Shown here: one piece after another, positions 1 through 64,000 of the stretch | Numbering within the stretch: the stretch's first letter is position 1 | Layout of the letters: each line of letters begins with the position of its first letter | Assembly (NCBI GenBank): GCA_964016885.1 | Contig: OZ024755.1 | Location: 25,854,001 to 25,918,000, forward strand | DNA: 64,000 nt | Direction: 5' to 3' | Source of the DNA: Eledone cirrhosa | Taxonomy: Eukaryota | The notes under the pieces: generated by a model | What the model saw: the letters and a program-made list of their open reading frames with translations, nothing else | Told to the model about the DNA's origin: nothing | Databases searched by the model: none | Translations under genes and position numbers: made by a program

Positions 1-19
1 AAAGTAGAAACAATTATAT

Positions 20-345
20 TGGGCGGTGAATTGGCAGAATCGGTAGAGGGTCGGACGCCATGCTTTTCAGCATAGTTACGTCCCTTTACAGTCTGAGTTC
101 AAATCCCGTCGAGGTTAACTTTGCCTTTCATCCTTACGTAGTCGATAAAATAAAGTACCAGTAATACACTGGGTAATTGCTGGCCTTGTGCCAAAAGTAG
201 AAACAATTATATTATGGTGGATTGGCGGTATCAGTAGAGCATCAGACACCATGCTTTGCAGCATAAAGTTATGCCCTTTACAGTCTGAGTTCAAATCCTA
301 ACTTTGCCTTTCAACCTTACAGGGTTGATAAAATAAAGCACCAGT
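20..345 (+). mobile_element. Two tandem tRNA-derived SINEs (family 1)
   Basis: A-box-like tggcagaatcgg, B-box gagttcaaatcc, body gcctttcatcctt..gtcgataaaataaagtacc; many copies in the window. Confidence 0.8.
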
Positions 346-780
346 ATATATGTGCATGTGTATGTATGTGTGTGAATGTATGTGCATGTGTATATGTATT
401 TATGTGTATGTTTGTGTATGTATGTTTATGTGTATGTATGTGCATGTTGATTCTGTATCTATATGGATTAATCTACTTAAGTGTCTTTTTATATTAATTT
501 ATGCTCAACTAAGTGTGACTGTGTGTGAATATGTATGCATGTGTGTGAATATGTGTGCATGTGTGTACATGTATATTTAGTGAATTTATGTGTGCATATG
601 AGCGCTTGTGTGTACATGTGTGTGCATGAGTGCACGTGTATTTACTGAATGTATATGTGTGTACATGTATGTGTGAATGTGTATGCATATGTGTACATGC
701 GTGTGCATGTGAGTGCATGTGCATGTGTGTATGCATGTCTATTTAGTGAATGTATATGTGTGCATGTATGTACATGTAAT
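345..780. repeat. Degenerate (TG/TA)n microsatellite
   Basis: Low-complexity sequence; similar tract at 1895-2500. Confidence 0.9.
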
Positions 781-2127
781 AAATATATTTGCTGAGCACT
801 AGCAAGTTGCTGCCTAAGCAAGCAGTATAACTGGTTGCCATAGTAAAACAAATGAAAGTATTTATCAAAGTAAACGCTGCAATAAATAGAGATAATTTGT
901 TTTAATGAATCAAAACACAGAAAAGATATGTGGAGGCCATGAAAATATGGATGTTGTGTTGAGAGAGTAAATATAGTTAGTAATAACACTGTTTAACTAG
1001 TGTTCATTTATAGTGAAGTAGAGACTAGGTTATGTTCACATTAAACTGTTTGGTCAATCATACTAAACTGTGTGGTCACTCATCCTAAACTTGTGGTCAC
1101 TTACACTAAACTGCCTGGTCAATCACACTGAACTAGGAGTGCAGTATTGTTGCTAAGGACTTCCTGTGGTCAGTGGTACATTAAGGAGGTGAGAGTGCAT
1201 TACTGTATGGTAGCTAGGGACTCCACATTAAAAGGGGCAAAAATTAATATTTTTCTACTATATGTAATACTCTCTACTGGGTGGTAAATTGTCAGCTTGA
1301 TCCTTTCCTCTCTTTCATTAAGTACAGTTTCTTGAGGTAATTCTTAATAACTTCATCCCATGTCATCCTTGGTCTTCTTCTTCCATGAATTCCATTCACC
1401 ATCTTTACAACTTCATCCATCCTGTCTTCCTTGGTCTTCCTCTTCCATCCTCCTTCTTCACAACTTCATCACATATCTTTCCTCTCCCCAGGTCTTTGTT
1501 TACCCAATTTCACACACTAGGGATGTATAGACATGAGGTTATAGTAAAGACTCTAAACATGCTACATAGTGGAATTAAACCTATGATCTCATGATTTAAA
1601 GTGAATATCTTAACCACTCAGCTTTCTCTTCTTCCACAAATAACTTATACTATTCTAATGAAGTTAGCTGGCTGAATATCTTGTGTAGTTGTTGATTCTA
1701 TGTTTTATTCATAGTCGCTCAAGTATCCATTGTTCTGTTGCAGATATTCCATGTATTGTCCTGATCTTGGGACAACATACAAGTAAACCATTATTGGTTT
1801 GGAACACAAAACGAATCAATGACTTCTTACAAACAATTGGTTAGAAATGGATCTTTGATGAATGAGACTGGCATGGAGACATGTTGAAACTACTCTGTCT
1901 GAGTGAGTGTGTGCCTGTGTTTGTTTGTGTGTGTGTGCATGTCTGTTTGTCTGTGTGTGAGTGTGTGTGTCTGAGGTTGTTTGTGTGTATGTGTGCATCT
2001 GTCTGTCTATCTATCTGTGTGTGGATGTGTGTGTGCCTGTGTCTGTGTGGGGGTGTGTCTGTGTCTGTGTGTGTGTGTATGTCTGTCTGAGTATCTGTGT
2101 GTGTGTATGTCTGTCTGAGTATCTGTA

Positions 2128-2159
<32 letters not shown>

Positions 2160-2502
2160 TGTGTGTATGTATGTGTGTGTGTGTGTGTGTGTGTGTGCTT
2201 ATGTTTGGGCTTATATGTAGTTACCAGATATATACATATAATATGGTTTCGGTGTGGGAATTGTGTGATAAAAAGATGGACAGTGTTAATATGTGTATGT
2301 GTATGTGTATTAGCAGGTGTGTATGTGCGTGCATGTGTGTTAGCGTATGTGTGTTAGCGTGTGTGTGGTAGTGTGTGTGTGTTAGCATGTATATATGTAG
2401 ATATTTTTTGTTGAGAGGTGGGAACATGTGTTTAATTTCGAGAGGAAGGTGGATGTATGAACATGTGTTTATGTCTGTATATATGAGTCTATATGTGTGT
2501 GG

Positions 2503-5390
2503 TTGAACCCCTTAACCACAGCCATGTCTACACCTATGTTGTGAAGTGAACTTCTTAACCACGCGGCCATGTCTACACCTATGTTGTAAAGTGAACCCCT
2601 TAACCACACAGCCATGTCTAGACCTATGTTGTGAAGTGAACCCCTTAACCACAGCCATGTCTACACCTATGTTGTGAAGTGAACCCCTTAACCACAGCCA
2701 TGTCTACACCTATGTTGTAAAGTGAACCCCTTAACCACACAGCCATGTCTAGACCTATGTTGTGAAGTGAACCCCTTAACCACAGCCATGTCTACACCTA
2801 TGTTGTGAAGTGAACCCCTTAACCACAGCCATGTCTACACCTATGTTGTGAAGTGAACCCCTTAACCACAGCCATGTCTACACCTATGTTGTAAAGTGAA
2901 CCCCTTAACCACAGCCATGTCTACACATATGTTGTGAAGTAAACCCCTTAACCACAGCCATATCTACACCTATGTTGTGAAATGACCCCCTTAACAACAC
3001 AGCCATGTCTACACCTATGTTGTGAAGTGAACCCCTTAACCACAGCCATGTCTACACCTATGTTGTGAAGTAAACCCCTTAACCACGGCCATGTCTACAC
3101 CTATGTTGTGAAGTGAACCCCTTAACCACAGCCATGTCTACACCTATGTTGTGAAGTGAACCCCTTAACCACGGCCATGTCTACACCTATGTTGTGAAGT
3201 GAACCCCTTAACCACAGCCATGTCTACACCTATGTTGTGAAGTGAACCCCTTAACCACGGCCATGTCTACACCTATGTTGTGAAGTGAACCCCTTAACCA
3301 CGGCCATGTCTACACCTATGTTGTGAAGTGAACCCCTTAACCACAGCCATGTCTACACCTATGTTGTGAAGTGAACCCCTTAACCACAGCCATGTCAACA
3401 CCTATGTTGTGAAGTGAACCCCTTAACCACGGCCATGTCTACACCTATGTTGTGAAGTGAACCCCTTAACCACACAGCCATGTCTACACCTATGTTGTGA
3501 AGTGAACCCCTTAACCACAGCCATGTCTACACCTATGTTGTGAAGTGAACCCCTTAACCACAGCCATGTCTACACCTATGTTGTGAAGTGAACCCCTTAA
3601 CCACAGCCATGTCTACACCTATGTTGTGAAGTGAACCCCTTAACCACAGCCATGTCTACACCTATGTTGTGAAGTGAACCCCTTAACCACACAGCCATGT
3701 CTACACCTATGTTGTGAAGTGAACCCCTTAACCACAGCCATGTCTACACCTATGTTGTGAAGTGAACCCCTTAACCACAGCCATGTCTACACCTAAGTTG
3801 TGAAGTGAACTCCTTAACCACACAGCCATGTCTACACCTATGTTGTGAAGTGAACTCCTTAACCACAGCCATGTCTACACCTATGTTGTGAAGTGAACCC
3901 CTTAACCACACAGCCATGTCTACACCTATGTTGTGAAGTGAACCCCTTAACCACAGCCATGTCTACACCTATGTTGTGAAGTGAACCCCTTAACCACACA
4001 GCCATGTCTACACCTATGTTGTGAAGTGAACCCCTTAACCACAGCCATGTCTACACCTATGTTGTGAAGTGAACCCCTTAACCACACAGCCATGTCTACA
4101 CCTATGTTGTGAAGTGAACCCCTTAACCACAGCCATGTCTACACCTATGTTGTGAAGTGAACTCCTTAACCACACCCATGTCTACACCTATGTTGTGAAG
4201 TGAACCCCTTAACCACAGCCATGTCTACACCTATGTTGTGAAGTGAACCCCTTAACCACAGCCATGTCTACACCTATGTTGTGAAGTGAACCCCTTAACC
4301 ACAGCCATGTCTACACCTATGTTGTGAAGTGAACTTCTTAACCACAGCCATGTCTACACCTATGTTGTGAAGTGAACCCCTTAACCACAGCCATGTCTAC
4401 ACCTATGTTGTGAAGTGAACCCCTTAACCACAGCCATGTCTACACCTATGTTGTGAAGTGAACCCCTTAACCACAGCCATGTCTACACCTATGTTGTGAA
4501 GTGAACCCCTTAACCACAGCCATGTCTACACCTATGTTGTGAAGTGAACCCCTTAACCACAGCCATGTCTACACCTATGTTGTGAAGTGAACTCCTTAAC
4601 CACAGCCATGTCTACACCTATGTTGTGAAGTGAACCCCTTAACCACAGCCATGTCTACACCTATGTTGTAAAGTGAACCCCTTAACCACACAGCCATGTC
4701 TACACCTATGTTGTAAAGTGAACCCCTTAACCACACAGCCATGTCTACACCTATGTTGTAAAGTGAACCCCTTAACCACACAGCCATGTCTACACCTATG
4801 TTGTAAAGTGAACCCCTTAACCACACAGCCATGTCTACACCTATGTTGTGAAGTGAACCCCTTAACCACAGCCATGTCTACACCTATGTTGTGAAGTGAA
4901 CCCCTTAACCACAGCCATGTCTACACTTATGTTGTGAAGTGAACTCCTTAACCACAGCCATGTCTACACCTATGTTGTGAAGTGAACTCCTTAACCACAG
5001 CCATGTCTACACCTATGTTGTGAAGTGAACTCCTTAACCACAGCCATGTCTACACCTATGTTGTGAAGTGAACCCCTTAACCACACAGCCATGTCTACAC
5101 CTATGTTGTGAAATGAAGCCCTTAACCACAGCCATGTCTACACCTATGTTGTGAAATGACCCCCTTAACAACACAGCCATGTCTACACCTATGTTGTGAA
5201 GTGAACCCCTTAACCACAGCCATGTCTACACCTATGTTGTGAAGTGAACTCCTTAACCACAGCCATGTCTACACCTATGTTGTGAAGTGAACTCCTTAAC
5301 CACGCAGCCATGTCTACACCTATGTTGTGAAGTGAACTCCTTAACCACGCAGCCATGTCTACACCTATGTTGTGAAATGAACTCCTTAAC
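2503..5390. repeat. 43/45-bp satellite array (AACCCCTTAACCACAGCCATGTCTACACCTATGTTGTGAAGTG), about 66 units
   Basis: Directly visible tandem repeat; a final unit or two at 5768-5826. Confidence 0.97.
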
Positions 5391-5767
5391 ATTATTCCAT
5401 TCCGGTGTCTTGCCCAGAGAAGTAGGGGAAAATCAATAATGTTATACCGTGTGGTAAATTAGGACAATGGGATTGATGAGTTAATATCTGTATACAACAA
5501 CTACAACGGTACGCGATGGGGGCCACCCACAGCCCCGGCGGATAGAATGGAGAAGGCGTTTCCCCGGAGGACGGCAAGGGAGACGCGCTGGAAAAGCCAC
5601 TCCAACTCGCGGGGCTCACACCTGCGACTGGCCAACTCAGCGCCTATGGTGGTGAGTAAGGAGGTAGCCCTGGGCCCAAGGACTCCAGAAGTCTCCACTG
5701 CCAAGGGTACGACCGCAAACCTGTCTGAGAGCGACCGGTATTTGAGGAGTTTGGCCCCGTCAGCCCG
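5391..5767 (-). mobile_element. 5'-truncated non-LTR retrotransposon 3' end with restriction-like endonuclease (CRE-like clade)
   Basis: GC-rich insert translating KLLKY..FAVVPLAVETSGVLGP..LFQRVSLAVLRGNA, followed by a 3'UTR; absent from the unit B satellite. Confidence 0.8.
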
Positions 5768-6599
5768 CATGTCTACACCTATGTTGTGAAGTGAACACCT
5801 TGACCACATAGTCATGCCTGCACCTGTATAATAATTACATATCTTACATATTGAATTGTTTGTAATCATGCTACATGGAGATCATAATCATTGTTTATTG
5901 ATCTAGCATGCTGATTGTATAGGAAGATATTGGTTTATCTTAAACATTATCTCTTTCATTTCCGCTGCTATTTTACCATTCATTAAGAATTGGACACTAA
6001 ATTCTCTTCCATCAACTGCCATCATCATCATCATCATCGTCATCATCATCATCCTTATCGTTGTCATCATCATCATCATAGTCATCATCATGGTCATCAC
6101 CATCACATTACATCACCACCATCATCATCATCATCCTCATTATTATGGAAGGGAAGGGGGAAGTCTCATGGTTTAATTAATGAGGAATTCTAAATTTCCT
6201 CATTTGAGAGAGTTTCATTGTGAATCAATGTAGAATAGTGGGGGGTGGGATCTTTAGGGTGAGGGACACACTTAAAGTGGTGGGGTTGGGGGATTGGAAG
6301 AGGGGGGCGCTTGAGGGATAGGGCTAGGGACTTGGAGGAGAGGGTTGGGGGCTTTAGGATGAGGGAGAGGGATTTGAAGAGGAGGGGGGACTTGAAGGGA
6401 GTGGGGACTCGAAAGGATGGTAGGGACTTGAAGGGGATGGGGATTTGAAGGCAAGGGGAGTAGAACATGAAGGGGGAGGATGGAGGACACCGATCAAAAT
6501 AAAACAAGAATGTTTCTGCTTAATCCAACAACTTTCAGTTTTGTAAATTTTATTTCCTGTAATGAAGTATTTTAATATTTGGTAGAATATTGAGGCGAA

Positions 6600-6729
6600 A
6601 TGTCTAGGATGGAAGAGACAGCTATCAATGTCATAAAACGTGCAATTACTCTCGACAAGGAGAAGCATTTTGAACAATCCGTGGTTTGTTATGAAGAAGG
6701 AATTGGTCTCTTGCTAACAGCTATGAAAA
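6600..6729 (+). CDS. MITD1: MITD1-A coding exon 1 ([43 protein letters not shown])
   Basis: ATG at 6600, donor gtaagt at 6730; possible upstream acceptor ggtag at 6581-6585. Confidence 0.9.
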
Positions 6730-9700
6730 GTAAGTTTTACATGTGTCTGTCTCTTATTCTGCTTCCCTTGCTATTTTAAACAACGGCAGTATATATAATA
6801 ACAATAAACACTTATCTGGTGCCAACGAAGTTTGTTTAACGAAGAATGAATAAGACTCCTTTACCCTCTGTAACACTAGAAATAATATAATAATTATATA
6901 TAAGAATAATCTATTCTATACTATAATAATTGTTTCTACTTTTGGCACAAGGTAAGCAATTACCCAGTACATTACTGGTACTTTATCAACCCCCGTAAGG
7001 ATGAAAGGCAAAGTTGACCTCGGCGGGATTTTAACTCAGAATGGAAAGGGCCGTAACTCTATGCGTCAAAGCATGACGTCCGACCTTCTACCGATACTGC
7101 CAATCCACCGCCCTTCTATAATGTTTCTGACTTAGGCACAAGGCCAACAATATATATATATAATGGAGGCACATGGCTTAGTGGTTAGTGCATTGGGCTT
7201 GCAATCGAAAGGTTGTGAGTTCAATTCTCAGACGGGTGATGTGTTGTTTCCTTGAGCAAAAGACACCTTATTTCACATTGCTCCAGTTTACTCAGCTGTA
7301 GAAATGAGATGATAGGGACTGGGGTCCATATCATTCCACTGTAAAGTGATCGTGGAGGTGCCACGGCAAAAAAGCACCCAGCACTCACTGTAAATGAGGT
7401 TGGTGTTAGGAAGGGCATCCAGCTGTAGAAATCAAGCCAGAATCAGTTCCCGTCCCACCCTTGCAAGCAGGGAAAAGCGGACGTAAAATGATGATGATGA
7501 TATATATCATCATCATCATCATTTTACATCCGCTGATTCTGGCTTGATTTCTACAGCTGGATGCCCTTCCTAACACCAACCTCATTTACAGTGAGTGCTG
7601 GGTGCTTTTTTTTTTTTGTCGTGGCACCTCCACGACCACTTTGCAGTGGAATGATAAGGACCCCAGTCCCTATCATCTCATTTCTACAGCTGAGTAAACT
7701 GGAGCAATGTGAAATAAAGTGTCTTGCTCAAGGAAACAACACATCACCCGGTCTGAGAATTGAACTCACAACCTTTCGATTGCAAGCCCAATGCACTAAC
7801 CACTAAGCCATGTGCCTCTATATATATATAGGTAGAAGTGGTAACACAACAGTTAGTTCACCATACCAAGAACAATTGTTTCACCTTACTGGATCTTCAG
7901 CTCATAATGGTCATGGTGATACGGAACAGGAAGAACAACTGTATGAACGTATGAATGCGCATACGCAGAAACGGTCTCTTCACCCAAGCAATACATACGT
8001 TCATATGGTTGTTCTTCCTAACCATTATGAGCTGAAGATCCGCTAAGGTGAAACAATTGTTCTCGGTATGGTGAACTAACTGTTGTGTTACCACTTCTAC
8101 CTAACTCGTCCCATGGACTGAGTGCTCTATCACTACGGATATTACCTCCCAGTGTTCTACCTCTATCATCATCATCATCATTTTACGTCTGCTCTTCTCT
8201 GCTCGCAAGGGTGGGACGGGTCTTATTCAGCACAGCATCTCTCCACTCGTCACGGTCCTTCGTCATCTCCACCGTGAGCTTCAACGATCTGAGGTCTGTT
8301 CTCACCACCTCCGCCCATGTTTTTTGTGGTCTACCTCTAACACATCTTCCTTCAACTGGCATTTCCTGGCACCTCTTCAACCATCGGTCATCCTCCATGC
8401 GCATCACATGTCCATACCACCTCAGTCTCCTCTCCCGTACACTACATTCTATCCCTCTCAGACACAGTTTCTCTCTCAACACATTCATGCTGGGTCGTTC
8501 ATGCACATTGACATTGCACATCCAACGGAGCATACTTGCCTCAATTCTCTCCAGCCGTCACATATCCTCTGCAGTTGCTGCCCATGTCTCACTACCATGC
8601 AGCATCGCACTCCTCACACAGGCATCATACAACCGGCCTTTCATACGCAGGGAGAAACCCTTCTTCGTCAGCAGAGGAAGCAGCTCCCTAAACTTCTTCC
8701 AACCCGTCCTTATTCTAGATACTATGGCTTCGGAACACCCTCCTCCCATGTTAATCTGATCTCCTAGGGACCAGAAGCTCTCCACTACTTCTATAGCACC
8801 CTCCTGCATTTGAAAAATGTGTCTATCAATGCAACTTTTACTGTCTAATTTCCCTGTACATCTACTGCATACATATTTCTCCCTACCTGTTAGTTTGCCT
8901 GCTACCCCGCTACATCTCTTGTGTACCCAGGATCTGCATTGTGTGCATTTTATAGAATTTATGCCAGTTCCTTTTCTGCATATCGAACATGACCATTTCC
9001 CTGACGGAATCAGAGTTTTGTCCTCTTTTCTACTCATCAACACTTTTGTCTTAGCTAGGTTCACTCTCAGTCCTCTTGCTTCCAACTGCTGTTTCCATAG
9101 CCAGAATTTATTCTCTAGCTCCTCTACTGATTCTGCTATAAGAACCAGATCGTCAGCATAGAGAAGTTCCCATGGACAGCCAGTCTTAAACTCATCTGTT
9201 ATGGCTTGGAGGACTATAATGAACAAGAGTGGGCTGAGGACCGAACCTTGATGTACTCCTACTTGTATCTGGAATTCTTCACTAAACTCCATTCCTACCC
9301 TGACTTTACTGAGAGTACCTCTGTACAAAGTTTGCACTGTCCTAACAAGCCATTCCTCAACACCTAGTTTCCTTAGGGACCACCAGATGACAGATCAGGG
9401 TACCCTATCAAAGGCCTTCTCTGGGTCAACAAAGGCTAAGTATTGTGGCTTATTTTTCTCTAAGAACCTCTCTTGCAATTGTCTCACCAAGAAGAGGGCA
9501 TCTGTTGTACTCTTCCCAGGCACAAAACCAAACTGCATCTCATCTAGTTTGACCCTTTCTCTAATTAGTTGTGCTAATATCCTTTCTGCCACTTTCATAA
9601 CCTGATCCATCATATATATATGCTAACCTTGGTGGGATTTGAGTTCAGAACGTAAAGAGCCATAACTCTATGCTGCTGAGCATGTTGTTGGACACTCTAC

Positions 9701-12700
9701 CGATTACTGCCAATCCACTGCCCTAACTCTATACTCTAATAATAATAATTGTTTCTACTTTTGGCACAAAACCAGCCATTACCCAGTGCATTACTGGTAC
9801 TTTAATTTATCGACCCCGTAAGGCTGAAAAGCAAAGTTAACCTCAGTGGGATTTGAATTCAGAACGCAAAGGGCCATAACTCCATGCTGAAAAGCATGGT
9901 GTCTGACGCTCTACCGATACTGTCAATCTAAATAATAATTGTTTATACTTTTGGCATAAGGCCAGCAATTACCCAGTGCATTACTGGTACTCTGTTGACC
10001 CCGTCAATAATTATAATAGCTAATGTGTGTTTATTTATATATTTGTCTGTAGGGCAAGATACATAGACAATAGAATTAAAAACACACACATACATATACT
10101 TAAACAGACTCATTAGACAAAATAATTATTCCATACACATACATGTATGTGATGACTGAAGAAAGGAATGGTGACAAACTATAGAAAACAGTGACTTGTG
10201 TGAGTACATGAGTAGCGAAATGGCTACACACATTGGCTATTATTATTGTGTGGGTGTTTGTTGCAGGAGACCCAAGGGTAGACCCCAAGCAAGATGGTTG
10301 GATAACATCCATGAGCTTGGCTGGTCTCATTTGGGGATCCAGCCAGATCAGTTGGAGGCGGTTGCTTCTGACAGGGCCTGCTGGAAGGTGTGTTTGAGGA
10401 CTCTTCCCCACGATCCTCCCATCCTTCTAGGAATATGTGGGAGAAGAAGAAAAGTGTTTGTGTATTTATATCACTTGTGTCATTTTTGACGGCACATGGT
10501 CACCTACTAACTAAAATGTAATGTCTGAAGAAAAGAAAATACAGAGTTTTTCTTTGTTGTTGGTGTGTGTGTTTCTTCCCTTCAACATATAGACAATGCA
10601 ACACAGACTTAAAAAAAAAAAGACTTTCATTATTTTGACAGGTTGTTATTGAGAGAGAAATACAGTGAGAGAGAGGGAGACAGTGCATCCGTGTGTGAAA
10701 GATAGATACGTGGCACAGGGTCCTCATGCACGCTGTCCAGCGGGTCAGGTCATCCTGTCAGAAGCAACCATTTCCCCAAGTGAAGCCAGCCAAGCTCATG
10801 GATGTTATTCAACCATGTTAGTCAGGGTCTCCTGCCTGTTGGTTTTGCCCATAAAAATCTGTCCAGCAATTCTTTCCTGAGAGATTTTAGCCATATTATT
10901 GTGATTCACATGTGTCCTATATATTCTCTTTTGTAATTTACGTTGTTATAACTTTTGTTAACTCTTTAAGTGAAAGCTACATAATTATTGAAATATCAGA
11001 TGATGCTCATGGTGAAGGTGCTTGGCTAATCCAGCACCTTAGCCTCGCTATCACATGGTCTTACAGAAATATCAAGTGATGCTCCTGGTGAAGGTGCTTG
11101 GCTATTCCAGCACGTTAGCCTCGCTATCACCTGGTCTTACTGAAATATCAGATGATGCTCCTGGTGAGCGTGCTTAGCTATTCCAGCACCTTGGCCACAC
11201 TATGACTTGTGGTTATGCCATGTCTTGGCTTACCTCAAAAATATTTAGAAGGCAACACCATCATTCCCTGTTGTGTGTAATTAAGGGACCCACTATTACC
11301 TATGGTAATGCTGTGAGTGTCTTGGCATGACACATTTTTAGAAGGCCACACCAACATTCCCAGCTGTAGCATGTAATTAGGGCACCTACTCTCATCTCAG
11401 GTAATCCTGTGTCTTCACTTTCCTCAAACAATTTTTAGAGGGCCACACCATGGTGGTGATGGTAATGATGATGATGATGGTGGTGGTGATGATCATGATG
11501 TTGATGCTGATGATGATAATAGTGGTGATGATGGTTACCCCACTCACCAAATACAGTTTCCATGAACATTTCCTCCTCCCCTTTGTCAGTTGTAAGAAGT
11601 TATATTTGTTATGTTGCAGCGTTCAGTGACAAGACAAAGAAGGATAAGTACCGTGAGAAGATCATTGAGTACATGACCAGAGCAGAAACACTGAAGAAAA
11701 TTACAAAGAAATTAAAAGAAGGTATTGACTTTTTATCTGCAGGGATGGGGATTGAGCATTTGTCACTCTTAACATCTATACCACATGAAACTACATTAGC
11801 AAGACATTCTTGAAAAGTATAAAACAACACTATGGCTTACATTAAAGTCTTTATTTTAGTTTATTGCAAATTTTCACAACAATTTGTCCATTACTAAAGA
11901 TTCTATAAATAATTGCATTAACCAATCTCGGTTGTTGTTTTTTTTTAGATAATTATGGCTAAATCATTACAGGATGTTAAGAGTTAATAACAAATGGTAG
12001 ATGGTAAGGGTGTATTATTATAGTTGTGAAGCAAATTTCTTAACCATCCAACCATGCCTGCACCTATCTCTCTCCCTGAAACATATACACAGACTCCTTC
12101 TCTCAGACACTCACATTCACTTACTCACATATACACTCACATACATACTGACAATCCTACATTGATATCTTGTTATTCACCATACAGCCGAGAAATTCAA
12201 CAAAGTTATCCAGATTGAAGAGAACTCAATTGGTCATGACTACAGTAGAATATTTAGTAATTTACTGGACATTACCTTAACTGAGGTCGAAGTTGATGAT
12301 CCCTATATCCGCGAGAACCACCAGGTAATATATTTATATTCTATCACATCAGTTTTTATTAAGGAAATTAGAGAATGGCTACCGTTATTCACTGGCACCT
12401 TTAGGTTTCATTATGGGTATATATATATGTAAACGGGTAAAGGGTAAAGACCTCCTTCGGTCACGAGTCTGAGGCACAAGTCCAGGAAAGGTTGTTTATG
12501 GAAGACCAGCAGTCGCCCATGCGTACTAGCTTCCCCTCTTCACACCACATGTTGTCGTAGGGAAAGGCAATGGCCAATACAGCTTGGCAACTGAGACGTC
12601 GCGACTGGAGCAACGTGAAATAAAGTGTCTCGCTCAAGGACACAATGCATCACTCAGTTCAAGAATTGAACTCACAACCTCCTGATTGCAAGCCCAATGC

Positions 12701-13855
12701 TCTAACCATATATTATATGTATATATTAGTTCTGTTCAACTCAAACAAGCAAATATGGAAAGAAAATATATGTATACCAAAATGCTGATAAAGAGGATAT
12801 ATTAATTAGCAATAATTAAAATTAAAATATTTACAGACTTTTAAAATATTTATATCCCCACAAAAAATTAAAAATTAAATTTATAAATATTCATCTTTTC
12901 GTTGCTTATAAATATCATTTTTTTTTTTTCGGTTAATTTCAAAATATTAATTTAAACAAAACATTTTTAAAAGTTAACCCTTTTGTTACTGTATTTGTAA
13001 TAAAGTTGGAGGGATTTACTAAAATTATTATTTCAGTGTTGTGAAATAATGTGAGGTTGCTTTTGAGCACTACCGGTAACATAATCCAGTATGACCAATT
13101 ACAGGATTAGGTTATTGGTGACTAAACCAGCAAATTCACCAAGCAAGCTTAGTGAGGACGATGATTTCTGGACACACTGCGGGATGAAAAACAAAACCCT
13201 TCAAAGGTGGAGGAACTTAGGACAGTCAATGGCCATCCAATAGTGTAAAACAAAAAAGAAAGCAGGCAGACAGAGCTTGTTAGCTTTAGTAGGCAGAATG
13301 TCTAGGACAAGAATCACTCTGATTTCAAACCCGCAGTAGGTAGGACTTTATTGTTAGCTGGGTGACAACCTTTTGAGTGGCCAATGGCTTCATCCCTGTA
13401 AGGCAGATGAGCATCAGCTCAGTAACTAGTTTCCGAGTAATGGACAGATGAGGGTTCGGGACCCCTTGACATCACTCTTTCCCCTGATGGACATACAACA
13501 TCTAATAGAATAATATTGGTGCTATTGTCATTGGTCCCTGACACTCAGCAATGAGGAAGAGGGGAGGCCAGATCATATATTTGTGAAGGCTCATAGCTGA
13601 GTTAAAGTGTTGGGATCACACTCATGATACTGAGTTTGATACCTGTACTGGGGGAGGTGGTACATTCTGTCCTTGAGCAAGACACTTTATTTAGTGTTGC
13701 TCCAGTCCACTTAACTGAGGGGGTGTAAAATGACTTTCAACAAGACTTGTGCTAAGCTGTTTATATTTTAATTAAAATTGGAATCCTTAAAAATGAGTGG
13801 TCATAGTTTCACAGGGATGCAGGTTGGTATCAAAAGGGTTTAAATAGGTAGTATT

Positions 13856-13903
<48 letters not shown>

Positions 13904-16900
13904 AGTTTTCTTTTCTCTCATTTAATATTTTTCTTCTTTTTTATAAATGGCAATAACAACAATAAGGTCCCAGGGTGGCAATATTAGTAAGGGGCTAGGG
14001 GTTAGTCAATGTAATCAACTTAATTAAAAACAGTACTTGAATGGTCCTTTATTTTATTGGCCCCTACATTCCATCCAGTCCTTAGAAGCTATGATAAAGA
14101 ACTAAATTGACAATTTATTTTGTCTGATGCTCCAATGATTTTCTGAAATACACCATCTCATAATGATAATAATTATAATTTCTGTTATATATATATAATT
14201 TAAATGAAAAACTCTCTTTATGGGAGTATAAGCCAGACAGATAAAATAAAGTTAGTCTAACTTATATAAAGATCTCCCTACCATGGTTTCGTTTGTGGAA
14301 GAAACAATTTATTGGAAATACCAATATTGGAAGAATCCGCAATACTCTTCTGGGGAGTTTATTCTTCAAAACTAAGAGGCTATATTGATCAGGAAATTAT
14401 ACACACCGTTTCAATTGCCAAGGCAACATGCTGTCCAAAACACATTCTGCTCACACAAAAAAGGGCAAATACAGTGTAAGCACAAATAGTCGATTACATT
14501 GACAACCTACCTTGGGTGGAGATTGCAAACAAAACTAACAGGGATGTAACTTTAGACATTGTTTACCCTGCTAACTTTGAACATATAAAAGAAAATTCCC
14601 TACCTTTTCAATATAGTCCCTGGAAAAAAACAATGCAGTTATTAATAAGATTTGGTAGTGATGGTGCCAAAATAAAGGAACACAGTAGACTCTGTATACC
14701 AGCTGACATTAGGAGAAGCAGCCAACCATAAAAACCATGACAAAATGGAACATGAGCTAGAAGTGGTTCTCCAACCCATCTTTTCTCAAACTGTGATGAC
14801 CTGTCTTACTCCTGACCACATGAAAAGTGGGCATCAAATGATGATAGAGTTCTGTGGTTAAGGGGGTACAGACATAGCTGTGTGGTTAAGGAAGTACAGA
14901 TATGGCTGTGAGATTAAGGAGGTACAGACATGTCTGTGTGGTTAAGGAGGTACAGACATGGCTGTGTGGTTAAGGAGGTACAGACATGGCTGTGTGGTTA
15001 AGGAGGTACAGACATGGCTGTGTGGTTAAAGTGGTACATATATGGCTCTGTGGTTAAAGTGGTACAGTCATGGCTGGGTGGTTAAGGAAGTACAGACATA
15101 GCTGTGTGGTTTAGCAGGTGTAGGTATGGTTGTGTGGTAAAGGTGGTACTATCATGGCTGTGTGGTTAACCAGTACAGACTTGGCTGTGTGGTTAAGCCA
15201 GTACAGACATGGCTGTGTGGTTAAGCCAGTACAGACATGGCTGTGTGGTTAAGCCAGTACAGACATGGCTGTGTGGTTAAGCCAGTACAGACATGGCAGT
15301 GTGGTTAAGCCAGTACAGACATGGCAGTGTGGTTAAGGTGGTACTATCATGGCTGTGTGGTTAGGCCAGTACAGACATGGCTGTGTGGTTAAGCCAGTAC
15401 AGACATGGCTGTGTGGTTAAGCCAGTACAGACATGGCTGTGTGGTTAAGCCAGTACAGACATGGCTGTGTGGTTAAGGTGGTACTATCATGGCTGTGTGG
15501 TTAGGCCAGTACAGACATGGCTGTGTGGTTAGGCCAGTACAGACATGGCTGTGTGGTTAAGGTGGTACTATCATGGCTGTGTGGTTAGGCCAGTACAGAC
15601 ATGGCTGTGTGGTTAAGCCAGTACAGATAGCTGACTGGTTAAGGATCTGCGGGTATGGCTATATAGTGATGATGATGATAATGGTGATGTTGACGTTGAT
15701 TTTTTTTGTATTCTTCCAGATTATGAACTTTCTGCGATTCTGTGAACTTCTGCACAAATCTGCTGCAAACGTAAAATTAATCACTCTAAATACAAGCTCT
15801 GAAAATGTAAGTATTGTTGAGTTAACGAGGGTTTATTAGATCATTTAATGAGGGCATCTTGTATATGATTGTTGATCATTCTATTGTTGAGTTAACAAGG
15901 GCAGCTTTTATATGGTTGCTGGACATATTAGAAAAGGTAGTCAAATTCCTCTCATGTTTCACCTTGACTCTATGAATATCAATTAGATATTAAACTGCAC
16001 TAAACAGCTGAATTCTCTTCCTTAATTCTCACTATTTGAACATCCCCGAAGGAAGTTTTGGTCTTGAAATTGCAAGGATAACTTCAGTTGGTTGTAGTTT
16101 TGTGCCTCCCACTCTCCATCTTCAGATAGGGAGACACTATTTGTATATATACACTTTATGCAGAATGTTCCCCCGCCTCAGGTATTTCCATTTTACCTAT
16201 TGTTGACATAAATAATCTACACATTATTTCTTTTTCCCTTTCCTATATCTATCTGACCATTTTTAGTCTAACCAGCTTACAAGGTGAATATGCTTTGTTG
16301 AAGAGATATAATTGTTTCTACTTTAGGCACAAGGCCAGCAATTACCCAGTGCATTACTGGTACTTTATTTTATCGACCCCGTAAGGATGAAAGGCAAAGT
16401 CAACCTCGGCGGGATTTGAACTGAGATCGTAAAGGGACGTAACTATGCTGGAAAGCATGGCGTCCGACCCTCTACCGATACTGCCAATCCACCGCCCGTT
16501 GAAGAGATATAATAAGATCATAACATGTCCAATACTTTCACCAAGTTGACTTATAGACCAGTTCCACTTCCTTAGCATTGTTTTAAATTGTTCCACTCCA
16601 TCAACCCCTACACTCCACCAGTTGACCACACTCCACCAATTAACCTCCACTCCACCAACCACCTATACTTTACCAATTAACCTCCACTCCACCAACCACC
16701 TACACTCTTCCAGTTAACCTCCTCTCCACCAGTTAAGCTCCACTCACCCAATTTCTTATCCCAATACAGGGTAGAGACAAGCATTCCCAAAAAAACGCAT
16801 TATCTGCGATGCACGATCAGTTTAAAAGGCACAGAATTGATTTAGTTGTCACCTACAGCAAATCCTTGCACGATAGAGAAATAAGGTGAGTCAACACTTT

Positions 16901-17648
16901 AAACCCTTTGTAATACTAAACCACTTAAAACCCTTTGTGATACTAAACCTTTTTAAACCCTTTGTAATACTAAACCTTTTTAAACCCTTTGTAATACTAA
17001 ACCACTCTTAAACCTTTTGTAATATAAAACTACCTGAAACTGCCCCTGGTTCTATGATACAGGATTTTATTTTAAAGTGTTTATATTTATCTAAAAACCA
17101 TCCACCATAAGTTTATGTAAGAACCTATGTTATGTAATGTTCCAAACACTGTCATAATTATATGAAAGTTATTTGGTGATTTTCAGAAGGATTTGAAAAT
17201 CATAAACAGTGTCTTTCATTAGAAATATGGTAACAATTGTTAAAGTGTTAATATTTATCTAAAACCTTTCCATTATAATTTTATATAAGAACCTTTATTA
17301 TGTTTCAAACCTCAGTTTAATCATGAGAAAGATAGTTATGTTACAAATCTCTCTATCAAAGATTTTAGATAAATATAAACACTTTAACAAACAGCAGGGT
17401 GTCCTATGTTCTACCAATACTGCCAATCCCCTGCCCACAACAACAATAATAATAATAATGTTCTTTTCTGTTTCATTGAACTCAGGTTTAATAACGGCTG
17501 GATTATTAAGATTGGTCGTGGCCTCGACTATTTCAAGCATGTTCCAAAGTTCAGCATTGGTTTCCAAGACTATGACCTACGACCCTGTCATGAGACAACT
17601 ATTAATATCTTCCATGCCAAACATGTTTCCAAGGACAAAGAGAGTTAA
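6600..17648 (+). CDS. MITD1: MIT domain-containing protein 1, copy A (6 coding exons: 6600-6729, 11620-11721, 12188-12324, 15720-15806, 16770-16885, 17486-17648; 244 aa)
   Basis: Manually spliced with GT-AG introns and consistent phases (735 nt). N-terminal MIT helices ([30 protein letters not shown]) and C-terminal PLD-like motifs [42 protein letters not shown], as in vertebrate MITD1. Confidence 0.95.
6928..7115 (-). mobile_element. SINE family 1
   Basis: Reverse complement of the 20-210 element. Confidence 0.8.
7165..7500 (+). mobile_element. tRNA-derived SINE family 2 with (ATG)n tail
   Basis: tggcttagtgg A box, gagttcaattc B box, ccttgagcaa..cacttt core, ends ggacgtaaaatgatgatg. Confidence 0.8.
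7507..7818 (-). mobile_element. SINE family 2, inverted partner
   Basis: Near-perfect reverse complement of 7165-7500. Confidence 0.8.
7829..8104. mobile_element. Palindromic element (Penelope-like inverted remnant or MITE) with hammerhead-like motifs
   Basis: Inverted arms of about 80 bp or more (taggtagaagtggtaacac... / ...gtgttaccacttctaccta). Confidence 0.65.
8021..8072 (+). ncRNA. Candidate minimal type I hammerhead ribozyme
   Basis: accattatgag CTGAAGA tccgctaaggt GAAA caattg TT ctcggtatggt; stem I pairing and palindromic stem III. Confidence 0.5.
8165..9612 (-). mobile_element. 5'-truncated RTE-clade LINE (RT, frameshifted)
   Basis: [47 protein letters not shown]; (ATG)n tail. Confidence 0.92.
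9625..10005 (-). mobile_element. Cluster of SINE family 1 copies and fragments
   Basis: Same body sequence as other family 1 copies. Confidence 0.75.
10250..10900. mobile_element. Old LINE 3'-end fragments (10250-10450 +; about 10720-10900 -)
   Basis: [15 protein letters not shown] motif; related to 18400-18760 and 39950-40310. Confidence 0.6.
10988..11200. repeat. About 75-bp tandem repeat, 3 copies
   Basis: gaaatatcagatgatgctc..ggtgaaggtgcttggcta..ccagcac repeated. Confidence 0.85.
11620..11721 (+). CDS. MITD1: MITD1-A coding exon 2 ([34 protein letters not shown])
   Basis: ttgcag acceptor, gtattg donor, MIT helix 3. Confidence 0.92.
12188..12324 (+). CDS. MITD1: MITD1-A coding exon 3 ([23 protein letters not shown]...[10 protein letters not shown])
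   Basis: tacag acceptor, gtaata donor, IEEN..G..Y and DPYIR motifs. Confidence 0.93.
12432..12710 (-). mobile_element. SINE (family 2-type head, different body); also at 35277-35555
   Basis: Reverse-strand tRNA head and ccttgagc..acactttatttcac core. Confidence 0.7.
14853..15645. repeat. 28-bp minisatellite (GTACAGACATGGCTGTGTGGTTAAGCCA) in MITD1-A intron 3
   Basis: About 28 units. Confidence 0.95.
15720..15806 (+). CDS. MITD1: MITD1-A coding exon 4 ([29 protein letters not shown])
   Basis: ttccag acceptor, gtaagt donor, NFLRFCE motif. Confidence 0.93.
16313..16497 (-). mobile_element. Young full-length SINE family 1 with 16-bp target site duplication
   Basis: TSD gttgaagagatataat at 16297-16312 and 16498-16513; empty site in unit B near 38290. 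Confidence 0.9.
16770..16885 (+). CDS. MITD1: MITD1-A coding exon 5 ([39 protein letters not shown])
   Basis: tacag acceptor, gtgagt donor, HDRE motif. Confidence 0.92.
17486..17648 (+). CDS. MITD1: MITD1-A coding exon 6 ([17 protein letters not shown]...SKDKES*)
   Basis: ctcag acceptor, stop TAA ending at 17648. Confidence 0.95.
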
Positions 17649-17665
17649 AATTTAACTACAAACCA

Positions 17666-17740
<75 letters not shown>

Positions 17741-17778
17741 TTGCTTCAAAGAAAGGACTGCACATGTGATTCTACAGG

Positions 17779-18150
17779 GGAAGTATCACACCTCTAATTC
17801 TACAGAAGAGGTACCACACCTGTAATTGTACAGAGGAAGTACGACACATTCATCCCTTCAAATATGGTACCACACCTGTAATTCTACAGAGAAGATACTA
17901 CACCTGTATCTCTACAGAAAAGGTACCACACCTGTATCTCCTCAGAGAAAGTATCACACCTGTAATTCTATAGAGAAGGTATCATACCTTATCACACCTG
18001 TATCTCTTCATGTAAGGTACCACACCTGTAATTCTATAAAGGAGGTATCACACCTGAATCTCTTCAAATAAAGTACCACACCTGGGTCTCTTTAAATAAG
18101 GTATCACACCTGTATCTCTCCAGAGAAAGTACCACACCTGTAAGTCTCCT
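17779..18150. repeat. About 29-bp degenerate minisatellite downstream of the MITD1-A stop (shorter version at 39435-39715)
   Basis: gtaccacacctgtaattcta.. units. Confidence 0.85.
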
Positions 18151-18969
18151 TAGAAGGTAATCAGCCGACATTTCCCTCAAGTTTTATCATTCAACTGAAG
18201 TTTGGGTCTGGTCAAATTGGTCAGTGTTTTTATGTTATTTTCGTTTTTAGAGACAAAATATGATTTCTTTGAAAACCAACCATGTTGGAACAAAATAAAA
18301 ATATATATATTTTTTATATTTTTGATTAGTGAAGTGATTTCTTGTCTTTGCCCACTTATTCCTGAGAGAGTCGTGGGGTTAGAGTCCTCAAACACTCTCG
18401 CCAATGGGTCCTGTCAGAAGCAACCGCCTCCAACTCATCCGGCTGGATCCCCAAGCATGACCAACCAAGCTCATGGATGTTATCCGACCATCTTGCTCAG
18501 GGACTACCCCTGGGTCTCCTACATATTGGCTTCACCCGTAAAATCTGCCCGGTGATTCTTTCCTTAGCCATTCTAACCTCATGCCCATAGTATCGGAGCT
18601 GTAATCTCTCCCTGAAGTGACTCTCTGATCTCTGAGCTACACACTTTATCGAGTAACGTTACTCCAATGACCTGTTGATTTGACGAAACTACTCTCTTCC
18701 CTGTACATCATGTAGGTATCAGTAAGAATGGATTTCCTTGGTAAAGCAGTTGCATTATCAAGGATTGAACTGATGGGTCACAAATCTATGGTTTAGCATT
18801 TTAGCCACACTGCCACCAAACCTGATGACAGCTATACAATGAAAATGTTAGAATAAAAAAATATATATATTATGAAAGTGGAATAATTTAAAAGTTACCA
18901 GGCATTACTGTAGACATTGGACATTGTGGTAGATTCAAATCTCACACATTCAATGATGATATATATATA

Positions 18970-21280
18970 ACCGTGATATTGTCGGGGAGAAGTGTGTACT
19001 TAACGATGATGGCGTACTTGCCATCACTGACGCTGATAAGAAGGTAGCTTGGAAGTGTCACTACGAAAGGCTACTAAATGAGGAGAATAAATGGGAGAAA
19101 GACAGTCTCCCCCACATCGATCCAATAGAGGGACCAGCAGTGTTAGTCGAAGGTAGTATAATAAGTAAGGCAATCAAAGATATGAAGACGGGTAAGGCGG
19201 CTGGGCCTTCGGAAATAGTTGCTGAGATGCTGAAAGCCTCCGGTACGGTGGGACACACCATGGTCACCCGGATAGTAAACCAAGTCATACAGAATGGGGT
19301 TGTTCCGAAGGAGTGGCGTAGCAGCATCATCGTTAACTGTTACAAGGGTAAAGGAGACGCCCTAGATAGGAGTAACTATAGAGGCATTAAATTAATCGAC
19401 CAGGTCATGAAGGTCACGGAAAAAGTAATAGCGCAACTAATCAGAGAGAGAATTGATCTAGATGAAATGCAGTTCGGGTTTGTGTCAGGCAAAAGTACCA
19501 CAGACGCTCTTTTCATTGTATGACAACTACAGGAGAAGTACCTAGCTAAAAGTAAACCCCTATACTTAGCTTTTGTCGACTTGGAGAAAGCCTTCGACAG
19601 AGTCCCCCGTTCCATTATCTGGTGGGCTCTTAGAAAACTAGGTGTTGACGAATGGCTTGTGAGAGCCATACAAGCCATGTATAAAGAAACAGTCAGCAAG
19701 GTTAGAATTAACAATGAATATAGTGAAGAGTTTAGTGTAAAAGTTGGTGTCCATCAGGGCTCTGTTCTTAGCCCCCTACTATTTATTATTGCCCTTCAGG
19801 CTATAACAGAGGAGTTCAAGACCGGCTGCCCATGGGAACTCCTATACGCAAATGATCTAACGCTCATAGCTGAATCAATGGCCGAGCTAGAGAAGAAATT
19901 CCAAACATGGAAGCATGGCCTAGAATCAAAAGGCCTTAAAATTAACCTGGCTAAGACTAAAGTTCTAGTTTGTAGGAAAGAAAATAAGGCGCCAGTCCCC
20001 TCCGGGAAATGGCCATGCTCAGTGTGTAGGAAAGGCGTAGGTAGAAACTCCATTTTATGTCCCAAATGCAAAGTATGGGTGCATAAAAGATGTAGTGGGA
20101 TCACAGGTAAGCTAACTAAGAACACAGATTTTACATGTGGCCGGTGCTCTGGTGCAATAAGTAGCAGCAAGTGCCCACAAATACTAACTCTTTCAATTGC
20201 GCAGAGGGTTCTATAGAAATAGTGGACAGCTTCCGTTACCTGGGTGACAAAATCAGCAGTGGGGGAGGGTGCTCTGAAAGTACAGTAGCTAGAGTCAGAA
20301 CTGGATGGAAAAAGATCAGAGAGCTTATACCACTATAAGCCGCTAAAGGGTTCTCCCTAAAAATGAAAGGCAGGTTGTATGATGCCTGCATACGAACAGC
20401 AATGTTGCATGGCAGTGAGACCTGGGCATTGTGTGCAGAGGATATACGCAGACTAGAGAGGAACGAAGCTTGCATGCTCCGCTGGATGTGTAATAGTAAT
20501 ATACGTGAACGGCAAAGCATAAACGAACTAAGGAAAAAATTAGAAATAAGAGGGATCAGATGTTGTTTACTCGAGAGAAGGCTACGTTGGTATGGTCACG
20601 TGATGCGCATGAAAGACGACAGCTGTATAACAAAGTGCAGGGCAATAAAGATAGATGGTAGCCACGGAGTAGGTAGACCCAGGAAAACCTGGGACGAGCT
20701 GATAAATTCCGACCTCACACACTTACACCTCTCCAAGACAATGTCACTGGACCGAGACCTTTGGCAGTACTCAGTAACAGAGAAGACCCGCCTTACCTAA
20801 ATACAAAGTAAAACCTACTAGTCAGTAGGCATCTCTAACAAAATACACCCCCGTCCCACCCCATCCACACCGCCCCCTTCAATGCAAAGTTATGTTGGTG
20901 CCACAACATCCAGGCCGAAACAAACGAGATCGTGTAAGTGTCACGACAAAAAAACACACAGTCCACGCTGTAATGTGGCCGTGTAGGCAACACGGTAAAA
21001 ACCTCCCAGTCCCACACTGTAAATGTGGTTGGTGTTAGGAAGGGCATCCAGCTGTAGAAAACACGCCAGACAGTCCACGCTGTAATGTGGCCGTGTAGGC
21101 AACACAGTAAAAACCTCCCAGCCCCACACTGTAAATGTGGTTGGTGTTAGGAAGGACATCCAGCTGTAGAAAACCCGGTCCTATGCGAGCAAGACAACCA
21201 CTCTTGCCTCAAGTGGGAAAAACCCCCGTCCAAACCCATGCAAGCGTGGAACAGGGACGTTAAACGATGATGATGATGAT
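18970..21280 (+). mobile_element. 5'-truncated RTE-clade LINE (RT with stops and a frameshift, 3'UTR, (ATG)n tail)
   Basis: [51 protein letters not shown]; TGA at 19521. Confidence 0.93.
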
Positions 21281-21569
21281 CATCATCATCATCGTTTAAC
21301 GTCTATCTTCCATGTTAGCATGGGTTAAACGGTTTTGTTCCATTTGATGCGGAAATGGTTGGGAGACCCTGTCTCGCTGATACTAATTTAAAGTATCATA
21401 ACATATATAATATATATGATGAATATGTTTCTCAGTAAAAAAAAAACCTCAATAGACATTTGTCCAGAGCATCTATAATTCAAATAAAAAAAAAATATGT
21501 GTATATAGTTATATATCATTAGAGAAACACAGTATTTTGTACACATAAAAAAAACATCTAATATTTAGA

Positions 21570-21752
21570 TTGGCAGTATCGGTATAGGGTCGGACACCAT
21601 GCTTTGCAGCATAGAGTTAAGGCCCTTGCCATTCTGAGTTCAAATCACGCCGAGGTTAACTTTGCCTTTCATCCTTACGGGGTCGATAAAATATAGTACC
21701 AGTAATGAACTGGGTAATTTGCTGGCCTTGTGCCAATAGTAGAAACAATTAT
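21570..21752 (+). mobile_element. SINE family 1
   Basis: Matches the 20-210 element. Confidence 0.8.
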
Positions 21753-22346
21753 ATACTTTAGGTGGAAAAGTAAATATATTCCTTACAGCAGTGTTACATA
21801 GTCCCTAGAACCGGATTAAAAATCAATCTCGTGTTGCTGTTGCACCAGGCAGACCAAAACTATTCTGTGTTCACCAAATATATTCAAAGAGTTTGGGTCT
21901 GTCTCAATCTTAGGTTATCTCAGTGACAACTTCCTAACCATACAGACACGTTAAAATATATTTGGGTTATAAAAAAAATATGAAGGCACGTGGCCATGTG
22001 GTTAGAGAATTGGATTCACAATGGTGAAGTTGTGACTTCGATTCATGGGCCGGCGATGCGTTATGCCCTTGAGCAAGACACTTTATTTAACATTGCGACC
22101 GATAGTATTAGCAATTGGAAAGACCAACGGAAACATTGTTTCCTCGGTCCGATTTGAATAAATATATATATAGATATATATATATATATAATGCATTGCT
22201 GCAGCTTTCCAACTTCGAATTCTATATCCCATATACAATGCTTCAAGTAAACTACAAATTCCTTCTTAATATATATTTATTGATATTTTTAATTACGTTT
22301 AAATATATTGTAATCCTTTCAAAATGACATCCAAGCTATTTAACGT

Positions 22347-22402
<56 letters not shown>

Positions 22403-23654
22403 CTGGTGGGCGTGTAAACATACAGAACGACACCAAGTCCCTAATTGGGCGCTCTACCAGGTAAAAATATCTTGAACAAAATAGATAAATTAATAAAACA
22501 CGACTATCAAACATCAATGTATTCGCCATAATTACATTCACAACTTTATAATAAAACATTGATAAGGAAAAATAACGAAGTCAAAGTAAGATTAAACCCA
22601 AAACTTAGTGAAATGTCCGTAAAAGTATTCGTTATTGTCTTAGCAGAAGATGTTACACGTGTATTTATATATATAAATATACCTCTAAACATATGTATAT
22701 ATTTATATATGCATGTATGTGTATAAATTATTGTTTTACTTACAAAATTATTTTTCTAATATCGTGTTTAATATTTTATATTGTGTCGTGTGCTTTTTAA
22801 TCCATTTAATCACGATGAAACTCAACTCACTCCCCTTCGTTTACTTACTGACTTACACACATACTCTCTCATTCTCCCTTCTTTGTCTCTTTCTCTCTGT
22901 CGCTGTTTCCATCCTATAGTCACTCTCCCTCTCTCTTACTCTTCACTTTCTACCTCCCTCTCTTTCTCTCTCCTTCTTTTCCACTCTCTGCCTTACCTCC
23001 TATTCACTCAACATCCCTCGCTTTCTCTGTCTCTCTCTTTCTATCAGGGGCTCCTGTGTATTTTTCTGCCTTTCTCTCCCTCTCACTCCCCACTCTCTCT
23101 CTCCCTCTCACACCTGACCCCCTCCTACCACCACACTATCTCATTTCTCTCTCTCACCTCACCTCTTCTCTTCTCCGTTCTCGCCTGGAATAAAATTGCG
23201 GGTGTGCAAAATCCGATCAATTATACAGTCCAGGGGGAAGTAATTCTGTAAACATAAAGAGGGGCAGCCCCTCCTACCACCACACTATCTACTTTCTGTC
23301 TCTCTCACCAAACAAACGTAAACACTCCCACCTCACCTCTTCTCCGTTCTCCTGGAATAAAATTGCGGGTGTGCAAAATCAGATCAATTTTACAGTCAAG
23401 TGTTAATTCTGTAAACATACAGAAAGACACCAAGTCCCTACTTGGGTGCTCTACCAGGTAAAAATATCTCTGACAAGATAAATAAATTAATAAAACCTGA
23501 CTATCAAATATCAATGTATTCGCTTTAATTACATCCACAACTTTATAATAAAACATTGATAATGAAAAGTAAGGAAGTCAAAGTAAGATTAAACCCTAAA
23601 CTTCGTGAAATGTCCGTAAAAGTATTCGTTGTTGTCTTAGCAGACGATGTTACA

Positions 23655-23694
<40 letters not shown>

Positions 23695-23697
<3 letters not shown>

Positions 23698-23990
23698 ATG
23701 AAATTATTGTGTAAAGTGCTCAGGTGCACCACAACTCGTCAATATAGTACATAGAATAATACACAAATGTCAGGGAAGTACATGTGTGTATGTGTTAGCT
23801 GTAGTGTTGGCGGATCTCGGGAAACATGGAGGCTTTAAAGGATGCAGTGTCTCGACAGCTAACAACTGATGCAGGTAGTTTGTTCCATGCTTCAGCAACT
23901 CTGAGCGTGAAAAAATGTTTCCGAAAATCATGGGAACTGTGCTGTTTTCTTACTTTGTGGGCATGTCCACGTGTGTTAGACACATGGAAA
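23695..23990 (-). mobile_element. CR1/L2-like LINE 3' fragment (related copies at 27505-27785 and 43828-44110)
   Basis: TRGHAHK..RKHFFTLRVAEAWNKLP motif. Confidence 0.8.
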
Positions 23991-24094
23991 TCAAAATATA
24001 TATATATGCAAACGTTCTATTTAAAGTTGTTGGGATACAACAAGTAAATATATTTATAACCGACATAAAGCACTCGACAAATTTTTGGAGTAGA

Positions 24095-24347
24095 TATACG
24101 ATACTAATAAATGGAAACTATATTTATGAAACCATATTTATTTCATTATACATATTTCAGGTATACCAGACAGCCTCCAAAAGTAATGGTTGTATTTTAA
24201 AGGGTACGTCAAACCTATTTGTAAAACTGTTATATATTGTATTTTGTCTGATGAAGGTATACCATAATTTAATGTGGTATCCCTGAAATATGTATAATGA
24301 AATAAATGTGGTTTTATAAATATAGTTTCCATTTATTAATATCGTAT
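24095..24347. repeat. Inverted-repeat element, Penelope-like remnant
   Basis: About 75-bp inverted arms; ctgatga..stem..gaaa motif at about 24248-24290. Confidence 0.55.
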
Positions 24348-24371
24348 ATATATATATATATTGAAGGATAT

Positions 24372-24406
<35 letters not shown>

Positions 24407-24717
24407 CAAGGGCGGTGCCCCAGCATGGCTTCAGCCGGATGGCTGAAACAGGTAAAAGGGTTATATATATATATATATATATATATATTGAAGGATGAGT
24501 ATTTTAAACTTTATTTTATCATGAGTTAAGGCTCTATTGATTTTTCCCTAGATTTCACTAAATTCTGTGGATGAATCAATATCCTGATTCTTTTTCGATT
24601 GAGTTTGAATTATTTTTCCCACATCTTACGTTGACTATTTTCCCATTTTTACGCTATAGTCACTTATATATTATGGAATACTCTTGGCTTCTTGCTACAA
24701 TAATTTGTATACTTTTC

Positions 24718-24783
<66 letters not shown>

Positions 24784-25443
24784 GAAAGGTATAGAAGACA
24801 CTGCAGCGAAAAGCAAACAGTTTTCCATAATATATATATAAATATACCTGTAAACATGTATATATTTATGTATGCATGTATGTATATATTGTCTTGTTTA
24901 CAAAAATATTTTTCTAATATCGTGTTTAATATTTCTTCCATTTAATCACGACATAACTCTCAACTCACTCCCCTGTATTTACTTACTCTCTTTCTCCCCC
25001 CTCCCCCTCTCATACACCCTCTTCTTTCTCTCTCTTTTTGCCGGCCCCTCTCTTTTCCCCTTCCTTATTTTTCTCTTACTCTGTCGTTGTTTCCCTCCTA
25101 TAGTAACTCTCTTTCTCTCTCTCTTTCTTTTTGTTTCCCCCTCTCTCTCTGCACTTTCTACTTCCCTCTCTTTCTCTCGTGAAATAAAATGTTTTATACC
25201 TCCACAGAATTATAATTTTATTTTTTCCTACATAAAATTACTTGATGTTACCCACATTGACAAACCCCTTTTGTGACGGGTCCCGCTCGATTGTATTGGG
25301 AGCACCCACAGACAGATATATATACACACAAACACGCACGTACACACACATATATATATATATATACACACACACACATATATATATACATACACACACA
25401 CACACATATATATATACACACACACACACACACATATATATAT

Positions 25444-25514
<71 letters not shown>

Positions 25515-25515
<1 letters not shown>

Positions 25516-25688
25516 CGAAGGAGGTGTGGTAAGGAACCAGATGGACCGTAATGCACCAGAGTACTCAATACTTAGGGTAGTAGAGTGGGTAATAGGAAAA
25601 TGTTTAACACCGACAGCAGAGCTCAAGCCGTTTCGACAGCTATTTCTGGACTAGCTTGAGCTCTGCAGTCGGGTTTAAACAATTTCCC

Positions 25689-25690
<2 letters not shown>
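25515..25690. repeat. Interspersed palindromic repeat, same family as 58001-58300
   Basis: gcagagctcaagc...gcttgagctctgc; shared flank ggaaccagatggacc..ccagagtactcaatacttaggg. Confidence 0.75.
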
Positions 25691-25720
<30 letters not shown>

Positions 25721-26582
25721 TCATAGGGTCTGTTGTTTAAACCACGGATCATCTCTGCGGAAGCAAACTCGAACTAAAGACGGCCTAGCAGCAACAAGGA
25801 AAGTCCCTAAACGATCTCTCATAGCAGACAAATCTTCCTAAAAGATAAACACCCAAATGTCTTTAAATACATATAAAGTTAACTCATGAAACATACCTTG
25901 GATGCATTCCATCATAACAACACATTTACCTTCCCAGCATCTTGTATAGTCAAAGGTAAGTAGGTATCTTCTATACAATATATATATACATATATCAGTT
26001 CAAAATCAAGCAACCTAGAGGCTGGTTAATCCATAGTAATCCGGGTTCGAATGGCAGGTGAGCCACGAAGGCGTGGACAAATAGTTGATAAATGAAACAA
26101 ATCAAACACAGGGATGCAAAAATACAAAGTCATATTAGGTTCAAGCTTGGAGGAAGTGGACGTGAGCTTGAATTTTAACAGGCTAATTGTTTGTTAAATA
26201 TATGTCTATGGTACTAAAACATCACTGCATCTCTCCACGTTTAAACATTAATAACATGAAATTAGAAAACCCTTGGAGTTCCCTCCAAATACTAAGCCTC
26301 ACTTTCACTAAGGATCTCTCATGCCTAATGTACATTACTAAACATGGCCGTAACTGCTTTTAACAGACTGGCTCTTCTCGTCAGCATTGTTTGTTTAAGG
26401 ATTAAATTATGTCAAAGGCAAATAGAAGAAAACGATTTATATAGGAATGTTGGGGCTTCCCTCTAATGATTTTTTAGGTAAACTCACATACTCGAAAGAT
26501 TGCTCCCGGTGATGGCGAGGCTAAGTCGTGAAATAAGCAAGTATCGTATCTTTACTAAGAGCATCAACCGAACCGTGTGTGC

Positions 26583-26633
<51 letters not shown>

Positions 26634-29600
26634 GTTCAGTATCAAGAGACTATGTACGTGTGTGTAATTATGATGCCAATCTCTGGTGCAGGTGACATGA
26701 TGAATTCCTCCCAGTACAATTGAGTTTGACTCGTCATAATACAGATAATTGTGCGAATCTTTATTTTTCTCATTCTGGTTTCTATCAAGTTATTTCATTT
26801 CGGTTAAAAATAATAATGTTTATGTTGTTTATTTTGTTTATCTCGGATGTGTTTATCTCGGATTTGTGAAAAAGCAAGAGTCACTGACAGTGGTGTGTTA
26901 TATGGAGTTTCTACCTCTAACACAAGGGTCAATGATAAAATCATCGAGTCTCAACCACCCACTATTAACAATCTCGCCTTTCTAATTTATTCAATTGCTG
27001 CTAATGTATGTTATTATTAGTTTTAAGGAGTTTTAAACTGGTTCAGTACCACTCAGCAGACGACAGTTAACTACTTAAGATTTATACCTATTATCTCCCC
27101 TTGACTCTATTTGAGCCAAAGAACTGAACACACGCATTTATCTTCCAATCTCCAATTTTTCTCTCAAATCATCCGGAGTTCGTCGTTCAGTTACTGGTAC
27201 ATAATAAATCTAGTGAAGCATGTTCGCTTCGTGTACATATAAATACGTATACATTATGCATAGTCGTGTACACGCATATATGTATATTTTTACATTCATT
27301 TATACATATATATATATATGTAGCACAAAATGTCCGTGTGTGGTAAAGAAAGTAGTGTAAGTGTTGATATAATATATATCTATATTCATACCCAGAACAA
27401 AAAAGGGCTACCTTAGTTTTCAAGGCTCAGTTATTGTCACCTCCCTGAACTGTGTATGGTCAATACTAGACATTGAAACCTAAGTTAGCGCTTTCGCATT
27501 CTGTGTATAATAATGTACAGTGCTCAGGTGCACTACAACTCATCAAAGGTGCATATATAGTACATAAAATAATGTACAAATGTCAGGGAAGTGAATAGTG
27601 TATGAGTCATGATATACATGTGTGTGTGTGTATGGAGGGCGAGTATTAGGTGTAGTGTTGGTGTATCTCAGGAAGCATGGAGGTTTTAAAGGATGCAGTG
27701 TCTCGACAGCTAACAACTGATACCGGGAGTTTGTTCCATGCTTCAGCAACTCTGAGCATGAAAAAAATGTTTCTGAGTGTGTCAGGTTATACGTACGTAG
27801 AGTAAAATCATGCTATAAGTCTAAATTGGTTATTCACTCTTAATTTATATATGGGGTGGCGGGTTAAATTGGGGGTAACCACAGTAAGTAAGGTACTCAA
27901 TACAGAGTCAGATTTCTTAGGTCATTTTACTATAATCACTTTATAATTATTGAAAGCTGTAAATGTAATATGACCTGCTTGGACTCAAATTGTATTTTCT
28001 GACCATTTTAGAGTGCAAAGAGCTAAACTAATCACTACAACTAAATAGACTATTTTGGCACCCCCTAATTCAGAAATGCTTCCACCGCCCCTATAACTAG
28101 AGATAATTATCATTATTCTATTGACTGTGACTGTTCTGAGTTTCATAATTCTGTCACTTTAACACACAGGAAAAAAAAAAAAGACTCCAACACATGAAAG
28201 ACTTATTTATTTATTTATTTCTATCTCAGTTTTTTGAATACTTCAAATTTTTAGCTTCTTTTTCTTTAAAAATATAAAACTCTGCAATGTATAAAATACA
28301 AATTTAGTAATATACAAATGTTGGCAATAATGTGTGGTTTCTGTTGGGAAATAAAGTTTTAAAACCCAGTGGAGTGTTGTTGTGAGTTGCTACAGCTCAC
28401 ACCTAGGTAGATTTAGCTGGCCTCATCATTGAGGTTGTATATCATAGGTTTCTCAGGTATCTTAATGATATGGGCCTCAGTTCTATCATGTTGTTACAGC
28501 TCACACCCAGCACTGTTGAAGTTGGTACGTTTGTACAAATTTGGCACTATTTGCCCTTAATTTGATTTTTCTGTACATTTTATACATCTGGAGTTTTTGG
28601 TAAGTTTTAGCAACTTTGGCTAAATTGAAATTCTAAACTCACCATTTAATGATGTACCATTCCTCAGCTATAATGACCTTTATGTCAAGAAGCTATACAT
28701 TAAATGTATTTGCCCATCAGATCTCACTTGACATCAATAACTCTTCTGTGTAGTATTTCAAATTGGTAGCCAACCATCTTCTGTATTATGCTGGTAGCCA
28801 ATAATAATGCACTATTCACTCACAATTGATCAGTGGAAGTTATACTTGAATAGTTTCTACTGACAAAATGCAAGGACATCTAAATATAGACAGATTAAGA
28901 CAACCCTATCAGTTCAGTTTAAGCTGTTGTGTCACAGCATGCAGTGTGATTTGGTGGTATCATTTTTCAGTATCTGAACCGTTTTGCTTTTTTGAGAAAC
29001 ATTTTGAACTCATCATGAGTGGAAAACAAGTAAATATCATTCTGATAGTGATTAAAGTGACACTCCTCAGAAGAAAAAACTAAAATCCACTTTCTATGAA
29101 ATAAAAGTTCCAAAAACAATGAGAAATTTTCATTGTGGTTGGAATTGAGTAAAAAAAAACACAAGTAAAGGCTACTGTAAATTGTGCAATTGTGAGATAG
29201 CTGGTAGCTTAAGTCAAATACTAAGGCATAAGAAACATACAAAAAGAATGTGAAAGTAGCAAAACAAACAGTGAAGGTGACAGATTTCATCAAGCCTACT
29301 CACTTAACAAAATAGCATCAGCTGAGTTGAAATTGTGTGGATATATTGCTGAGCACAAGTTACCCATTGTTATTTTGGATCATTTGCCTGGCTTATTGCC
29401 AATGTATGCTCTGAGAGAAACCATGGGAGAACCAGAAGATATTTGGAGGTCTTAGAGTTAGATGATATTTTGCATGCAGAAATGAAAGAGAAGGCTAGAG
29501 GGACATATTTAAAAAGAGTAAAAATGATTTTTGAAATCCAACTTCCTGCCAATTCAGTGGAGTATAACATCTAAAAAATTTCTGACACCCAGAAATGCAG

Positions 29601-30482
29601 GTTCTGGGGAAAGAATGTGGAAAATGTAATCCACTTGGTGAGTGGATGTGTTAACCTTGTGCAAAAAGAATACACAAGTGCCGCCATAGTAAAATATGTT
29701 GACACCTTCATTGGCTTCTGTGTCATAAATACCAATATGAAGTCATAGAGAATGGGTATGAGCATGTGCCTTGTAAAGTAATGCACATCGTTTGTCGCAC
29801 GGGTCAACAAGAAACATGTCCCCTGATAGAAAACTAAGTCAGGGTAAAAACATTGGTTACTGGATCTTTACTGAAATGCAAGAAATTTATAAATATAACT
29901 TCTTTCAACACTAGGACCCTAAATGAACTTACATGTGTACAAGAACATCGTTATTATCATCTTGATGATATAATCAAATATTATAATTTAAGAAAAGGCT
30001 GGAAACTTGTGTCTATTTCAGCTGATAAGGCTCATAACAATTCAACTATTGAAGGAGTTGACATGATTTTAAGTCCAAAAGCTGAAGAATCTTTGCTTTG
30101 TATTGAGTCTATAACTCCAGGAATAATGGCACCAACTTTCACTGGAAATTCAAAATGATCCACAATCTGTGGTTGCAGTGTGTTTGTGTGCGCGTCTGAG
30201 TATCTGTGGGTGTGTGTGTGTGTGTGCTTATGTTTGGGCTTATATGTAGTTACCAGATATATACAAATAATATGGTTTGAGTGTGGGAATTGTGTGATAA
30301 TAGGTGTAAGTGTATTAGCAGGTGTGTATGTGCATGCATGTGTGTTAGCGTGTGTGTGTGTTGGCATGTGTATATGTAGATAATATTTTTTGTTGAGAGG
30401 TGGGGAACGTGTTTAATTTTGAGGGGAAGGTGGATGTATGAAAATGTGTTTAAGCCTGTATATGAGTCTATATGTGTGTGGT

Positions 30483-31912
30483 TGAACCCCTTAACCCAAC
30501 GGCCATGTCTACACCTATGTTGTGAAATGACCCCTTAACCCAACGGCCATGTCTACACCTATGTTGTGAAGTGAACTCCTTAACCATAGCCATGTCTACA
30601 CCTATGTTGTGAAGTGAACTCCTTAACCACAGCCATGTCTACACCTATGTTGTGAAGTGAACTCCTTAACCATAGCCACGTCTACACCTATGTTGTGAAA
30701 TGACCCCCTTAACCACAGCCATGTCTACACCTATGTTGTGAAGTGAACTCCTTAACCATAGCCATGTCTACACCTATGTTGTGAAGTGAACTCCTTAACC
30801 ACAGCCATGTCTACACCTATGTTGTGAAGTGAACTCCTTAACCATAGCCACGTCTACACCTATGTTGTGAAATGACCCCCTTAACCACAGCCATGTCTAC
30901 ACCTATGTTGTGAAGTGAACTCCTTAACCATAGCCATGTCTACACCTATGTTGTGAAGTGAACTCCTTAACCACAGCCATGTCTACACCTATGTTGTGAA
31001 GTGAACTCCTTAACAACACAGCCATGTCTACACCTATGTTGTGAAATGACCCCCTTAACCACAGCCATGTCTACACCTATGTTGTGAAGTGAACTCCTTA
31101 ACCACAGCCATGTCTACACCTATGTTGTGAAGTGAACTCCTTAACAACACAGCCATGTCTACACCTATGTTGTGAAATGACCCCCTTAACCACACAGCCA
31201 TGTCTACACCTATGTTGTGAAGTGAACTCCTTAACCACAGTCATGTCTACACCTATGTTGTGAAGTGAACTCCTTAACCACAGCCATGTCTACACCTATG
31301 TTGTGAAGTGAACTCCTTAACCACAGCCATGTCTACACCTATGTTGTGAAATGACCCCCTTAACCACAGCCATGTCTACACCTATGTTGTGAAATGACCC
31401 CCTTAACCACACAGCCATGTCTACACCTATGTTGTGAAGTGAACTCCTTAACAACACAGCCATGTCTACACCTATGTTGTGAAATGACCCCCTTAACCAC
31501 AGCCATGTCTACACCTATGTTGTGAAATGACCCCCTTAACCACAGCCATGTCTACACCTATGTTGTGAAGTGAACTCTTTAACAACACAGCCATGTCTAC
31601 ACCTATGTTGTGAAATGACCCCCTTAACCACAGCCATGTCTACACCTATGTTGTGAAGTGAACTCCTTAACCACAGTCATGTCTACACCTATGTTGTGAA
31701 GTGAACTCCTTAACCACACAGCCATGTCTACACCTATGTTGTGAAATGAACTCCTTAACCACAGCCATGTCTACACCTATGTTGTGAAGTGAACTCCTTA
31801 ACCACAGCCATGTCTACACCTAAGTTGTGAAATGACCCCCTTAACCACACAGCCATGTCTACACCTATGTTGTGAAGTGAACACCTTGACCACATAGTCA
31901 TGCCTGCACCTG
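30483..31912. repeat. Same 43-bp satellite in unit B, about 33 units
   Basis: Directly visible tandem repeat. Confidence 0.97.
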
Positions 31913-33849
31913 TATAATCATTACATATAATCTTACATATTGAATTGTTTGTAATCATGCTACATGGAGATCATAATCATTGTTTATTGATCTAGCATGC
32001 TGATTGTATAGGAAGATATTGGTTTATCTTAAACATTTTCTCTTTCATTTCCGCTGCTATTTTACCATTCATTAAGAATTGGACACTAAATTCTCTTCCA
32101 TCAACTGCCATCATCATCATCGTCATCATCATCATCCTTATCGTTGTCATCATCATCATCATAGTCATCATCATTGTCATCACCATCACATTACATCACC
32201 ACCACCATCATCATCATCCTCATTATTATGGAAGGGAAGGGGGAAGTCTCATGGTTTAATTAATGAGGAGTTCTAAATTTCCTCATTTGAGGGAGTTTCA
32301 TTGTGAATCAGTGTAGAGGTCTTTAGGGTGAGGGAGACACTTGAAGGGGTGGGGTGGGGGTGGGGGCTTGGAAGAGGGGGGTGGGCGCTTGAGGGATAGG
32401 GCTAGGGACTTGGAGGAGAGGGTTGGGGGCTTTAGGATGAGGGAGAGGGACTTGAAGGGAGTGGGGACTCAAAGGGAGGGTGGGCACTTGAATGGGGTGG
32501 TGGGGACTCGAAAGGGAGGTTGGGAATTTGAAGGGGGTGGCGATTCGAAAGGGAGGGCGGGGAACTTGAAGGGGGTGGGGACTCGAAAGGGAGGACGGGG
32601 AACTTCAAGTGGGTGGGGGGCTCGAAAGGGAGGGCGGGGAACTTGAAGGGGATGGGGATTTGAAGGAGAGGGGCGTGGGCCGTGAAGGGGGAGGATGCAG
32701 GACTTTAGGGTAAGGATTTAAGTGACGGTATTATAAAGTAATATCAGTGTACTCATCTCACAAGTGAAGTCTCTATTGAGAACTCGTCTCATGCGTGGAG
32801 TCTGTATTTTGATGAGTGGAGTTTATATTCTGTGTGGTGAGTGGAGTCTGTATTGTTGTGAGTAGCGTCTGTATTGTGAGTGGAGCCTGTATTCTGATGA
32901 GTGGAGTCGGTACTGTTGTGAGTGGAGCCTGTACTCTGATGAGTGAAGTCAGTACTGTTGTGAGTGAACCTTCTGTACTGTTGTGAGTTAAGACTGACTG
33001 TCCAATTGCAGCTATTATGTTTTCAGGTCTCTTAAGACTTTAGCTCACATTTATTCCGCGAGAACAGAGAGATCCTAACTAACTGATGACTCTACATGAT
33101 AGCCTGGCCTCCTAGAAATAGCAATCACACCAAGTATGGCTGACTATGAGGTTAATGTTAAGACTAAATGAAATAACTCAGAATGTTCTCCATACTAAAT
33201 ACACACACACGGTCGGCTTGGACATGTGTTATAGAGAAAGTTGATGATAAACTTCCACCAACGGAGATTATCTTAGCAATTAGTAAACAAAATCTCCCTT
33301 CAGATATGTTTAAAATCTAAAATCAACTAACAAGGGAAATAACTCAATTTAAGTCATTTGATCAAAAGGTTTCGGTACAACTGCGCGACACGCTGAGGTA
33401 GTATTTTCTACTAGAGCTTCAAGTCGACCAAAGTTTTGTGTGACATTTGGTAAAGGGAAACTGTGTAGAAGCCTCTAGGGTGTTGTTTTTATGTTGGGCT
33501 GGTAGACTTCCCCCGTCAAACAGTTAATTATCACCATCCGACAGAAGATATGGCTTTAGAAACATTAAAGTTTGGACCATGTCGCCAGTCAAAGAGTAAC
33601 CTCATTCTTCCATCTTTTCACTAGTCACAGAGGCCCTTAAAATGAGTTGTCTCGACTGTTCCTCTTTTTACTAAGCAATAAGGAGAGAAAGAAAATAAAA
33701 CAGACTAATCATCAGTGAGGGACACGTTTTTCTCTGACACCGATCAAAATAAAACAAGAATGTTTCCGCTTTATCCAACAACTTTCAGTTTTGTAAATTT
33801 TATTTCCTGTAATGAAGTATTTTAATATTTGGTAGAATGTTGAGGCGAA

Positions 33850-33979
33850 ATGTCTAGCATGGAAGAGTCAGCTATTAATATCATAAAACGTGCAATTACT
33901 CTCGACAAGGAGAGGCAGTTTGAACAATCCGTGGTTTGTTATGAAGAAGGAATTGGTCTCTTGCTAACAGCTATGAAAA
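33850..33979 (+). CDS. MITD1: MITD1-B coding exon 1
   Basis: [26 protein letters not shown]...; donor gtaagt at 33980. Confidence 0.9.
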
Positions 33980-36900
33980 GTAAGTTTTACATGTGTCTGT
34001 CTCTTATTCTGCTTCCCTTGCTATTTTAAACAACGGCAGTATATATAATAACAATAAACACTTATCTGGTGCCATATATACATCATAGTCAACGAAGTTT
34101 GTTTAACGAAGAATGAATAAGACTCCTTTACCCTCTGTAACACTAGAAATAATATAATTATATATAAGAATAATCTATTCTATACTATAATAATTGTTTC
34201 TACTTTTGGCACAAGGTAAGCAATTACTGGTACTTTATTTTATCGACCCCGTAATACTATAATAATTGTTTCTACTTTTATGCCAGTGTATTACTGGTAC
34301 AGTACTTTATTTTATCGACCCCGTAAGGATGAAAGGTAAAGTTAACCTTAGCGGGATTTGAACTTAGACCCCCTCCCCAAATACAGTTATAGTTTCCATG
34401 AACATTTCCTCCTCCCCTTTGTCAGTTGTAAGAAGTTATATTTGTTATGTTGCAGCGTTCAGTGACAAGACAAAGAAGGATAAGTACCGTGAGAAGATCA
34501 TTGAGTACATGACCAGAGCAGAAACACTGAAGAAAATTACAAAGAAATTAAAAGAAGGTATTGACTTTTTATCTGCAGGGGTGGGGATTGAGCATTTGTC
34601 ACTCTTAACATCTATACCACATGAAACTACATTAGCAAGACATTCTTGAAAAGTATAAAACAACACTATGGCTTACATTAAAGTTTTTATTTTAGTTTAC
34701 TGCAAATTTTCACAACAATTTGTCCATTACTAAAGATTCTATAAATAATTGCATTAACCAATCTCGGTTGTTGTTTTTTTTTTAGCAATTATGGCTAAAT
34801 CATTACAGGATGTTAAGAGTTAATGACAAATGGTAGATGGTAAGGGTGTATTATTATAGTTGTGAAGCAAATTTCTTAACCACCCAACCATGCCTGCACC
34901 TATCTCTCTCCCTGAAACATATACACAGACTCCTTCTCTCAGACACACTCACATTCACTTACTAACATATACACTCACATACATACATACTGACAATCCT
35001 ACATTGATATCTTGTTATTCACCATACAGCTGAGAAATTCAACAAAGTTATCCAGATTGAAGAGAACTCAATTGGTCATGACTACAGTACAATATTTAGT
35101 GATTTACTGGACATTACCTTAACTGAGGTCGAAGTTGATGATCCCTATATCCGCCAGCACCACCAGGTAATATATTTATATTCTATCACATCAGTTTTTA
35201 TTAAGGAAATTAGAGAATGGCTACCGTTATTCACTGGCACCTTTAGGTTTCATTATGTGTATATATATAATATGTAAACGGGTAAAGGGTAAAGACCTCC
35301 TTCGGTCACGAGTCTGAGGCACAAGTCCAGAAAAGGTTGTTTATGGAAGACCAGCAGTCGCCCATGCGTACTAGCTTCCCCTCTTCACACCACATGTTGT
35401 CGTAGGGAAAGGCAATGGCCAATACAGCTTGGCAACTGAGACGTCGCGACTGGAGCAACGTGAAATAAAGTGTCTCGCTCAAGGACACAATGCATCACCC
35501 AGTTCAAGAATTGAACTCACAACCTCCTGATTGCAAGCCCAATGCTCTAACCATATATTATATGTATATATTAGTTCTGTTCAACTCAAACAAGCAAATA
35601 TGGAAAGAAAATATATGTATACCAAAATGCTGATAAAGAGGATATATTAATTAGCAATAATTAAAATTAAAATATTTACAGACTTTTAAAATATAAGGAA
35701 CTTAGGACAGTCAATGGTCATCTAATAGTGTAAAACAAAAAAAAAAAAAGAAAGCAGGCAGACAGAGCTTGTTAGCTTTAGTAGGACAAGAATCACTCTG
35801 ATTTCAAACCCGCAGTAGGTAGGACTTTATTGTTAGCTGGGTGACAACCTTTTGAGTGGCCAATAGCTTCATCCTGTGATTAAGGCAGATGAGCATCAGC
35901 TCAGTAGCTAGTTTCCAAGTAATGGACAGATGAGGGTTCGAGACCCCTTGACATCACTCTTTCCCCTGGTGAGATTTATGGACATACAACATCTAATAGA
36001 ATAATATTGGTGCTATTGTCATTGGTCCCTGACACTCAGCAATGAGGAAGAAAGGAGGCCAGATCATATATTTGTGAAGGCTCATAGCTGAGTTAAAGTG
36101 TTGGGATCACACTCATGATACTGAGTTTGATACCTGTACTGGGGGAGGTGGTGCATTCTGTCCTTGAGCAAGACACTTTATTTAGTGTTGCTCCAGTCCA
36201 CTTAACTGAGGGGGTTGTAAAATGACTTTCAACAAGACTTGTGCTAAGCTGTTTATATTTTAATTAAAATTGGAATCCTTAAAAATGAGTGGTCATAGTT
36301 TCACAGGGATGCAGGTTGGTATCAAAAGGGTTTAAATAGGTAGTATTAACAACAACAACAACAATAGTTTTCTTTTCTCTCATTTAATATTTTTCTTCTT
36401 TTTTATAAATGGCAATAACAACAATAAGGTCGCAGGGTGGCAATATTAGTAAGGGGCTAGGGGTTAGTCAATGTAATCGACATAATTAAAAGCAGTACTT
36501 GAATGGTCCTTTATTTTATTGGCCCCTACATTTCATCCAGTCCTTAGAAGCTATGATAAAGAACTAAATTGACAATTTATTTTGTCTGATGCTCCAATGA
36601 TTTTCTGAAATACACCATCTCATAATGATAATAATTATAATTTCTGTTATATATATATAATTTAAATGAAAAACTCTCTTTATGGGAGTATAAGCCAGAC
36701 AGATAAAATAAAGTTAGTCTAACTTATATAAAGATCTCCCTACCATGGTTTCGTTTGTGGAAGAAACAATTTATTGGAAATACCAATATTGGAAGAATCC
36801 GCAATACTCTTCTGGGGAGTTTATTCTTCAAAACTAAGAGGCTATATTGATCAGGAAATTATACACACCGTTTCAATTGCCAAGGCAACATGCTGTCCAA

Positions 36901-39308
36901 AACACATTCTGCTCACACAAAAAAGGGCAAATACAGTGTAAGTACAAATAGTCGATTACATTGACAACCTACCTTGGGTGGAGATTGCAAACAAAACTAA
37001 CAGGGATGTAACTTTAGACATTGTATACCCTGCTAACTTTGAACATATAAAAGAAAACTCCCTACCTTTTCAATATAGTCCCTGGAAAAAAACAATGCAG
37101 TTATTAATAAGATTTGGTAGTGATGGTGCCAAAATAAAGGAACACAGTAGACTCTGTATACCAGCTGACATTAGGAGAAGCAGCCAACCATAAAAACCAT
37201 GACAAAATGGAACATGAGCTAGAAGTGGTTCTCCAACCCACCTTTTCTCAAACTGAAAAGTGGGCATCAAATGATGATATAACTCTATGGTAAGGGGGTA
37301 CAGACATAGCTGTGTGGTTAAGGAAGTACAGGCATGGCTGTATGGTTAAAGTGGTACAGACATGGTCGTGTGGTTAAGGAGGTATAGGCATGGCTGTGTG
37401 GTTAAAGTGGTACGGATATGGCTGTGTGGTTAAAGTGGTAAAGACTTGGCTGGGTGGTTAAAGTGGTAAAGACATGGCTGGGTGGTTAAAGTGGTAAAGA
37501 CATGGCTGGGTGGTTAAGGAAGTACAGACATGGCTGTGTGGTTAAGCCGGTACAGACTTGGCTGTGTGGTTAAGCCATTACAGACATGGCTGTGTGGTTA
37601 AGGTGGTACAAACATGGCAGTGTGGTTAAGCCAGTACAGATAGCTGACTGGTTAAGGAGCTGTAGGTATGGCTTTATAGTGATGTTGACGTTGATTTTTT
37701 GTATTCTTCCAGATTATGAACTTTCTGCGATTCTGTGAACTTCTGCACAAATCTGCTGCAAACGTAAAATTAATCACTCTAAATACAAGCTCTGAAAATG
37801 TAAGTATTGTTGAGTTAACGAGGGCTTATTAGATCATTTAATGAGGGGAACCTGTATATGATTGTTGATCATTCTATTGTTGAGTTAACAAGAGCAGCTT
37901 CTATATGGTTGCTGGACATATTAGAAAAGGTAGTCAAATTCCCCTCATGTTTCACCTTGACTCTATGAATATCAATTAGATATTAAACTGCACTAAACAG
38001 ATGAATTCTCTTCCTTAATTCTCACTATTTGAACATCCCCGAAAGAAATTTTGGTTCTGAAATTGCAAGGATAACTTCAGTTGGTTGTAGTTTTGTGCCT
38101 CCCACTCTCCATCTTCAGATAGGGAGACACTATTTGTATATATACACTTTATGCAGAATGTTCCCCCTCCTCAGGTATTTCCATTTTACCTATTGTTGAC
38201 ATAAGTAATCTACACATTATTTCTTTTTCCCTTTCCTATATCTATCTGACCATTTTTAGTCTAACCAGCTTACAAGGTGAATATGCTTTGTTGAAGAGAT
38301 GTAATAAGATCGAAACATGTCCAATGCTTTCACCAAGTTGACTTATAGACCAGTTCCACTTCCATAGCATTTTTTGAAATTGTTCCACTCCATCAATCCC
38401 CTACACTCCACCAGTTAACCTACACTCCACCAGTTGACCACACTCCACCAATTAACTTTCACTCCACCAGTTAAGCTCTACTCACCCAATTTCTTATTCC
38501 ATTACAGAATAGCGACAAGGTAGCCCAACAAAAAAACGCATTATCTACGATGCATGAAGAGTTTAAAAGACACAAAATTGATTTAGTTGTCACCTACAGC
38601 AAATCCTTGCACGATAGAGAAGTAAGGTGAGTCAACACTTTAAACCCTTTGTAATACTAAACCACTCTTAAACCTTTTGTAATATAAAACCACCTGAAAC
38701 TGCCCCTGGTTCTATGATACAGGACTTTATTTTAAAGTGTTTATATTTATCTAAAAACCATCCATCATAAGTTTATGTAAGAACCTATGTTATATAATGT
38801 TCCAAACACTGTCATAATTATATGAAAGTTATTTGGGGATTTTCAGAATGATTTGAAAATCATAAACAGTGTCTTTCATTAGAAATATGGTAACAATTGT
38901 TAAAGTGTTAATATTTATCTAAAACTTTTCCATTATAATTTTATATAAGAACCTTTATTATGTTTCAAACCTCAGTTTAATCATGAGAAAGATAGTTATG
39001 TTACAAATCTCTCTATCAAAGATTTTAGATAAATATAAACACTTTAACAAACAGCAGGGTGTCCTATGTTCTACCAATACTGCCAATCCCCTGCCCACAA
39101 CAACAATAATAATAATAATGTTCTTTTCTGTTTCATTGAACTCAGGTTTAATAACGGCTGGATTATTAAGATTGGTCGTGGCCTCGACTATTTCAAGAAT
39201 GTTCCAAAGTTCAGCATTGGTTTCCAAGACTATGACCTACGACCCTGTCAAGAGACAACTATTAATATCTTCCATGCCAAACATGTTTCCAAGGACAAAG
39301 AGAGTTAA
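33850..39308 (+). CDS. MITD1: MIT domain-containing protein 1, copy B (exons 33850-33979, 34456-34557, 35030-35166, 37713-37799, 38508-38626, 39146-39308; 245 aa)
   Basis: Same exon structure and motifs as copy A; open frame throughout; one extra codon in exon 5. Confidence 0.95.
34456..34557 (+). CDS. MITD1: MITD1-B coding exon 2
   Basis: Identical to copy A exon 2; AG/GT borders. Confidence 0.92.
35030..35166 (+). CDS. MITD1: MITD1-B coding exon 3
   Basis: ...[29 protein letters not shown]; AG/GT borders. Confidence 0.93.
37288..37665. repeat. 28-bp minisatellite in MITD1-B intron 3
   Basis: About 13 units. Confidence 0.93.
37713..37799 (+). CDS. MITD1: MITD1-B coding exon 4
   Basis: Identical to copy A exon 4. 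Confidence 0.93.
38508..38626 (+). CDS. MITD1: MITD1-B coding exon 5
   Basis: [40 protein letters not shown]; AG/GT borders. Confidence 0.92.
39146..39308 (+). CDS. MITD1: MITD1-B coding exon 6
   Basis: [22 protein letters not shown]...SKDKES*. Confidence 0.95.
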
Positions 39309-39325
39309 AATTTAACTACAAACCA

Positions 39326-39397
<72 letters not shown>

Positions 39398-40529
39398 CTT
39401 CAAAGAAAGGACTGCACATGTGATTCTACAGGGGAAGTATCACACCTCTAATTCTACAGAAGAGGTACCACACCTGTAATTGTACAGAGGAAGTACGACA
39501 CCTGTAATTATACAAAGGAAGTACCACACATACATCCTTTCAAATATGGTACCACACCTTATCACACCTGTATCTCTTCATGTAAGGTACCACACCTGTA
39601 ATTCTACCAAGGAGGTACTACACCTGTAATTCTATAGAGGAGGTATCACACCTGAATCTCTTCAAATAAAGTACCACACCTGGGTCTCTTTAAATAAGGT
39701 ATCACACCTGTAAGTCTCCTTAGAAGGTAATCAGCCGACATTTCCCTCAAGTTTGGGTCTGGTCAAATTGGTCAGTGTTTTTGTTGTTATTTTCGTTTTT
39801 AGAGACAAAATATGATTTCTTTGAAAACCAACCATGTTGGAACAAAATAAAAATATATATATTTTTTATATTTTGGATTAGTGAAGTGATTTCTTGTCTT
39901 TGCCCACTTATTCCTGAGAGAGTCGTGGGGTTAGAGTCCTCAAACACTCTCGCCAATGGGTCCTGTCAGAAGCAACTGCCTCCAACTCATCCGGCTGGAT
40001 CCCCAAGCATGACCAACCAAGCTCATGGATGTTATCCGACCATCTTGCTCAGGGACTACCCCTGGGTCTCCTACATATTGGCTTCACCCATAAAATCTGC
40101 CCGGTGATTCTTTCCTTAGACATTCTAACCTCATGCCCATAGTATCGGAGCTGTAATCTCTCCCTGAAGTGACTCTCTGATCTCTGAGCTACACACTTTA
40201 TCGAGTAACGTTACTCCAATGACCTGTTGATTTGACGAAACTACTCTCTTCCCTGTACATCATGTAGGTATCAGTAAGAATGGATTTCCTTGGTAAAGCA
40301 GTTGCATTATCAAGGATTGAACTGATGGGTCACAAATCTATGGTTTAGCATTTTAGCCACACTGCCACAAAACCTGATGACAGCTATACAATGAAAATGT
40401 TAGAATAAAAAAATATATATATTATGAAAGTGGAATAAATTAGAAGTTACCAGGCATTACTGTCGACATTGTGGTAGATTCAAATCTCACACATTCAATG
40501 AAGATGATGATAATGATATATATATATAT

Positions 40530-40863
40530 GGCATGGCTTAGTGGTTAGGGCATTGGGCTTGCAATCGAAAGGTTGTGAGTTCAATTCTCGGACTGGGTGA
40601 TGTGTTGTTTCCGTGAGCAAGACACTTTATTTCACATTGCTCCAGTTTACTCAGCTTTAGAAATGAGATGATAGGACTGGGGTCCCTATCATTCCACTGC
40701 AAAGTGGTCGTGGGGGTGCCATGGCAAAAAAGCACCCACCCCATACTGTAAAAGTGGACGTGTAGGCGCCAAGGAAAAAAAAAAGCACCCAGCACTCACT
40801 GTAAATGAGGTTGGTGTTAGGAAGGGCATCCACCTGTAGAGATCAAGCCAGAATCAGTTCCCG
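40530..40863 (+). mobile_element. SINE family 2
   Basis: Matches 7165-7450. Confidence 0.8.
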
Positions 40864-42933
40864 TATGAGCCTTACCTCCTATTCACTCAACATCCCTCGC
40901 TTTCTATGTCTGTCTCTCTCAGGGGCTCCTCTGTATTTTTCTGCCTTTCTCTCCCTCCCCACTCTCTCTCTCTGTCTTCACAACTGACCCCCGCTTACCA
41001 CCACGCTATCTCCTTTTTCTCTCTCCCCTCACCTCTTATCTTCTACGTTCTCTCCTGGAATAAAATTGCGGGTGTGCAAAATTCGATCAATTTTACAGTC
41101 CAAGGGGAAGTAATTCTGTAAACAGCCCCTCCTACCACCACACTATCTACTTTCTGTCTCTCTCACCAAACAAACGTAAACACTCCCACCTCACCTCTTC
41201 TCCGTTCTCCTGGAATAAAATTACAGTCAAGTGGTAGTAATTCTGTAAACATACAGAAAGACACCAAGTCCCTACTTGGGTGCTCTACCAGGTAAAAATA
41301 TCTCTGACAAGATAAATAAAGTAATAAAACCTGACTATCAAACATCAATGTATTCGCCATAATTACATTCACAACTTTATAATGAAAAGTAAGATTAAAC
41401 CCTAAACTTCATGAAATTCCGGTAAAAGTATTCGTTTTTGTCTTAGCAGACGATGTTACAAGTGTGTGTGTTTATATGTAAATATACCTGTAAACATATG
41501 TATATATTTTTGTATGTATATATAAATTGTCTTGTTTACAAAAATATTTTTCTAATGTGTTTAATATTTCATATTTTTTCGAATGCTTTTCTTCCATTTA
41601 ATCACGACATAACTCTCAACTCACTCCCCTTCATTTACTTACTCTCCCTCCCCTCTCATACAGCCTCTTCTTTCTCTCTTTTCCCCTTCCTTATTTTTCT
41701 CTTACTCTGTCGTTGTTTCCCTCCTATAGTAACTCTCTCTCTCTTACTTTGACTTTCTACTTCCCACTCTTTCTCTCGTGAAATAAAATGTTTTATACCT
41801 CCACAGAATTATAATTTTTTTTTTTTTTCCTTCATAAAATTACTTGATGTTACCCACATTGACAAACTTACCCCTTTTATGACGGGTCCCGCTCGATTGT
41901 ACTGGAGCAGCCCCCCCCCCCCCCCCACACACACACATACACGTATATTCATAGGGTCTGTTGTTTAAACCAGGGATCATCTCTGCGGAAGCAAACTCGA
42001 ACTAAGGACGGCCTACCCTTGATTAACCCAACAAAGTATCGTTTTATGTATCGAAGATGACACTGTGCACTGTATCTTTCAGTGGGTTTTTTTTAGGGAC
42101 ATTTGGCTGCTATTGCTAGCAGCAACAAGGAAAGTCCCTAAACGATCTCTCATAGCAGACAAATCTTCCTAAAAGATAAACACCCAAATGTCTTTAAATA
42201 CATATAAAGTTAACTCATGAAACTTGCCTTGAATGTATTCCATCATAACAACACATTTACCTTCCCAGCATCTTGTACAGTCAAAGGTAAGTAGGTATCT
42301 TCATATACAATATATATATACATATATCAGTTCAAAATCCGGCAACCTAGAGGCTGGTTAATCCACAGTAATCCGTGTTCAGGGTAATTATCCAGGTTCG
42401 AATGGCAGGTGAGCCACGAAGGCGTGGAAAAATAGTTGATAAATGAAACAAAACAAACACAGGGATGCAAAAATACAAAGTCATATTAGGTTCAAGCTTG
42501 GAGGAAGTGGACGTGAGCTTGAATTTTAACAGGCTAATTATTTGTTAAATATATGTCTATGGTACTAAAACATCACTGCATCTCTCCACCTTTAAACATT
42601 AATAACATGAAATTAGAAAACCCTTGGAGTTCCCTCCAAATACTAAGCCTCACTTTCACTAAGGATCTCTCATGTCTAATGTACATTACTAAACATGGCC
42701 GTAACTGCTTTTAACAGACTGGCTCTTCTCGTCAGCATTGTTTGTTTAAGGATTAAATTATATCAAAGGCAAATAGAAGAAAACGGTTTATATAGGAATG
42801 TTGGGGCTTCCCTCTAATGATTTTTGAGGTAAACTCACATACTCGAAAGATGGCTCCCGGTGATAGGGAGGCTAAGTCGTGAAATAAGCAAGTATCGTAT
42901 CTTTACTAAGAGCATCAACCGAACCGTGTGTGC

Positions 42934-42965
<32 letters not shown>

Positions 42966-45339
42966 CAGGTTCAGTATCAAGAGACTATGTACGTGTGTGT
43001 AATTATGATGCCAATCTCTGGTGCAGGTGACATGATGAATTCCTCCCAGTACAATTGAGTTTGACTCGTCATAATACAGATAATTGTGAGAATCATCTTT
43101 CTTTATTTTTCTCATTGTGGTTTCTATCAAGTTATTTCATTTCGGTTAAAAAAATAATGTTTATGTTGTTTATTTTGTTTATCTCGGATGTGTGAAAAAG
43201 CAAAAGAGTCACTGACAGTGGTGTGTTATATGGAGTTTCTACCTCTAACACAAGGTGATAAAATCATCGAGTCTCAACCACCCACTATTAACAATCTCGC
43301 CTTTCTAATTTATTCAATTGCTGCTAATGTATGTTATTATTAGTTTTAAGGAGTTTTAAACTGGTTCAGTACCACTCAGCAGACGACAGTTAACTACTTA
43401 AGATTTATACCTATTATCTCCCCTTGACTCTATTTGAGCCAAAGAACTGAACACACGCATTTATCTTCCAATCTCCAATTTTTCTCTCAAATCATCCGGA
43501 GTTCGTCGTTCAGTTACTGGTACATAATAAATCTAGTGAAGCATGTTCGCTTCGTGTACATATAAATACGTATACATTATGCATAGTCGTGTACACGCAT
43601 ATATGTATATTTTTATATTCATTTATATATATATATGTGTAGCACAAAATATCCGTGTGGTAAAAAAAAGTAGTGTAAGTGTTGATATAATATATATCTA
43701 TATTCATACCCAGAACAAAAGAGGGCTACCTTAGTTTTCAAGGCTCAGTTATTGTCACCTCCCTGAACTGTGTATGGTCAATACTAGACATTGAAACCTA
43801 AGTTAGCGCTTTCGCATTCTGTGTATAATAATGAAATTATTGTGTACAGTGCTCAGGTGCACTACAACTCATCAAAGGTGCATGTATAGTACATAGAATA
43901 ATGTACAAATGTCAGGGAAGTGAATAGTGTATGAGTCATGATATACATGAGTGTGTGTGTATGGAGGGGGAGTATTAGGTGTAGTGTTGGCGTATCTCAG
44001 GAAGCATGGAGGTTTTAAAGGATGCAGTGTCTCGACAGCTAATAACTGATGCCCGGAGTTTGTTCCATGCTTCAGCAACTCTGAGCATGAAAAAAATGTT
44101 TCTGAGTGTGTCAGGTTATACGTACGTAGAGTAAAATCATGCTATAAGTCTACATTGGTTATTCACTCTTAATTTATATATGGGGTGGCGGGTTAAATCG
44201 GGGGTAACCATAGTAAGTAAGGTACTCAATACAGAGACAGATTTCTTAGGTCATTTTACTATAATCACTTTATAATTATTGAAAGCTGTAAATGTAATAT
44301 GACCTGCTTGGACTCAAATTGTATTTTCTGACCGTTTTAGAGTGCAAAGAGCTAAACTAATCACTACAACTAAATAGACTATTTCGGCACCCTCTAATTC
44401 AGAAATGCTTCCACCGCCCCTATAACTAGAGATAATTATCATTATTCTATTGACTGTGACTGTTCTGAGTTTCATAATTCTGTCACTTTAACACAGAAAA
44501 AAAAAAAGACTCCAACACATGAAAGACTTATTTATTTATTTATTTATTTCTATCTCAGTTTTTTGAATACTTCAAATTTTTAGCTTCTTTTTCTTTAAAA
44601 ATATAAAACTCTGCAATGTATAAAATACAAATTTAGTAATATACAAATGTTGGCAATAATGTGTGGTTTCTGTTGGGAAATAAAGTTTTAAAACCCAGTG
44701 GAGTGTTGTTGTGAGTTGCTACAGCTCACACCTAGGTAGATTTAGCTGGCCTCATCATTGAGGTTGTATATCATAGGTTTCTCAGGTATCTTAATGATAT
44801 GGGCCTCAGTTCTATCATGTTGTTACAGCTCACACCCAGCACCGTTGAAGTTGGTACGTTTGTACAAATTTGGCACTATTTGCCCTTAATTTGATTTTTC
44901 TGTACATTTTATACATCTGGAGTTTTTGGTAAGTTTTTAGCAACTTTGGCTAAATTGAAATTCTAAACTCACCATTTAATGATGTACCATTCCTCAGCTA
45001 TAATGACCTTTATGTCAAGAAGCTATACATTAAATGTATTTGCCCATCAGATCTCACTTGACATCAATAACTCTTCTGTGTAGTATTTCAAATTGGTAGC
45101 CAACCATCTTCTGTATTATGCTGGTAGCCAATAATAATGCACTATTCACTCACAATTGATCAGTGGAAGTTTTACTTGAATAGTTTCCACTGACAAAATG
45201 CAAGGACATCTAAATATAGACAGATTAAGACAACCATATCAGTTCAGTTTAAGCTGTTGTGTCACAGCATGCAGTGTGATTTGGTGGTATCATTTTTCAG
45301 TATCTGAACCGTTTTGCTTTTTTTGAGAAACATTTTGAA

Positions 45340-46040
45340 CTCATCATGAGTGGAAAACAAGTAAATATCATTCTGATAGTGATTAAAGTGACACTCCTCA
45401 GAAGAAAAAACTAAAATCCACTTTCTATGAAATAAAAGTTCCAAAAACAATGAGAAATTTTCATTGTGGTTGGAATTGAGTAAAAAAAAACACAAGCAAA
45501 GGCTACTGTAAATTGTGCAATTGTGAGATAGCTGGTAGCTTAAGTCAAATACTAAGGCATAAGAAACATACAAAAAGAATGTGAAAGTAGCAAAACAAAC
45601 AGTGAAAGTGACAGATTTCATCAAGCCTACTCACTTAACAAAATAGCATCAGCTGAGTTGAAATTGTGTGGATATATTGCTGAGCACAAGCTACCCATTG
45701 CTATTTTGGATCATTTGTCTGGCTTATTGCCAATGTATGCTCGGATTAAAAAATCACCAAAGACATCATGTGTGCAGGAACTAAAGAAACTTGCATTTTT
45801 TTCAAATGTAATTGGTCCCCATACTAAATTCAGCAAAGTCCTCCCTTATTGTAGATGAAACAATGAATATTTCTACCAACAAGCAACTTGTTCTAGTAGT
45901 GAGATATTGCAACTATGACATTCAAAAGATGAGCTTTTTACGCTTCTGGAAATTAAAGACTGCTGTGTCTATCATTTTTCATGGAAAATAATCTTTCTCT
46001 TGAAAACTTAATTGGATTTGCCAGTGATAATGTCAGTGTT
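45340..46040 (+). mobile_element. Degenerate hAT-superfamily transposase remnant (partial copy at 29015-29411)
   Basis: ELKLCGYIAEHKLPIAILDHL, NVIG, IVDET.NIS..KQLVLVVRY, LIGFASDN across broken frames. Confidence 0.65.
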
Positions 46041-46424
46041 GTGTCCTCAGCCACACTGGGGAGTCAATGGTGGAAAAAGCAAGATTAAGGGGTTACATGT
46101 TGTTTGCCAAGGGATGGGATGAGCAGGAAGTGTGGCCTTGAGAGGGATGTGAATGGGCAGGAAGACTAATATGTTGGAAGGGGGCAGCAGATGTGTGAGG
46201 GTGATGACTAGGTGGGGGAAAGAGGTTAGATAGTAAAGTAGGGAAACAGAAGGGGAGATAATTGACAGGGAGCAGGGAACCTAAATACCATCATCCTCTC
46301 TTTAAATGTTTCATATTGCTCAGGTGGGAAAGTCTTCCGTAGTATGGTATATCACCAGTCAACTCCTTTGGAGGGAGATGATATTTCATACACACACACG
46401 TGTGTGTGTATGCCTGTGTGTCTT

Positions 46425-46810
46425 ATTCAGCAGTCAGAAGGATGCTCTGAAAGTATGATAGCCAGATTAAGGACAGGCTAGAAGATTAGGGAGCTGTTAC
46501 CTCTGCTGACAATGAAGAGCTTCTCTTTCAGGGTGAAGACATCTGCATGTGAACTACAATGCTACATGGCAGTGAGACATGGATCATGACTACAGAAAAC
46601 TTGTGAAGGCTGGGGAAAAAATGAAGCAAGCATGCTCTGATTAATGTGTAACATTAGTGTGTATTAACGATGGAGCATAAATTAGCTGAGAGAAAGATGG
46701 CAGCTGTATCTTAGTGAATGTGACTCTTGGATGAAGTAGACTGAGAAAGACATGGGGTGAGGTAGTGGCAGCTGACCTTAAGAAGCAGAACCTTTGCAGG
46801 GAAAGACAAA
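46425..46810 (+). mobile_element. Degenerate RTE LINE fragment
   Basis: [21 protein letters not shown] remnants. Confidence 0.7.
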
Positions 46811-46869
46811 ATACCAAATTTTTGGCTAAATGCGTTCAGTCTCATGAGCTCTTAACCCAACCTTATAAT

Positions 46870-49045
46870 GAAGTTATCAGGGAGCTAGAAAAGATACCCT
46901 CATAGCTAGATAACGACATCCCTTTCTTACTTCTGTAGAATGAAACAAATAATCCAAACAATTACAGAGAGATAACTTACTTGACCACAATGTATAACAT
47001 CTTAACATTAATTCTAACTGAATACACACATGATCACCAGACATCAAAAGAATTATTTCCTGATGAGCAGAAAAGATATAAATGAGATTCATATGGTTGT
47101 AAAGATCAGCTTTTGATTAACGAAATGATCCTGGAAGATTATCATAATAGACACAAGAATCTATCAATTGTTTGGATAAATTACAAAAGAGTAGTTGATA
47201 ATTTACTGCAGTTGGATTGAAAAGTGTTTAGAGGTTTTCAAAATATCTCCCATTATCAGGAAGTTCCTATCATCTGGTAGAAAGCATGGTAAACAACACT
47301 CATTTTGAACAGGAAATATATAAAGCACAAGCGATGTGATAGATCAAGTAGCCAAGATATCAAACTCGAAAGCTCCCGGACCAGATAGCATCCACAGCTT
47401 TTAGTTGAAAAGATGCAATGCAGTTCATGAAAGACTGGCAACACAATTGAATGAATGTGTTCAGAGGTGCAGTCCCCACCTGGGTTGTTACAGGGAGAAC
47501 AACGCTTATGATAAAAGATAGAAGTGGAATGCTGTGGGAAACTACCACCTTATAGCAAGCCTAAACATAATATGGAAGGTTCTCACTGGGATATTTGTGA
47601 GGAAGACATATGCTTTTCTGTCACTGGAAAGAAAACTACCAAGGGAACAAGAAGAAAGTAGGAAGAGGTCCCAGGGTACCAAAGATAACCTGGCTATTGA
47701 TAAGACACTTTTGAAGCATTGTAAGAAACATCATGCAAACACTTCTATGGCCTGGATTGACTTTAAGAAGGCATATGGTATGGTGTCCCATTCTTGGATT
47801 AGTGAATGTCTGGCAGATGTTTGGTGTTGCTGGCAAGTTTCTGCTGAATAGTATGCCAGAGTAGAAAACCAAGTTATATTCAAGCAATATCTTTCTGCGA
47901 GAAGTAGAAATTAAAAGAAGTATCTTCCAAGTAGACTTATTCTCACCATTACTGTTATAGCACTGATACCTATAACACTCACACTCAGAAAAATAAAAAT
48001 GGGTTATCAATGTGGAAAGCAAGGACCATTCATAAACCACCTTCAGTTTATGGATGACCTGAAACTGTTTGGGAAGTCTGAAATCCAAATAGACTCATTA
48101 GTTAAAATAGACATCGGTATGGAATTTGGAATTTCCAAATGCTCTGTATTCAACATGAAAAGAGGGAAGGAAGCAGTCTGTAGTGGATTATTACTGTTAC
48201 TGAGAGAAACCATGGGAGAACCAGAAGATATTTGGAGGTCTTAGAGTTAGATGATATTTTGCCTGCAGAAATGAAAAAGAAGACTAGAGGGACATATTTA
48301 AAAAGAGTAAAAATGATTTTTGAAATCCAACTTCCTACCAATTCAGTGAAGTATAACACCTACAAAACTTCTGACACCCAGAAATGCAGGTTGTGGAAAA
48401 TGTAACCCACTTGGTGAGTGGATGTGAGAGCTTTGTACAACAAGAATACATAAGTGCCACCATGATAAAATGTGTCTACACCTTCATTGGCTTCTGTGTC
48501 ATAAATACCAATATGAAGTCATAGAGAATGGGTATGAGCATGTACCTTGTAAAGTAATGCAAGAGGATGGCAAAGCAATGTTATTCTGGGATTATGATTT
48601 TCAAACTGATAGAGTAATTGAGCCAACTGGACATTGTTGTATTAAACAAGACAAATGCTGTCAGATCATCGAATGGGCATACTAAATGACACAAATATTG
48701 TGAGTAAGGAGACTGAAAAAAAATCACCAAATACTCTAAATTGAAAGTGGAGCTGGCAAGACTATTTGGAATACAAAGGTGATGTGAACGTGATACCAGT
48801 TGTGATCAGGGCCTTAGGGTCAATCCCACTAGGTATTATCTCGAAGAGCTTCCAAGGCTGGCTAAAGAATATTAGCCCAGCCCCCTTTTTTGTAACACTT
48901 TAAAAAGCATGCCTACTGGAAACAGCAAGGACCCTCTGATACGACCTGAATATCTGAAGCTGTAGGTAGCAGCTTGATGTTCATTTGGGCAAATTTTCCG
49001 GTTAAATAACATCAATGACTGAAATGTCAAATTAATAATAATATA
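46870..49045 (+). mobile_element. Degenerate R4/Dong-like non-LTR retrotransposon(s) (RT plus CCHC and restriction-like endonuclease)
   Basis: GTKDNLAIDK, MAWIDFKKAY..VSHSWI, HLQFMDDLKLF, HLVSGC, WDYDFQTDR; (AAT)n tail. Confidence 0.8.
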
Positions 49046-49047
49046 AT

Positions 49048-50532
49048 AGGATCAGATCGCTCTTGAGCGCTACTAGTAACATGTAACCCAGTACAACATG
49101 TTGCATGGTCGAGTTATCGGCGATTAATCTAGCAACCCCTGAAGCTTGCTTGGTGATGAGGGTGAATTTGGATTACCCTACGGGATGAAAAACAAAATCT
49201 GTCATAGCGTGAAGAGTCAACGGTCATCAAAAAAGGAGAATTGCTTAGGAAAAAATATTAATATTCTGGAAAGAGAAAAACGAGGTGAATTAAGAAAAAG
49301 GGGTTAAGATTGAACAGCTTACAGGGAAGTACAATATCAGGAGAAAGAAGATTACTATGGTAATTGAAGAGCTGAAACAAAGGGTACTTACCAAAGCTGC
49401 AAAGATTAAGAGGTATGAACAACAGAATGTATGTTTCAAACAAAATCAGAAAAGATTCTATCAGGAGGTAAATGGTATGGTTAGGAATGAAGGACTCCAG
49501 CAAAGGAAATGCAGTTGACGACTTTAGACCTATCAGATGGAAGGAATTGTATTACTAGACAGACAAGATATGAAGGAAATTGATGACAATGGGTATAAGT
49601 ACTTAGGCATCCTGGAAACAAATCAAATGAAAGAGAAGGAAATGAAAGAACTATTATCAAATGAATATAAATGGAGACTGAAGTTGGTGTTAAAGACGAA
49701 GTTAAGTGGTAGGAATAAGATACTGGCTATCAACACATGGGCTGTTGCAGTGCTAAGGTATAGTACTGGTGTGATAGAGTGGAGATGTGATGAACTTAAG
49801 GAGCTTGATAGAAAAACAAGAAAAATGATGACACTACAAGGGGCTCTACACCCCAAAAGTGATGTGGACAGGTTGTATCTATCATGACAGAGAGGAGGAA
49901 GAAGTCTCATTAGCTGTGAAATGTGTGTGAAGTCTGAGGAAAATAATCTGCACAGAAAGAGAAGGCCAGGCTAGTTCATTGGAAACTCTGTCATAAGTAT
50001 GACATGAACAGAAGTGAGAAATGGTATGAGCACCAACTATGGGTTGCTGAAAATGAACGATATAAGATCTTGTGGGACATAACATTCTAGTGCAACCATC
50101 TTATCATAGCTAGAAAATCTGACATTGTTGCCATAGAAAAGAACAACAACAAGGCAATTATTGTGGATATTGCTTCACCATGGGACCACAGGGTGAATGA
50201 GAAGAACAGTGAGAAAGCTGAGAAATACCAGGAAACTGGAGAATCAGACATGTAGAAGCGGTACCAATTGAGGTTGGTGCACTGGAAGCAGTTAGTAAAA
50301 GGTTAGATGCATGGCTTAAGAAACTAGGAATTACCTTCAGGGCAGGATTGTTGCAGAAAACAGTCTTGCTAGGAACAGCAAATATTCTAAGAAGGGTGTT
50401 GGAAAGTTGAAGGAAAAGGAATGACCCAAAGGACCTTTGGCCATTGGCTATGGCTCGCTCTTTTGGTATAGTGTTGATATAACATCTGCCAGAGCAAAAG
50501 TATTACGAATAATAATATAATAATAATAATAT
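49048..50532 (+). mobile_element. Second, internally deleted R4/Dong-like element
   Basis: YKYLGILE, NKILAINTWAVAVLRY, LDRKTRKMMT..ALHPKSDVDRLY, EKYQ, GALE, LQKTVLLGTA; (AAT)n tail. Confidence 0.8.
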
Positions 50533-51379
50533 TAACAATAATCTCAATCTTTAAAACACTTTTATGTTTTGAAAATATTTAACCAAAATTAAAAAATGAA
50601 TTTTTTATAATTTATATAAAAAAACACAAAAACAAAACAGTAAAAAAATGACAAGTGTTGTATTTTTACATTGATTATCATCTCATATTGTATTTCTGAC
50701 TTTTAAATTCACTGTTAATGTTTCAGAAATTAAGAAAGAATACCAAGAGAATGTATTGAAAGAAGAATAAAATATAACAACCAAATACATAATAAAAATA
50801 ATGGAGATATGAGATTGGACATTCTTGAGAGAGAAAAAAAAAATTTCTTTCTTCCTTGAATTGCTCCTATTTGGCAAGTAATTTGATCTGAGATCACATT
50901 TGTAAACTAAAATAGCTGCATTATTGTTGTAAGAGACATTAACATACAGAGCCACAATTTAAAAAAACAACAGATATTGAGAGCGATTGTGGCCTGATGG
51001 TGTTTGTCTTCTTAATACCAGTATAGTGGGTTGGTTTTAATTTGATTTACATTAATTGTATTTTGTGTGGTGTGTTTTAGCTAGTTTAGCTTTGCTGTAT
51101 TTAGTTCGTGGGTAAGGTTGTATAAGGAAAAATTATATATATTGTATCATGCCTTTGATACTGTGTGGACTAAGATCCCCTTTCAAAGGTCTGGTATGAA
51201 GGGGTTTTCTGTTGTGATAATCATATTGTGTATGTTGTATGTTTTAGTTAGTTTAGGCTTGTTCTATGTGGTTGGACAATGACAAGCTGTTGTATTGGCA
51301 CAAGGGATATTGTGGTTGTGCAGATGATATCTGCTTTGGCAATGGATAGACAAACTATATTTAGCAGAGAGGGAGGAGT

Positions 51380-52900
51380 TACACCCTCTGTTCAAATTAA
51401 CAACAATTGAAAAACAAACCACAATGAAACAACCAAATAATTCACCATACCACATCGTTTGTCGCACGAGTCAACAAGAAACATGTCCCCTGATAGAAAA
51501 CTAAGTCAGGGTAAAAACATTGGTTACTGGATCTTTACTGAAATGCAAGAAATTTATAAATATAACTTCTTTCAACACTAGGACCCTAAATGAACTTACA
51601 GCTTGAAGTTACATGTGTACAAGAACATCGTTATCATCTTGATGATATAATCAAATATTATAATTTAAGAAAAGGCTGGAAACTTGTGTCTATTTCAGCT
51701 GATAAGGCTCATAACAATTCAACTACTGGAGGAGTCGACATGATTTTAAGTCCAAAAGCTGAAGAATCTTTGCTTTGTATTGAGTCTATAACTCCAGGAA
51801 TAATGGTACCAATTTTCACTGGAAATTCAAAATTATCTACAATCTGTGGTTGCAGTCCTAAAAATACTGCAGAATTAGAGATTACTGAAAAATTTCTACA
51901 ATGAATTTTCAGGTTTGATACGCGACGTCCCAAAATATAACCTAACTCTCATTGCAGGAGATTTTAACACAAAGATTGGACAAGACAAACTTAAAAGGGT
52001 TTTACTTTCATAACAAAACAGACATTTAAATATCCAAATGGTGCCCGAAGTCAACTTAAGATCATATTTTAATAAATAATAATGGAAATATATTGCGATG
52101 AACTGTGAAGCTTATAACTCTTGCCTACCACTAGATTCAGATCATAGGCCTATCACAGCAAAGATCAGATTATCACTAAGATGTAACTAAACTAACAAGA
52201 CAAAGAAAATTCCTTTTGACTAGCCTATACTAAACACAAAAGAGAATAGAAAATTACACAGTTGAAATTAGTCAGATACTATGCTCTTCTAGACCAATCT
52301 TAAGATAACTCTACCAATACAATGTATGAGAACATAATGGAAGCATATAAAAAGGTTGCAGAACTCGACATATCTTTGAAACTGAAGAAAGCAAAGAAAG
52401 TTCCGTGAGAAAACCAAGAGGTAGTAAGGAAAAAAAGGGTTAAAAAGTGCCCATTCTAAACATGCTTTATTAAACTGAAAGAAACTAACGGTTTGTAGCT
52501 GAAGCTAAAAGGAATCTGGATCATGTTTACATCAAAGAACAAGAAAGCTATGTTAGGGAGAAAGTAGAACTATTGCATAATTCCCAGTTAAATCCAAAAG
52601 CTAAGCTTGCATATAGAGTTAACGAAATAATTGGAAAAAAGAAATCCAACCGATGTAAGATAAAAGCTGAAAGCTCTGAGAAAAGAATAAAGTTGCAGAA
52701 GGAGCATTTTGCTATGTTACTCAGACAACCTCCCTTCATAGTTGAAGGCAATACTGACAAGGTATTTGACCTGCTGCCTCTTGATGTTGGTGATTTTACA
52801 ATGAAGGAGTTGAACGATACAATCAAGTCAACAAGCTTGGATAATATATCAGCAGATCTATAGAAAGTATGCATGAACGATGAGCTGCTAGAAATCTACC
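51380..52900 (+). mobile_element. Degenerate APE-endonuclease LINE (fragment also at 29786-30179)
   Basis: SFNTRTL, CVQEHR, GDFN.KIG, DHIL, SDHRPI endonuclease motifs across broken frames. Confidence 0.78.
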
Positions 52901-53739
52901 AAAAAACCTTCAAAGATGTTTAAGGTTTTGTAAAAAAAAATTGTGTGTGTTGGACATTTGTTGGCTTCGACAAGCGTTCCAGTTGATCGATCAATGGAAC
53001 AGGGTGGTTGCGAAATCAATGTATATGGTTGAGTATTCCACAGACATGTAACTTTGGCGTAATTCTCAGTGTGACAGTGTATGATAAGGCTGTCCCTTTC
53101 AGTTACAGATACAGTCCATCTTGTATTATAGTGTAGGTGGCTGAGCATTCTGTAGAGATATACCCATAATGTAAGTCTCAGAGAGATTCAGCTTTACAGT
53201 GTGTGAATAACAAGTACAATTAATCTTTTCAGCTGGAGCAACTTGAAATAAAGTGTCTTGCTCAAGGATGCAACCAGGCAGACAGAATTAAACTTACAGA
53301 CTTATGACTGAGTCAAACACCCCTAACTAGTAAGCCACACACACACAGAGAGGTGTAGCAGGGGATCCCGGCCCCCTCTTTGGTTTACATATTTGGTGCT
53401 CTTACCTCATTTAACATACATTGATAGACCCGAGTAAATTGTGTACCCCTTCATACCCGTGTGTGGGGAAAAGACTACCCTGCCTCGCTATACCTCACAC
53501 ACACACACACACCTATTTACACTTAGGTTTTATTGTTATTGGATGGGCAGTATCAGTAGAGCATCAGCAGCATAGAGTTACAACCCTTTATGTTGTGAAT
53601 TTAAATCCCATGTGCACCCCCTCCACTATCACCCCTTAGCCCCATACACTATCAGTCACCCGGTCCACTTACTCATGACCCAGACAAATCCTCACACTCG
53701 CCATACACATATAACTTCATACCTAAACACCTGCCCTCT

Positions 53740-54470
53740 CTCTCTAGTAATGGTGCCATGAAAATGCAACCTGTACACCCTATAAGGTGGTTGGTGACAG
53801 GAAAGGCACCCCACTGTAGAAAGCATGCCTTAAAAGGGTTGGGGGGACACCCCATTTGTATTATTGGCACAACAATTTCTCTAGTGTTTGTGATCTACAT
53901 GATAAACACACCCAGTACATGCTGCAAAATGGTTTGTGATAGGAAGGGTACCCAGCTATAGAAAGTTTGCCAAACAAAGAGCTAGGAGGACCCTGTGTCA
54001 AAGACACAATAACCTCTACTGTAGAACGTGGGACCATACATGAGCAAGATGCAAATCCCCAACCTGTCTAAGGGGTCAGTAGCCTCGCTTCTGGACTGAC
54101 GCGGTCTTTGAAGATCCATCCAATCCTTGCTAGTGAGGAAAGTGGATGTTAAATGATGATGATGATGATTATAAAGGACATGACAGCCTCCTTAGTGCTG
54201 GTGATCTACACAATAAAATAACCTGGTACACACTGTAAAGTCTTTGGTGTTAGGAAGGGCATCCAACCATAGAAAGCTTGCCAAACAAGGGGTTAGGAGG
54301 ATCTTTCAGTTTGTGTCAAAAGACACAACTTCTCCTCTGCTCTCAATATGACTGTATATAAACAGGATACAGACACTTTGGCCTTTCCGGGAGGTCAGTA
54401 ACCCCACTTCTATGTAGACCCATCCAACCCTTGCTAGCAGGGGAAATAGATATTAAATGATAATGATGAT
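53740..54470 (+). mobile_element. Old SINE/RTE-tail fragments ending in (ATG)n
   Basis: ggtgttaggaagggcatcca..tagaaa and ccaacccttgctag..gttaaatgatgatg. Confidence 0.6.
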
Positions 54471-54526
54471 GATATGTTTAGTCAAAACTAATTGGATATC
54501 TCCATTTATATATTTGTGTGTATATC

Positions 54527-54557
<31 letters not shown>

Positions 54558-54581
54558 CATGTGTGTGTGTGTGTATGAGTG

Positions 54582-54635
<54 letters not shown>

Positions 54636-54830
54636 CACTCACAAGCAGTGCTGAAAACGTAACCCAGTTCAACCTGTCACATAGTCGGGTCATCGGCAAT
54701 TAAGCCAGTAACCCCACCAAGCTTGCTTGCTCAGTGAGGAGAGTGATTTTTGGACACCCAGCGAGATGAAAAACAAAAAACCTGTCAAATGATGAAGGAA
54801 ATCGTAAGAATCAATGGGAATCCAATAATA

Positions 54831-54891
<61 letters not shown>

Positions 54892-55584
54892 TGTGTGTTT
54901 GTGACTGTATGTATGGATATAGGAGCATGTGTATACATATATGCAGGTTGGTGTTTTAGTGAGCAGTAAGCCCACTGGGAGTGTGAGACCCCTGATCCCT
55001 GTTAGGATATCTCTCTAAGAGAACGAAACTCTGATGTAAAAGCTGCGGCTCAATAGTAATTGGTGATGTTGATCTGTTCTTTTTGGATTATAGCTATTGT
55101 TGCTCAGTGAGTGGGATTGGTCCATTGCAAGGCCTTTCCTCACTATAAAAAGCTTCATGCACAGGCATCACTCAATATCGTAAGATCTTTGAATGATGTG
55201 AATGGCTGGCTGTAACCTTAAAATGTGACCTTATCATTGAATGCTCATAACAGTATTGCCAGAAGAGGCCAAGAATGTCATGGCGAGTTCAGGAATTGAA
55301 CTCATGACCTTAAAATGATAAGTCAAACACCCTAAACCACAGAATTACTATTATAAAATAATATATCAGAAGTGAACAAAAGAGGATAAGTCTGCTTTAA
55401 TAACCAACTACATTCTACCAGAATGCAGTTGAGTTTTTTTTTTCCCATTTTTGGAGGGTGAATTAAATAAATAAAATTAACAACAACAGTAACAACAACA
55501 GCAAGCTGCAACATCACACATAAGTCCATTTGTATTGTCCAATATATACACCTCCTGGTCACTTTGGTAGGCTTTGGTGATAGT

Positions 55585-55693
55585 TTAAGCAAAGTACATG
55601 ACCTTAATGGTGTCAGGGTGAACTGCAATTTCATTAGACATTGATGTTGGTGTCCGTTCCTCTTGAGATGTTGACTGGTGGCTGCCTTCACCG
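55585..55693 (-). CDS. AGO2: Argonaute last coding exon ([16 protein letters not shown]...TIKVMYFA*)
   Basis: Canonical AGO C-terminus MYFA then TAA. Confidence 0.95.
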
Positions 55694-58191
55694 CTGAAAC
55701 AATAAACAAACAGACATTTGCTGTGGCTACCTTCACTGTTACAGTGACAGACAGATTCACAATGGAGATGGGCCACTATCTAGACCAGTGTTTCTCAACG
55801 TTTGATATGGTACTTCAGGATGGGAGCATATACACTATACTATATACCATACTACACATAATACTATGTAGTATAGTATATATTATACAATACATAATGC
55901 TATACACTATTCTATGTACTATACTATACACTATATGCTGTGCTATATACTACACTATACATTATACTATATACCATGCTAGATACTATACTATACACAA
56001 TGTTATATACTATATCATATATTACACAGGTGGTGGATTGGCAGTATCGGTAGAGAGTCTGACGCCATGCTTTGCAGCAAAGAGTTACAACCCTTTATGG
56101 TCTGAGTTCAAATCCCGCCAAGGTTAACTTTGCCTTTCATCCTTATGAGTTGATTAGTACCAGTAATGCACTGGGTAATTGCTGGCTTTGTGCCAAAAGT
56201 AGAAACAATTATATATTACACTATATGCTATGCTACATACTATACTATATACACTATGCTATATACTACATTATATGCCATGCTACACACTATACTATAT
56301 ACTGTATTATAAACTACATTATATGCTATATACTAACTTTGTCCGATCATGGCAAAGTACACATTGGGGGGAGGGGGGGGGGAGCAAAAGTGGTGAGAAA
56401 TACTGCCCTAGTCAATCACATTGACCTAGTAAATTACTGGTACTTATTTTATCAAGCTTAGAAGAATGAAAGCCAGAATTAATTGTGATTAACCCTTTAG
56501 CATTTACATTTACATTATATATACTATGGTATTTTCGTGGTAAAGGCTTTGTCTTACATAATTATCTCACATAATATTGAATCTATGAGGTTTTGATGTT
56601 ATTTATTTTGCGAACAATACCTTAATATCAGTATGAGCAGCCAGTTATCACCGGTTTGAACAGAAAAAAGTGAGAGAATTCTGGCCGGATATGGCCGGTT
56701 TAAATGCTAAAGAGTTAAGGAGTTTATTTGTAATCACATAGTTTCAGCTTCAATCCCACTGAAGGGGATACTGGACAGGTATCTCCTACTACAGCTTGAC
56801 CAGTTGGCTTCTGAGAGGAATTTGGTGGACGGAAACTGTGTTATTTAAGTATTGATCTGTGTGTGTTTGTTTATATCCTGTAACTTAGCAATTTGACAAA
56901 AAGATCGATAAAAGATCAATATGAAAAGATAAATATTGGGGTTGATAAATAATCAACTAAATCTCTTCAACACAGTGTCCCAGCATGGCCACAGTCTAAT
57001 GACTGAAACCAATAAAATAAGTACTGAGGTTGAAATAATCAACTAAATAGATTCTGGCAGTGCTCCAGCATGGCCACAGTTTAACAGCTAAAATCAGTAA
57101 AATAAGTACTGGGTTGATATAATTATCTAAATCCCTTCATACTGTGCTCCAGAATGGCCACAGTAATAAATACCAGGGTTGATATAATCAACTAAATCCT
57201 TTCAAGACAGTGCCCCGGCATGGCCACAGTCTAATGACTGAAACCAGTAAAAGAGTAGGAAGAGAGTGGAAGGAAGATGTAATATTTACCTGTCGTGGTC
57301 TTTCTCAACCAGGTGGTAACGAGCTCTGAAAGCTACCAGGTGGGCATAGTATGCTGGTGCTGGTATCGACACACTTCGAGTGCATCGAGCATATGTATGG
57401 CACAGTTGATATGTCAATGTCTGCAGTTCATCTGCATTAAATCTGTTGTCATCCCAGAGAACATGGTAATGTGATGGTCGACTTGTCCCCTAGAGAGATA
57501 GAGTGAGAGGTAGAGAGAAAGTGAGAGATTGAGTGGTAGGGCGATAGAGGGAGGTCGGGAATAATGGGAGATAGAGGGAGGTCGGGAATAATGGGAGATA
57601 GAGAGAGGTAAAAGCAGTAGAAAGAGATAAATAGAAATAGGTATAATGATAGAGAAACAGCAACGTTCTCAAATGTACTGGCCACTCTGTGATATAGTCA
57701 GAGGAAAATAGAGAAAAATAAAAGTTTTTGTTACAAATATTTTTTTCTTTGATAGCAAGGCAACCCATATGTTTATTGTATATAAACATATAGAATATAT
57801 TTTCATAGACACCTCTATTATGCTTAAATTCTGTCTTAGTGCTACTGCAAATTATAATGTCTTGCCCGTATGAGCAAGACAAGGTCAGCTGACCAGGCAC
57901 TGCCCACAACAGGACAACCCATCTAACTCAGAATGGACGTAAAATGGTGATGGTGATGATATATATATTATAATTTGTATATATATATATATATATATAT
58001 AGGAAAAAGTATGCCCCGACGGCAGAGCTCAAGCCGTTTCAACGGCTATTTCTAGTCTAGAAATAGCCGTCGAAACGGCTTGAGCTCTGCCGTCGGGGGT
58101 CATACTTTTTCCTATTACCCACTCTACTACCCTAAGTATTGAGTACTCTGGTGCGTTATGGTCCATCTGGTTCCTTACCACAATTCCTTTG

Positions 58192-58250
<59 letters not shown>

Positions 58251-61200
58251 AAAAGAGTCAGGACCCCGACGGCTGAGCTCTGGTCGTTTCGACAGCTAGG
58301 TATATATTTGTGCCCTAAACTAGGAGGACACTCGCTGTTTCAATTGTTAAAATTTGTGAGTACTGCAACCTTTCATATGTTAATCAGTTAATACAATAAT
58401 TACATAATTTTCATAGCTTTAGGCTTCTGGCTGGGATGATCCAAACAAATTTGTTGAGTTAATTGTAAACAAGATCGAAATCACTGGATATCGATCTAAA
58501 CCCCTATTATCATATATATATATATATATATACACACACATATATAAATATATAAGATGGCGGTTAAACGATGATGATGATATGATGATGGTGATATATA
58601 TATTGTAAATAATACATTTAAAAATATCCTTATCGTAAATAATACATTTAAAAATATCCTTATCGTAGTTGTTTCTAATTAAACCATGGAATTAGCATGG
58701 GATCAGCTAATGTATATTAAAAAAAGAAAAGGCCCAAGACAGCAAAGGTGACATACATTACAAGAATTAATGAGAGTATTTAAATATAACCTACCTGGAT
58801 ACCTGTATGACTGCAAAGGTAGAAGTCAAATTCTGTTGGATGACAAATACCATGATCTACTGTAGTTCCAGCTGGGATATTGCCACTGCGACCAACCTTA
58901 CAAAATATAGAAACATATAGCATACATTATATATATATATATATATGAGGTGTGTCATAAAAGAAACAAGCCTGAGGTCATGAAAAAAAAAATCTTAATC
59001 CAAACTACAAATTTTCTTCTTCAAAATAATCCCCCTCGAGTTTAATGCACTTTCCCATTTTTCTCCCGTCATGCTGCCATGCACCCCTGGAAGGAATCTC
59101 TTAGGATTCTCAGCAGCTCTGTCATCACGGCCCTCTTGATGGCTCATTCACTTGGTCTCCGGGTCATACTTGAAGATCCAGTGATAACACTCCACAGCAA
59201 GTCTGGTTTAGTTTCATGATGGTCAAGGATGTACTGACACACCTGCATGTGTCGCTCCTTTTGGTCATTGTTCAGCACCATCTTCATGCAGATCTTCCAC
59301 ATGCCCAAATCTTCAGTGATAATCTTCCAAAATTTTCTACACTGGTTCATGCCCAGCTCAATTCTTATCAGTCAAACAGTCATCCGGTGATCACAACACA
59401 CCACCTGCCTGACTCGCACAACGTTGAAGGCCTTCCTCTCCTGGGGGTCATCTTTGAACCTTTTAAGCCACTCGAAAGCCCATGAGTGCAACATCGTCTC
59501 ATCTCTGAACACTTACTGCAGTATTCCAAGTGCTTCTGACGGAGTAATACTATACTATATATTTTCAACAGTAATACTATACTATATATTTTCAACAGTA
59601 ATACTATACTATATGATTTCAGCAGTAATACTATACTATATATTTTCAACAGTAATACTATACTATATATTTTCAGCAGTAATACTATACTATATGATTT
59701 CAGCAGTAATACTATACTATATATTTTCAACAGTAATACTATACTATATATTTTCAGCAGTAATACTATACTATATGATTTCAACAGTCATACTATACTA
59801 TACAATATATTTTCAACAGTAATACTATACTACACAGACGGTTTATCGTCTTTTTATCCAAGCAAAGCTAGGTACGTCAGCTATGTATATATATATCTGG
59901 ATGCCATAGAACACGCCAATGGTAGCCGGGCGGACCAGCTAGTATATAATATTTTGGACATTATTTATGGGATGACCTGATATATATATATATATATACA
60001 CAAAATACTCACCTGATCTTGTTCATTTGCACAGAATAACCTGGTGTGATGTCTCTTCTGTACTACAATAAAGGTAATTCCAGGTTGGTAAGCTAGATCT
60101 AGGTCAATACAAGCCTGCCGTACAGCTCTCAGTTCATAGCTCAGTACCTAGATAGTAAACAACACACATATATATATATATATATGAAAGAGTGGACGTA
60201 AAAACAATGATGATGATGTATATACAGGTAAAATTCCGTTATAACAAATTTTTCAGTTCCTGGCCACATGCTCAATGTGTTTCGGTCGATCTCGTTATAA
60301 AGAACTGGAAATTTGTAATAAATTGAAGTGAAAACCAACAGGTGTGTGTGTTTCCATTAGCAGAATGACCCTCACAAAGTATAGCAATATATATATATAT
60401 ATGGATGTAAAAAGGAAACAGAAATAATTAAGTAACAACACTTTACGTACAACTTCTTTCGCAAGTGTTTAATTAACACTTGAAATAATAGAAAAAGACT
60501 CAACGTTTTGGACACTAGTCCTTCATCAGAAGATAGAATGAGAAATAAAAGATGAAATAGAAAGATAGAGAGCAAGAAGAGGAAGGAACGGAAAAAAAAA
60601 ATTTGAGAAAAAAAACACATGTTCATATATAGCAGATGTTAAACGATAATGAAACATGAAGGTACGTGACTTAGTGGTGAAGGTGTTGACCTTAAAATTG
60701 TAATGTTGGTTCAATTCTTGGTGTGGGTGGCACATTGTATTTTTGAGCAAAACAATTTCACATTACTCTGATCCACTCAACAGATAATTATTAGGTGGAT
60801 TGGCAGTATCGGTAGAGGGTCGGACGCCATGCTTTGCAGCACAGTTACGTCCCTTTACGGATTCCGTTCAAATCCCGCCGAGGTTAACTTTGCCTTTCAT
60901 CCTTACGGGGTCGATAAAATAAAGTACCAGTAATACACTGGGATAATTGCTGGCCTTGTGCCAAAAGTAGAAACAATTATTACCAGCAGTAGCTGGAAGT
61001 TAACCTTGTGATGGACTGGTGTCCTGTCCCGGGGAAAATTTTGAACTCTCAATCACTTAACACATATGGAACAGGGACAAGCTCTGACCTAATGATCCTC
61101 AGAGCTTGGGACAGACTTTAACAATATATAATGTATAGGACAGCCCTCAGCTAATAACTCAGTACCTTGATGATGATGATAATGATGGAGGTGGTGGTGA

Positions 61201-63957
61201 TGATGGTGGTGGTGATGGGGATGGTGATGATGATGAACAAAGTGATTTACCTGCTGAAACTGCCCTTCACTAACACCATTTCTATAGAAGACAATTCGAG
61301 CTGGTTTAAACATGGTACATTTGTAAAACTCCATTAAAAGTTCCTTGACCATCAGGGCAAGTTCTTGGATGATTTCTTTTCTGTGTTCTTGGACACGAAC
61401 CGAAGCAGAGTAACGACTTGGGTGGCCATCCATACTACCAACAACCTGAAAAGGACACAATATACAAAAACTATTTAAACCTTTTTATGAAACCACCTGA
61501 AACAGACTTAGATTCTAGATTCTATGATGCAAAACTTTATTTTAAATTACCGTGTAGATTCTTATATAAGCTGAGAAAAATGTGACAAAAAAATTCAATG
61601 GTACAATGGAGGAGGGGAGTGGGGCTTTTATTCTAGGTCAATATTTTGCTGATATTTACCAGCTTCAAATTTCTATGTAAATGAGGTGCTAAAATATTTT
61701 TGCTTTGGAAGTAAATGTTACACTGCTTTCACTTTGGAGGTAAATGTTACATTGCTTTCACATAGGAGTTAACTATTAAACTGGTTTCACTTTTGACATG
61801 AAATTCATATTTCGTATTGTTTTTGATATGTTATGAATGAATATGGCCTTCAAAATGGTTGGAATTTGGTAAAAAAATTATTACATATTGGTGATAATGA
61901 TGATGATGGTCGTGGTGGTGATAATGATGATGATGATGGTAGTGGTTATTGGTGATGATGATGGTAGTGACGGTAAATGATAATGATGATGATGATGATA
62001 ATGATGATGATGGTGATAATGATCAAATATAACTCTAAGTAATGATTTTACCGCTGCAATGGAAGGTTTGCTAGCATCTCCCGCAGGCGGATGGGTAACA
62101 TCAGCTCCAATAAATATGACAGGTTCTCGAAATATGGCCGGTCTGTGACAAAGAAATAGAAACCACATGAGAGAAAGATTAGAAAATAAAAGAATATACA
62201 AGTTCAGCTGATAATATTTCATGGAAAATAGAACAAAGAAAATATATGACATTTGTGTGTCCCAAAATAAATGACCACAACAATGACTGATCCCTATAAA
62301 TAATAGTTGGGAAAACTAAGTAAAAAACCTCTAGGGATGAAAAAAGTCAGCAACTTTTTTTTATAAAAACAAAACAGGCAAGATTAAATATTTTACAGGT
62401 TTCAGTGGCCATGCTGGAGCACTATTCTTTTACTGGTTTCAGTCATTAGACTGTGGCCATGCTTCAGCACTGTTCTTTTACTGGTTTCAGTCAGACTGTG
62501 GCCATGCTGGGGCACTGTTCTTTTACTGTTTTCAGTCATTAGACTGTGACCATGCTGGGGTACTGTTCTTTTACAGGTTTCAGTCATTGAACTGTGGTTA
62601 TGGTGGGTGGGGCATCACACTCTTTTACTGGTGTCATGACAAAAAGTACCCAGTTCACCCTACAAAGTGCTCAGATGGACGTTAAACGATGATGATGATG
62701 ATGATGATGATTCACCATGTAAAGTGATTGATGTTAGAAAGGACATCCAGCCATAGAAACCAAGCCAAAAAAACATCATATGAGCAAAACTTAGTCACCT
62801 GACCAGTTTGGCCACATTAAGTGACAGCTTGTCAAACTCTTGCAAGCATGGAAAACAGTTAGGATTATCTAGCAATATTAACATCAAATTATAGTGTCTT
62901 ATCATCTTGTAATACTGAGTTTAAATCCCATATTCTATGGTCTCAGTTTAAAACCAGTATACCCTAATTGTCTTGGTCAATTTTTGCCATTGAATAGGAT
63001 AGATATCACAGCTAATGAATAACAGTCCATCCATCATGACAACCATCACACAAAGACAGACATCATCTTTATCCCTTCCCCTTTTTTTTTAATACTTAAT
63101 TTGGTTATTATCTTTTTTTTTATATTTTCATCATTGTATAACTTCTGTCTGTAAAATATAGTTGACATAATGTTTATGTCTAACAGATAACAAAATATTT
63201 CCATCACTGTATAACTTCTGTCTCTAAAATATAGTTGACATAATGTTTATGTCTAACAGATAACAAAATATTTCCATCACTGTATAACTTCTGTCTCTAA
63301 AATATAGTTGACATAATGTTTATGTCTAACAGATAACAAAATATTTCCATCATTGTATAACTTGTCTATAATATATAGTTGACATAATGTTTATGTCTAA
63401 CAGATAACAAAATATTTCCATCATTGTATAACTTCTGTCTGTAATATATAGTTGACATAATGTTTATGTCGAACAGATAACAAAGTATTTCCATCATTGT
63501 ATAACTTCTGTCTGTAATATATAGTTGACATAACGCGCAACCAGACAGCACCTAAGAAGATACCAACATGGACATGTCGCAACCAACGACAGAGGCCGAG
63601 ATTTCAGAGCTGCAGGCTATGATCAGAGGGCGGGCTGGTCAAATTAAAGCCCTCTCGAATCAAGTAGAGAACTTGACCTTTCAAACACACTGGTGACGCA
63701 GTATAACAGATAACAAAAAAAAAATTAGACATCTCTGTGAATTACAACATATTCTACTCTTCACAGATTTACTATAATGTTAACTGATGGAACTTACCGA
63801 ATACTTGGCAGCAAGATACTGTTGATGCCACCCAATTTGACATTTATCTTCAGACATAAATTGGAGAGAGTCTGTGGTGACGTCCGGGTGACATTTCTGG
63901 CTTGGACACATTGAGTTGCAAGGCCAAATGTGATGTCACCAACACGTTTAACTTCAG
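55585..63957 (-). CDS. AGO2: Argonaute (AGO clade, miRNA-type), 3' part: MID end plus PIWI domain; 7 exons, 5' end outside the window
   Basis: Spliced translation gives [120 protein letters not shown]. The exact orthologue (AGO1/AGO2 naming) cannot be resolved here. Confidence 0.95.
55825..56335. repeat. Low-complexity tactata repeat interrupted by SINE family 1 (56030-56212)
   Basis: Directly visible. Confidence 0.8.
56925..57255 (+). repeat. Tandemly repeated SINE 3' tail units (reverse-oriented array at 62395-62600)
   Basis: cagtgccccagcatggccacagtctaatgactgaaaccagtaaaa repeated. Confidence 0.75.
57290..57489 (-). CDS. AGO2: Argonaute exon ([15 protein letters not shown]...[19 protein letters not shown])
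   Basis: 200 nt; contains the catalytic His. Confidence 0.95.
58001..58113. repeat. Near-perfect palindrome of about 110 bp in an Argonaute intron
   Basis: aggaaaaagtatg.ccccgacggcagagctcaagccgtttc...gaaacggcttgagctctgccgtcgggg.catactttttcct. Confidence 0.9.
58795..58896 (-). CDS. AGO2: Argonaute exon ([34 protein letters not shown])
   Basis: 102 nt, aag acceptor and gtagg donor. Confidence 0.93.
58945..59545 (-). mobile_element. Degenerate mariner-type DNA transposon
   Basis: TA plus tgagg terminus; - strand remnants [34 protein letters not shown]. Confidence 0.75.
59543..59833. repeat. 27-bp minisatellite (CAGTAATACTATACTATATATTTTCAA), about 10 units
   Basis: Directly visible. Confidence 0.95.
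60013..60147 (-). CDS. AGO2: Argonaute exon ([13 protein letters not shown]...[17 protein letters not shown])
   Basis: 135 nt, tag acceptor and gtgag donor. Confidence 0.95.
60794..60982 (+). mobile_element. SINE family 1
   Basis: Matches the 20-210 element. Confidence 0.82.
61251..61445 (-). CDS. AGO2: Argonaute exon ([12 protein letters not shown]...[13 protein letters not shown])
   Basis: 195 nt, AG/GT borders. Confidence 0.95.
62052..62142 (-). CDS. AGO2: Argonaute exon ([30 protein letters not shown])
   Basis: 91 nt; contains the first catalytic Asp. Confidence 0.95.
63128..63533. repeat. 73-bp minisatellite, about 5.5 units
   Basis: Units start at about 63135, 63208, 63281 and onward. 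Confidence 0.93.
63798..63957 (-). CDS. AGO2: Argonaute exon ([19 protein letters not shown]...[13 protein letters not shown])
   Basis: 160 nt, tttcag acceptor and gtaag donor on the - strand. Confidence 0.95.
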
Positions 63958-64000
63958 CTGAAATAAAGACAAATCTGTATAAACTAGTAAGGTGTTGGTA

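Follow-up and report, generated by a model that had tools for sequence, protein, structure and literature searches.

The window, that is the whole stretch of 64,000 nucleotides of Eledone cirrhosa DNA that was analysed (contig OZ024755.1, positions 25,854,001 to 25,918,000; assembly GCA_964016885.1), carries within its last 8.4 kb the seven coding exons at the 3' end of an Argonaute (AGO) gene read on the minus strand (Table 1). Thirteen more coding exons lie outside the window, as far as 13.3 kb upstream. Assembled from the window and the neighbouring genome stretches, the frame codes for 855 amino acids in 20 exons separated by 19 GT-AG introns, has no internal stop and shares 97.8% amino acid sequence identity with the Octopus sinensis orthologue P0003; the proline-rich first ~74 residues lie outside the located frame.

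Table 1. Exons and sites of the Argonaute gene within the window (positions are those of the window).
Feature	Position	Strand	Basis
MID/PIWI exon (EVKRVG...ILLPSI)	63798..63957	-	exon model
PIWI exon with D597 (GAT 62102-62100, GADV)	62052..62142	-	exon model
PIWI exon with E637 (61376-61374, RKEII) and N669; 195 nt, AG/GT ends	61251..61445	-	exon model; joined to the upstream exon in spliced contig X4
Candidate stem, arms 61318-61307 and 61284-61273; chance-level	61273..61318	-	folding, pairing counts
AAT, Asn at the third catalytic position (human AGO2 D669)	61278..61280	-	alignment to 4OLA
PIWI exon VLSYELR...NEQDQ	60013..60147	-	exon model
PIWI exon ending CSHTGIQ, with A754T (octopod-specific)	58795..58896	-	exon model
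PIWI exon with V791A (paralogue-specific) and H807 (CAC 57342-57340, YAHL)	57290..57489	-	exon model
Last coding exon, ends MYFA-stop	55585..55693	-	exon model

The introns of the gene hold tandem arrays and a dispersed repeat of ~50 nt (window positions 63100-63540, 62400-62570 with 56970-57260, and 59540-59830). The dispersed repeat, present in inverted orientation ~5 kb apart, flanks the PIWI exons on both sides and shows no pairing with the catalytic exon. The 25 longest of 2050 inverted-repeat pairs found in 54000-64000 are all simple or intronic repeats. Elsewhere in the window, at 8558-9394 (minus strand) and 18960-20216 (plus strand), broken reverse-transcriptase fragments (Pfam RVT_1) precede a PHD finger (Pfam PHD) and are likely copies of non-LTR retrotransposons.

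The Pfam families of all six domains N, L1, PAZ, L2, MID and PIWI score above cut-off in P0003 and in the decapodiform transcript P0034. The best PDB matches are human AGO1-4, and the protein is nested among lophotrochozoan AGOs in a tree of 49 rows; the supplement tree of PMC11114477 gives the same placement in the microRNA class, with the microRNA Argonautes of molluscs, arthropods and vertebrates. P0003 aligns with human AGO2 (4OLA) without gaps through the PIWI domain, at an offset of 70 residues, which sets the Asn opposite D669. The complete DEDH tetrad is thus absent, the four residues being D-E-N-H (D597, E637, N669, H807). The exon model and this alignment bear out the initial annotation, which had described an AAT codon at this place in an intact frame that keeps GADV, KEII and YAHL. 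The loop behind the third tetrad residue, which plays a role in slicing, is retained in the AGO2-like form GVSEGQF and not in the AGO1-like form GVPEGQL.

Searches of the species' own genome with two exons each return two AGO-clade loci, one on C15 (Asn) and one on C23 (GAT, Asp), and the C23 gene shows a matching exon series. Both the Asn copy and the Asp paralogue are found in O. sinensis, O. vulgaris, O. bimaculoides, Argonauta hians and Sepia pharaonis. YRNG is present as well in Euprymna scolopes g41641, according to the supplement alignment of PMC11114477, and a second AGO of this species has been reported (PMC8125070). The catalytic motif, examined in 181 proteins, occurs 172 times with 161 Asp, 10 Asn and 1 Ser, and 13 proteins have no such motif. 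All 10 Asn occurrences belong to the Asn paralogue, to which two short fragments that also read Asn can be added. Asp is the ancestral residue (33/33 outgroups). A metagenome scan gave 39 Argonaute loci (34 with Asp, 1 with Gly and 4 in which the motif was unmatched), none of them from a coleoid (best identity 77%). Asn is accordingly common to the coleoid orthologues and Asp is found in the sister copy; this comparison agrees with the slicer-dead paralogue that the initial annotation had kept as its fallback.

The age of the pair was estimated from two trees of 49 and 20 rows, chosen from matches with isoforms omitted and with no Nautilus, siAGO, PIWI or Deroceras laeve rows, obtained by quick searches with SH-aLRT values and no bootstrap. 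The Asn group and the Asp group each form one clade (SH-aLRT 99/97 with 49 rows, 100/99 with 20 rows), and the two are sisters with a support of 100. Since both clades hold octopods and a decapodiform, the duplication and the change to Asn would predate the octopus-squid split, which has been put at nearly 300 My (PMC9699675). On this topology a duplication before that split is the likely origin of the Asn/Asp pair. It may even predate coleoids, Nautilus being outside the sampling. A duplication in octopods only was rejected when the octopod copies were forced together (AU p 3e-86).

What the Asn copy might do is suggested by mutants of the same position. Human AGO2 D669N serves as a catalytically inactive control (PMC9154749), and guide-target ternary complexes of Thermus thermophilus Argonaute D546N, altered in the third tetrad residue, keep the target intact (PMC5587774). 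By analogy with both, the Asn copy is predicted to be inactive in the cleavage of fully paired targets. We hold with considerable though not full confidence that it is a non-slicing microRNA effector beside a slicing Asp sister. The Asn copy would bind microRNAs and repress their targets without cutting them, and any slicing would likely be done by the sister Asp copy. MicroRNA loading, and repression via GW182-type partners, would be expected from the six-domain architecture and the retained guide-pocket residues. Y529, K533, Q545 and K566, which we take to be the pocket for the guide 5' phosphate, are all kept in the alignment to 4OLA, with K550R nearby in octopods. Among the residues that presumably form the tryptophan pockets for GW182 (predicted binding), F587, L650, F653, Y654, F659, K660, R688, L694 and Y698 are kept and four are changed (A620G, I651M, R658M, E695D). 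R658 is lost in both coleoid paralogues (Met or Leu; window 61313-61311) and the Asp copy also has F659Y, which dates the changes around the tryptophan pockets to the time before the duplication or shortly after it. The three other tetrad residues and the GVSEGQF loop would have remained intact for about 300 My; they may have been kept for folding and RNA binding, and a model of reactivation would predict the same. The tidy split between a slicer and a non-slicer may fail in decapodiforms, given the E637D change of Sepia described below.

The alternative that survives best, which we nevertheless consider improbable, is that the non-slicing copy has acquired a function of its own, with its own guides, partners or tissue (coleoid-specific neural microRNAs, for example), or a role in holding or buffering targets. 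It draws on the faster evolution of the Asn copy. Octopod and decapodiform Asn proteins are 89.5% identical over 838 amino acids, against 99.5% for the Asp copies, and the branch lengths in the 49-row tree are 0.17 and 0.21 for the Asn copy versus 0.083 and about 0 for the Asp copy. At 434 columns invariant in 33 outgroups the Asn copies have 16 changes in octopods and 10 in the decapodiform, the Asp copies 4 and 5. Six of these changes (E236D, E378D, E502D, D669N, E695D, V791A), plus R506T/Q, are common to octopod and decapodiform Asn copies. Other changes in near-invariant RNA-binding regions are found in octopods only: D358E, A367E, D374N, K550R and A754T in human numbering (P0003 428-444, 620 and 824, in exons both outside and inside the window), with D358E and A367E near helix 7. 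A new role, in place of plain microRNA repression, could lie behind D358E, A367E and K550R. The octopod Asn copies also carry a long proline/glycine-rich N-terminal extension, and the coleoid lineage gained 43 microRNA families (PMC9699675). However, the shared changes are mostly conservative (E to D), the guide 5' pocket is retained, as are most residues of the tryptophan pockets, and the excess of changes is as expected after release from slicing. In the decapodiform Asn transcripts P0004, P0033, P0034 and P0183, three inserted residues (VRT) follow GQFQQ; to judge from the genomic read-through of P0183, a splice donor would lie 9 nt further downstream, directly behind the catalytic loop.

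Apart from a non-slicing effector, the initial annotation had put forward a slicer switched by RNA editing, a reading to which we give a very low probability. ADAR would turn A61280 into inosine in a sizeable share of the transcripts, mainly neural ones, and thereby restore Asp and slicer activity, a restorative edit as Jiang and Zhang use the term. Its boldest form, in which neural editing of the Asn codon restores the slicer on demand in some tissue or at some temperature, appears just as doubtful. A single A-to-G change at the first codon position does convert AAT to GAT, which encodes the ancestral Asp, and the remaining active-site residues, including the loop, are intact. In coleoids, editing is more frequent and reaches higher levels at restorative sites than at synonymous ones, though with a median level below 2.5% (PMC6881472), and ADAR has been proven to edit a squid AGO2 mRNA (PMC4384741). 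The stem proposed around A61280 does have 11 of its 12 pairs, with A61280 opposite G61311, a duplex energy of -6.5 kcal/mol and mostly pair probabilities of 0.6-0.84 when only 61330-61260 is folded; it is unstable in the context of the exon, with probabilities that fall to 0.02 or below once the exon is folded entire and to about 0 when still longer stretches (three were used) are folded. Among the 249 As of six exons, 32 have within 60 nt a 12-bp stem with no more than one mismatch, so that this one is at chance level. The catalytic exon has no advantage in folding over shuffled sequence, since 144 of 200 shuffles do as well (z +0.60). The best duplex for A61280 within 3 kb on each side reaches -23.4 kcal/mol, a value equalled or bettered by 39 of 40 random exonic As, and no stable double-stranded context was predicted within that distance. 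Moreover, the 5' arm of the stem encodes C-T-M in octopods and S-T-L in Sepia, which by codon logic breaks a pair beside the target; the octopod arm is thus likely younger than the Asn.

Transcript records point the same way. Four sequencing runs were compared over 61251-61480 and two of them gave contigs covering the Asn codon. Contig X1 (504 nt), which contains intron and is possibly the assembly's own source, has the same letters at the codon. Contig X4, from another sample, is 3366 nt long with a depth of 30 and has only A at 61280, as far as contigs, which drop minor variants, can tell. Its alignment to the window breaks off at the exon edge, and its loose end matches 62053-62082 in the upstream exon, which identifies X4 as spliced RNA. 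The spliced Logan proteins P0004, P0033 and P0034, the last on 22 contigs, read Asn, and the three Asn clusters with their 11 members (two short and off the site) include none bearing Asp, whereas for the Asp paralogue such records do differ between Ser and Gly (P0045 versus P0046). Argonaute entries were not found in the supplements of PMC8382921 and PMC7703385, nor in the searched files of the supplement of PMC9699675. Published squid edits better fit the Asp paralogue, as detailed below, and this paralogue already provides a separate gene with Asp. With no credible duplex, spliced records that read Asn and an Asp paralogue in place, the proposed A-to-I switch is left unsupported. The Asn is a fixed feature of the genome that calls for no editing to explain it, although there may be low-level neural editing of the Asn codon hidden in contigs that lose minor variants.

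The remaining alternative mentioned in the initial annotation, a sequencing or assembly error, to which a private allele or a decaying pseudogene can be joined, has a vanishingly small probability: a conserved codon that differs by one base, G to A, in a single assembly may reflect an error, but the Asn is conserved across seven species, six of them named besides Eledone cirrhosa, in which contigs X1 and X4 have no differing letter and the 855-residue frame is intact.

The Asp paralogue has features of its own. The squid AGO2 amplicon of Alon et al. (2015) has two validated edits 40 nt apart, at 42278/177855 reads (24%) and 162785/173778 (94%), with values near zero in DNA (PMC4384741). The amplicon begins downstream of the catalytic codon. 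Compared with the Eledone paralogues, the squid primers have 0 mismatches to the Asp copy versus 3 to the Asn copy in the exon part of one primer, and 3 versus 4 and 4 versus 5 in the others. It is likely that the two edits lie in the Asp-paralogue counterpart of the exon VLSYELR...NEQDQ. The octopus exon has three pairs of As 40 nt apart, one of which combines a synonymous position in GAA with the AGT codon of Ser697. P0045 has Gly at 697, as have oyster, limpet and abalone, and its near-twin P0046 has Ser. From this comparison across species, Ser697Gly is likely a restorative A-to-I edit in the Asp copy; the Gly of P0045 could also be an allele or come from another species. Ser697 adjoins Y698, and the Asp-paralogue exon lies near C23 2330945-2331079.

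The Asp paralogue of Sepia reads HRQDII, which amounts to E637D, at a position where octopods and 33/33 outgroups have Glu. The same change is seen in P0006, P0036, P0045, P0046 and P0184, which are Sepia and decapodiform-type records of the Asp paralogue. A Glu-to-Asp change is reportedly one of the two that impair teleost Ago2, according to the zebrafish study of Chen, Sive and Bartel in 2017. Two substitutions in teleost Ago2 are confirmed by PMC7765534, whose text does not name them. Judged from the residue, E637D may weaken slicing in the sole remaining candidate slicer, and cuttlefish may be devoid of any canonical DEDH Argonaute. A dead copy that is functionally specialised, combined with impaired slicing in decapodiforms, is conceivable and on balance rather unlikely. 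We give similarly limited credence to a broader scenario in which coleoids, like vertebrates, combined a large neural microRNA expansion with an AGO duplication, slicing being shed in one copy and weakened by E637D in the second copy of cuttlefish and perhaps squid, with ADAR tuning the pair.

In the open-access literature we found no paper remarking on the catalytic Asn of coleoids. The pair itself is already in published trees, in which the passages dealing with it leave the catalytic change unremarked. Coleoids are invertebrates with a microRNA expansion of vertebrate scale (PMC9699675), and an old, conserved non-slicing AGO next to a slicing one would parallel, by convergence, the arrangement of vertebrate AGO1-4. 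Molluscs are described as having neither a siRNA-class Argonaute nor Dicer-2 (passages of PMC11114477); siRNA knockdown in cephalopods must then run through the AGO pair. Knockdown in cephalopods is predicted to vary with the proportion of one paralogue to the other and, given E637D in the Asp copy of cuttlefish, may be weaker there.

Published trees that include Euprymna scolopes AGO1/AGO2 (PMC8125070) and the O. bimaculoides pair (PMC11114477) contain the same two genes. PMC8125070, in the passage concerned, credits octopus with one Argonaute-like protein; two are on record in the present comparison. With respect to the restorative recoding of coleoids (PMC6881472), the likely Ser697Gly of the Asp copy fits the published pattern and the Asn codon is without an observed edit in the sources covered. 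The slug Deroceras laeve has AGO2a and AGO2b, one of which carries a point mutation in the tetrad and is predicted to be non-cleaving (PMC12506671). It is a gastropod, and our trees, which hold no slug sequences, place the AGOs of gastropods outside the coleoid pair; the loss in the slug is therefore likely independent. In the nematode Strongyloides ratti, XP_024500338.1 also reads YRNG at the D669 position, as the coleoid Asn copy does, and its site has decayed further (Tyr at the H807 position), independently of coleoids. Ser or Gly occupies the position in metagenome Argonautes (P0010 and one of the 39 loci), which together with the Strongyloides Asn indicates that the D669 residue was lost repeatedly.

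Vertebrates offer further likenesses. The coleoid Asn copy shares with human AGO2 the six domains, a PIWI domain that aligns without gaps, D597, E637 and H807, and the GVSEGQF loop. Human D669N is a laboratory mutant, whereas its coleoid equivalent arose in nature, is fixed throughout coleoids and affects a single one of the two paralogues. Vertebrates have non-slicing AGO paralogues of their own, and AGO4 has lost the D669 position; the AGO1-type change of H to R is present in P0113. Vertebrate AGO1 and AGO4 beside AGO2 are likewise microRNA-class paralogues in which the tetrad was lost next to one that is intact. The coleoid pair differs from them in having arisen by an independent duplication, according to the 49-row tree, and in the change of one tetrad residue, to Asn.
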